A DNA stretch of 63,732 nucleotides, counting the filler, from Dugesia japonica (taxonomy: Eukaryota): the NCBI GenBank assembly GCA_001938525.1. It is 6 parts of 6 records of this genome, joined end to end, with 100 filler letters (N's around TTAATTAATTAA, not from the genome) between each part and the next. Parts side by side here need not be neighbours in the genome. Positions count along the whole stretch, not along the records: positions 37,910 to 55,553 come from MQRL01642602.1; 5 more parts are not named here. One strand, written 5' to 3'. The notes beneath the pieces are model-generated. The model was given only the letters and a program-made list of their open reading frames with translations. It made no database searches and was not told the origin of the DNA. The position numbers and the translations under genes were made by a program. This document shows positions 1-63,732 of the stretch, piece after piece (positions within the stretch are counted from its first letter, which is position 1; the number at the start of each line of letters is the position of its first letter).

Positions 1-12780: not shown

Positions 12781-15700
12781 TTTTTCTAGAGAATTTAGTG
12801 TTAAATTAAATTAATAAAATATTTATGTAAGACTAAATAAATAAATAAAAAAATTTTTGTTAATTAAGGTTAATTTTAATAAAAATAAATTTTCCAAAAT
12901 GATTTTAAATAAAACAGAGTTTTAAGTGAAATATTTTTGTTTAGAAATTATTCAAGTTAAAGTAGAATCTTAAAGTAGAATTTTAATCAAATAAAGCTTT
13001 TTAGTTTTTTCTCTTTAGATGATCAATTCTGATTTGAATAGTGGCTGTTTTCTCATGTAACTTTCATCAAAATTACTATGTTTTATTTCTCATATCTTTT
13101 CAACTTGAGCCAATCGTTTTGGAATTGTTTTCTGAATTCTTTGTTCTGCATTTATCGAAGTGTTTTGCAAATATTCCAGAAATCCAGAAATTTGTAGAAA
13201 CGACATCATTATAATCAATCAAGCAAGAATAAACATTCTTATTTGAACACATTGCATGAATTTTAATTCAGAATTATTTAAACAAACAACAAATATTTAC
13301 TAGGTTTTTTAAAGTTTAAATTTAAAATTAATTTATCAAAATTAATTCAAAGGTGATCAATGGAAACTTCAAATTCCACGTTTCCTGAACAAAAAATAAG
13401 ACATTGCTTGGCCTTGTGAATAAATAAATAGTAAATCCTAGCAGGACAAAGAAAACATAAAAAGAAGAGAATTATTAGAAATAGAGTAATGGCATAAGTG
13501 CAAAAATATGAATAATGATGACCGATGAAAAGAGTTTCGAGAAATTTGTATTATAGATATATATATATATANNNNNNNNNNNNNNNNNNNNNNNNNNNNN
13601 NNNNNNNNNNNNNNNNNNNNNTTTTAATTCAGAATTATTTAAACAAACAACAAATATTTACTAGGTTTTTTAAAGTTTAAATTTAAAATTAATTTGTCAA
13701 AATTAATTCAAAGGTGATCAATGGAAACTTCAAATTCCACGTTTCCTGAACAAAAAATAAGATATTGCTTGGCCTTGTGAATAAATAAATAGTAAATCCT
13801 AGCAGGACAAAGAAAACATAAAAAGAAGAGAATCTTTCCTTATGATACAGAGAAACATGCAAAATCGTTTACAATTGACAAATAATGAAATTTCATGAAT
13901 TATGTCACCAATATTCGTTGATAAACATCCAATATTTTGGTGAATATAAGCAACCAAACGCATTGTGAGTGAACTGAAGCGAAGGAAGACTTCTAGTAAA
14001 TATTATGTTGGGGTTCAACGATAGAAATACCTGTAGACAAATCACGCATATACACATACATAACAATATTCGATATTTAATCCAAGTTACTCGAGTTGAG
14101 CAGCATCAAATTATTCAATCAATTGCACACCGCCTCGGAATCAGTGTTTTCGTGTGTAAATTTTTAATATTGTATTATGTGCAGAATGGCACACAGACTC
14201 AAAATCAGAATAAATACTGATTGTATTTACCAGTTTTTACAGAAACATTTTTTCAAAAATACCACAGATGCTCTTTTAAAAATAAAATTTCCTAATAATG
14301 TTTTAATATATACTGTATTATTTTATATATCAAAAATAAAAGGTTTTTAAAGGTGTGTTATTATTTATTTATATAAGATCCAAACATATATTGCCACATT
14401 TATACGTTTATGGTTTAATTATATTACATCTATATAGTACTTTATCTTCATCATACACTTTCAATATTCATTGAATTATATTATTAATAATATTATATTA
14501 TAATATAATATTATTATTATTATTATTATTATTATAAGAAGTACTATCAGTTGACTAGCAGAAATTGCAGCAAGTAAAATTTCAATTAAAATTTATTGTA
14601 CTGACTGTCCGTAGAATTGCTAACATTTTTATTCGTATAATTGGCTATCACGATTTCATAAAATTAAACTTGATCTAGAGACAAATAGCTTAAATAGTTA
14701 CTAAATAAATAACTTAACATCATCCTCACCCAACAATTGTCTCATTATCCCTTGTCAATCAACGGTCTCTCTATCGAAAGTGTGATAAATCATATCCACC
14801 ACCACAGGAGGCATATTCATGCACATTAAGCGGTATCACTATTCGGAGAATTGACAGAAACATGATTTTGTTAAAGTGTGAAAATGTTAGTGCTGTAGAC
14901 ATTTACGGGATAATTAACTGGGAAAGTTTGTTAATTTATATGGTCTATTGATCTATTTATGGATCTCTGCTAATTAGATAACTGATTCAATTATGTCACA
15001 ACATCGACAGAATGAAAATTCTATCCTCACCATTATTTTAGATTTCATTAACTTGCATTTTGTTTAAAGGATCTCCTCATAGGTTTGATATTAACTTTTC
15101 ATTCTGTAATTAAATTATAAATAACTTCACCCACAAATTTAATTGGTGTGTCCTTTATACTATTCAAATCACAGATTTATTATGATAAACCACTAACAAG
15201 ATATTTAATTTAATAATACAATTTAGTGTTCGTTTTCCGAGTAAATTGCTAGTAGAACCGGTTCAGAAAGATTGTTAAAATATTTTTTTTATCTGATATT
15301 GTTTAAAAAAACAGAAGGCGGAAACTTTGAAATTATATTAAGATCAGATTTATCAAATAAATAGGAAATATATTAAATGTGTGAACTTATTGGATAGTTT
15401 TTTAGAATTCATTCAAAATAAAAGCTTCGATCAAAATAAATTTTTATGATCGAAGCTTTTTTTTCCAATGAATTGTTTGATAGCTTTATATTTATTACCA
15501 TGGCAGATTTCCTAATAATTTATGGCCTGATTTATTAAGACGGGTTTAAATATTCCGACATAATTCTTATTTTAAATAGTTTTTTAAAACAAAAAATATT
15601 TTTAATTCAATATTTGTATAAAGGTTTGTGGAAAGACACCTGAGAAAACAGAGGTTTAAAACCCATATGATGTAGAAAATCTGTTAAATTAAAATCCGAG

Positions 15701-17566
15701 ACTCAAGAATAATTGAAAATATTCAATATTGATTTTTCTAGTTTCCACATTTGAAATTTAAGAAACCACTGTGGAAATGATTCAATTTACAAAAATTTTA
15801 TTATTGAGATTTTATCTGTATCAGAAAAATAAAATTAATTTCTATTTTATTTTTTGATAATAAATAATGAAATATCTATTAAAAGAATAAATTACAAATT
15901 AAAGTCTCGCTAGCGAATTTCGATTTCTATTCCAGAAAACCAATTTGTAACGTTTTCAATGGTCTCTATAAAGAATCCTGAAAAATTAATTAGAAAAAAA
16001 AAAACGAAAACCTATGTAAAATACGAAATTGAGATATTTAGATTTGGTAAATTTTTAATTTATGTTAATTTGTTTAAATGAAATAATATGTAATTATTAA
16101 TTTCATATTTTTTGATAAAATTTGATAAGAAAATTATTACTGTTTTCTTTCTGATAAATATTCAGGGTAAATTTGGAATATTTTAGATTTGATCTGTCTG
16201 TATTGAGAATAACCACGTTTTGTCAATATGGAGTTTATTCAATTGGTATAATAACTATAATCATCACCGCTTCATCAATGATACTCATCACAGTAATCAC
16301 TGATTCTGGGCGATATTATAATTAGTATCGTATTGTATTACTCGGTTATAATTATAATTCTCGTAATAATTCACGAAATCAACAAATCGATATCGTATGN
16401 NNNNNNNNNNNNNNNNNNNNNNNNNNNNNNNNNNNNNNNNNNNNNNNNNNNNNNNNNNNNNNNNNNNNNNNNNNNNNNNNNNNNNNNNNNNNNNNNNNNN
16501 NNNNNNNNNNNNNNNNNNNNNNNNNNNNNNNNNNNNNNNNNNNNNNNNNNNNNNNNNNNNNNNNNNNNNNNNNNNNNNNNNNNNNNNNNNNNNNNNNNNN
16601 NNNNNNNNNNNNNNNNNNNNNNNNATAGCTGTAAAACGATAAACCAACTTGAATGAAATAGCTAATTAATTATACTCGTTAAATTTTTGTAAAACAAAAC
16701 AATTGATTTATAACATGTAATATCAATAGGTTGTATGGCCAAATTTTTGTTTACATTTGGAATCATGTTACATCATCGATCCTAATGTCTTCAATTACCG
16801 AAATTTTAGAAAGAAGAGACAAACACAGACAATTGGAAACTTGAATATCATCATATTTAGAAATTTCTCTTTCATAATTATACGAATTAAAAAAATATTC
16901 TTTTACAACAACAGTTTAGGGATAAATTGTCAACTTACGACACAGAAATTTCACTCGCAAACGATGTTTCCATTGGTTGATGGGGGTTGTGGATTTACAT
17001 ATTGAGAGAAAATGATTATGTGAATGCATATACAATTGTTTGTGCAAATATTGTAAACAGACATGCTTTATCTTAGTGAATCTCATTAACATTTGACCAC
17101 AAAATTTTGATGAGTCAGTGCAGTGATAAGANNNNNNNNNNNNNNNNNNNNNNNNNNNNNNNNNNNNNNNNNNNNNNNNNNNNNNNNNNNNNNNNNNNNN
17201 NNNNNNNNNNNNNNNNNNNNNNNNNNNNNNNNNNNNNNNNNNNNNNNNNNNNNNNNNNNNNNNNNNNNNNNNNNNNNNNNNNNNNNNNNNNNNNNNNNNT
17301 AACAATTCTATGTAGGACATGTTCTTTGTAGCCGCTCGTTGATCGATGGCGAGAGAAATGCTAAGCTGCGATTATATGCCGATTTTCTTTATTTTTCGAA
17401 CGGAGTTTATAAGGCTCTCAAGACAATTAAAATGGGTAAAACGCGTTTTCGTTTTTAATGGAGAGAGTAGTTAGAAAAAAGTGATTATTTAAATAGTCAA
17501 TTTTGTTTAAATAGTACAAATCATCTTATCTTAAATAAATCATTATTATCAATGTCAAGTCTTTTC

Positions 17567-17633
<67 letters not shown>

Positions 17634-18891
17634 NNNNNNNNNNNNNNNNNNNNNNNNNNNNNNNNNNNNNNNNNNNNTTAATTAATTAANNNNNNNNNNN
17701 NNNNNNNNNNNNNNNNNNNNNNNNNNNNNNNNNATTTTATTATTAATTGTAGTTAATTATTATTATTTATCATTATCAAATTATGGTTATTTGTATTTTA
17801 TTATCTGGTTAAGTCACTCGTTGAGAAATTAAGGCTGGTTTTTCCAAATCTAAAATCAGATAAACAAGTTTAAATGTTTTATCTAATAGAATAAAAGCTT
17901 ACCGGGTGACGAGTGCAAGTTTGGAAAATCCAAACTGCATGTCAATCAAGGTGGTGATGATCATTGAAATTATGGAGTAGATGGCGCCGGTAGTTATCAG
18001 ATAGAGAAAACGGGGTCATCTCGTGTAGGTTTGCCGAATAGCATTTGAGAATGTGTATATACGTTTATCGATTGTTGAGAGAAAGATCAATACAATTGCT
18101 GTATGACGTATCAATATAAAATAAAGTTTCACAGACACTCGTCAGAAATTCATACAATTTTTATTATAGTTTATCGACTTAAAACATTNTTTGCCAGATT
18201 TTCTATCAAGTATTTTAGGAGAACGTTTACACAATTTTTTGATAATAGCGAAGAACAGCGAGAAAATAGTAATTTTGTTTTTACAGACAAAAATGTATTA
18301 ACTTGAATAACCAGTATAACAATCGTGTTCCTTCTGAAACTAATGATATGAGAAATATCACGCAGTTGAAAGAGAAAACGTTTATAAAGTTTCATAAGAA
18401 ATATGCAGTTGAATGAGAAAATAATTAGGAAAGTGGAACAGAGAAAATGCTTCTGTAAGATTTTAAAGAAAAATGAATTACTGTGAATGGAAAGAAAATA
18501 ATTTTGGTAGAATAAAGAAGTAGAAATGAATAAAGCATGTTCAAAAGTTTATCGCAAATCAAAGAAATAGTTGGAAAGAACTAGAAAACCAATCCAACTT
18601 TGAGTTGTATCCAAGATTGCAACAATAGTTAAAATTTAGTTATACGAATGTTAAATCTTGTTTATCTAAAATCCTGGGAGCTCAGTCATACGTGTACGAC
18701 TTCATTGCGTCATATTATTAATTAGTTGTACAGTGTTGAGATTATATTGAAGAAAATTTATCACTTGTGTAAGAAAAATTCATAGATTTTAAATATCTGT
18801 GAGATTTTTTTAATTTTTATGTATATTATATATACAATATATTAAGTATTCATTAAAATAAAAGCTTCGATCAAAATTTGTTTTTTAGTCC

Positions 18892-18926
18892 AATTCCTGA
18901 CGAAGACAAAGTCGAAATATAGAATT
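18892..18926 (+). ncRNA. Intact-looking minimal type I hammerhead ribozyme
   Basis: aattc-CTGACGA-A-GAC aaa GTC-GAAA-TA-T-A-gaatt. It has a 5-bp stem I, all core nucleotides, a 3-bp stem II and palindromic stem III ATAT. It sits inside the inverted repeat 18856-18886 / 18941-18972. Confidence 0.65.
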
Positions 18927-19514
18927 ATTATCAAAAACCAAAAAAAACAAATTTTTATCGAAGCTTTTATTTTATTTTATTTTAAATGAATTCTTCCAAC
19001 AATTATTCTCACAATAATTGCAATTTTAAAATATATTAAGTGCACTTAAACGAATATTTACCAGCTTATATTAAAAATATTATTGATATTTAATTAATTA
19101 AATTAATTATTACCAACTGTTATATTTCAAAGCAAATAATACATTTTCATGGATTATTTAAAGCAAATAAATTTGTAAATTATTCGAATATTATTGCACG
19201 AATATTTGAATGGTGAATTGTTTAAAAGTTGAAGAATATTAAGGTTGGAAGCTCTAAATATAATTACAATAATCATTTTTTTATAATTCGTACTTAATTT
19301 CTGATTGATATTAAAAACTGTAAATGAACTAGATTTATTTTATTTATTTTCATTTAATTTCTTCTAATTAATATTGAATGAGACTTGTACAACTAAGTCA
19401 GCATATTTATTTAAGTATCAAAAAGAATTACTAATTGATAAATTAATTTTGATTAATAATGATTTTAAATCCAATTAATAAATTTTAAATTTATTTGCTA
19501 TATTCATTATTTAG

Positions 19515-22500
19515 ATGGAATAAAATAGATATAACGATTTTTCCTGATAAAATAGAGTTGAAAATAAATTGCAAAGAAAAAATGTTTGACAATAGTGTAA
19601 ATATAAAAAGCTTGAAAAAACTGTCTAAAGTTATCTTGCTAACTCATTTATGGAATCATAAATCATTTAATGATGTATATTTTTTTGTATCATAATATTA
19701 CTAAATTTATTATAATTAGGCACAATTAGCACTTTTAAAGATTTTACCAATTTCAGCAAATTTGGAAAAATGTGATATTGAAGATTGCTTATTAACACAA
19801 GGTGTAATGAAAACAACCGTAGAAATACAAGCAAGTACAACTTCTTATAGCACAGCGAAATCCGAAGTATATTAAATTTATTTGATGAAAGATTTATGTG
19901 TGTAATTTCAAGTTTTCATCTGTAACTACGGCACAAACGATTCAACAAAGAAATGTATGGAAAGTCGGTGAAAAAGGAGAATCAGGTGAGAAAGGACTAT
20001 CTGGAGCAAAAGGTGAAAAGGGAGACAGGGTAACAGAATTCAATATGTTCAACTTTATATATATATATATATATAGGGTTTCAGAGGTTTATCTGGAAAA
20101 AATGGATTAATGGGTCCTTCAGTTAAAGGAGAGCCTGGAGTTCAAGGAAATCAAGGAATCCCAGGCAACAAAGGAGAGAAAGGAAATTCTGGTATGAATG
20201 GCAAACCAGGCTGGCAGGTATTCATGACTGTATAATTTTAAAACATCCATTTAAATTTTTTATTGGAATTACACAAAAAGATTCTTTTGAGTTTTTAACA
20301 CTTAACGAAAATATTGGATTTTTCTTTATCAGTTTAAATAAATTTTTTTCATTGATTAAGTCGTCACATACTTATTTTTTGGAATCTTTTATTATTTTAA
20401 TTTTTCTTTTCTTTTCTTAATTTCTATAATTCTTTTATATTTTGATATGAGCTCACTATTTAATTTTTATTACAGTTAACCAAATTAATTTAAAAATGCA
20501 AATCATTTAGTTGTTTTTGTTTTTATTGAAATATTTTTATTTTAAATAATACAGTTGTGGATGTGCATTATCGTATAATTGGGATGATAAATAGTATTTT
20601 ATCAATGTGCCAAAATTAAAAAAAATATTAATGCAATTTTTTTGAGTGCCAGAACTTCATGTTTTATACAAAGTGTATAAACACTGGAGCCTCTAGTTGC
20701 ATCGTTTCGAGATGTGTCGCAAGAATTTTTTATACAGTAATTTTGAGTCGCGTTTTAAATTTTTCAAATGCGTCGAAAAAAAATTTTTAAATAAAAATTT
20801 AATCCAAAAATAGCATGACTAGTATACTATATTTGAAATTTTCAATTTAAACTAAATTTAGCAGGTCATGATTTGTTTTTATAAATACAGCAGCTGCAAT
20901 CCATTTGAAATAAATTAATTTAATTTAGTACGTAATTAGTAATTATACAGGTTTAGTTGGTTTAGTCACTTGTTTTTTAATAAAAAATGGTTTGAAGTCT
21001 ATAATACATACATTTCTCAAAAGTATTACAATTTGTTCATTGTTTTTGTTGATTAATTTTATTGATCTAAATTTAAATTATGAATCATAAGAGGTTCCCA
21101 GATGAAAATGATGAAAAATCTAACAACAAAATAAAAAAAGTAATATCTTTGTAAGTAAAACATGATATTTTAAAACTGTTTCAAGCGGAAGAGAAAGCGG
21201 TAAGCATTGCTAAAACTCCCGATTTAGCTTCAACAACAGTAAGAACTATATGTAATCGCGATGCAATACTTATGACCGCAGATTTAATTGAAATGTCTTA
21301 AACTATTTACTACTATGATGAAAATTCTCTAGAAGTACCAGAAGGGAAAAAAATTAATAACGAAGAGAATAGGTAAAGCAATTACATTAATATCTGAAGC
21401 ATTGGAAATATTTCGTGCTGAAGATCCAGATGCTAATCAAAGTGCAAAGTTTGCACAAGTTGTAGAGATATCTATAAGCTGTTATTAAAATTTTATTTGG
21501 CTAAAAAACAAAAATTCAAATGACACTTCATAATTTTATTGAAAAGCAGCCCAAAGAGAAACGTACAAATTAGACTTTGAATAAATTTTATAAATTTATA
21601 TTTTTCATTATAAATTATATTTTATGAAATATTATTTCTTTATTATAAAATTTTGGTTTGGTGTAATAAAATAAATAAATATATTTTTGCTTATTTTTCA
21701 TTTAAACATAGTCGACAGATTTTATTGGAACCAATTATATAAAAATAGGAACTATTAGGGATATAATTAATTAACTAATTAATTTAAATAATATCCGTAT
21801 TTATATTTGTGTCACATAATTCGCATCTTAAACTCTTCGAAAAATAATTAATATTCCATTTTATGTAATAATAAGAAATGGAAATTATTATATCATAATT
21901 TAACTTATGATAAATGAAATCATAGGCTGAGATTTGATATATATATTTCGAGGAATCAGAAGTGATTCAGATTATATTTTGATATCTAATAAATATTTGT
22001 AGTAGATTGTTGTTATATGATAACCTAACAAGAACAAATGTATATAAAAGTACAATTCGAATTGCATCATGTTTCTTTGGAACCTATTATCAACGAAACT
22101 CGAAGTTCTACTGTATAAATGTCTTTGTAATTAATACTAGACGTATCGGTTAATCATGCGGATGCCTAATTAAAGAAAACCAGATAAATTCAATATTCAC
22201 ATCAAATGTTCTTGATTCAAAGAAACATCCATCGCTAGCAACACAATTCCTCCATCATTCAGATAATTTGTGGATTGCGTATCATTAGAAATTTTTTTGT
22301 AATCTCCTTGATATTTGTCGGCAATTTTGTTATAGCAAATTTCAAAATGTTTCATGATAGATGACGTTCAATAATTACAGATCATGGATTTCAACTGCTC
22401 TTATCTGCATATTAAATAAACGGTTCAAGTATTTACAAAGCTTCGTACATATTACAATGTCGGCTTTTTTAGTGGCAAAATTTTAATCGAGTGACCATTA

Positions 22501-24532
22501 ATTGTTTGCATTTAAATTAAAACACAAACTTATTAGTAATTAATTAATTACTAAATAATTATTAAATAATTATTAAATAATTAATTAGTATATAATTAAT
22601 TAATTAATTAGTAGAAATAATATTCTCTCAATTATTTTATTTATTTATTAGTATTTATATTTAATCATATTCTAAATTTTCTAGCATGCCAAGTTTGAAT
22701 GCGTAACGTTTAATTGCCAACCCTGATTGGCATAGTGATTTTGCAATATTATTTTATTATACATAATTGTTGAATATTTCACTTTTTATTCAATTTTTAT
22801 GATGCATGTTAAGCTTGTTTTTGTTGTTTTACTTTTAGGAAAAATTTTCATTACATTTTAGGGATTTGCTGGAATCATAGGAAAAAAAGGAGATAAAGGA
22901 ATAAATGGCAGAAATGGTGATAAAGGAGAAATTGGTAGACAAGGTCTTCGTGGCTTAATTGGACCAATGGGAAATCCTGGAGAAGCAGGTAAGGCTGGTA
23001 GTATGGGAATTCAAGGACATCCAGGAATAAAAGGTTTAAAAGGAAATAATGGCCTAAAAGGTCCGCTAGGGTTGACAGGTCAATCTGGAAAAGGTGGTGT
23101 TAAGGGCACTAAAGGTTCCAAAGGGTTTGTTGGAAGCAAAGGAAAAGCAAATATTTTACCGGGTTTACAAGGTTCTACTGGATTGCCCGGAAATGAAGGA
23201 AACAATGTTTTATAAATAATTTAGAAAAATTAATTATATTGAATTATTCAGGGTGAGATTGGGAAAAAAGGTGAAAAGGGTTTAAGTGGTAAACCCGGAG
23301 AAAAAGGTGATCCAGGTAAACCAGGTTTAGACGGAAAAGAGGGAATTAAAGGAAAAACAGGATTAATCGGACTCATGGGCTTAAAAGGTACTCCTGGTGA
23401 ATCTGGTATAAATGGGTTGGCAGGTCAAAAAGGTATTGCCGGTATAGATGGAGAACCAGGTGATCTAGGAGAACCTGGTTTACAAGGTCAAATTGGACTT
23501 ACTGGAGAAATCGGACTAAAAGGTAATGTTGGAAAAGATGGGATAGATGGTCCACCTGGTTCTAAAGGTGCAGATGTAAAATAAATAATTAATATCAATT
23601 ATATTTCTAAAATGTATTTATAGGGTCCTCCTGGAACATCTGTGCTAGGTATAAAAGGAATTACTGGAATAATGGTTTATATTTTATAAAATCCATTTAA
23701 TTAATATGTTTACAGGGTATTCCAGGAGAACCTGGTGAAAAGGGAAATTCTGGTTCTAAGGGAGAGATTGGAAGTCCTGGCCCTTCTGGAGAAATGGGTA
23801 TAAAGGGTGAAGTTGGTGAAAAGGGAGAAACTTTAAATGGAACAATTGGTAAAATTGGTTCTTTAGGTGAACTTGGTCCAAAAGGTTTAGAAGGAATAAG
23901 AGGTCCTAAAGGTGAAATTGGATTTCAAGGTAAATCAGGAAATATTGGTCCTAGAGGAATGAAAGGTTTTTAATTATGCATAAATATTTATTTTAGACTT
24001 TTATAGGTAAATCTGGTGACATCGGAGATATTGGCCAAGATGGTGTTCTAGGAAAACCCGGAATTAAGGGTGGTTCGATTTTAATGAATTTTAAAAAGGA
24101 TGAGCTGTTAAATATAAGCAAAACACTACTTAAAATTTATAATGGTAAATTTTGAGATATTCGATTTTCTTTAAATTACTTTTTTAGAAACTGAAAAATC
24201 TGTAGATTTTATTCAAGTCAAGGTTGATGTATCTAATCGAATGAAAAATGTTCTGCAAACAGTAAAAAGTTTAAGAACTGACCGAGGAACTTCGTCTAAT
24301 ACACCATTAAGTAATTGTCAAGATTTTCAGTTTAAAACCTCTGATGTCCTGCCGGAAGTTGTATGGCTTGATCCAAATGAGGGAAATTCTGAGGATTCTT
24401 TTAAAGGATCTTGCAAAAAAAGCGAGTTTAAATATTCAGCTGAAACTATCAGGCCTTTATTAACATGTGTACGTTCCACTTTTGAGGCGGTAAGTTATTC
24501 CGTCATTTATATTATAATTTTATTACTATTAC

Positions 24533-24588
<56 letters not shown>

Positions 24589-24638
24589 NNNNNNNNNNNN
24601 NNNNNNNNNNNNNNNNNNNNNNNNNNNNNNNNNNNNNN

Positions 24639-24702
<64 letters not shown>

Positions 24703-25553
24703 TTAATTATTTCAAGAAAACAAATATTTTTAATCTGCTATTAAATCCATTTATTTTGTAAGTAGAAATCGATATTAATTTTTATTTATTTAACATTATT
24801 GGTTTTCAGTATAAATGAATTTTTAAGTGATAATTAATGATTTAATGTAATAAAATCACAAAAATATTAATTTGAAACATATAAAGAAAAGTTTTTTTAA
24901 TGTTTAGTTAAAATCTTTTGTTTTTTAAAAAACCAATAATAATTATTAAGTATATCTCACCGACAACTAAAATTCTCTTGAATTTTAGATAATTACTTTT
25001 GATAATTACTGCTCTTTATAATTCTAACAAATTTTAAATTTATAATAAAAAATATTTCCAAATTAACAATTTACTAATTTGTATTTTAAAGAAATTATTT
25101 AATTTAATTGTATTATTTCAGGGTGATCTCTTAACATATCTGAAACCATATGATTCTGAAACTACCTGGCAAAGTGAATTAAGATTAGATGGTTTATTAT
25201 TATTTCCACCAAACGTAATACTTATCCAATTTTTCTAATAATTAAAAAAATTCCCTTAGTTAAGAAAAGGATATCCTCATGTCAGTCAATTAAATTTCTT
25301 ACAAATGAGATCAGAATATGCAGAACAAGAAGTGGAATTTCTATGTGAAGAATCTATTGTTTATGCAGATGCTACGGAAAACAAAGAAAGTTTTCGATAT
25401 GCAACTGCTTTTCAAACATTTGATGATAATTACATCGATCTTTCCAATGGAAAATCCGTTGGAGTTGGATATGGTTATACGGATAAAAAAATATACATAC
25501 TCGATAGTGGGCGAACAATTTTTAATGTTACAGTTCTTTATGATGAATGCAAG
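19515..25553 (+). CDS. Fibrillar-type collagen alpha chain (TSPN domain - Gly-X-Y helix - COLFI C-propeptide), partial
   Basis: In-frame GT-AG exons: 19515-19674, 19720-19866, 19913-20029, 20077-20217, 22862-23206, 23252-23575, 23624-23674, 23716-23965, 24007-~24072, 24188-24489, 25122-25214, 25260-25553. TSPN-like WNKIDITIFPDKIELKINCKE, then Gly-X-Y repeats. COLFI motifs: GTSSNTPLSNCQD, WLDPNEG..DSF..C, TCV, QLNFLQMRS..A.Q...F.C, YDECK. First and last exons were not located. Confidence 0.93.
21085..21560 (+). mobile_element. pogo/Tigger transposase remnant in a collagen intron
   Basis: KRFPDENDEKSNNKIKKVISL*VKHDILKLFQAEEKAVSIAKTPDLASTTVRTICN is a CENP-B-type N-terminal HTH. The element is internally deleted. 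Confidence 0.6.
24520..24700. repeat. (TTA)n/(AAT)n microsatellite (others at ~9152, 14510, 17568, 39519, 62970)
   Basis: Direct triplet repeat that often abuts assembly gaps. Confidence 0.95.
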
Positions 25554-26978
25554 GTTTGTTTGAATAATATATGTAAACATTTATGAAATTTCTAAAACAT
25601 TTCGTTAAATAATCAATTTATTTCGTTAAATTAAAAGCTTCGATCAAAATGTTGTTTTTTTTATATTTTTATAATTTTTAGTTGTTAATATTTCAAATTT
25701 TCGACTTTATTCTTCTTCAGAATTTAACTTTTTGATTGATTTTCAAAATTTATCAAAATCGTTTGCATTTATTTCAATCAAAAAGTGAAATCCTAAAGAA
25801 GACTAAAGTCGAAAATTTGAAATACTAACAACAACTAAAAAATTACTATCTCCGGAAATATGGTAAAATTTGGATTTTTGGCAATTACAAGTGTTAAGTA
25901 AATTTTCAATTGGTAATTCATGTTTCAAATCACAATTAATATTTTTAGACATCATTTATTTCACTAATACAACACATGCTTAGTAAGATAATTATAATTG
26001 AAATAGAACTGATCACATTTTAAAATGGAATTTGATCACTTTCTATTGGCTAANATTATTAAATAATAATTATTTCCTTATAACAAGCATTACTGTTTTC
26101 ACAGGAGGCTATAGATATTGCAGAGGCAGCGTTGAAATAAAACGGTTTATTGTGTGTATATATCGGATATGTCAAAATACATCATGTGGATTTATTGTTT
26201 TTTAATAAATGTATACGATTTTTCAGGACAAAATAAAAATTCATATGTATATCATATTTCCGTACAGAGGTAGTATAAAAAATATTTAAAAAACATTTTG
26301 ATAGAAGCTTTTAATTGAATGAAATCTCAAATGCAATGAATGGTTAAGTCCAACAATTCCTCTCACAATAATTGTAATTGTAATACACTTTTTCGTTAAA
26401 AGAATATTTACTTTTTTCGTTTGAATGATTTTTGTAAAATTTACCAATTTCTGATCTGATAGTTAAACATTACAAAGAGATTAAGACCAAATGCTTTAAA
26501 AATTAATGTTGAAAGTAAAATATAATAAAATATTTTAAATCATGTGCATTTCTCTTACATTAAACATGTTTCCTTCTAGAACCTCTGAGGAAATTTGAAC
26601 GTCACAGTAAAAATGTTTTATTTCAAAATTACATTAACTGTCACTATTTTGGTAGATATGTTAGCAACATTTTGACTAAGTAAAATGTAATCATTTTCTG
26701 ACCATTAACAACCTCCCAGGATAAAATATACTTTATTTATTATTTCAATAAAACTAAGTTATTTATAGTAGAGTTTTTAGAATTATTCTGATTTACATCA
26801 AATATTCCCATTCAATAATAACTAAAATAACAAAATATAAAAAAATTTATATTATCAATATCACAATATAGAAATTTTTAATTGAATCGCTGTTAGATGA
26901 ATTTGTTGAATTCAAAAGACCAATACTTTTCATTTCCAAACTTTTTTACAACACAAAGCAAAACACAATAACACAAAC

Positions 26979-27355
26979 CAGGCCGCCCTAACCACAAGCC
27001 TAAATGGGCTATAGTCCAGGGCACAAGACTTTTGGGGCGACAATTTTTATTTGCGATATATATATATTTTGTTATTATTAGTTATTAGTTTTTTTAAAAA
27101 TTTATTTTATTAGTTTTCACGTATTTTGAAATTAAAATAATTCCTTAAAATATTTAACTAATTTTTATATTCAAATTTGCTGAAATGACAAACGATATTA
27201 CAATAATTTATGATGCCATAAACTTCGATAGACGACACTTTTGTATAACTTTGTCGGACACCTCGCTCCCGTTTGCTATTCTATGAATTTTCTTACGAAG
27301 AGGGGCACATTATTTTTAGTAGCCCACGGGCGCCAAATTTCTTAAGACGGTCCTG
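26979..27355. mobile_element. hAT-type MITE with 8-bp TSD
   Basis: TIRs CAGGCCGCCCTAA / TTAAGACGGTCCTG. Exact 8-bp TSD ACACAAAC at 26971-26978 and 27356-27363. Confidence 0.8.
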
Positions 27356-27914
27356 ACACAAACTATTAATTTGTCTTTTTAAACAAATTTAAAACAAGCT
27401 AAACATTTTTTAAAATTCTGACTGAAGTGGATCCTTTGAAAATTATTTAAAAACGAAAAACATTAAATTTTAGTAAATTACAATTTTTAATTATAAATTA
27501 TAAATTATTCCAAATTTTTAATTAAATCTTACAACATTTTTAAATTATCTATTCAAATTATATAACATTATTTTTTTTATACAAATAATATCATTAAAAT
27601 TACATTATATTATTTAATTAATTTTAAATTATCTATTCAAATTATAAAACATATTCTTAATACGAATGAAAATTATTCAAAACTTTTTAAAAATTACATT
27701 TAATTATTTATTTAAGCGTTTATTTATCTGTTATTAAAATGCAACAAATTTATCAAATCCCAAAATCAAATTTAATTANNNNNNNNNNNNNNNNNNNNNN
27801 NNNNNNNNNNNNNNNNNNNNNNTTAATTAATTAANNNNNNNNNNNNNNNNNNNNNNNNNNNNNNNNNNNNNNNNNNNNGTTTAATAAATTTTATAAATAT
27901 TTTCATTAATTTAA

Positions 27915-28128
27915 CCCTTTCGCCCCTATTGGGACAATATGTCCCAGAAACTTTCATCATGATCCTTTTGGGATATTTTCATAGTTGGAACCTATTATAG
28001 GACTTTCTAGGATATTCAGAAGAGCCACGATTATAAAAATGAGAATATTTCATATTTAGGTCAATATTAACAAGTTCCAATATATAAATTTAGCTTAAAG
28101 TCATCAGTGAAAAGTCGGTGCGAAAGAG
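27915..28128. mobile_element. piggyBac-like MITE
   Basis: TTAA-CCCTTTCGC...GCGAAAGAG-TTAG: CCC-type terminus and near-TTAA target site. Confidence 0.55.
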
Positions 28129-28699
28129 TTAGATCCATATTGGAAACGATAAACTATGTAAAAGTATTTCCAAAACTTATTTTAACATCGATAAATATAT
28201 GTTGAGATATTATATCCATCATTTTTATTTAATTTTCAAAATTGACAAATTATAATTGTCAAAAAAAAATACCAAATTATATACCAATATTTATACAAGA
28301 TGAAACAATTGTTTGTTACTGGAACACCAAATAACAAATTTCTAAATAAAATTTTACTTTAAAAATATTATTCTTGTAAGAAATTTCTTTTCATATCAAT
28401 TATTGTAAAACAACACTACTTCACGGAATAATATTCATGTTGTTATTGTTGTTTTTTGTTTTTTGAAAAACATTATCGTTAACATTGGTAAAGTGTTTCT
28501 ATTCTTTTAAGGATTTCATTGAAATGATTTAATTGTTAAAATTACTTTAAAATTCAGAATATGAAAAAAAGAAAGTTATTGATTATACTGATGAAAAATA
28601 CTATTACAAAATTGAAAAATAATATTATATCTGTGCAAATGTTCATCTCGTTTTTTTTACAAAAAATTAGGAATAATTTATTTTAAAATAAATTACATT

Positions 28700-29030
28700 T
28701 CACCAATACAATATTGACCGATCTGTTGGATACCTTTCTCCATCTATCTGGTAGTTGCACAATGCCACATTTATAGAAACTCGAAGATTTCTGGCTAAAA
28801 AACTGATTCAAGTGATCTTTCAAATCTTCCAAAGAAGAAAAGTTCTTAACACATAAACTGTTTTTTTATAGTCGAAGGATGCAAGGTCAGATAAGTACTA
28901 AAACATTCGAGTCCAGTTATTGAAGATTCTGTCTGGTGGCCAAAAACGCTTGGTGTGCAACACAATATCCTTTCGAGCAACCCATGTATAATTGCGATCA
29001 AGTTCATTTGGGTAATTGCTTTACCTGATC
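28700..29030 (-). mobile_element. Degraded mariner transposase C-terminus
   Basis: Minus-strand fragments SDLASFDY (cf. YSPDLAPSDY), KNFSSLEDLKDHLNQF and FYKCGIVQLPDRWRKV, joined across frameshifts. Confidence 0.75.
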
Positions 29031-29818
29031 CCATTTTATCAACAGATATTATTGTTATATAATATACATTTTCTTACTGATATTTAACAGACTGTAAATG
29101 AAAACTTTTGCATCTAATATTCAGAGGTTTTGGTATATAAAAATAATTATTACTAAATTAAATTTCTTTAAATAAAAACTCGGAGTAGAATAGTTCTTTT
29201 TATCATAAATTGTTTAAAAATTCGAGTATTATAAATTAATATGATATTCGTATTCAACATTCTAAGTTTTGAATATCTTTAGACTTATAACAAAANATAA
29301 CAAAATATAACGGAAAAATTATTTAATTATTACATATTTCTAAATACTTGTACTTTAGCCGCTTTTATTTATTTAATGTTTATTTTAAAATTTTTATAAT
29401 TTTATAATATTTATTTATTTTTTATAATATTTATTTTCTAAAATATTTATTTAATCATCTTAAAATTTATTTATTTATTTTATTTTAAAGATTTTTTGAG
29501 AAATTCTTTTTGAACGTTTTATGGTATTTTAATAAGAAAAAAAGAAAACAATACATTTATCGAATTATTTAAAAGGTTCATTAAAAAATTTAGATCATTA
29601 TTATTATGTTTATTATTAAAAATTTTATAAATTTATATTGTGTTGTTGAGGCTTTTCATTTTATTTATATTTTTAGAAATGGCTTGGAAGTAGTTTTGCG
29701 GATAACGAACACGACAAATGTTATATAAATGTGAGACAATTTTATACATTATTAAAATAAAAAATATTTAAAATACTAACGGATATTACCAAATAGTATG
29801 AAATAAATAAAATACTTA

Positions 29819-29888
29819 CTCCATCCCATAAAAAGTGGATTTTAAATTAAAATTAAATTTATTAAATCCACTTTTTTATGGGATGGAG
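29819..29888. mobile_element. 70-bp Stowaway/mariner-like hairpin MITE
   Basis: TA-CTCCATCCCATAAAAAGTGGATTT...AAATCCACTTTTTTATGGGATGGAG-TA, a near-perfect inverted repeat flanked by TA. Confidence 0.65.
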
Positions 29889-32800
29889 TAAGTATGTATT
29901 TATTATTTGCTCCAATCTTTATTCATATTTGAATAACTTATAAAAATAGTAAATATTTGTCTGACCACACTTATTAATTATCTAAATTTTTATTTTTTTA
30001 GTTATACTATTTAAATAGTATGACTCATATTAATCTGTAATATACGTTCGCAAAGTGTAAATTGAAATGTTAAAATGGACAATAACAAAAATATTAAAGA
30101 TATTGTAANNNNNNNNNNNNNNNNNNNNNNNNNNNNNNNNNNNNNNNNNNNNNNNNNNNNNNNNNNNNNNNNNNNNNNCAGAATTACCACAAAGTAACGG
30201 ATAAACTCACTTTTTCCTAAACAAACAATAGGAAAGAATTTTTAATAATTAATTAGCTCATGAGAAAAATCTTTAAAATAATTTCTTTCATAAGATTTAG
30301 TAATTATAAAATTTTACATAATATATTTATTAATATAAATAATTGTGGAATAAAGACACTTTGTATAGTATTAGTAATAAGAAATGGGAAATAAATGATT
30401 ATCCATTCAATTTTAATATTATAAGCATCAATTATTATAAAACATCATTATAAAGTCTTATATTATCTTCGTAAGAATAATTCAAAAATCAGTCATAAAT
30501 GGGAAATTTTTTTAATTTAATTTAAATAATTTGAGGTATATTTTATTATATTATAATTATTTTTTGAAATATTTTTAAATATTATTTAGAAGATTTTATC
30601 GTAGAAAAATATATTAGAGATTTTTGAAATAGAATACATTCTTTCGAAAGTTTATTTGAAAATGTAATTTAATTTAAATAATTGTTATATATTTTATTAT
30701 ATTAAAAATTATTTTGAATAAGAATATTTTTCAAATTATTCTAGGAATATATTTTTGAAATATATATAGTAAGAAATATATTACCCTTTTTTTAAATAGT
30801 AAAAATTATTTTGGAACATTATAAGATTATTGAAATGTATATTATTAGAAAATGTCGCTTGTGTGTTTTTATTAAAAAGTCGATATTTTTAAATATAAAT
30901 TTAATATTTTCAAATATGAGTTATTTGTTTAAATATGATGTATTTTTTTATATTTTTTTCAATTTTATAAAAACAATTATGATATTGAATAAAAATTATA
31001 GATAATTGTGAAATTATCAATTTAATAATAGTCTTGAATTATATTATCACTAATTTATTCCCGTTCTCATTCGATCTCATTACTTCAAACTTTTTTCTTA
31101 AGTAATTTTAACTTTGATGCTAGGATTTATTAAATTTTAATAAATGGGAAATATAATTTGGATTTAGAGGAAAACCGTAAATTGAGACACTAAAACGTTT
31201 GATGATCGAATTGCGTAATATTATAGACTTAATTTATTTTCATTTATAAATTTATAAATTAATATTTCATTTTGACACTATACAGATGACTTTTAACTAT
31301 TATGTAATAATTTATTTCAATACATTAACAAATTGAATGCCTTTGTGATTAAAAAAGTGGACTTTATCTATTAATTAATTATTATTTATTTAATTAATTA
31401 AAAAGATTTAAATAATGATTAATTAATCAAAACTTTTGGAAGTAAAATATTGATTTCCCGTATACGGTTCATTTACAGAAGAATTAAAAAAGACAAAAAA
31501 TTAAAAATTAATCTTTATATTATACAGAATTTTGATAAGTCTCTACCTAATTCGTCAACAACTTATATAAAACAAAAGGAAGGACAAATAATGACATTTT
31601 TTATATAATGTATTTAATAAAGTTTTTAGTATTCAAAGAATTTCCCATCAGTTTTTACGCATTGCTGCAAACTTCATAGAAAGGCCACATGACATTTTTT
31701 AGTAATTGTGGGGTTATTTTAGAACATATATTTTAGATGAATTCTTTTAGTTGCTCTTTATTGTAAAGGTTTCACTTGTAAACTTCATTTTAAGGTAACA
31801 AAAATAAGATACCGTTAAGAAAAAACGTGCTCTCGTTAGAAGTTTCCAGTAGACCAAAGAAATCTTCTGAACGACCTGATTCTTCCAAAATTGCTTCACT
31901 TGATAGCTGTTGATTTTGAAAGTTTTCTTCAAAGATCTTTTGGTAGCATAGAATCCTATAAGGAAAGCAATGTAACTATTTTCTTTAAATGGTATAATTC
32001 GAATATCTTGAGATATCAAGAGTGACATTAATGTCAGTTATGGATAAGAATTGATTTGGTCTTTCTGCACTTTTCCTGCATTCTCTGGAGTAACAGCGCT
32101 CGCAGGCCTAACTTATAGAAATAAGCTAATAGTCCCCAAGACAAACAAGATTTCCTGCATCCAAGAAAAAAATTTTTTTAACCTAATTAATTCATTACTG
32201 CTTGATAATGTCATCTTCCATATCCCTTTTTATCTGGTTCACTCATTAATAACAAGTGAATAAAATAAAATGCTCGATTTCTAGTTAAATAATTAGCACC
32301 GAGGGCTGTACTTTATTAGTTTGCACAAGTAAAATAAATTTGAGGGGGTTGACGGGCTTAATAGTTATTTTTGGCAAGAGATTTGTAATCAATAAAGTAT
32401 TGGAACCATTGCTATATATTAAATTACTATATGTTTTTCAGGTTTTCGGGGGGTTGGAGGCATCAAAAGGATATTGTGCCCCTGGCGCCAGTTAGGCTTG
32501 CTAAGTCACTGTGAAATAATTAAAGATCAATTTATTAATTTATTTAATTGATCATTTGTCAGCTTTAAACTGTAATTTTTTAAAAGTGTTGATCTAAAGT
32601 TAACCAAATCGTTTTTTTTTTTGAATAAACAATATTAAAATTCAATGAAATAAAAATACAGAAAGAAAATAATACGAATAAATTAGCATAAATTGCACTG
32701 TGTTTATTTTTAATTTGTATTACTTGTCTAGTCGTAAATTGAATACAAAATTTTATCGAAAACTTTTGACTTGAATTATGAAATAATTTCAATGTTAAAT

Positions 32801-33194
32801 TCAATTTTACATTAAATTCGTTTTTAACAACAAAACATTTTTTATTTCAAAAAATTATTTTACAAGCAAAGATCAAAGTTGTTGTTCTTTTATTTTCAAT
32901 ATTTCGGCATAGCATTCTTCAGAAACTCTTTTTACAAACTTTGACATAAAGACAGATTTTTCATTGGATTTTAATTGTAATAAAAATTAAATTAACAGTT
33001 TCTCAATTAATTTCTGCAAAGCATTATGATAAATCTATTTTTTAAATTGTTTTAAAGCTTAAAAAATTATTTTTTTAAAAACCATTTATCTGCCAATAAA
33101 TAAATTCGTCTTTAACAACCAATAATTTTTTCTTTCAAAAAATTATTTAACAAGCAAAGATCAATTTTACATATTATAGAATTGTTATTTTTAG

Positions 33195-33641
33195 GAAATC
33201 TTTGATGGTCCATTTCCGCAATTACCAAGATACCAATCACATTTGTTTTATAAAAAGATACACAGAAAAACATGGAAAAGAAGTCTATGTATTCTGCGAA
33301 ATTCTGGTCTTTATGCATTTAAAAAATGCACTAAAAATAACGTAATATATTTTCTTTCTTTCTGTTTTATAATTCATGTTTTATACCCAGTTTTCTGATT
33401 TGGAATTAATTATTAGTCTTCATCCGAGCCTTCATTTGTACACTACAATCGGTGGTTGGACCCAATATAAAACACCAACTCCATATGGGTTTTGTTTGAA
33501 AGTATATGATTTTTAAAACAAAAATCTGCATTTACAGTATAATAGACATATGGAGAACAAAGTCAAAAGTATATTGCATATTTTTGTGCACCTTCAGAAG
33601 CTTCTTTGAGGTATTGGTCTTCCATGTTCAGAATTGCATTA
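33195..33641 (+). CDS. PH domain of an MRL/Grb7-family (RA-PH) adaptor such as RIAM/lamellipodin/Grb10-like, three internal exons
   Basis: Phase-0 GT-AG exons 33195-33341, 33391-33501 and 33546-33641 give ...HLFYKKIHRKTWKRSLCILRNSGLYAFKK...YKTPTPYGFCLK-TYGEQSQKYIAYFCAPSEASLRYWSSMFRIAL. This matches family motifs WK..Y..LR.SG.Y, YK.PT...F.LK and W...IRIAK. Not in the ORF track. Confidence 0.8.
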
Positions 33642-33699
33642 GTAAGCAAAAATATTTAGTATAATTAGTACAAGTGATTTGATAAACTATTAAAATTAA

Positions 33700-34420
33700 A
33701 TATATTAAGTAAATGAAATTTTTTAATAAAGATATGTTAAAGATTGTGTAACTGATTAAAACAACTTCTCATCTTTTTATTAATTGGTGCTGACGTATCT
33801 GAGGTTGTAGAAAGAGATCCTCAAATTGTTTTATCTTTACCTTATTCTGAATGTTTTAAAAAAATTAAACTTTTGATTAAAAATGCTTTTAAGAATATTT
33901 TTAATTTAAATGTTGTATTTCAATCTCATAAGGTTATAAATATGTTCAATAATAAATCTATAACCCCTTTACGCATGTGCTCTGATCTGGTCTATCAATT
34001 TAAATGTAATTAGTGTAACGCCAAACACATTGGAGACATCCCGTCATCTCTGCTCCAGAGTTCAAGAACATAGTCGAAATAGTGGAAATTGTAATATGAT
34101 ATAATATAATATAATAGAAAATATATAAAATCAATAGGATTTTCTGATTTTAAAAGCTTGTACAGTGGATTTAATAATTATTGGAGAGAGTGATGTGTGA
34201 AACTTTGTTGATGAGGGCAATAGATCCTAAAATTAATGTTCTGTTGACGGATTCAATATCGCTCTTAAAATTATTTTATTGATTATTTATTGAGATTGCA
34301 CAATTGAAATTTTATAATCATTTAAACTTTATAAATAGTTTGTTTTAATATTCTTTAATTGCCTGATGTTGACGATTATTCCGTCGAAATTAATAAATAT
34401 TTTATGAAATGGCACTCATT
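33700..34420 (+). mobile_element. Penelope-like retroelement 3' remnant (GIY-YIG plus hammerhead-like motif)
   Basis: DLVYQFKCN*CNAKHIGD/SRHLCSRVQEHS, then CTGATG(T)-T-GACGattattcCGTC-GAAA-TTAAT at ~34363-34395. Confidence 0.75.
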
Positions 34421-34949
34421 AATTTTTATAAAAAAATTGCCAATGTTTTTTTGAGTTTTTATTAATTGATTTAATTATTAACTTTTTTTGTTTAATAATT
34501 AAATATGTGACCTCCTTAATAAAATTAATAAAAAGTATTAATTGCAATTAAATTATTAATTAAATTATTTATATAAATTATTGATTAATTTCCAAATTTT
34601 AATTGGTGCTTATAGTTTCAATTTCATACAAACTTAAATTTGTTTTCGAAAAATCAGTGATTTAAAATTTTTCTTTAATTTAATATATAAATAAAGTGAA
34701 GTGAAATCTTATCAACGTGAATATTATCTTAATTTATTAAAAATAATATATTGGTGACAATATAGTTAGTCATAATTAATAATATTAGCTACTAAAAAGT
34801 GTCAGTAGTATTTTCAGTAATATGGTTTTTGATGATAATTTTTTAATTAAATTTTGTTTTATTATTCTATAGTAGGTAACCATTTTGAATTGCGTTTTCC
34901 GATTAAAGTAATATAACAAACATTTTATTTAAATTGATTGTTGAAACAT

Positions 34950-35430
34950 TTCCCTGGCATTTATAAAAAAGATGAACATTAAGCAGATTTTTGGTAAGTT
35001 TGTTATTTGAATGCAAAAAAGGAAACTCTGGTTTCGAAAATTTAAAAATGGAGACGAGGGTCTTAAAGTTTAAGAATTCCATGAACAGAACCCTGTAATT
35101 AACGATATTCAATTGAAGGAGTTCAGTCGAAATTGATCGGAGTACAACTTTTCAGGAACTTGTGTATCTTTCAACTATTTTTGAGAAATTGGGAAATCAA
35201 GAACGGTCAATTATCCAACATGACAATTATTTTTATTCCACTCCATTTTACATCGAGTCTGCAACTATTAGTATTAAATAAAAGATACAAAAAAATCTTT
35301 TGTAGACACATTTTGGATTTCTATGAAGATACTATAAAATGAACAGACTGAATGCGTAAAGTGGATATGTTGGGTATTTCTAAACAACAAAAGATTTTAT
35401 GGCTCGATCAATTGAAACTATGGATTGATC
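34950..35430 (+). mobile_element. Degraded, internally deleted mariner transposase
   Basis: WFRKFKNGDEGLK, LKE..E.DRSTTFQEL, IIQHDN and FYED fragments. Confidence 0.6.
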
Positions 35431-36983
35431 TACACAAATTGATTTTAGGGTGTTATTAATATGTGTAGTATGTAGATACTTTTACTATATAGCTGTAATA
35501 TATTTACGAAAAATTATAAATATGGTAATATGTGTAAATATTCTTATGCTAATAAAAAAACACACCTTAAAATATGATATTTTTGGTATATAATGATATT
35601 GTACAACTTTAATAACTTAGAGCGCTATATTTTATTTAAAGCAAGGAAGCCGTTTAAAGAAATTGGTTCCTTGAATTAAAAAGTTAATTCGAAAAAACTA
35701 CTGAAATACATCAGTATTTATACTATTTTTTCGAACGGGACACGCTACTTAACCCACATAAACTTTTCATAAAAACTAAAAATTATTCATAAAAACCTAC
35801 ATAAATTTTCATAAAAACTAAAATTTGTGTAAAAATATTGATTTATTTTATTTTTTTTCAATATATACGGGGTTTTTCAAAAAATACATTGATTTTTTTA
35901 AATACTAATTTATATGCATGGTTCCATTAAAATAAACCGATATAGTAAAATGATAAAAATATTAACAATACAAATAACATCGCAATAATTATTAATAAAA
36001 TAAAATTCAAATATTAAAATAATACACCAATAATTATCAATAAAGTTTAAGTAATTCAAGTCTGATCAAAGAAGTCAATATAAAGGAATAAGGTAACAAA
36101 ATCAATAAAGTTAGATTGCTGAGAGAATACTGGATGGGTTTCTGGACTTAAATCATTTTGAATTTTACTGGCTTTGAATTCGAATATTGATCGCATATTA
36201 AAAATTGATTGTTTGTTATGTTTGTGTGTGTGTGTGTGTGTTCATATATGTGTATGTTTGTAAATTTGTTGCTGAAACCTCAAGAGATACATAAATGCTG
36301 AAATTAAAGTTTACTAAAAATAATCTGTAATTATTGTAATACAAATGTAATATAATTGCAATAAAAATAAGGAAATTTGTTTCAACGAAGAAAATGCTTG
36401 ATGCGATCAAGAATAAATAAGAAGATTACATTGATAGTGAAATTTATTTGAATTTTGATGTCTTTTCATTACAAACGTTTAATTTGGAAAATGAAAAAAT
36501 TCTTGATACTGTTAAAAATACTGAAATTGGTAAAAAAGAAATGGAAAAAGAATTTGAAGTTGAATATGACGACGACAGCAAAGGTGAAAATATAGGTGAT
36601 GAACATATTAGACTAGAAAATTAGTTAAAAGAAGATCATGTGTTCCATATAAAAATGAACGGGAACAAATTGAAACACCCATCAATTTTCCCAACGGTAC
36701 GTCTCAAACAACCGAGGATATTATGAGCCATTTTCATGTTGAAAATTAAAATAGACGATTGGCATTAAAAGATAAAGGATAGTTAATGATTAGATCATTC
36801 ATCAATAAACTTTTATGTTAATTTCGTTAGTGTTCACTGTACTATTTGTGTGTTTATTTATGTAATTTATTACCGTTCAAATAAAAATAAGTGGTTTTAT
36901 GGATTTTTTCATAGAAATTCGATTCATCATTAAAATTAATTCATTAATTAAATACTTCGTAATTCTTAGACTATCGTGTATGA

Positions 36984-37301
36984 CAGGGGTGTCAAACTCG
37001 CGGCCTGTCCAATATATCGGCACACAATAATATATAATAAAATAACAAAACGATGCAGAATAAAAATAAGATTGGTAGAATTTGCATAANTTTTTTTTAC
37101 TCATTTTTTGCTATTCATTAAGAAAATGTGTACATTTATTTCGAATATACCACCATTAAGTAACTACGGTAGTTAAGCACGAATAATATCTAAAATATGC
37201 CAAATTTAGATTACTGATTTTTTGACAGTATTATATCGGTCCGCTGACTAACGAATTTGGTCTAATGCGGCCCAAGAGATCATTTGTGTTTGAGACCCCT
37301 G
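36984..37301. mobile_element. hAT (Charlie-like) MITE
   Basis: TIRs CAGGGGTGTCAAAC / GTTTGAGACCCCTG, subterminal GCGGCC, and an imperfect 8-bp TSD GTGTATGA / GTGTACGG. Confidence 0.75.
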
Positions 37302-38179
37302 GTGTACGGTAAATAATAGAGAATTTTTTAAGATTGGATTTATCACCAAAAGTGCTAGTTTAAAAATATTACAGATGCTATTGTCAGTATAATATTTTTT
37401 TCCTATCTAACAGAATAATGAAATTAAAATCATTGTATAATTACAATTATTGTGAGAATAATTGTTGGACTTTAGGTCATGTATAGGTACTTTTTGATTT
37501 TAGGAAGAATGAAATCAAATTTAAAAATTTTAAATTTGAAAAATTCGTTTACGTTGACGTGTCACTAAATTTTTAACGCAATAATCAGATTCGTCATCAC
37601 TTTACGATTCAAACGATACCAAAATTTACTTAATTAAAACAAAAAATTACCACAAAAATTAAATTTTAAAAAAAGATAAAAAAAATAAAAATAAAAATAA
37701 AAAAAACAATAAAAAAAAAGATAAAAATAAAAAGTAAAAAAAAATCTTCATTCCAAAATTTTCTTTGCCCAGGGGGGGAACGGGGTGGGCTGATGCCTCA
37801 CTAAAAAAANNNNNNNNNNNNNNNNNNNNNNNNNNNNNNNNNNNNNNNNNNNNTTAATTAATTAANNNNNNNNNNNNNNNNNNNNNNNNNNNNNNNNNNN
37901 NNNNNNNNNGATTCCCATGAATTTTTTGTTATTAAATAAATTTTAATCAGTCACTTTTGTTTTTCTTAAAAAATTGTTAAAAATATTTTTAGTAAAAAAA
38001 AAAATAAAATAAATTTTTTGTTTAAAAAAAAAAATTTTTAAAAAAAAAAGATAAAAAAAAAGATAAAAAAAAAGATTAAAAAAAAGATTAAAAAAATTTA
38101 TAAAAATCTATTTTTAGTAACAGGGGGGAGGGGGGTAGAAAAGTGGAGGTTCAGTGCGGACATGTCTCACTACTATGCT

Positions 38180-38790
38180 ACTATACTGTTCAGATAACAA
38201 AAAAGTTGAAGAAGAAGTGACTTTTCTGAAACGACAGAATATAAAAGAAATTGAAGAAACAATGGCGTTAGTATATCGTGTAGAGAAAAAGGGAGATCAG
38301 GTTTATGCAGTTAGAAGTTACGCGAGAGTTAAAAAATTATCAAAAACCTGTAGATCATACAGTGAATAAACAAGTGGATCAAAGAAAGGAAAAACAAAAT
38401 TTCGAATGTTAGTCATGTCATAAGATAGATCATACTAAAGCAAATTGACCGACGAAAAAAGTGGTAGAGTATTGACTTGTCATAAAGCAGGAAATATAAT
38501 TCGAGATTGTCCAAATAAAAAACCGAAATGTTTTGGCTGTGGAAAAATTGATCATATTATAAGGTTATGTCAAGAAGTGAGGTGTAAACAATGTGAAAAT
38601 GGTGGCATTGGACAAAAGAGTACTACACAAATTGAGAAATGAAAAAAACCTGAGAAATTTATGACTGCAGAAAGATCAAGAAATACTCGATATAATCGAG
38701 TACATGCGATTGAAGATGAAGATGTCAATACAAACGATCGAAAGGTGGAAATATTCTGTAATTAAATAGATGAAAAAAATTACTAAAGAA
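38180..38790 (+). mobile_element. Ty3/Gypsy gag remnant with CCHC zinc knuckles
   Basis: TCHKAGNIIRDCP, CFGCGKIDHIIRLC and CKQCENGG(H) across frameshifts. Confidence 0.75.
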
Positions 38791-39518
38791 GGAAATTTTT
38801 GATTCTTTTTTTCGTAATAATTTAGTGTGATAAAATAATTTTATGTATCACCATAATCTATTTGATTTATATAAAAAAGTTTTCAACTTTGAGATAGCTA
38901 TTAAAAACCAATAGTAGTGGTTTAGTATTTTTGGTTAAAAATTTTAATTTAGAATTTTTAAAATTTGATTGGTTGAAAATTTGGGTAGAAAAAAATTTCG
39001 ATTTCAAATTTTATTGGTTGAATTTTTGTTCAAGAAGTTCGAAAGTTTGAATTTTGGTTTATAAATTTTTAGGTCAATTTTTATCGTATGGTTTCAAATT
39101 TGGTATGGTTGAACTTGTAATTAAATTCTGTATAAGGATATATATAAATTATAATTAAAATAATTTTAAAAATATTTTCAGACCATTAAAATCAAAATTA
39201 AAAGCTCCATAACAATATAATTTTTTTTTTCTCAAAACATGCTTGGTTCTATCAGAAAGAACTGTGGCTGTGGTATTACTATGTACTGTGTGTTTGTGTG
39301 TGCTGTGTTAGTTAAACTGTACTGTGGCTGTGGCTGTGTGTGTGCTGTGTTGTTATAANNNNNNNNNNNNNNNNNNNNNNNNNNNNNNNNNNNNNNNNNN
39401 NNNNNNNNNNNNNNNNNNNNNNNNNNNNNNNNNNNNNNNNNNNNNNNNNNNNNNNNNNNNNNNNNNNNNNNNNNNNNNNNNNNNNNNNNNNNNNNNNNNN
39501 NNNNNNNNNNNNNNNNNN

Positions 39519-39580
<62 letters not shown>

Positions 39581-41669
39581 TGTGAGTTGTTTAGAAGCAA
39601 GTTAAAAATTTTTTGTGCTCTGGTTGAAAATTGTGTTTTAAAAAAATTCAAAATCACAAATTAATACATAAATTAAAATAAATTAAAATTTTTGGAAATG
39701 ACAATTTTGTTTTGAAAGTTCAGAAAATTTTAAAATGATAATTTATTAGAAAGTGATTTTGTTTTGAAATTTTATGAAATTTTTTTAGCAAATGATCATT
39801 TTTTGTTTTATAATTTTTTAAAAATTTCAAAAGGATGTGTTATTAAAAAAATTATTATTTTCTGTAAAATTATCCAATTAATTTAAATCAAGTTTTAAAT
39901 CTAAATTTTTAAATTTGTGAAAAATAATTTCCCATTAGAGCATTTTGTTTGATTAAACAAATAATGATGGTTNNNNNNNNNNNNNNNNNNNNNNNNNNNN
40001 NNNNNNNNNNNNNNNNNNNNNNNNNNNNNNNNNNNNNNNNNNNNNNNNNNNNNNNNNNNNNNNNNNNNNNNNNNNNNNNNNNNNNNNNNNNNNNNNNNNN
40101 NNNNNNNNNNNNNNNNNNNNNNNNNNNNNNNNNNNNNNNNNNNNNNNNNNNNNNNNNNNNNNNNNNNNNNNNNNNNNNNNNNNNNNNNNNNNNNNNNNNN
40201 NNNNNNNNNNNNNNNNNNNNNNNNNNNNNNNNNNNNNNNNNNNNNNNNNATGTGTGCAGAGGTTGAGTGCTACTATCCCTCTACTAACTTTACTGAAATT
40301 AAAAGAAATTTAACAAATCTTATAAGATTAGTCCATATTTTAATTATGGAATTGCCTATGGACTTAGTTTATATCTTTTGTGTAAATATATAGAAAGTTA
40401 TAAAAATCAAGTTATACAAATAAAATTTGGACATAAAAATTTCAAACTAATGTCTCAATTGATAGGTAGGTGGTTGTAATTTACACATAGCTTTCAACAA
40501 TTTGTACAGAGTTTACTATATTTTACACAAACGTGGTGATAATATTTTTATAAGTGGTTACAATTTATGCATAGATGTCAGTAAATTACACATCTGTGGA
40601 CGTAATTCGTACACAAGTGGTTACAATTTGTACATAAGGGGTGATAATATGATTGTAGACCACTATAATTTATTCATGGAATAATGAAATTAGTGTATAG
40701 ATGATTAGATTTGATGCATATTCAATTGATAGATTAGTAATAAGTCAAATAATTTAATTGAACAATTTGACTCAATTAGCTATTAAGTGTAATATTGATT
40801 GACATTACTATATAACACTGGTTTTATTGTAACACATAAGCTTTACAGTAAATACCAAACATACTTTGAGAAAAATAAATTTTTATTCCTATAGAGCTTT
40901 TAATTCCGAGTGAATAGTTTAAAAATATTTTACAAATTATTATTATTTTAATTATTATTATTATTTATAATTAATTATTTATTATTTTGTGAACCGTGCA
41001 TATTTGTACAACAAATCCTGTGTGGAATATGTTCAGTTTTTAATTCTAAGACGAATGATATTAAATCTAAAGCCATTCAATCAGTATTGACTGGAAAATC
41101 CTTAAAACAAAGTTCAAGTGTTCTGATGCGCTACTACACCTGTAGTGAGAACCAAACACATTTTTAAAAAAGTAAAATTATATTCATATACAGAATTTAA
41201 TTACAAAATCAACCATACCAATTTTGAAATCATACCATGAAAATTCGCCGAAAAATTAAATTCCGAAAACTTAAATTTTTGAAATAGTCTACAAAAATTC
41301 GACAAACCAAAATCGAAATCGAAAATTTTTTTCATGTATTTTTATCGACCAATCAAAATGCTCAAATTTTCAGAACACTTTTTTCAAAACACTTGCGGGC
41401 GGGGGAGGAGGAGTATGGGGTTTAGTGCACTACTATCTCACTACTACCAATTCAATCTTTATCTTTTGGGTGAAAGTGTGGATTTCTCATTCACATTTTT
41501 CTATGGTTCTTTGTGCTACTATGAATAGCGAGTATTTTAATATTAATAGAATTTTAAGCTATTGACTAAATAACAACATATTAATATATTTCAAATTTAT
41601 ATGTAAGAAATCACTCTTTTCTTTTTGATTTTTATTTAATTCTTTAACATAAATAATTATGTGTTTTAG

Positions 41670-41807
41670 TGTGTCGCTTAAATATCAAAATGAAGACTGG
41701 ATGGTAAAATATCCCTTAGCAACAATAGGTTTTGGATATGGAATACCGTCATTGATTGTAACTATTTCTGGATGTATTTACTGGAAAGATTATATATCGA
41801 ATGACGT
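41670..41807 (+). CDS. Single exon of an adhesion/secretin-class GPCR (TM4 and ECL2 start)
   Basis: tttag|...|gtaag boundaries. Reads VSLKYQNEDWMVKYPLATIGFGYGIPSLIVTISGCIYWKDYISNDV, matching the 7tm_2 TM4 pattern GYG.P..IV.IS. Other exons were not identified. Confidence 0.65.
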
Positions 41808-42109
41808 GTAAGATTATTTATTTATATTTTTTTATTTTTATATAAATTTTTTCTTTATAAATAATAATTAAAATTTATTATTTGGGATATATTTTTTCAT
41901 GACAATTGGTGGGAAAATGTTGTTTTTACTTATTTGATTATTTAAAAATATTCTACCGTTTCTAAAACTTTTTAATTTTAATTAAAAAATTTTAAAAAAC
42001 GCCAAATTATTTTAATAATTACAATGACTATTGTAAGAGAAATTCATAGATTTTTATATATCTGAGAGGTTTTTTAATATTATATATATATATATTAAAA
42101 TTTATTTTT

Positions 42110-44200
42110 ATGAAAACTTTAAACCAAACAGAAGAATGTTACACAAATATGAACAGACAGTTTTGTTATCAGAACAAAAATGGACAGGCCAGAAAAAAAT
42201 TCGAAAATGGTAAACAAATATAATATTCAAATAATACGAATAACTACACAAAAAGTAATGGAAGTCACGTTAATTCAATTGACAAAAAAGGTAAAGATTG
42301 TTCATGTAGAGAAGACAAAGGCCACTTTTGTAATGAAGGATTGAATACTTATCAAGATGAATACCAAATGGCCAAGCTCTGATCGAAGTCGTGATTATCG
42401 GAGTGTTGAATTAAGTATCCAAATAAAATGCAGTATTCTTAATTATAGTAAAAGTAGTATAAATAAAAGAAAGGAAGATAAACTAGTAGATGGGTACAAT
42501 AATATAAAAGAAAAAGTTTACAAATTTGTAAAGAAAGAATTGATTAGAAGAAAACCAGAAATTATCAATGATATAAATTGAGAAGATGGCAGTGAAATTC
42601 TGACGATAGAAGAGATAAAGCGACAAGAAATAAGTTATTAGAAGATGCATGCTAGACTAAGTATAACGGTTAAAATACAAGGCGTAAAAGTTAATTGCTT
42701 ATTAGGCACTGGAGTAAAAGTTAATGTGATGAATTTGAGAATTTTGGAAAGATTGGGTAAAGTCAACATATTACAAAGTGAAAACAATTTAAGATGTGTC
42801 AATAATAGTCCGCTCGAAATAGTAGGTATGATAATTGTAGAAGTAGAATTCGAGAATAAAAGCGAAACAGTTAAATGCATTGTATTAAAACAGATACATT
42901 CAAATCTAATAGGAGAAATAATAATTACAGAAACAGTTTGGATTCCAACTGCTGAGAGAGAATAAATATGGACAATGAAATGTATCATTGTAATATAGAA
43001 GCAAAGTATGGACGCAGTACAACGGATAAAGAGAGAGTACAGAAAGCAATAAAAATATTTATTAACAAGCCAAACGAGAATTTGGAGAATGTTGTAATGA
43101 TTTATAAAAGAAATATTCATGGCAGACAACTGGGATATTGGCAGAACAACAATGACAGAACATCAAATAATCACAAATGAAGAACTAATAAATACGAAAC
43201 CATGGAGACAACTCATTCATTTAGAGAATAAAATCGATGAAGCTATCAAGAATTTGTTTGAAAATGGCATTATTAGGAAGTGTAATTCAAAATAGAACAC
43301 TCTGGTAATATATTGAGAAAAATATTGAGAAAAGATAAAAAGTGAAGACAATTTAAGATGTGCCAATAATAGTCTTCTCAAAATAATAGGTAAAATAGTG
43401 GTAGAGGTGGAATTTGAGAATAAAAGTGAAACAGTAAAATTTATTGTGGTGAAACATATACATCCAGATCTAATGGAAAGAATAAAATTACAGAAACAGT
43501 TTGGATTCCAACTGCAGATAGAGACTAAATGTGAGGTTAACCAAATGTATCTTTGTAATACAGAAGCCAAATGAGATTTTAGAGAAAGTTATAATGATTC
43601 AAAAAGAATATTCATGGCAGGCAACTTGAATATTAACAGAACAACAATAGTAAAGCATCAAATAATCAACCTATAAATACAAAACAATGGAGACAATCAA
43701 TGCACTTAGAAAATAAGATAGATGAAGCTATCAAGAATTTAGAAAACTGAATGCAACCACAGAAAGACAAGCATTTCTAATGCCCAATGTAGAGGAAATA
43801 CTGGACAGTTTGAGTGATACAATATATTTTAGTACTATTGATTTCGGTAATGCATACTATAAAGATTCACAATAGAAAACAGTATTTTCTACGAAAATAG
43901 ACAGTATTTTTCACAAGAATGCCTTTTAGTATAGCTGCAGCACCTAGAACGTTTCAAGAATTAATGACAGAAGTATATGGAAAATTAAGAGGAACGATGG
44001 TATACATGGATAATATATTGATATTTACAGAAAATTTAGAGCAGCACTATGGAATTTTTGTCAACTTTTTAAAAGTATTCAAAAATCAGCATTGAGAATT
44101 AATCTGGAAAATGTCATTTATTGAGAGTAGAAGTCAAATTTTTAAACATGTCATAAAAAAGAATGGAGTTAAAATTGATCCAAAAAAATTGAAGCGATAT
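42110..44200 (+). mobile_element. Ty3/Gypsy pol remnant (protease, RT) with an internal duplication
   Basis: Protease VNCLLGTGVKVNVM (D->G in D-T-G). RT fragments FLMPNVEEILDSLSDTIYFSTIDFGNAYY, RMPFSIAAAPRTFQELM and VYMDNILIF. Segment ~42775-43255 is repeated at ~43340-43740. Confidence 0.85.
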
Positions 44201-44579
44201 CTAAAAATACCCATAGATTAAAAATTGAAAAAATTAATTTTGAAAATTTGGGATGTTCAATTGATTTAAACAATTTTTAATTTCATATTATTTAAACAAC
44301 ATGGGTTGTTCATCCGGATTCCTATAAATAATTACAAAAACATTTTCCTAAATAAAAAGCTTGAAAATCGTTTTTCAAAGTAAAAAGCATAAGAAACGTT
44401 TCCACTTAAAAGGTTTAAGAAATGCTACTGCTTAAAATGCCTAAAAAATATTACCGCTTAAAAATCATAAAATAATAAATCTTTTATAAATAATTTTTTT
44501 ATTAGGTTAGATGAAAATTTAGGAAATTCACAATATTGATTAGACATATTCTTTTTATATATCGTATTTTATTTTAGCA

Positions 44580-45477
44580 ACATGCTTGCAATATAAAAAA
44601 TATTGTTCAAGCTCTTTCCATCTAAGAAACTGTCTTGATATTATGAAAGTATATTATGTTCAGACATTTTCTGGAACAAAATATTACATATAACAAATTG
44701 TAAAACATTAGGTTTACGTATATATGAATGTTTTTATAAGTTACACACAGACCACATTGCACAATTTAAAACAAATAAAAAACCACTTTTAAAGAAAGTA
44801 CTTGCAGAAACCGATATAAACGCTCCTCCAACTAAGAGCACGACAGGAACATGTATTAGATCATCCGCCGGCAAATATAATTAACAATGTAAGAAATACT
44901 GAGGAAATAGAAAATATAGTTCTTAGGAATTATTTGAATGAAAACGGATGGAATTATAATGAAATAGATGAAGATAACAAAATATTTTGAAGAAGAGGAA
45001 GAATTTCTAAACCAAGTCGGTAAATCATTTGGTGAACCTGAAATAGAAAAATACTCGTACGGATGCCACAAGATTTTTACGCATGTTGTTTCTTGTTATA
45101 ATATTAAAGAAATAATTTTAGCATTAATTAACAAATTAATAGACATAATCAAAGAACTGCAACAAGTTAAAATGCGATTTGGACTTAATGTTGAATTTGT
45201 TTGAGATAAAGATATATAAACTTGTAGAATCTCAAATTGAGCAGTTCCTTTGAGCGAAAACATTTCGAAGAAGGTTTAGAAATAAAACCCATTAGAAATA
45301 AAACTGGTTCAAGCGGAAAATCAACCGTATTTTGGAAATTAATTTCAAAATAACTTAAGTCAGCAATATCAGTAGACTTCCCGGAAGTAGTTTCATTCAC
45401 ACACAAAAAATTCTCAAAGAAAAAACAGCCATTATTAATGTCAAAAATAATGACAATTTATGTTTTATATACAGCAT
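44580..45477 (+). pseudogene. Polinton pPolB N-terminal fragment, truncated
   Basis: Ends in AIINVKNNDNLCFIYSI, homologous to GVINIENKDNKCFLYSI of the 49970 ORF. It stops exactly at an AGTAGGTGGATAG terminus (45478). The left boundary is approximate. Confidence 0.6.
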
Positions 45478-48303
45478 AGTAGGTGGATAGATACACACTG
45501 GGTCACTTATGATATTTTTTTGACTTCTGTGCATTTTTATAAAATATTCAGTGACTTGTAACCTGTCGCACCTAGGTTTTTATTTGTTTATTTTTCTTTT
45601 AAATACATAATTATTAGTCAGTAAAATCAATNATTTGACCATAAGTTATACATCATTATATGAAAATATGAGTTTCATTATTGGAGAATAATGGACTTAC
45701 CATAGAAAGAATTGTGGACTTATAATAGAAAATACAAATTTTACCATTAGAAAATATGAATTTGGTCATAGATAATATTTAATAGAGTAAATCTAGTCAC
45801 TAATTATACTGCCTTTATTATATAAATAGTCAATTAAGATACTTAATTTACCTACTTTTGTCAATTTTTACTTATTTTTCAACCAATCTCCTACGTTAGC
45901 CATTTTCTGCCATTTTTTCCCCAATAATTTCCTAATTTACCCATATTTATCCACATTTAACTATATTTTCACTTATTTTCTACCATTTTCCTTCATTTAN
46001 CAAATTTTCTCTATTTTCTAATGGGTTTTAATGCATATTTTCACTCCATATTTCGATAAACCCCACTTGACTAATCTTTAAAAAATCTCATATATTTATA
46101 AAAGAAGACAATAAAAGAAGACTGTGCGAGACTTAGTGTGATATGCTTATTATTTAAAATAATATAATTATTCCATGATATTTTAATAATCTTATTATAC
46201 TTCTGCTTCTCTGCTTGCTCATTTGGCAACCCTTCTTCGACTTTAGTTTTATGAGTTTCTTTTTATTTTTAATACTTAATATTCAGATATATTGTTAAAG
46301 AATAAAAGTTCAACATAGAAAGTACTCGATTCATCATTAGAAATATTAGTTTCAATAAGTAAAGTGATGGTCTCATCATTGGAAATATCGGGTTTTTCAT
46401 GAACATATGAGTTTAATAGAAAGTACAGTGATTTTTAATTTAATTAAACTTTATTAAATTTCCTTTGAAAAGACTTTATATTTATGTATGAGATGGGCAG
46501 ACTCAAATTCATGGGCATGTGATTTTTAGTGTATATATTTTGCATCTGAGTTGCATCTGAGTTGCATACCAATTGCATTTATTAAAAAATCAATAAAAAT
46601 TCTCAGGCATGGGATTTTCAGTGTATGTGTATTGCATCTGAGTTGCATTTGAGCTGCAAACCTATTGCATTTATGAATAAAAATTCCCAGGAACGTTATT
46701 TTTAGTGTATATGTGTTGCATCTGTGTTGCAACTTTATTGCACACATACTGCATTCATTAATAAAAGACTATTTACAATAAGAAACATTTATTACAACAA
46801 CTGTTTTTATTTTCTTCTTCTTTAAAGTTTCTTTCTTTAAATGGATTTCTATTGGTTCCTCACTTTTCATTGGTTTCTAGTTTGTTTCTGTCCCTTCTAC
46901 AACCAATAAAAGTACACATACATACACAACAAGTATATAAATAGAGATTATTTTAAATATTTCATTATTTATAAAATGTTAGATATTCACAATTCATCAC
47001 ACAAGCAATATAAAATGCTCAAGCAGATAGATATATGCAACAAAGATAATGAAGATAATGTAGATTCTCTACCCAATAAAGGATACAAAGTGTTGTCAAT
47101 CAAGCCTATACACTGAACGATATGGACAATTTGAATAGGTGCATATTTAATAAAGCAGAGAGGATAAAAAGAGAATAAAATTTGGAACCAATTATGAATC
47201 CAATGACAGAAATATCCAACAACGAAATTTTGTTGTATCAATATAAATTGGAGACAAAAGTACAAAATGTCTTCATGCTTTGATAGAAATTTAATTTCTT
47301 GATAGTTTGGTGGTAATATTATTATTAATGTTAATGCAATAATTATTATTTAATTAGGTATTAAGAAAAGAAGAAAGCATTAATAAACTTCAATTCGATC
47401 CAAACGTTCTTGAAAACATGAAATTTTTGATGAAAAACTTGGTAAAGTTTTTTGAACTTGATCCGCCAACAGCAGCTATCGAGATTTATAAGGAAGACAA
47501 GTAAACATTACTAATAAATTGAACATGGATATACAATGTCAGAGTCCTGAGATAATCCATGTAAACAGAACAAATGTTAAAATACAAGCTCTATCCATTG
47601 CATTTAGTGTAGATAGAAAGATAAATAGAGGTAATATTTTTTTATTCATGTAAATTTATTAATTATTAGTTTAGATCCAGTGCGCAATGTCAAACAATCA
47701 CACCAACATCTTGTTTCTAGGTTGTAAAAGACTTTATTTGTTAAGTGTTGTAAATACTTTGTATACTTTTATATGTTGTTGTTTTTTCAATTTTATATAA
47801 TAAATCTTATTTTAAACATATAGTTTTAATTAAATCTTATAATTAAATAAAAAATCTTTTTTTAAATTACTTTCTTGAATTGTTGGTAATATTTTTAATT
47901 CGGATACAAAATAATTTCTTTCAATATTTTCCAGCATTTCTTCTTTCACAAGGTCCAAATTCATTATTAATGTACATTTAAACTAATTTTGTTTATATTT
48001 AATATGCTATCGTCATGTACAATCCATGTTTGCAATAAAAAATAACTCAATAAATTATAAAAAAACGTAATAAATAATAAAAGAAAACAAACGATAATAA
48101 CAACTTTTATTTAAATAAATGCAATAATGTACAATTTTGGTCCTAAAGACGACCGGTTATACGTTCACAAATGTTTTTTTGAGAATAATTTCTGTTTTTA
48201 GTCATAATCTAAATAAAAACAATTAAAATAACATTTTTAAAAAAATACCGTTTTTTACTAGACTTGATTGAATGACCGGTTTTATGGAAAAATCTATTTA
48301 ATA

Positions 48304-48960
48304 CTAGTTTTCATATGGGACACTACTATTTTTATTAATCCATACCAGCTTATTGTCCGTGTTTTTTAATACTATTTTATTTGACTTAATGCTATACAAT
48401 TGGTGATTTTTGGTGTTTATTCGAAAATAATTTACCGAGACTGATTTGTTCTTATTATAACAGTCAAGATAAGACTGATGAGATATTTTTGTATCCTTTA
48501 ATGATATGCCTTTGGCTCTCATGCTGTTCTTATCTCCGAGCAGGCTATAGCATTTCGGTCTCAAAAAATATCCATTCTTGATACTTCTTCACTTTATTCT
48601 CATCTTTGAATTTCCCAATAACTGAGTTCATGCTGTTAATATAAACGGTATGATCTTTATCATAATTTGAAGTATCAAGTAGCTGATCTCTCACTATACT
48701 TGCTGTTATTTTTCTAATTTAGTATTTTTTTATTTCTAGACATAAACTATCCGTACAGCCGGCTAAAATATTAATTTTACAAATAAATTCCTTCCTATAC
48801 TTGTCCAACTCAATGTACTGCAGTTCATACATTCTCAATTTTGAGAGGTCAAATAAAGTTTGTCCTATGTAGCTCAAACGATAAAAAAAAACTTACTCCT
48901 TATTGAGAAAACCCACTATCAAATCATCATCACTTTTAGTTGTTTTCTTAAATCCGGCTT
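48304..48960 (-). pseudogene. Polinton pPolB C-terminal fragment, intein-free motif C
   Basis: YIGQTLFDLSKLRMYE, ILAGCTDSL (motif C), LDTSNYDKDH, IGKFKDE, LRPKCYS, RAKGI, K..L...DNK..W. Confidence 0.85.
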
Positions 48961-49038
48961 TTTATGTACATGTAATATATATAATATATGAGTAATAGCA
49001 AATATACGTTTTTAAGCCAGGGGGTACCCTAGCCTTAA

Positions 49039-49280
49039 CATGAAAAATGTCAAATGAAAATATCGAGTGAAATATTTTTTATGAAAAATGTCAAATGAAA
49101 ATATCGAGTGAAAAATATCGAGTGAAAATATCGAGTGAAAAAATCGAGTGAAATATTTTTTATGAAAAATGTCAAATGAAAATGTCAAATGAAAATATCG
49201 AGTGAAAATATCACAGGAATAACACACGAATAACACACATCAATATCACACGAAAATATCGACACGAAAAATATCGAATG
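49039..49280 (+). repeat. Subterminal tandem repeats of the Polinton end
   Basis: Mixed ~13-bp units GAAAATATCGAGT and GAAAATGTCAAAT, with a higher-order duplication. Confidence 0.85.
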
Positions 49281-49439
49281 ACCAAATTAAAAATATCCGA
49301 TTTAAGAGGAAAATTGCGTGAGACATTTAAGAGGATGTAAAATGTTGTATGCGGCATTTAAGAGGAATAATAAAAAATGTAATGAAAAATAAAACTACCC
49401 CGTTTTAGAAGGTGTTTGATTAAATTAATTCTATAGAAA

Positions 49440-52400
49440 ATGAGTGATATAAATAGATGTCCTAATTGTAGAAAGTTGTTTAAAAATTTGGCTGGGTTAA
49501 CAAGTCATGTTAGATCTCGAACTTGTTTCATAGAAGAAAGAACATTTTGATGTGAAAGATGTCATCGAACATTTAATACAGAAATTGGATTACGAGAACA
49601 TTTAAATTCAACAAACTGTGGAAATCCAAATAATGTACCATTAAGTTGTTTAATATGCAAAAAAACTTTCTTATATCAAAATCATGCAAAAGCACATTAC
49701 AATTCTAACAAACATAAAGAAATGTTTAATAGAGTTTTATTTGGAGAATTGCCTGGCGAAGAAGCAATTGATTTCGATCCAGAAATTAGAGATCTTTTTA
49801 GACAATACAAAGATTATCAAATTGAATATTTTAAGGAAAGTAAAGTGTTAATGAAAAAGAAAGTAGAAGAAATAATTGACACACCAATTAGAGATATTAA
49901 CACATTTCAAAATAAGTAAAAGAAATTATTACTAAATATTTTAATTATGGAAAAAAGATTGTTATAAGCATGTCAGTAAAATGTAGATATACAAAAGACA
50001 CAAACAATGAAAATGTTGAAAGAGATTTTAATTCATATACAAAGAATAAACGATTTCCAATTCTAGGTGAAATTGAAAATGGTGTAAACGAAATGTTAAA
50101 TGAATTACAAAGATATATTGAATATGAAGATCGAGAAGGATCAGGATGGACAATGAAGCATATTGTGGATTATAAAATTGATTTAAGTAAATATCATTCG
50201 TTAGCTGGAGCAACATATTGCAAATTTCCATTTAAAAAACCAGGTGTAATCAACATAGAAAATAAAGATAATAAATGTTTTCTATATTCAATCTTAGCAC
50301 ATAAACATCCAATTGATCATCCAACACGTGAAGAGAATTACATTCCACATTTATCAGATTTAAGATATCACGGTTTTAAATTTCCTATGAATATTGATGA
50401 CATAAAAAAATTCGAGAAATTAAATAATTTAGAAATAAATGTATTTGGTGTAAATGCTAATAAAAAACTTGAACCATTACACATTTCACATCATATAATA
50501 AAACCAACACCAGAAGAAAATAAATGTAATTTGTTGGTGTATAAAGACCATTATATTTTATGTAGAGATCTAACCGTATTTTTCGCAACAAATAGTAATA
50601 AAAATTATCGATGCATTCGATGTATGAATTGTTATTCCACTGAAGAATTATTAATTAAACATCAAGAAGCATGTATTAAACATAAATCAAATAACATTGT
50701 TTTTCAATATATTGATTATTATTATTTTGACAAATATTATCAGAAAAATAAAATACCATTTATATTTATTGGAGATTTTAAAGCTTATACTAATATACAA
50801 ACTAAAAAACAAAAATCATTATCATTAGGCATTTATCTTCATAGTGATTATCCAGATTTAATTGAAAGTAATTATTATCAATTTTCAGGTGAAAACATTA
50901 ATAATGATTTCTTTGAGTTTTTAGAAGATGTTAATAATGAATTGCAAAATATTAAACAAAATAAATTAATAAAAGAATACACAAATACAAACCATCCAGA
51001 TTTTACACCTGACACAAAATGTCGATTTTGTGAAAATAAAATATATGCAACTCCGGTTAAAGACCATAATTATTTCACAGGAGAATTTCGTGGATGGTCA
51101 TGTAAACAATTTAACTTAAATGACACAAGTGTAAAACATTTGTTTATACCATTTTCTTTTCATAATGCATCTGGTTATGATAACCATTTATTCTTTAAAG
51201 AATTATTAATAAAATTTCCATCAAAGGTAAAAAAAATATTACCTCACACAAGCGATAATTACATTTCATTTCAATATAAAGATATTAAATTTTTAGATTC
51301 AAACAGATTACTTCCATTCACACGAGTTGAAACAATGGGGGTATTATTAACACAATCAAATAATTATCTAATATTAAATTCATTTGATTTAAAACCAAAG
51401 AAAGCACATTTCCCACATGATTATGTAGAAGGAAATAATATCACAGAAGTTGAAGAAATGTTAAAATCAAATCAAATACCAAAGAAGATTTTTACAATAT
51501 ACTTACACAAAAAAAGATATCCGATCAAGATTATGCTGCATTTTTAAATGACTTCGAAGATTTTGAAAATATGTGGGATTACATGATGCATTATAGGAAA
51601 CTTGATGTTTTAATTCTTGCAGATTTCTTAGAACACTTTCGAGATTCATGTTTAAATAATCTTCTTCGATTAGATCCATGTTCTTGGGAAACAGAAATGT
51701 TAAATTCAAATGTTAAATTAAAATATGCAAAACCTGAAACATATTACACTTTCTTATTAATTGAAGAAGGTATTAGAGGTGGATATTCTGGAGTATTAGG
51801 TGAAAGACAAGTATTTAGTCACAATTCTAATAAACCTTACAGACAAATAAATAAAGCACAAGGAGAAGATATATCAAAAATGGTACGTGAAGGAAAAAAT
51901 ATTCCAGATGAATATTTTGAAGATACATTTATAAAATATATTGATGAAAATTCCTTATATGCAAGTTGTATGACATGGCCATTACCAACAGGTGAAATGT
52001 GTGAATCTCATAATTTAGAATATGAAAAAGCAAGTGAAGTATTAAATTATATTTATGAAGTCGATTTAGAATATCCCCCAGAAATACATGATAAGACAAA
52101 ATATTTTCCATTATGTCCAGAAAGAATAAATATTACAAAGGACATGTTAAGTAATTATCAAAAGAGTTTCAAAAAGAAATTACCAGAGGAAAATATTAAA
52201 CTTACACTAAATCAATTTGACAAGAAAAATATGCAGTACTAGGCTCCACTTTATATTTATATTTAAAACTTGGAATGAAATTAATAAAAGTACACAAGAA
52301 AATTTTAATGAGAACATCTTCATGGTTTAAAGATTATGTTCATAAATTAGCAGCATTAAGAAAAGAAGCCAAAAGAAATCGTGATGTTTTTGGTGATTAT

Positions 52401-54031
52401 ATTTATAAATTAATGATAAAAGCTTTCTATGGAAAAACACTAGAAAATATTAGGAATAGGTGCAACATAGAAATAGTAGATAATGACAGTGATTATCAAA
52501 AGTTCTCATCTAAAATAAATTTTAAATCAAGTAAACATTTTACAAAAAAATGATAATAACGAAGTCAGTGTTGCAGCAATGCACATGGTAAAAGGTAAAT
52601 TGAGATATAATAAATTTCCTTATATTGGATTTACAATTCTCGAACATGCAAAACGAGTAATGCATGAATTTGTATATACGAAAAAATGCAACCTTTAATT
52701 GGAGAAGATAACTATAAAATTCATTACAGTGATAGTGTTACATCAAACACTCCAATAATACTACGAAAAAATAATAAAGTTGAAATAAAAAAGATTTCAG
52801 AAATCTCAACATGTTATACAAAACACTTTGATGGCAAATATTATTCTTATCCAGAAAATTATGAGATATGGACGAAAAGTAACTGGGTCAAATTAAATAA
52901 AGTAATTAAGCATTCTACAATTAAAAAGATTTATAGAGTTAAAACTAAAATAGGAATTATAGATGTGACACAAGATCATTCATTATTAAATGACAAAGGT
53001 GAACAAATAAAACCAACAAATGTAACAAATGAAACTAAATTACTTCACAATAAAATATTTAAAGCAAACAATGAAAAAAAATATTTATAAAATTTTATCT
53101 GATATTTATGAGAATGAACCTAATGATTTAAATTTAAAGGCGGCTTTTATAGACGGTTTCTTTCTTGGAGATGGATCAGCAGGAATTTATAATTATAAAT
53201 CAGGAGTAAAATATTGTTGTACATTTAATAATCAAGATTTATATTTATTAAATAAAATAAAAAATTTCATAAAGAAGTTTATGATAAAGAAACAATGATT
53301 TTTCGATACAATGAAATCATCCCATGTTTATAAACTTCATTTACAAAACCCTATAAAACATGTGAAGTATTATTCTAAAGATTATTATAATGAATTTGAA
53401 AAGAGTAAAAAAATTCCAGAATATATTTTAAATGCATCATTTGACATTAGATATTGGTTCTTTGTAGGCTTTTATGCGGCAGATGGCACTAAAACGTTCA
53501 ATGGAAAAAATAGTTATAGAAAAAACTGTTAGATTTTTAAGAGAAGGATTAGAAGATGATTATGACATTTAAACTGAAGATGGATCATTTAATTGCGGAT
53601 TTCCATTAATAATAAAAAATACGGATTGTGTTTTTACTGAGATAAAAGGGAGAGAAAATTTAACAAAATTAGAAAGTAGGAAATGATTTGTTTCAGATGA
53701 AAGATGAAAAGCCTGATTCTGAAATAATACAATGTGATTTTATAAAAGCAAAAAGTTATGGATATTCATATAATGATAATCAAGGAAATTTGGAATTTGA
53801 ATCAAAAAATAAGGGTATTAAAAAAAGTAAAAAATGATGATGAAAAATTTTGATGATGTTTTAAAAGATTCAAAAGAAATAGTTTATGGAACTAATTGTT
53901 CATTAAAATCTAAATTACATGAAATTCAATTAGTAAAACAAAATAATATCGCATTAGTGGGATATGATGATAAAAGAATTATAGAAGATAATGCAACAAA
54001 AACATGGCGACATGGAAATCAATATGAATGA
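49440..54031 (+). pseudogene. polB: Protein-primed family B DNA polymerase (pPolB) with N-terminal C2H2 fingers, endonuclease VII-like module and intein; frameshifted
   Basis: ATG at 49440. Motifs in order: three C2H2-like fingers, EGSGW, INIENKDNKCFLYSI, CRFC...DHNYFTGEFRGWSC, exonuclease FHNASGYDNHL and FLDS, GIRGG, motif A YIDENSLY, YEVDLEYP..IHD, motif B YKLMIKAFYGKTLEN, motif C YSD|intein|TDC, KAKSY, KNKGI, YDDKR. Several stops and frameshifts. Confidence 0.92.
52734..53620 (+). mobile_element. Intein with LAGLIDADG homing endonuclease inserted at PolB motif C (degenerate)
   Basis: Block A SVTSNTPIILR; block B IDVTQDHSLL (TxxH); blocks C/E FIDGFFLGDGS and FFVGFYAADG; block F/G YDI*TEDGSFNCGFPLIIKN, followed by +1 Thr (TDCVF). 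Confidence 0.92.
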
Positions 54032-54107
54032 GAAAATTGTGAAATTTGGCATTTAAGATTAGATCTAATAAATAAAACATTAACATGTATATTTTTATTA
54101 TAATAAA

Positions 54108-54581
54108 ATGACGATTACAACGAGTGCAACAAGTGTAACGGAAGAAGAATTAGAGAAAATAGTAAATTCAAAGAAATGTAAATCGGTAAAGATTGATGGG
54201 AAAAATTATTATATCAGTAAAAAAGTAAAAAATGAACTTAAAGCCCAATCTAAAGAAGGTGGCTTTGCTTTTCTAGCCGCAATACCAGCAATTATAGCTG
54301 GCTTAGCATCTTCTGCCGGAATTGCATTTGTAATTGCATCTGGAGTTGCGTCGACTGTTGCAAGTTCAAGACAAGCAATCAAAACACAAAAAGAAATACA
54401 GGCTTTAGACGCCCCAAAAGGCGATGGCATATATTTAACACCTTATCAAAGTTCGGCAATACATAAATATTTAAAGAATATCATTGATGATCCTAACTTT
54501 AAAGATTTAACAAAAAAGTTTAAAGATGGAATTGAATTAATTCAACAAGGTGATGGATTATATTTAACATATAGAAAATAG
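54108..54581 (+). CDS. Polinton/adintovirus pX-like virion protein
   Basis: Intact 157-aa ORF with EGG|F followed by a hydrophobic helix (AFLAAIPAIIAGLASSAG) and two GDG(I/L)YL repeats, a pattern typical of Polinton pX-like core proteins. Confidence 0.7.
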   Translation: MTITTSATSVTEEELEKIVNSKKCKSVKIDGKNYYISKKVKNELKAQSKEGGFAFLAAIPAIIAGLASSAGIAFVIASGVASTVASSRQAIKTQKEIQALDAPKGDGIYLTPYQSSAIHKYLKNIIDDPNFKDLTKKFKDGIELIQQGDGLYLTYRK

Positions 54582-54582
54582 A

Positions 54583-55450
54583 ATGAATACAAAACAAGTT
54601 GAAAATAGAATTAGAGATTTAAAAGCTTTAATTAAAGGTCAAGAAAAATATAATGATTTTTTCTGTGCAAGAAACTAGCAAAGCAAATTATCAATTTTAC
54701 AACAACCAACAATTACAGCAATAGAAAAAACTAAAAGTAATAAACCAATAGAACCATTACTAGAAAATGAAATATTAAATGAAGAACAGGAAGATAAAAA
54801 AATCTGTTTTATGATAAAAAATAAACTAAAAATAGAACTAACCCTTAAACATGGAAAAATTATGGAATTATTTTCAGAAGATAATACAACACCATTTCAT
54901 CCAGAGAATATGACATTTAAAAATAGAATATTAACAAAAAGAATAACTACAGTAGTAAATTTAATAGATGTGGCGATTAATAAAAATTTTACAATGTTAA
55001 ATTATAAAGATAGTGAAGTGATTATATTTTTCTTTAACATTTGCAGGAAATCACATTTTTCAGTTAATGTGAAAATTCATATTTATCATGAAAAATTTAA
55101 AGATATAATTATGGGGAATAGAGGAAAAATAGGAGATGATGAAGATACAAAACATTATATTGAAATATATTTAAATGATATAATAAAACATGCTACTATT
55201 AATAATCAATATTAGTATTTTTTAAAATCGAAAATAGTAAAAGGAAGAGCAAAAAGTTTACCCAGAACCCATAAAGGAAAATCTCTTGGGCCGATTGACT
55301 TATTTGAAAAGTAAACATTATTAATTTCAGCAGCAAAATCTGGACATGAAAATGTTGATGAAGAAATTAAAGAGACATGTAAAAAATTAAAGATGATGGG
55401 TTTAATATCTAACATGGTTTATAAAAAATATAAAACTAAAACTTTCTCTT
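54583..55450 (+). pseudogene. Conserved uncharacterised Polinton ORF, frameshifted
   Basis: Starts MNTKQVENRIRDLK. Ends in LLISAAKSGHENVDEEIKETCKKLKMMGLIS, resembling the LL....AGN....EI..I...L...G.I tail of a recurrent Polinton gene (from recall). Confidence 0.5.
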
Positions 55451-55481
55451 AGAAAATAGCAAAGCTTGAGCTACGGAAAAA

Positions 55482-55553
55482 ATGTCGCATCAATTCTTAA
55501 TAGTTGGAAAAGAACAAGATTTAAAATTAGATTTAAAATTTCCTATAGAATTA
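55482..55553 (+). CDS. Probable start of the Polinton minor capsid (penton) protein, cut by the gap
   Basis: MSHQFLIVGKEQDLKLDLKFPIEL resembles the N-terminal strand and (P)PIEL motif of Polinton minor capsid proteins. Only 24 codons are visible. Confidence 0.5.
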
Positions 55554-55734
55554 NNNNNNNNNNNNNNNNNNNNNNNNNNNNNNNNNNNNNNNNNNNNTTA
55601 ATTAATTAANNNNNNNNNNNNNNNNNNNNNNNNNNNNNNNNNNNNNNNNNNNNTATTTTAATGAAATCTCAAATCCAATCAATGGTTAAGTCCAACAATT
55701 ATTCTCACAATAATTGTAATTATAAACTTATATA

Positions 55735-56420
55735 GATTGTCCAATATAACTTGAACGATTCAAGTAAGTAACCTCCCTATTAAGCTGGAGAGCAATCAAG
55801 TCATTTACAATTTTAAAAATTTTGTGAAAGCTCAGTTTTGAGACATAAAAAAGTTTTTCTTAAGATTTTTATCTTACCACAACATACTATTTTCGAGCAA
55901 CTTAAAATAAATTTTTTTCTAACTCAGTTTTACTTTCAGATCTTAATGCAGTCTTTGCATATACATAAGTATTACAGATATAATCTTGATTAAATTTTAC
56001 CGCACTATGGGGTTTGTCACTTCAGCAACTAGTTGGAAATGAAATTAAAGTAACATAATTTTTCTTTCGGCGATAATAGTTTTTGACTTTTTGTAACCGG
56101 TACAATTTGTTGTCTAAAATCAACAAGTAAGTTTCTTAAGTAATCATATAGTTCACTAGGTATCAACAGATCAACTCCAACACTATTACCAGAAGACAAT
56201 AAATGTAAGTCTAATATAACAAAACTTTATTCGAGTCTGAATAAACCCAACAGTATAAAGTATTAATATCTACAACATGGTGCTTATTTACAAATGTGAG
56301 ACCACCTTTGATACCACTATCAAGAAAATGTACATATCATTGTTAGTCAAAAGCTCAATGGGTTCATCTAAATTCATCACAGCAGAAGCCCAACCGATTC
56401 CAGAAATTTCAAAGAAATTA
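55735..56420 (-). pseudogene. Highly degraded pPolB central fragment
   Basis: ISGIGWASAVMNLDEPIELLTNNDVHFLDSGIKGGLTF, VKFNQ, ALRSESKTELEK..FKLLENS, SYIGQSI. Confidence 0.7.
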
Positions 56421-58057
56421 ATGAGAAGTTTGAGAAAGATAATTCAGCACTTCCATAAATGTACTGTTTTGGAATTCTAACTTAATTTGATTAGTAAAGG
56501 TTTGTAAAACTGAGTACTGAAAATTAAAAGTCGCTATTTATTTCTTTACTACTAAATAATCAAAAGTATTCAAAAGATATTCAGAATAGCCGGTCTGAAC
56601 ATAAACCTTTGTACAAATCGATCTAATCCACAATAATTCACACATAATTGTCACCCAAAAATCTTTAAAGCTTTGCATAAAAATTCAAATTTATTAACTT
56701 TTTCGCACCAACTTTCCGCTGATGACACTAATCTAAATTTATGGTGTGCCGACATTTAAACACGCAATAGATAATCACACGACACTTAAATACAGACTTA
56801 ATTTTTGTATTTTAAAAATCCAATATTGGATTATTTAAATCCTTCAGAATATGGAATAGTTGATACATGTCTGTGACTTTGATATTATTTTCACAATTGA
56901 ATTATTGTTTAAAGATTTTACGATGAGATTATATAATAATTATTATTTTTATTATTATTATCATTAATAAACTGTTAAAAGTTTAATAAGTAAATTTAGA
57001 AAATAAATAATAACCTGATAATAATTTCCACAATATGATTGGCTCTCTCAAATTTAATTGAAAAAAATTAGTGATTTATATCGTAATAATTTTTTTTAAG
57101 TTTAATACGTTATTATATTATAGAAGGTAGAAAAAAGATAAGCACACAGCATGCGCCCACATAGAATCATAAACACACCTACATTTTTTTAAAACTTAAT
57201 ACGTTTTTTAAAGATTAATACATTATTTTTTAAAAACTTATATTTTGGTATATATTTTTAAAATGAATTTTGAAACGATTTCTAATGCAGATTCTGAATC
57301 AACGGGACCCTGCAGGCTCCCAAATAGCCGATTAAAGTAAATATTTTATTTTGTCTTGATGTTTTTACAATTTACCAGGATTTCTGCTGTGGACAAAAAA
57401 CGAAAAATAAAAGCCTATGATGATGGCAAAAACTGTGAGTGAGATCCTAAATGTTAATTTAGGATCCTTAAAACATATAATTTACAGGTAAGCTTTATTT
57501 TTTTTTATTTATTTTTAATTATTTTATTATAAAAAAAAATTTAAACATTCATTTTTTTAGATATTCCGAAACCGGATTAATTTCTACCGGAAAAAGGGGT
57601 GAATTCCGAAAAAAATTAAAAATGAAGAAATGGCGGATTAATTAGTAGAAGAGATTTATAAGAAACCAAATATGACATTAGCCGAAATGCAATTATTTCT
57701 CAGTGGAAAAGGTCTCAGCGTCTCATTAACAACAATAGCAACCTTTTTAAAGAATCGCTTTTATACATTCAAAAAGTTGCGATATTCCAGCGCTGAAAAA
57801 AATTTAGAAAGAGTAAAAAATTTAAAAACCGACTATGTCGAAAAATATTTGGAGGATGCAATACGGTCGAAGCAATGCATATATATTGATGAGACCTATT
57901 GCAATGTGTGGACACAAATGTTAAAAGGAAGAAGCATTAGTGGCGAAAATTTTTACATTCAAGTCTCAAGCTAATGAGGCCAAAACAAATCTATAATAAT
58001 GGCTATGAACATCAATGGACCAATTCATTTCTCAGTAAATCACTTGTCAATCAAGTG

Positions 58058-61000
58058 GGTAGATGGATAATAGCGCATGAGACAACCCCCCTCATTAGTG
58101 TTGTATTTTCTTTGTTAAAGATGCACTAGTGTTGCATTTTCCTTGTTATAGTTGAATTCAATTTGCATTTTCCTTGTTATAGTTACCTTTTTGTTTTAAT
58201 GTTTAATTTTTTTTGTTTTAATAAATTGGTGATTTTTGAAGGAATTGTAACATTTCTTAAACTTTTTTTTTCTATCTTGTTTAAAATTTTATTTTATTTC
58301 TTTTATTTTCATTCTTTTGTTGAAATGTTTTTTTTCTGATTTTTTTTAAAAATGTTTTATTTTATTCATCATTTGGTTTAGTATTGTTCATCTCTTCCTC
58401 TGATATTGCATCTATTTCATCTATCTCTACATCATTTTCTTGAAAATCATATAATATTAAATAATTATTTAGATTAATGTTAGTTATTATTATATCCTTG
58501 AACCGATGAAGTTATATTACTAACCATATCGTTTATAATATCATACAAATGTATTAATAATTAGTTGTTAAGTTTATATCAGTCCTTTGTTTATCTTACA
58601 TTTTCGTTGCTTAACATGTATTTATGATGCACACATGGATAAAATTTTAATATTTCCTCGGGAACAATTAATATTAATATTTTAAATAGATGAGTATATT
58701 TGCTGTATAATGTGTATTATATGACTCTATTTGGTTTATTGCATGTATTTACCTGTATTTATAGGTTTTTGGTATCTTTTAACTAGTTCAATTGATGTAT
58801 TTGTATGTATTGAATGTAATTAGGTTTATTGTGAGTGTATTATATGAAATTATTAGGGTTATTGCATATATTATATGACTATATCGATTTAATTGTATGT
58901 ATTACATGACTATAGGGTATATTGTATGTATTTAAATGATTTTATTTGGTTAAATATATGTATTATATGACATTATTGAATGNAATTTATGACATTATTT
59001 CGTGTACTATGCGTATTATATGACATTATTTCATTTATTGTGGTTATTATAGTGTATATTGTATTATGTGAATATATAGAGTATTTTTGTATGCATTATA
59101 TAATTTTATAAGGTTTATTGTGTATATTATATAATATTATTGGGCGTATTGTATGTATTATATAATATCATTTCATGTATCTCATGTAATATATGAATAT
59201 ATGGTATATTGTATGTATTTAAGTGACTATATTGAGTTTATTTTATGTATTATATATTTTTATTAGGTTAATTGTATGTATTATATGAATATATAGAGTA
59301 TATTGTATGCATTTATATGACTTTAATGTGTTAATTATATGTATTATAAAACATTATTAGGTGTAATTTATAACATTGTTTAATGTATTGTTTGTATAAT
59401 AAGGTGCATCGTGTGTATTATTTCATTATATTATGTTAATTGTGTGTATTATATGACTTTATAGATTTTAATGTGTATTATAAGAACATATTGAGTTTAA
59501 TGTATGAACCCAGTGACTTTATATGGTTTATTGTGCATAAAGTATCCATTGCTTTACTATGTATGAAGCTCCATTGAGTTTTTTGTTAGACTCCATTGAG
59601 ATCTATGTTATTTTTGTAAAATAATATACATCTACGTTATGCTTCAAAATATTACATAGATATTACATAAATATTACATATGCTTCAAAAATAACATAGA
59701 CATCTATGTTATGTTTGAAAATATTACATATACATCTATGCAATTTATGCAAACTTTTATTGACTTCAATGCAATATTTATGCAATATTTTCCTATGTTT
59801 TACATATGATTTTGGAAACGTTTAGTGACATATATGTTATGTTTGAAAATATTACATATACATCTATGTTAAGTTTGAAAACATTATATAGACATTTATA
59901 CAATTTCAAAACATTTGATCAATAAGTTCATTTATAAATGATACAAAACATAATAATAACCCAGTAAAAACAATATAAAACCATATAATAATCATGTAAA
60001 TCAGTAAAGAAACCATACAATAACCATATATTTACCTTAAAAAACCATATAATAACTCTATGTTATAACTCTACCTTATAAATGCTATATTAATTATATA
60101 GTTATCCGATAAAGCCAAATAAAAATCTTAAACATTCCTATAAAAACAATATAAGAACATATAAAATAATATAACTATCTCATAAACAATAACCATATAA
60201 AACCCTATAAAACCTACAATCAAACATATAAAACACTATAAAACAATAAAATTATTCTATAAAAGTCTATGCTTACTTAATGAAACATATAATTACCCTA
60301 TAAAACCATATAAATAACATAAAAAACATAAAATCATATTAAACCGTACAATAACTTTATAATTTCTAAAAACATTATAATAACATATAAAACCATACAA
60401 TTATAATAAAAAATTCTACAAAATTTTAGAAAAACCTTACTTTTCCTTAATATTCGATCTTTGTATACAACTTGCAAACCTATAATGTCTTTCTTAATTC
60501 TAATTGCACTCGTGTTGCAAAAAATAAATTACATAGAAGTCCCCAAAATTTTTCAAATACACAGTAAACCAATGGGAAAAAATTTTGAAAATTGCATAGA
60601 AGTCGACAAAAAAGTTTAAAAATTACATTTAAGTCTATGAAAATATAAAATGGTATTTGTATGTGTGCTCATTTTTATTAAATATGACATGTGCAACACG
60701 AATGCAACATATTAACATTTTAAAAAATTTTAAAAAAATAAGAAAAAAAACGTTTCAACAAAAAAAATTTCAGAAATAAAAAATTCAAGAAAAAAAAACA
60801 AATTCAGATTAAAAAAATTTCATTAATAAAAAATTTCAACAAAAAATAATTTAAAAAAAATAATTCAAATGAAAAAAAAATGAAAAAAAAAATAGAATAG
60901 AAAAAAAATTTAAAAAAGAAATTTTACAATTCCTTCAAAAATCACCCATTTATTAAAACAAAAAATTAAACATTAAAAATTAAACATAGAAAAATTAAAA

Positions 61001-62397
61001 CAAAAAGGTTTCTTTAACAAGGAAAATGCAAACTAAATTCAACTATTACAAGAAAATTGTAAATTTAATTCAACTATAACAAGGAAAATGCAACACTAAT
61101 GCAACTATAACAAGGGAAATGCAATACTAATGCAACTATAACAAGGAAAATACAACATGAATTCAATTAAACAAAGAACATGAGTCCTATTTGTGCAAAA
61201 TTAATGCAATGGACGATAAATCAAAGTTTCAAAAAGGTTTCTTTAGAATAATATGGGATTTTATAGGTTATCTATATAGTTTTATATATTCTTAAAAAGT
61301 TTTAAGATTTNNNTGGTTTGAAAATGTTTTTAAAGTTTATAAGATTTTAATTAATAAGTTTTTAAATTATAAATTTTAAATTAAATTAATTTTTTTTAAG
61401 TATATTAAATTAAAAAATGATAGATAATTAATTATTATTATTATATGGAAATTATTTATTTATTTTTATTTAACTGAGCTAAATAAATAAAACCGTAGAT
61501 GACCTTGAAAAATATATAAAATAAGTGAATATTTATTTGTTAATTTATTTTAATGATTATTTTTTAATTTTAGATAGTAACAGAATGAATTCAAGGAAAA
61601 ATATTTCAACAAATACGATGAGAAGTTTTAACTTGATAAGTTTAATTAATTTATTTATTGTTATTGATTTATATTTTAGAATGAAAAAATAAATGATGTG
61701 TCTAAGGAATTTTATGACAAAGGAATTTATGAAATGGTTATTTTTATTAAGATTAAATTTTACGTTAATGACTATCTTTAATAATTTTAAGTTAATGCTT
61801 TTATTTAAATAATTTCATGTTAATGATTTTATTTTAATTTGATTATAATTTAATTTCAATTTTTATTGTAATGATTTAAATTTTACATAATATCATCAAA
61901 TTTTAACTTAATTTAATGATTTTAATTGAACTTAATGATATAACTTAATTATTATGAAAAGAAGCACATTTACAGGTAATTTTGTTTGTTATTTAAACTA
62001 TTTAATTTGTACTATTAAAATCTAATTTACAATTAAGATCCAAATTTAAACAACTGTACATAATGACTGTGATTATCTATGTTTCATCAACAATAAATTT
62101 TATGTTTTTATTAGTCTTTTCATTTGATTTTTATATATTACTTTTAATATTGTCTGAGCAGCGTCTAATCTTAATAATTTAATTTATATTAATTTAAACA
62201 AAGAATCACTAATTTCGGTAAATTAAACAAAAATAATTAATTTGACTTACTTTAAACGAAAAATCAATAATTGTACTTCATTTAAACAAAATAAATACTT
62301 TCACCTCATTTAAACTAAAAAATGGAAAAAAATCGACCGAAAAAAAAGTTTCTCTCCGGGGGGCAGGTGTGGCCTCATGCGGTTCTATCCATCTACT
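58058..62397. mobile_element. Non-coding TIR element with (A/G)GTAGATGGATA termini and 6-bp TSD
   Basis: Left end GGTAGATGGATAATAGCGCATGAG; right end reverse complement AGTAGATGGATAGAACCGCATGAG. TSD CAAGTG at 58052-58057 and 62398-62403. Contains an internal inverted repeat and degenerate minisatellites. Confidence 0.8.
58700..60420. repeat. Degenerate minisatellite arrays
   Basis: Units like TATTGTATGTATTATATGA (~58700-59540), AATATTACATA/CATCTATGTTA (~59600-59900) and AAAACCATATAA (~59950-60420). Confidence 0.7.
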
Positions 62398-62967
62398 CAA
62401 GTGATGTATCAACAATTTATTCTAGATTTATCATTGAATTTGGATGCAAATGAATATTATCTAATTCATAAATTTACAATCATACTTTCACCATAACAGT
62501 CAACCACAAGATACTCCATCTTCCACCTTACAGCCCATTTTTAAATCCGATCGAAAATTATTTTTTGCATTTTAAATACAAATTGCTGAAAGTTTTGACC
62601 AAAAATTTGGATTTAAATCCAGATTCAAAATTTATTCAAATCGATTTGGACATTTCTTCAATATTCGAGGAAGATAGAGACACTAGCATGGTGAAATATT
62701 ATAACAAATTAAAAACATTTTATCCAGCGTGTTATGTATTAAATAATGCATAAATTTCGAAAATATATATACTTTATTATTAAACTTAACTTCAAATTGA
62801 TTAATTCGATATTAAAAAATAGTTATTAATTAAAAATAAAAATTTTAACTAATTTTTACATTAAAAAATCAAAAAACTTATAAACAAAGAACTTTAAAAA
62901 TCGTAAATTTTTACTTATCAAACTTTAAACAGTGTATTATTATATTATAATAATAATAATATTAATA

Positions 62968-63014
<47 letters not shown>

Positions 63015-63732
63015 AAAGAAATAATGTAATAAATAATTATAAAATAATCTAATTAAAATTATAAAACTATTTCAGTCAATTATATTNTTTGTGAAACTAA
63101 TTAATATTAAAATAAATAAGTGTCTCTATTGAGATTTTTTTTGACGAAATCAGTTTATCAGTAATTATCAACAGTTTCTCCTAATCATTATTTTCAGATC
63201 AATTTGTATAAATAATTATAATGAATATTCAGCACTTATCAATGTTAATTATGGATTATTTTATCCGGTCAGATGATGGAGAGGACGATGTGGACGATAA
63301 TACTTAATGTCTGCAATTACATCTCTAAAAAATTTTGAATATGAGGAACAGTTTGAAGAGAAATAAACTCACAATACATATTTATTTATTGATTGGGATT
63401 AAATATATAGAACCAGTTTGTTCTCATTATTTATCATTCATTGAAATAATTCACAAGGCACTTGAAAACAGACAAAATAGGAAACACAAGGAAAATATTT
63501 AGAAATCCTATTATTTTTTATCTGAATAAAAATTATAGATTATTCCTAAATCTCGATTATTTTTCTATGAATTGAATAATAATTGTCAAATAGAGCTTTA
63601 TAATTTGTGTTGTTTTTTTTTTCTCTTTAAAAATTAGTTTCAATAAACTCAGAAAAATAAGCAAAGAAGTGGAATTCTTTCACAAAATTTGGTTTTGTTT
63701 TAATCTTTGTTCAAATAGAGAAAATTTTTTTT

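What the first reader, a model, noticed from the sequence alone, without database searches (positions are those of the whole stretch)
52734..53620. LAGLIDADG intein inside the protein-primed PolB of an endogenous animal Polinton-like virus
Seen: the pPolB reads ...KIHYSD, then about 887 nt of foreign sequence, then TDCVF. The insert starts with Ser (SVTSNTPII), has TQDH, two LAGLIDADG-like motifs (GFFLGDGS, GFYAADG) and ends ...LIIKN before Thr. Established: this is the YGD|TDS 'pol-c' site used by inteins in archaeal and giant-virus RNA-primed PolBs, and canonical inteins are essentially unreported from animal nuclear genomes. From memory, not alignment, segments such as KKIYRV.T..G.IDVT.DHSLL, NNQDL..LNK, DTMKSS.VYKL and P..ILN closely track the Mimivirus PolB intein, including Lys in place of the penultimate His. 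Inference: the intein crossed between a nucleocytovirus polymerase and a protein-primed Polinton polymerase, implying co-infection or a virophage-like lifestyle, and was then fossilised in an animal germline. The element is contiguous (40250-55553) with an adhesion-GPCR exon and Gypsy remnants, which argues against contamination.
Basis: partly seen in the sequence, partly recalled or inferred. Interest (0 to 1): 0.93.

Follow-up and report, generated by a model that had tools for sequence, protein, structure and literature searches.

The report
Decayed giant-virus-type intein in Polinton polymerase
A broken copy of a self-splicing protein insert (an intein) of the kind found in giant-virus DNA polymerases sits at the catalytic motif of an unrelated, protein-primed polymerase of a Polinton-type virus-like element integrated in a eukaryotic, possibly animal, genome, which shows that this parasite-of-a-gene has jumped between two different polymerase families.

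Summary
The stretch 52734-53620 is an intein-derived insert. It starts with Ser after Y-S-D, carries block B (T-Q-D-H) and two LAGLIDADG motifs, and ends K-N before T-D-C. Its stop-free pieces, searched apart, match hundreds of inteins (best E 2.9e-34). Full-length relatives align to the window with outer bounds exactly 52734-53620.

The host gene is a protein-primed family B polymerase. It has a PF03175 signal, and its relatives at about 29% identity come from Mb-scale eukaryotic contigs, including a snail and a coral. It is not a giant-virus polymerase.

Every classified relative of the intein sits in another protein: mostly RNA-primed PolB at YGD|TDS, and none in a protein-primed polymerase. 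The two best full-length matches are the Megavirus (44%) and Mimivirus (40%) PolB inteins, both returned as named hits. Many metagenomic inteins are about equally close, so no specific sister or direction of transfer can be claimed.

Both gene and intein are broken: at least 8 frame changes and 2 in-frame stops. Several frame changes lie at homopolymers and could be assembly errors.

The animal host, the GPCR exon and a 15-kb element are not confirmed. No earlier report was found in the searchable literature. Interest is moderate to high.

The parts
49916..54031 (+). [quoted passage not shown] The first ATG of the long ORF is at 49970. The 3' end is uncertain.
   Evidence: The 525-aa first ORF finds 116 relatives (best E 1.3e-44, about 29% identity), several of them with PF03175 and PF02945. 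Later pieces match the same relatives collinearly: 21 and 2 of the 116. PF03175 hits the motif-B piece at E 1.4e-5 and 24.7 bits, against a cut-off of 25.8. Translated homology spans 49916-52478. The part after the insert is assigned by reading only, with no Pfam hit. Interruptions outside the insert: at least 6 frame changes and no in-frame stop.
52734..53620 (+). Intein-derived insert (Hint splicing domain with a nested LAGLIDADG homing endonuclease), broken. It is 887 nt, about 50-55 codons shorter than the Megavirus and Mimivirus PolB inteins.
   Evidence: Three stop-free pieces match successive parts of a profile of 223 related inteins (E 2.4e-42, 2.4e-9, 3.7e-14). The fourth, C-terminal piece found nothing against that profile. 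In the PDB, NEQ068, the Nanoarchaeum PolB split-intein N half, matches at E 8.8e-5. Interruptions inside the insert: 2 frame changes and 2 in-frame stops.
52725..52733 (+). N-extein side of polymerase motif C (Tyr-Ser-Asp), directly before the insert.
   Evidence: Direct reading. In relatives, the three residues before intein position 1 are YGD in 119 cases and YSD in 2.
53621..53629 (+). C-extein side of motif C (Thr-Asp-Cys). The Thr is the +1 nucleophile.
   Evidence: Direct reading. Relatives resume with TDS in 109 of 109 cases. This piece aligns with Mimivirus PolB 1387-1408 across the junction.
52734..52736 (+). Intein residue 1, Ser (block A nucleophile).
   Evidence: Aligned with Ser in 170 of 170 related intein starts.
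52968..52979 (+). Block B (N3), Thr-x-x-His.
   Evidence: Direct reading. It aligns with the corresponding Thr-x-x-His of the Mimivirus intein. Ogata et al. describe N3 Thr and His as conserved there.
53155..53178 (+). First LAGLIDADG motif, acidic residue present.
   Evidence: Pfam LAGLIDADG_3 at E 1.6e-4 and 22.3 bits, against a cut-off of 22.5. It aligns with Mimivirus PolB 1180-1231 at 44% identity.
53467..53490 (+). Second LAGLIDADG motif, acidic residue present.
   Evidence: Aligns with Mimivirus PolB 1243-1303 at 45% identity.
53615..53620 (+). Last two intein residues, Lys-Asn (block G). The penultimate residue is Lys instead of His.
   Evidence: Direct reading. Among relatives, 33 of 109 also end KN, including Mimivirus.
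51011..51118 (+). Endonuclease VII / HNH-like Cys-His block inside the polymerase, just before the exonuclease domain.
   Evidence: PF02945 is weak in the window (E 0.045) but is found in 33 of 35 aligned relatives. In P0168 it lies directly before PF03175.
42645..44095 (+). Neighbour, not part of the element: remnants of an LTR-type retroelement (aspartyl protease and reverse transcriptase pieces) with an internal tandem duplication of about 560 nt.
   Evidence: gag-asp_proteas E 6.6e-4 and RVT_1 E 5.6e-5. Direct repeats D3-D6.
41653..41808 (+).
   Evidence: 7tm_2 at E 0.07 and 12.7 bits, against a cut-off of 20.6, over 29 residues. No other stretch in 40250-42350 supports a receptor gene.

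Best explanation
The stretch 52734-53620 is the decayed remnant of a class-1 intein with a nested LAGLIDADG homing endonuclease. It lies between the Asp and the Thr of catalytic motif C (Y-S-D|T-D-C) of a protein-primed family B polymerase. That polymerase belongs to a Polinton/Maverick-type element integrated in an AT-rich eukaryotic genome.

How it worked when intact is inferred from the known mechanism of such inteins. The insert was translated within the polymerase precursor. Ser1 made the N-O acyl shift with help from block B Thr and His. Thr+1 attacked the ester. The terminal Asn cyclised. The two halves of motif C were joined, which restored the metal-binding Asp pair. The endonuclease cut intein-free copies of the same motif-coding DNA, so that repair copied the intein in (homing).

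The intein belongs to the Ser1...Asn|Thr family that lives at YGD|TDS in RNA-primed PolBs of giant viruses (Mimivirus, Megavirus and many metagenomic polymerases). It must therefore have moved between two non-orthologous polymerase families that share little more than this motif. That requires both DNAs in one cell at some time. The direction and date are open.

The present copy cannot be translated through, either in the gene or in the insert. It is a relic.
For: Shown:
- Junctions and motifs are read directly.
- The N piece has 1633 library hits with best E 2.9e-34. In the hits, the matched region coincides with PF14890 Intein_splicing.
- The PDB hit is the NEQ068 PolB split intein.
- At related intein starts, Ser1 occurs in 170 of 170 and YGD precedes in 119. 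The ends are HN 71, KN 33, SN 4 and RN 1. TDS follows in 109 of 109.
- Of the 150 best hits, phmmer against two reference hits sorted 104 as RNA-primed PolB and 19 as topoisomerase II. Thirteen of the other 27 went through Pfam: 12 are RNA-primed PolB and 1 is an XRN exonuclease. Fourteen, mostly fragments of 140-376 aa, were not classified. None of the 150 shows similarity to the window's polymerase pieces.
- In the translated comparison, P0360 gives 131 of 298 identities. Its cluster holds Megavirus caiporensis PolB. P0336, Mimivirus PolB residues 1053-1403, gives 122 of 303. These rank 1 and 2 of 223.
- Piecewise BLASTP to Mimivirus PolB is collinear.
- The Mimivirus intein coordinates and its YGD|TDS site agree with Ogata et al. 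2005 (PMC549080).
- The host gene is protein-primed PolB.

Inferred: the splicing and homing chemistry, and the co-presence of the two DNAs in one cell.
Against: - No Hint family of Pfam hits the window's own pieces directly. Only LAGLIDADG_3 does, 0.2 bits under its cut-off.
- The part of the polymerase after the insert has no database support, so 'motif C' on that side rests on reading T-D-C plus the alignment across the junction.
- No intein-free or intein-bearing relative of this polymerase that reaches motif C was available. Whether the insert is typical or exceptional in this polymerase family is therefore unknown.
- The sets of inteins compared were picked by similarity, so the true nearest relative may be unseen.
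- The insert is a single copy in a single assembly.
Confidence: 0.85

Rival explanations
1. The host genome is not an animal. The contig would come from a protist, a fungus or another AT-rich eukaryote, or from a eukaryotic contaminant or symbiont in an animal assembly. The intein would then be one more protist or virus-borne intein rather than the first in a metazoan genome.
For: The piece is about 25% G+C. No host gene was identified. The 7tm_2 match is sub-threshold. There are no tRNA or Rfam matches. Giant viruses of the Mimivirus type, and inteins in general, are known mainly from protists (Green 2018, PMC5784728; Anaeramoeba paper).
Against: The only named relatives of the polymerase are from a gastropod and a coral, on contigs of 42-46 Mb, and most unnamed ones lie on Mb-scale contigs. 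LTR-retroelement remnants lie next to the gene. Neither point is decisive at 29% identity.
Confidence: 0.35
2. The intein is an old resident of protein-primed polymerases. It would have been inherited vertically within Polinton or virophage lineages, and the giant-virus PolB inteins would derive from such elements rather than the reverse.
For: Identity to the best giant-virus inteins is only 40-45%, and ranks differ by piece, so there is no recent donor. The G+C of the insert equals that of the gene. Krupovic et al. 2024 (PMC11161782) suspect repeated intein invasions of Polinton polymerases.
Against: None of the 150 best library hits matched the window's polymerase pieces, and none of the 136 that were classified is a protein-primed polymerase. 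The family is very diverse in RNA-primed PolBs, with 795 hits at E<=1e-10. However, only the best 150 of 1633 hits could be seen.
Confidence: 0.2
3. The gene and intein are less decayed than the assembly suggests. Many frame changes would be homopolymer indel errors of long-read assembly in AT-rich DNA.
For: 5 of 8 frame-change zones hold a homopolymer of 6 or more. The expectation is 1.8, and 1.6% of random draws reach 5.
Against: Two in-frame stop codons lie inside the insert, and the insert is about 50-55 codons shorter than its best relatives. Homopolymers are also natural slippage hot spots.
Confidence: 0.3
4. The locus is a fragment of an endogenous giant-virus polymerase (RNA-primed PolB with its usual intein), not a Polinton polymerase.
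For: The intein's nearest relatives all sit in RNA-primed PolBs.
Against: The flanking pieces give no PF00136 or PF03104 signal and no hit to any of the 150 intein hosts. They match PF03175-bearing relatives collinearly. Outside the intein, BLASTP to Mimivirus PolB gives only E>1.
Confidence: 0.02

Closest known systems
Mimivirus (R322) and Megavirus PolB inteins, the position III / pol-c allele of RNA-primed family B polymerases
   Same: The architecture is the same: Ser1, block B Thr-x-x-His, two LAGLIDADG motifs, terminal Asn and Thr+1. The penultimate Lys is shared. The insertion point, between Asp and Thr of the catalytic motif, is the same. Identity is 40-44% over about 300 aligned positions, and the pieces are collinear (Ogata 2005).
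   Different: The host protein is a protein-primed polymerase (PF03175 type) with no detectable similarity to the Mimivirus polymerase outside the insert. The motif reads Y-S-D|T-D-C rather than YGD|TDS. The insert is about 50-55 codons shorter and is broken. It lies in chromosomal DNA of a eukaryote, not in a virus genome.
Archaeal PolB pol-c inteins (Nanoarchaeum NEQ068/NEQ528 split intein, PI-PkoII, Tli Pol-2 type)
   Same: The insertion site and the fold are the same. NEQ068 is the best solved-structure match for the N piece (E 8.8e-5). PI-PkoII gives a weak LAGLIDADG match.
   Different: Similarity is much weaker than to the giant-virus group (E 1e-4 against 7e-27 for the same piece).
HNH and VSR nuclease domains inserted in Polinton polymerases (Jeong et al. 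2023, PMC10748475; Krupovic et al. 2024, PMC11161782)
   Same: These too are nuclease-bearing insertions in Polinton protein-primed polymerases, and they have been read as traces of intein or homing-element invasion. This gene also has the HNH/Endonuclease VII-like block.
   Different: Those are bare nuclease domains with no splicing domain described. Here the full Hint splicing domain with both junction residues is present, the nuclease is LAGLIDADG, and the site is motif C.
Polinton / Maverick protein-primed polymerase
   Same: There is a PF03175 signal, an exonuclease motif after the HNH block, motif B, Y-x-D-T-D, and relatives on large eukaryotic contigs.
   Different: Identity to the nearest relatives found is only about 29%. 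None of the other hallmark genes of such an element is in the piece.

Membership tests
Intein (class 1, Hint domain) | Nucleophile (Ser/Cys) at position 1 | tested here: met
   Ser at 52734-52736, aligned with Ser in 170 of 170 related starts.
Intein (class 1, Hint domain) | Block B Thr-x-x-His | tested here: met
   T-Q-D-H at 52968-52979, aligned with the Mimivirus block.
Intein (class 1, Hint domain) | C-terminal Asn followed by Ser/Thr/Cys | tested here: met
   Asn at 53618-53620, then Thr. The junction aligns with Mimivirus 1387-1408.
Intein (class 1, Hint domain) | Penultimate His | tested here: not met
   The residue is Lys. This is not disqualifying: 33 of 109 relatives, Mimivirus among them, also end Lys-Asn.
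Intein (class 1, Hint domain) | Significant sequence similarity to Hint splicing domains | tested here: met
   E 2.9e-34 to proteins in which the matched region is PF14890. NEQ068 in the PDB. Profile E 2.4e-42. Pfam itself does not hit the window's piece.
Intein (class 1, Hint domain) | In-frame insertion that leaves the host protein whole after splicing | tested here: not met
   The site is exact, but the insert is 887 nt with 2 frame changes and 2 stops, and the host gene is broken too. In its present state it is a relic.
Intein (class 1, Hint domain) | Protein splicing activity | not testable with these tools
   No experiment was possible, and the copy cannot be translated through.
LAGLIDADG homing endonuclease (two-motif, intein-nested) | Two LAGLIDADG motifs with acidic residues | tested here: met
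   Motifs at 53155-53178 and 53467-53490. Pfam LAGLIDADG_3 scores 22.3 bits against a cut-off of 22.5. The alignments to Mimivirus are at 44-45%.
PolB position III (pol-c) intein allele | Insertion between Asp and Thr of Y-G-D-T-D-S | tested here: met
   Y-S-D|T-D-C in the window. YGD|TDS in 119 relatives and in Mimivirus.
PolB position III (pol-c) intein allele | Host is an RNA-primed family B polymerase (PF00136/PF03104) | tested here: not met
   The flanks have no PF00136 or PF03104 signal and no similarity to the 150 hosts. The occupation is therefore non-allelic: the homologous motif in another family.
Polinton / Maverick element | Protein-primed family B polymerase | tested here: met
   PF03175 at 24.7 bits in the window (cut-off 25.8). 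It is above the cut-off in relatives that align with the window's pieces.
Polinton / Maverick element | Retrovirus-type integrase, double jelly-roll capsid, packaging ATPase, maturation protease | tested here: not met
   None was found among ORFs of the piece. The piece ends 1.5 kb after the polymerase, so they may lie beyond it.
Polinton / Maverick element | Terminal inverted repeats and 6-bp target duplication | tested here: inconclusive
   No long inverted repeat involves the polymerase region. The other end is outside the piece.
Metazoan nuclear genome (host) | Linked animal genes | tested here: inconclusive
   There is only a sub-threshold 7tm_2 match, plus named animal relatives of the polymerase at 29% identity.

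The most novel reading that the evidence does not exclude
This would be the first canonical (Hint plus LAGLIDADG) intein recorded in a metazoan nuclear genome. It would be carried by a Polinton polymerase that acquired it by non-allelic homing from a Mimivirus-type giant-virus polymerase. That would be a molecular record that ancestors of an animal Polinton once replicated in the same cell, perhaps the same virus factory, as a giant virus, much as virophages do.
Probability: 0.25. Interest if true: 0.85.

Novelty: new variant of a known kind. Interest (0 to 1): 0.62.

Why it matters
Inteins spread by homing into the same site of the same gene. Documented jumps to a different protein family are rare, and they reveal which genomes met inside one cell. 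Here a giant-virus-type polymerase intein occupies the homologous catalytic motif of a protein-primed polymerase.

That links two branches of the same virus realm, giant viruses and Polinton/virophage-like elements, through a shared parasite. It also gives a concrete marker for tracing their past co-replication.

It turns a suspicion in the literature into a case with both splice junctions and all splicing blocks visible. The suspicion was that nuclease domains in Polinton polymerases are traces of intein invasions (PMC11161782).

If the host proves to be an animal, it would also qualify the statement that metazoan genomes lack inteins (PMC5784728), although only as a dead, virus-borne copy.

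Tried and rejected
- Pfam on the window's own pieces gives no Hint family and only a near-threshold LAGLIDADG_3 match.
- The word-indexed protein search with the N piece found nothing, because only proteins of 74-234 aa were candidates.
- A profile of the polymerase's N-terminal part with 34 relatives, run against solved structures, hit only C2H2 zinc fingers and no phi29-type polymerase. Single pieces against solved structures gave nothing.
- None of the 116 polymerase relatives reaches motif C, and none matches the intein profile. They give no empty-site or filled-site comparator.
- Minus-strand ORFs at 48304-48877 looked by eye like a second, intein-free polymerase remnant. Pfam, phmmer against the relatives and a translated comparison with the main gene gave no support, so the idea is dropped to a side note.
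- A multi-exon receptor gene next to the element was not found.
- Rfam and tRNA scans were blank.
- A specific sister relation to Mimivirus was rejected, because the per-piece ranks are inconsistent (61, 3 and 14 of the sets).
- An endonuclease restricted to the YGD site was rejected, because the two endonuclease pieces also match inteins at other sites.
- Kapitonov and Jurka 2006 could not be read because it is not held. An early mention of inteins in Polinton polymerases therefore cannot be excluded.
- Six literature searches pairing 'intein' with Polinton, Maverick, protein-primed polymerase, virophage or metazoan-genome terms found no report of a Hint intein in such a polymerase.
Full report
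SCOPE AND RULES. I worked only on 37910-55553. The piece holds two N gaps (39359-39518 and 39973-40249) and two single N, and none was filled. I made no repaired, joined or consensus version of the element or its genes. Every query from the broken gene was a single stop-free piece given by reference.

SLIPS, DECLARED.
- My first notebook entry cites the ranges of some stop-free query pieces, and their ends lie at interruptions.
- The scripts hold such ranges as input.
- The script printed labels made of those ranges.
- The script printed the bounds of three stop-free stretches so that I could hand them to Pfam.
- While working out the counts, I reasoned over ORF ends listed.
- In one search I built an HMM profile (hmmbuild) from 223 natural inteins returned by the searches and used it only as a detector.

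1. The DNA and the ORF translations show the polymerase frame reading ...K-I-H-Y-S-D up to 52733. Ser follows at 52734. T-Q-D-H is at 52968-52979, and the two LAGLIDADG-type motifs are at 53155-53178 and 53467-53490. The insert ends ...K-N at 53620, and T-D-C-V-F follows from 53621. It is 887 nt long.

2. IT IS AN INTEIN.
- The N-terminal stop-free piece is 134 aa: 16 residues of polymerase followed by 118 of insert. Scored against 1.84 billion representatives, it gave 1633 proteins at E<=1e-3, 795 at E<=1e-10, and a best E of 2.9e-34.
- In the top hits the matched stretch coincides with Pfam PF14890, Intein_splicing.
- Among solved structures, the best match of the insert's N part is NEQ068, the N half of the Nanoarchaeum PolB split intein (E 8.8e-5). 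The endonuclease piece touches I-PanMI and PI-PkoII weakly.
- Pfam on the window's own pieces gives only LAGLIDADG_3, at 22.3 bits against a cut-off of 22.5.
- Against a profile of 223 related inteins, three pieces of the window match successive parts: profile positions 1-115 (E 2.4e-42), 108-165 (E 2.4e-9) and 173-240 (E 3.7e-14). The fourth, C-terminal piece found nothing there.
- A translated comparison with full-length relatives gives outer bounds of exactly 52734 and 53620.

3. THE FAMILY IT BELONGS TO.
- At the position aligned with the window's Ser1, all 170 related intein starts have Ser. The three residues before it are YGD in 119 cases.
- Where the C junction could be located (109 cases), the inteins end HN (71), KN (33), SN (4) or RN (1). 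All are followed by TDS.
- This is the position III (pol-c) allele described for Mimivirus and archaea (Ogata et al. 2005, PMC549080).
- Of the 150 best hits, phmmer against two reference hits sorted 104 as RNA-primed family B polymerases and 19 as type II topoisomerases. Nineteen of the 150 were scanned with Pfam: six of the best hits, which confirmed five PolB and one topoisomerase assignment, and 13 of the 27 unsorted ones, of which 12 are RNA-primed PolB and 1 is an XRN exonuclease. Fourteen, mostly fragments of 140-376 aa, stayed unclassified.
- Two of the closest unnamed hosts were checked against solved structures. One (P0309) is polymerase-delta-like, as giant-virus enzymes are. The other (P0109, which also has Y-S-D and K-N) is RB69-like.
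- The family therefore already occupies several non-orthologous hosts.

4. THE MIMIVIRUS LIKENESS.
- A region-restricted search with the intein of hit P0067 returned the Mimivirus B-family polymerase as a named protein (P0336, 1740 aa).
- My junction mapping places its intein at 1053-1403, the coordinates published by Ogata et al. The junctions read YGD|S...KN|TDS.
- In the translated comparison it ranks second of 223, with 122 of 303 identities (40%).
- First is P0360, with 131 of 298 (44%). Its 90% cluster holds the Megavirus caiporensis polymerase.
- Piece by piece against P0336: 55 of 132 (42%, E 7e-27), 23 of 52 (44%, E 3e-14), 29 of 64 (45%, E 3e-12), and 12 of 22 across the C junction (E 2e-5). 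All are in collinear order.
- One short piece between the third and last gives nothing.
- The likeness is real, and the penultimate Lys is shared.
- It is not specific, however. In per-piece rankings Mimivirus is 61st, 3rd and 14th, and Megavirus is 116th, 1st and 59th. Many metagenomic polymerase inteins reach 42-51%.
- The window's intein is one more deep branch of this family, not a close kin of any sampled virus.

5. THE HOST GENE IS A PROTEIN-PRIMED POLYMERASE.
- The first ORF (525 aa) finds 116 relatives (best E 1.3e-44, about 29% identity). Nearly all lie on large contigs, up to 46 Mb. Two are named, from Gigantopelta aegis and Montipora capricornis.
- Relatives that extend far enough carry PF03175 directly after an Endonuclease VII/HNH block (P0168). 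Of 35 aligned members, 33 hit PF02945 and 6 hit PF03175.
- The next two pieces of the window match the same relatives (21 and 2 of the 116, down to E 1e-23). The motif-B piece hits PF03175 itself (E 1.4e-5).
- Translated homology spans 49916-52478 on the + strand only.
- None of the polymerase pieces matches any of the 150 intein hosts. Outside the intein, the comparison with Mimivirus PolB gives only E>1.
- The part after the insert has no database support. Its assignment rests on the reading T-D-C, on the alignment across the junction, and on polymerase-like motifs seen by eye.

6. STATE OF THE COPY (counts only).
- Polymerase before the insert: at least 4 frame changes.
- Insert: 2 frame changes and 2 in-frame stops.
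- Polymerase after the insert: 2 frame changes.
- The insert is about 50-55 codons shorter than the two Mimiviridae inteins.
- Five of the 8 frame-change zones contain a homopolymer of 6 or more. The expectation is 1.8, and 1.6% of random draws reach 5. Some frame changes may therefore be assembly errors or slippage.
- The stops and the shortfall are not of that kind.
- G+C of the insert (0.22-0.25) equals that of the gene.

7. SURROUNDINGS.
- Upstream, 42645-44095 holds aspartyl-protease and reverse-transcriptase remnants with an internal duplication.
- The supposed adhesion-GPCR exon is one 7tm_2 match of 12.7 bits against a cut-off of 20.6, and no other stretch supports a receptor.
- No integrase, capsid, ATPase or protease gene, no terminal inverted repeat, no tRNA and no Rfam family was found.
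- The piece ends 1.5 kb after the polymerase.
- What is shown is a polymerase gene remnant next to retroelement debris, not a 15-kb element.
- The organism was not identified.

8. MECHANISM. Shown: the anatomy (both junction residues, block B, two endonuclease motifs, the exact site in the catalytic motif) and the family relationship. Inferred from established intein chemistry: splicing that rejoins the two halves of motif C, and homing by the LAGLIDADG enzyme into intein-free copies. Also inferred: because the two polymerase families share little beyond this motif, the transfer was a non-allelic homing or recombination event that needed both DNAs in one cell. A giant virus and a Polinton-like virus in one host would provide that, as virophages and giant viruses do. 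Direction and date are open. The present copy is a relic.

9. WHAT IS KNOWN.
- Green et al. [quoted passage not shown]
- Jeong et al. 2023 describe HNH and VSR nuclease domains in Polinton polymerases (PMC10748475).
- Krupovic et al. 2024 suggest these result from intein invasions (PMC11161782).
- The Anaeramoeba study argues that giant viruses carry inteins between eukaryotes (PMC10710043).
- Six searches of the held literature pairing intein with Polinton, protein-primed polymerase or metazoan-genome terms found no report of a Hint intein in a Polinton, Maverick, virophage or other protein-primed eukaryotic polymerase.
- Kapitonov and Jurka 2006 is not held.

- I did not look up or fetch other genomic copies or relatives of the locus (look-up of encoding contigs, the search for related loci, collection scans with the DNA search). 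I could not tell whether that would fetch a virus of animals.
- No structure was predicted. Half a Hint domain from one piece would fold poorly, and the pieces may not be joined.

VERDICT. This is a new variant of a known kind: a giant-virus-type PolB intein in a protein-primed polymerase. Interest is 0.62. It is held down by the single decayed copy, the unidentified host and the unresolved direction of transfer.

Noticed in passing
window 51011-51118 (+): The polymerase carries an Endonuclease VII / HNH-like Cys-His block just before its exonuclease domain. 33 of 35 aligned relatives hit PF02945. This recalls the HNH-bearing Polinton polymerases of Jeong et al. 2023, so the gene holds traces of two different homing-type nucleases.
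   Followed up: partly
window 48304-48877 (-): Three short minus-strand ORFs read by eye like the motif C to K-x-Y region of another protein-primed polymerase, without an insert. Pfam, phmmer and a translated comparison gave no support.
   Followed up: yes
window 49044-49208: A block of tandem repeats with 13, 14 and 27-nt spacing lies about 0.8 kb upstream of the polymerase start. It could be subterminal repeats of the element or plain satellite.
   Followed up: no
window 46505-46765: Three direct repeats of about 85 nt at 78-84% identity. Their nature is unknown.
   Followed up: no
window 42772-43255 and 43336-43740: A tandem duplication of about 560 nt (81-85% identity) lies inside the retroelement remnant, so the protease-like region is present twice.
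   Followed up: no
window 38988-39161 and 41160-41333: An inverted repeat of 174 nt at 70% complementarity brackets both N gaps and an (AAT)n run. It may be the ends of another transposon.
   Followed up: no
proteins P0017, P0024, P0043, P0109 (hits, not the window): Close relatives of the intein's splicing domain also sit in type II topoisomerases (19 of the 150 best hits), in an XRN 5'-3' exonuclease, and in an RB69-like polymerase that shares the Y-S-D and K-N junction residues with the window.
   Followed up: partly
window 54108-54581 and 54811-55215 (+): Two intact ORFs of 157 and 134 aa lie downstream of the polymerase. The first has a long hydrophobic stretch. There is no significant family match. 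They may belong to the element.
   Followed up: partly
relatives P0185 and P0224: The gene models of the polymerase relatives that reach furthest stop shortly after motif B, before motif C. Whether they are cut there by introns, breaks or inserts of their own could not be seen.
   Followed up: no
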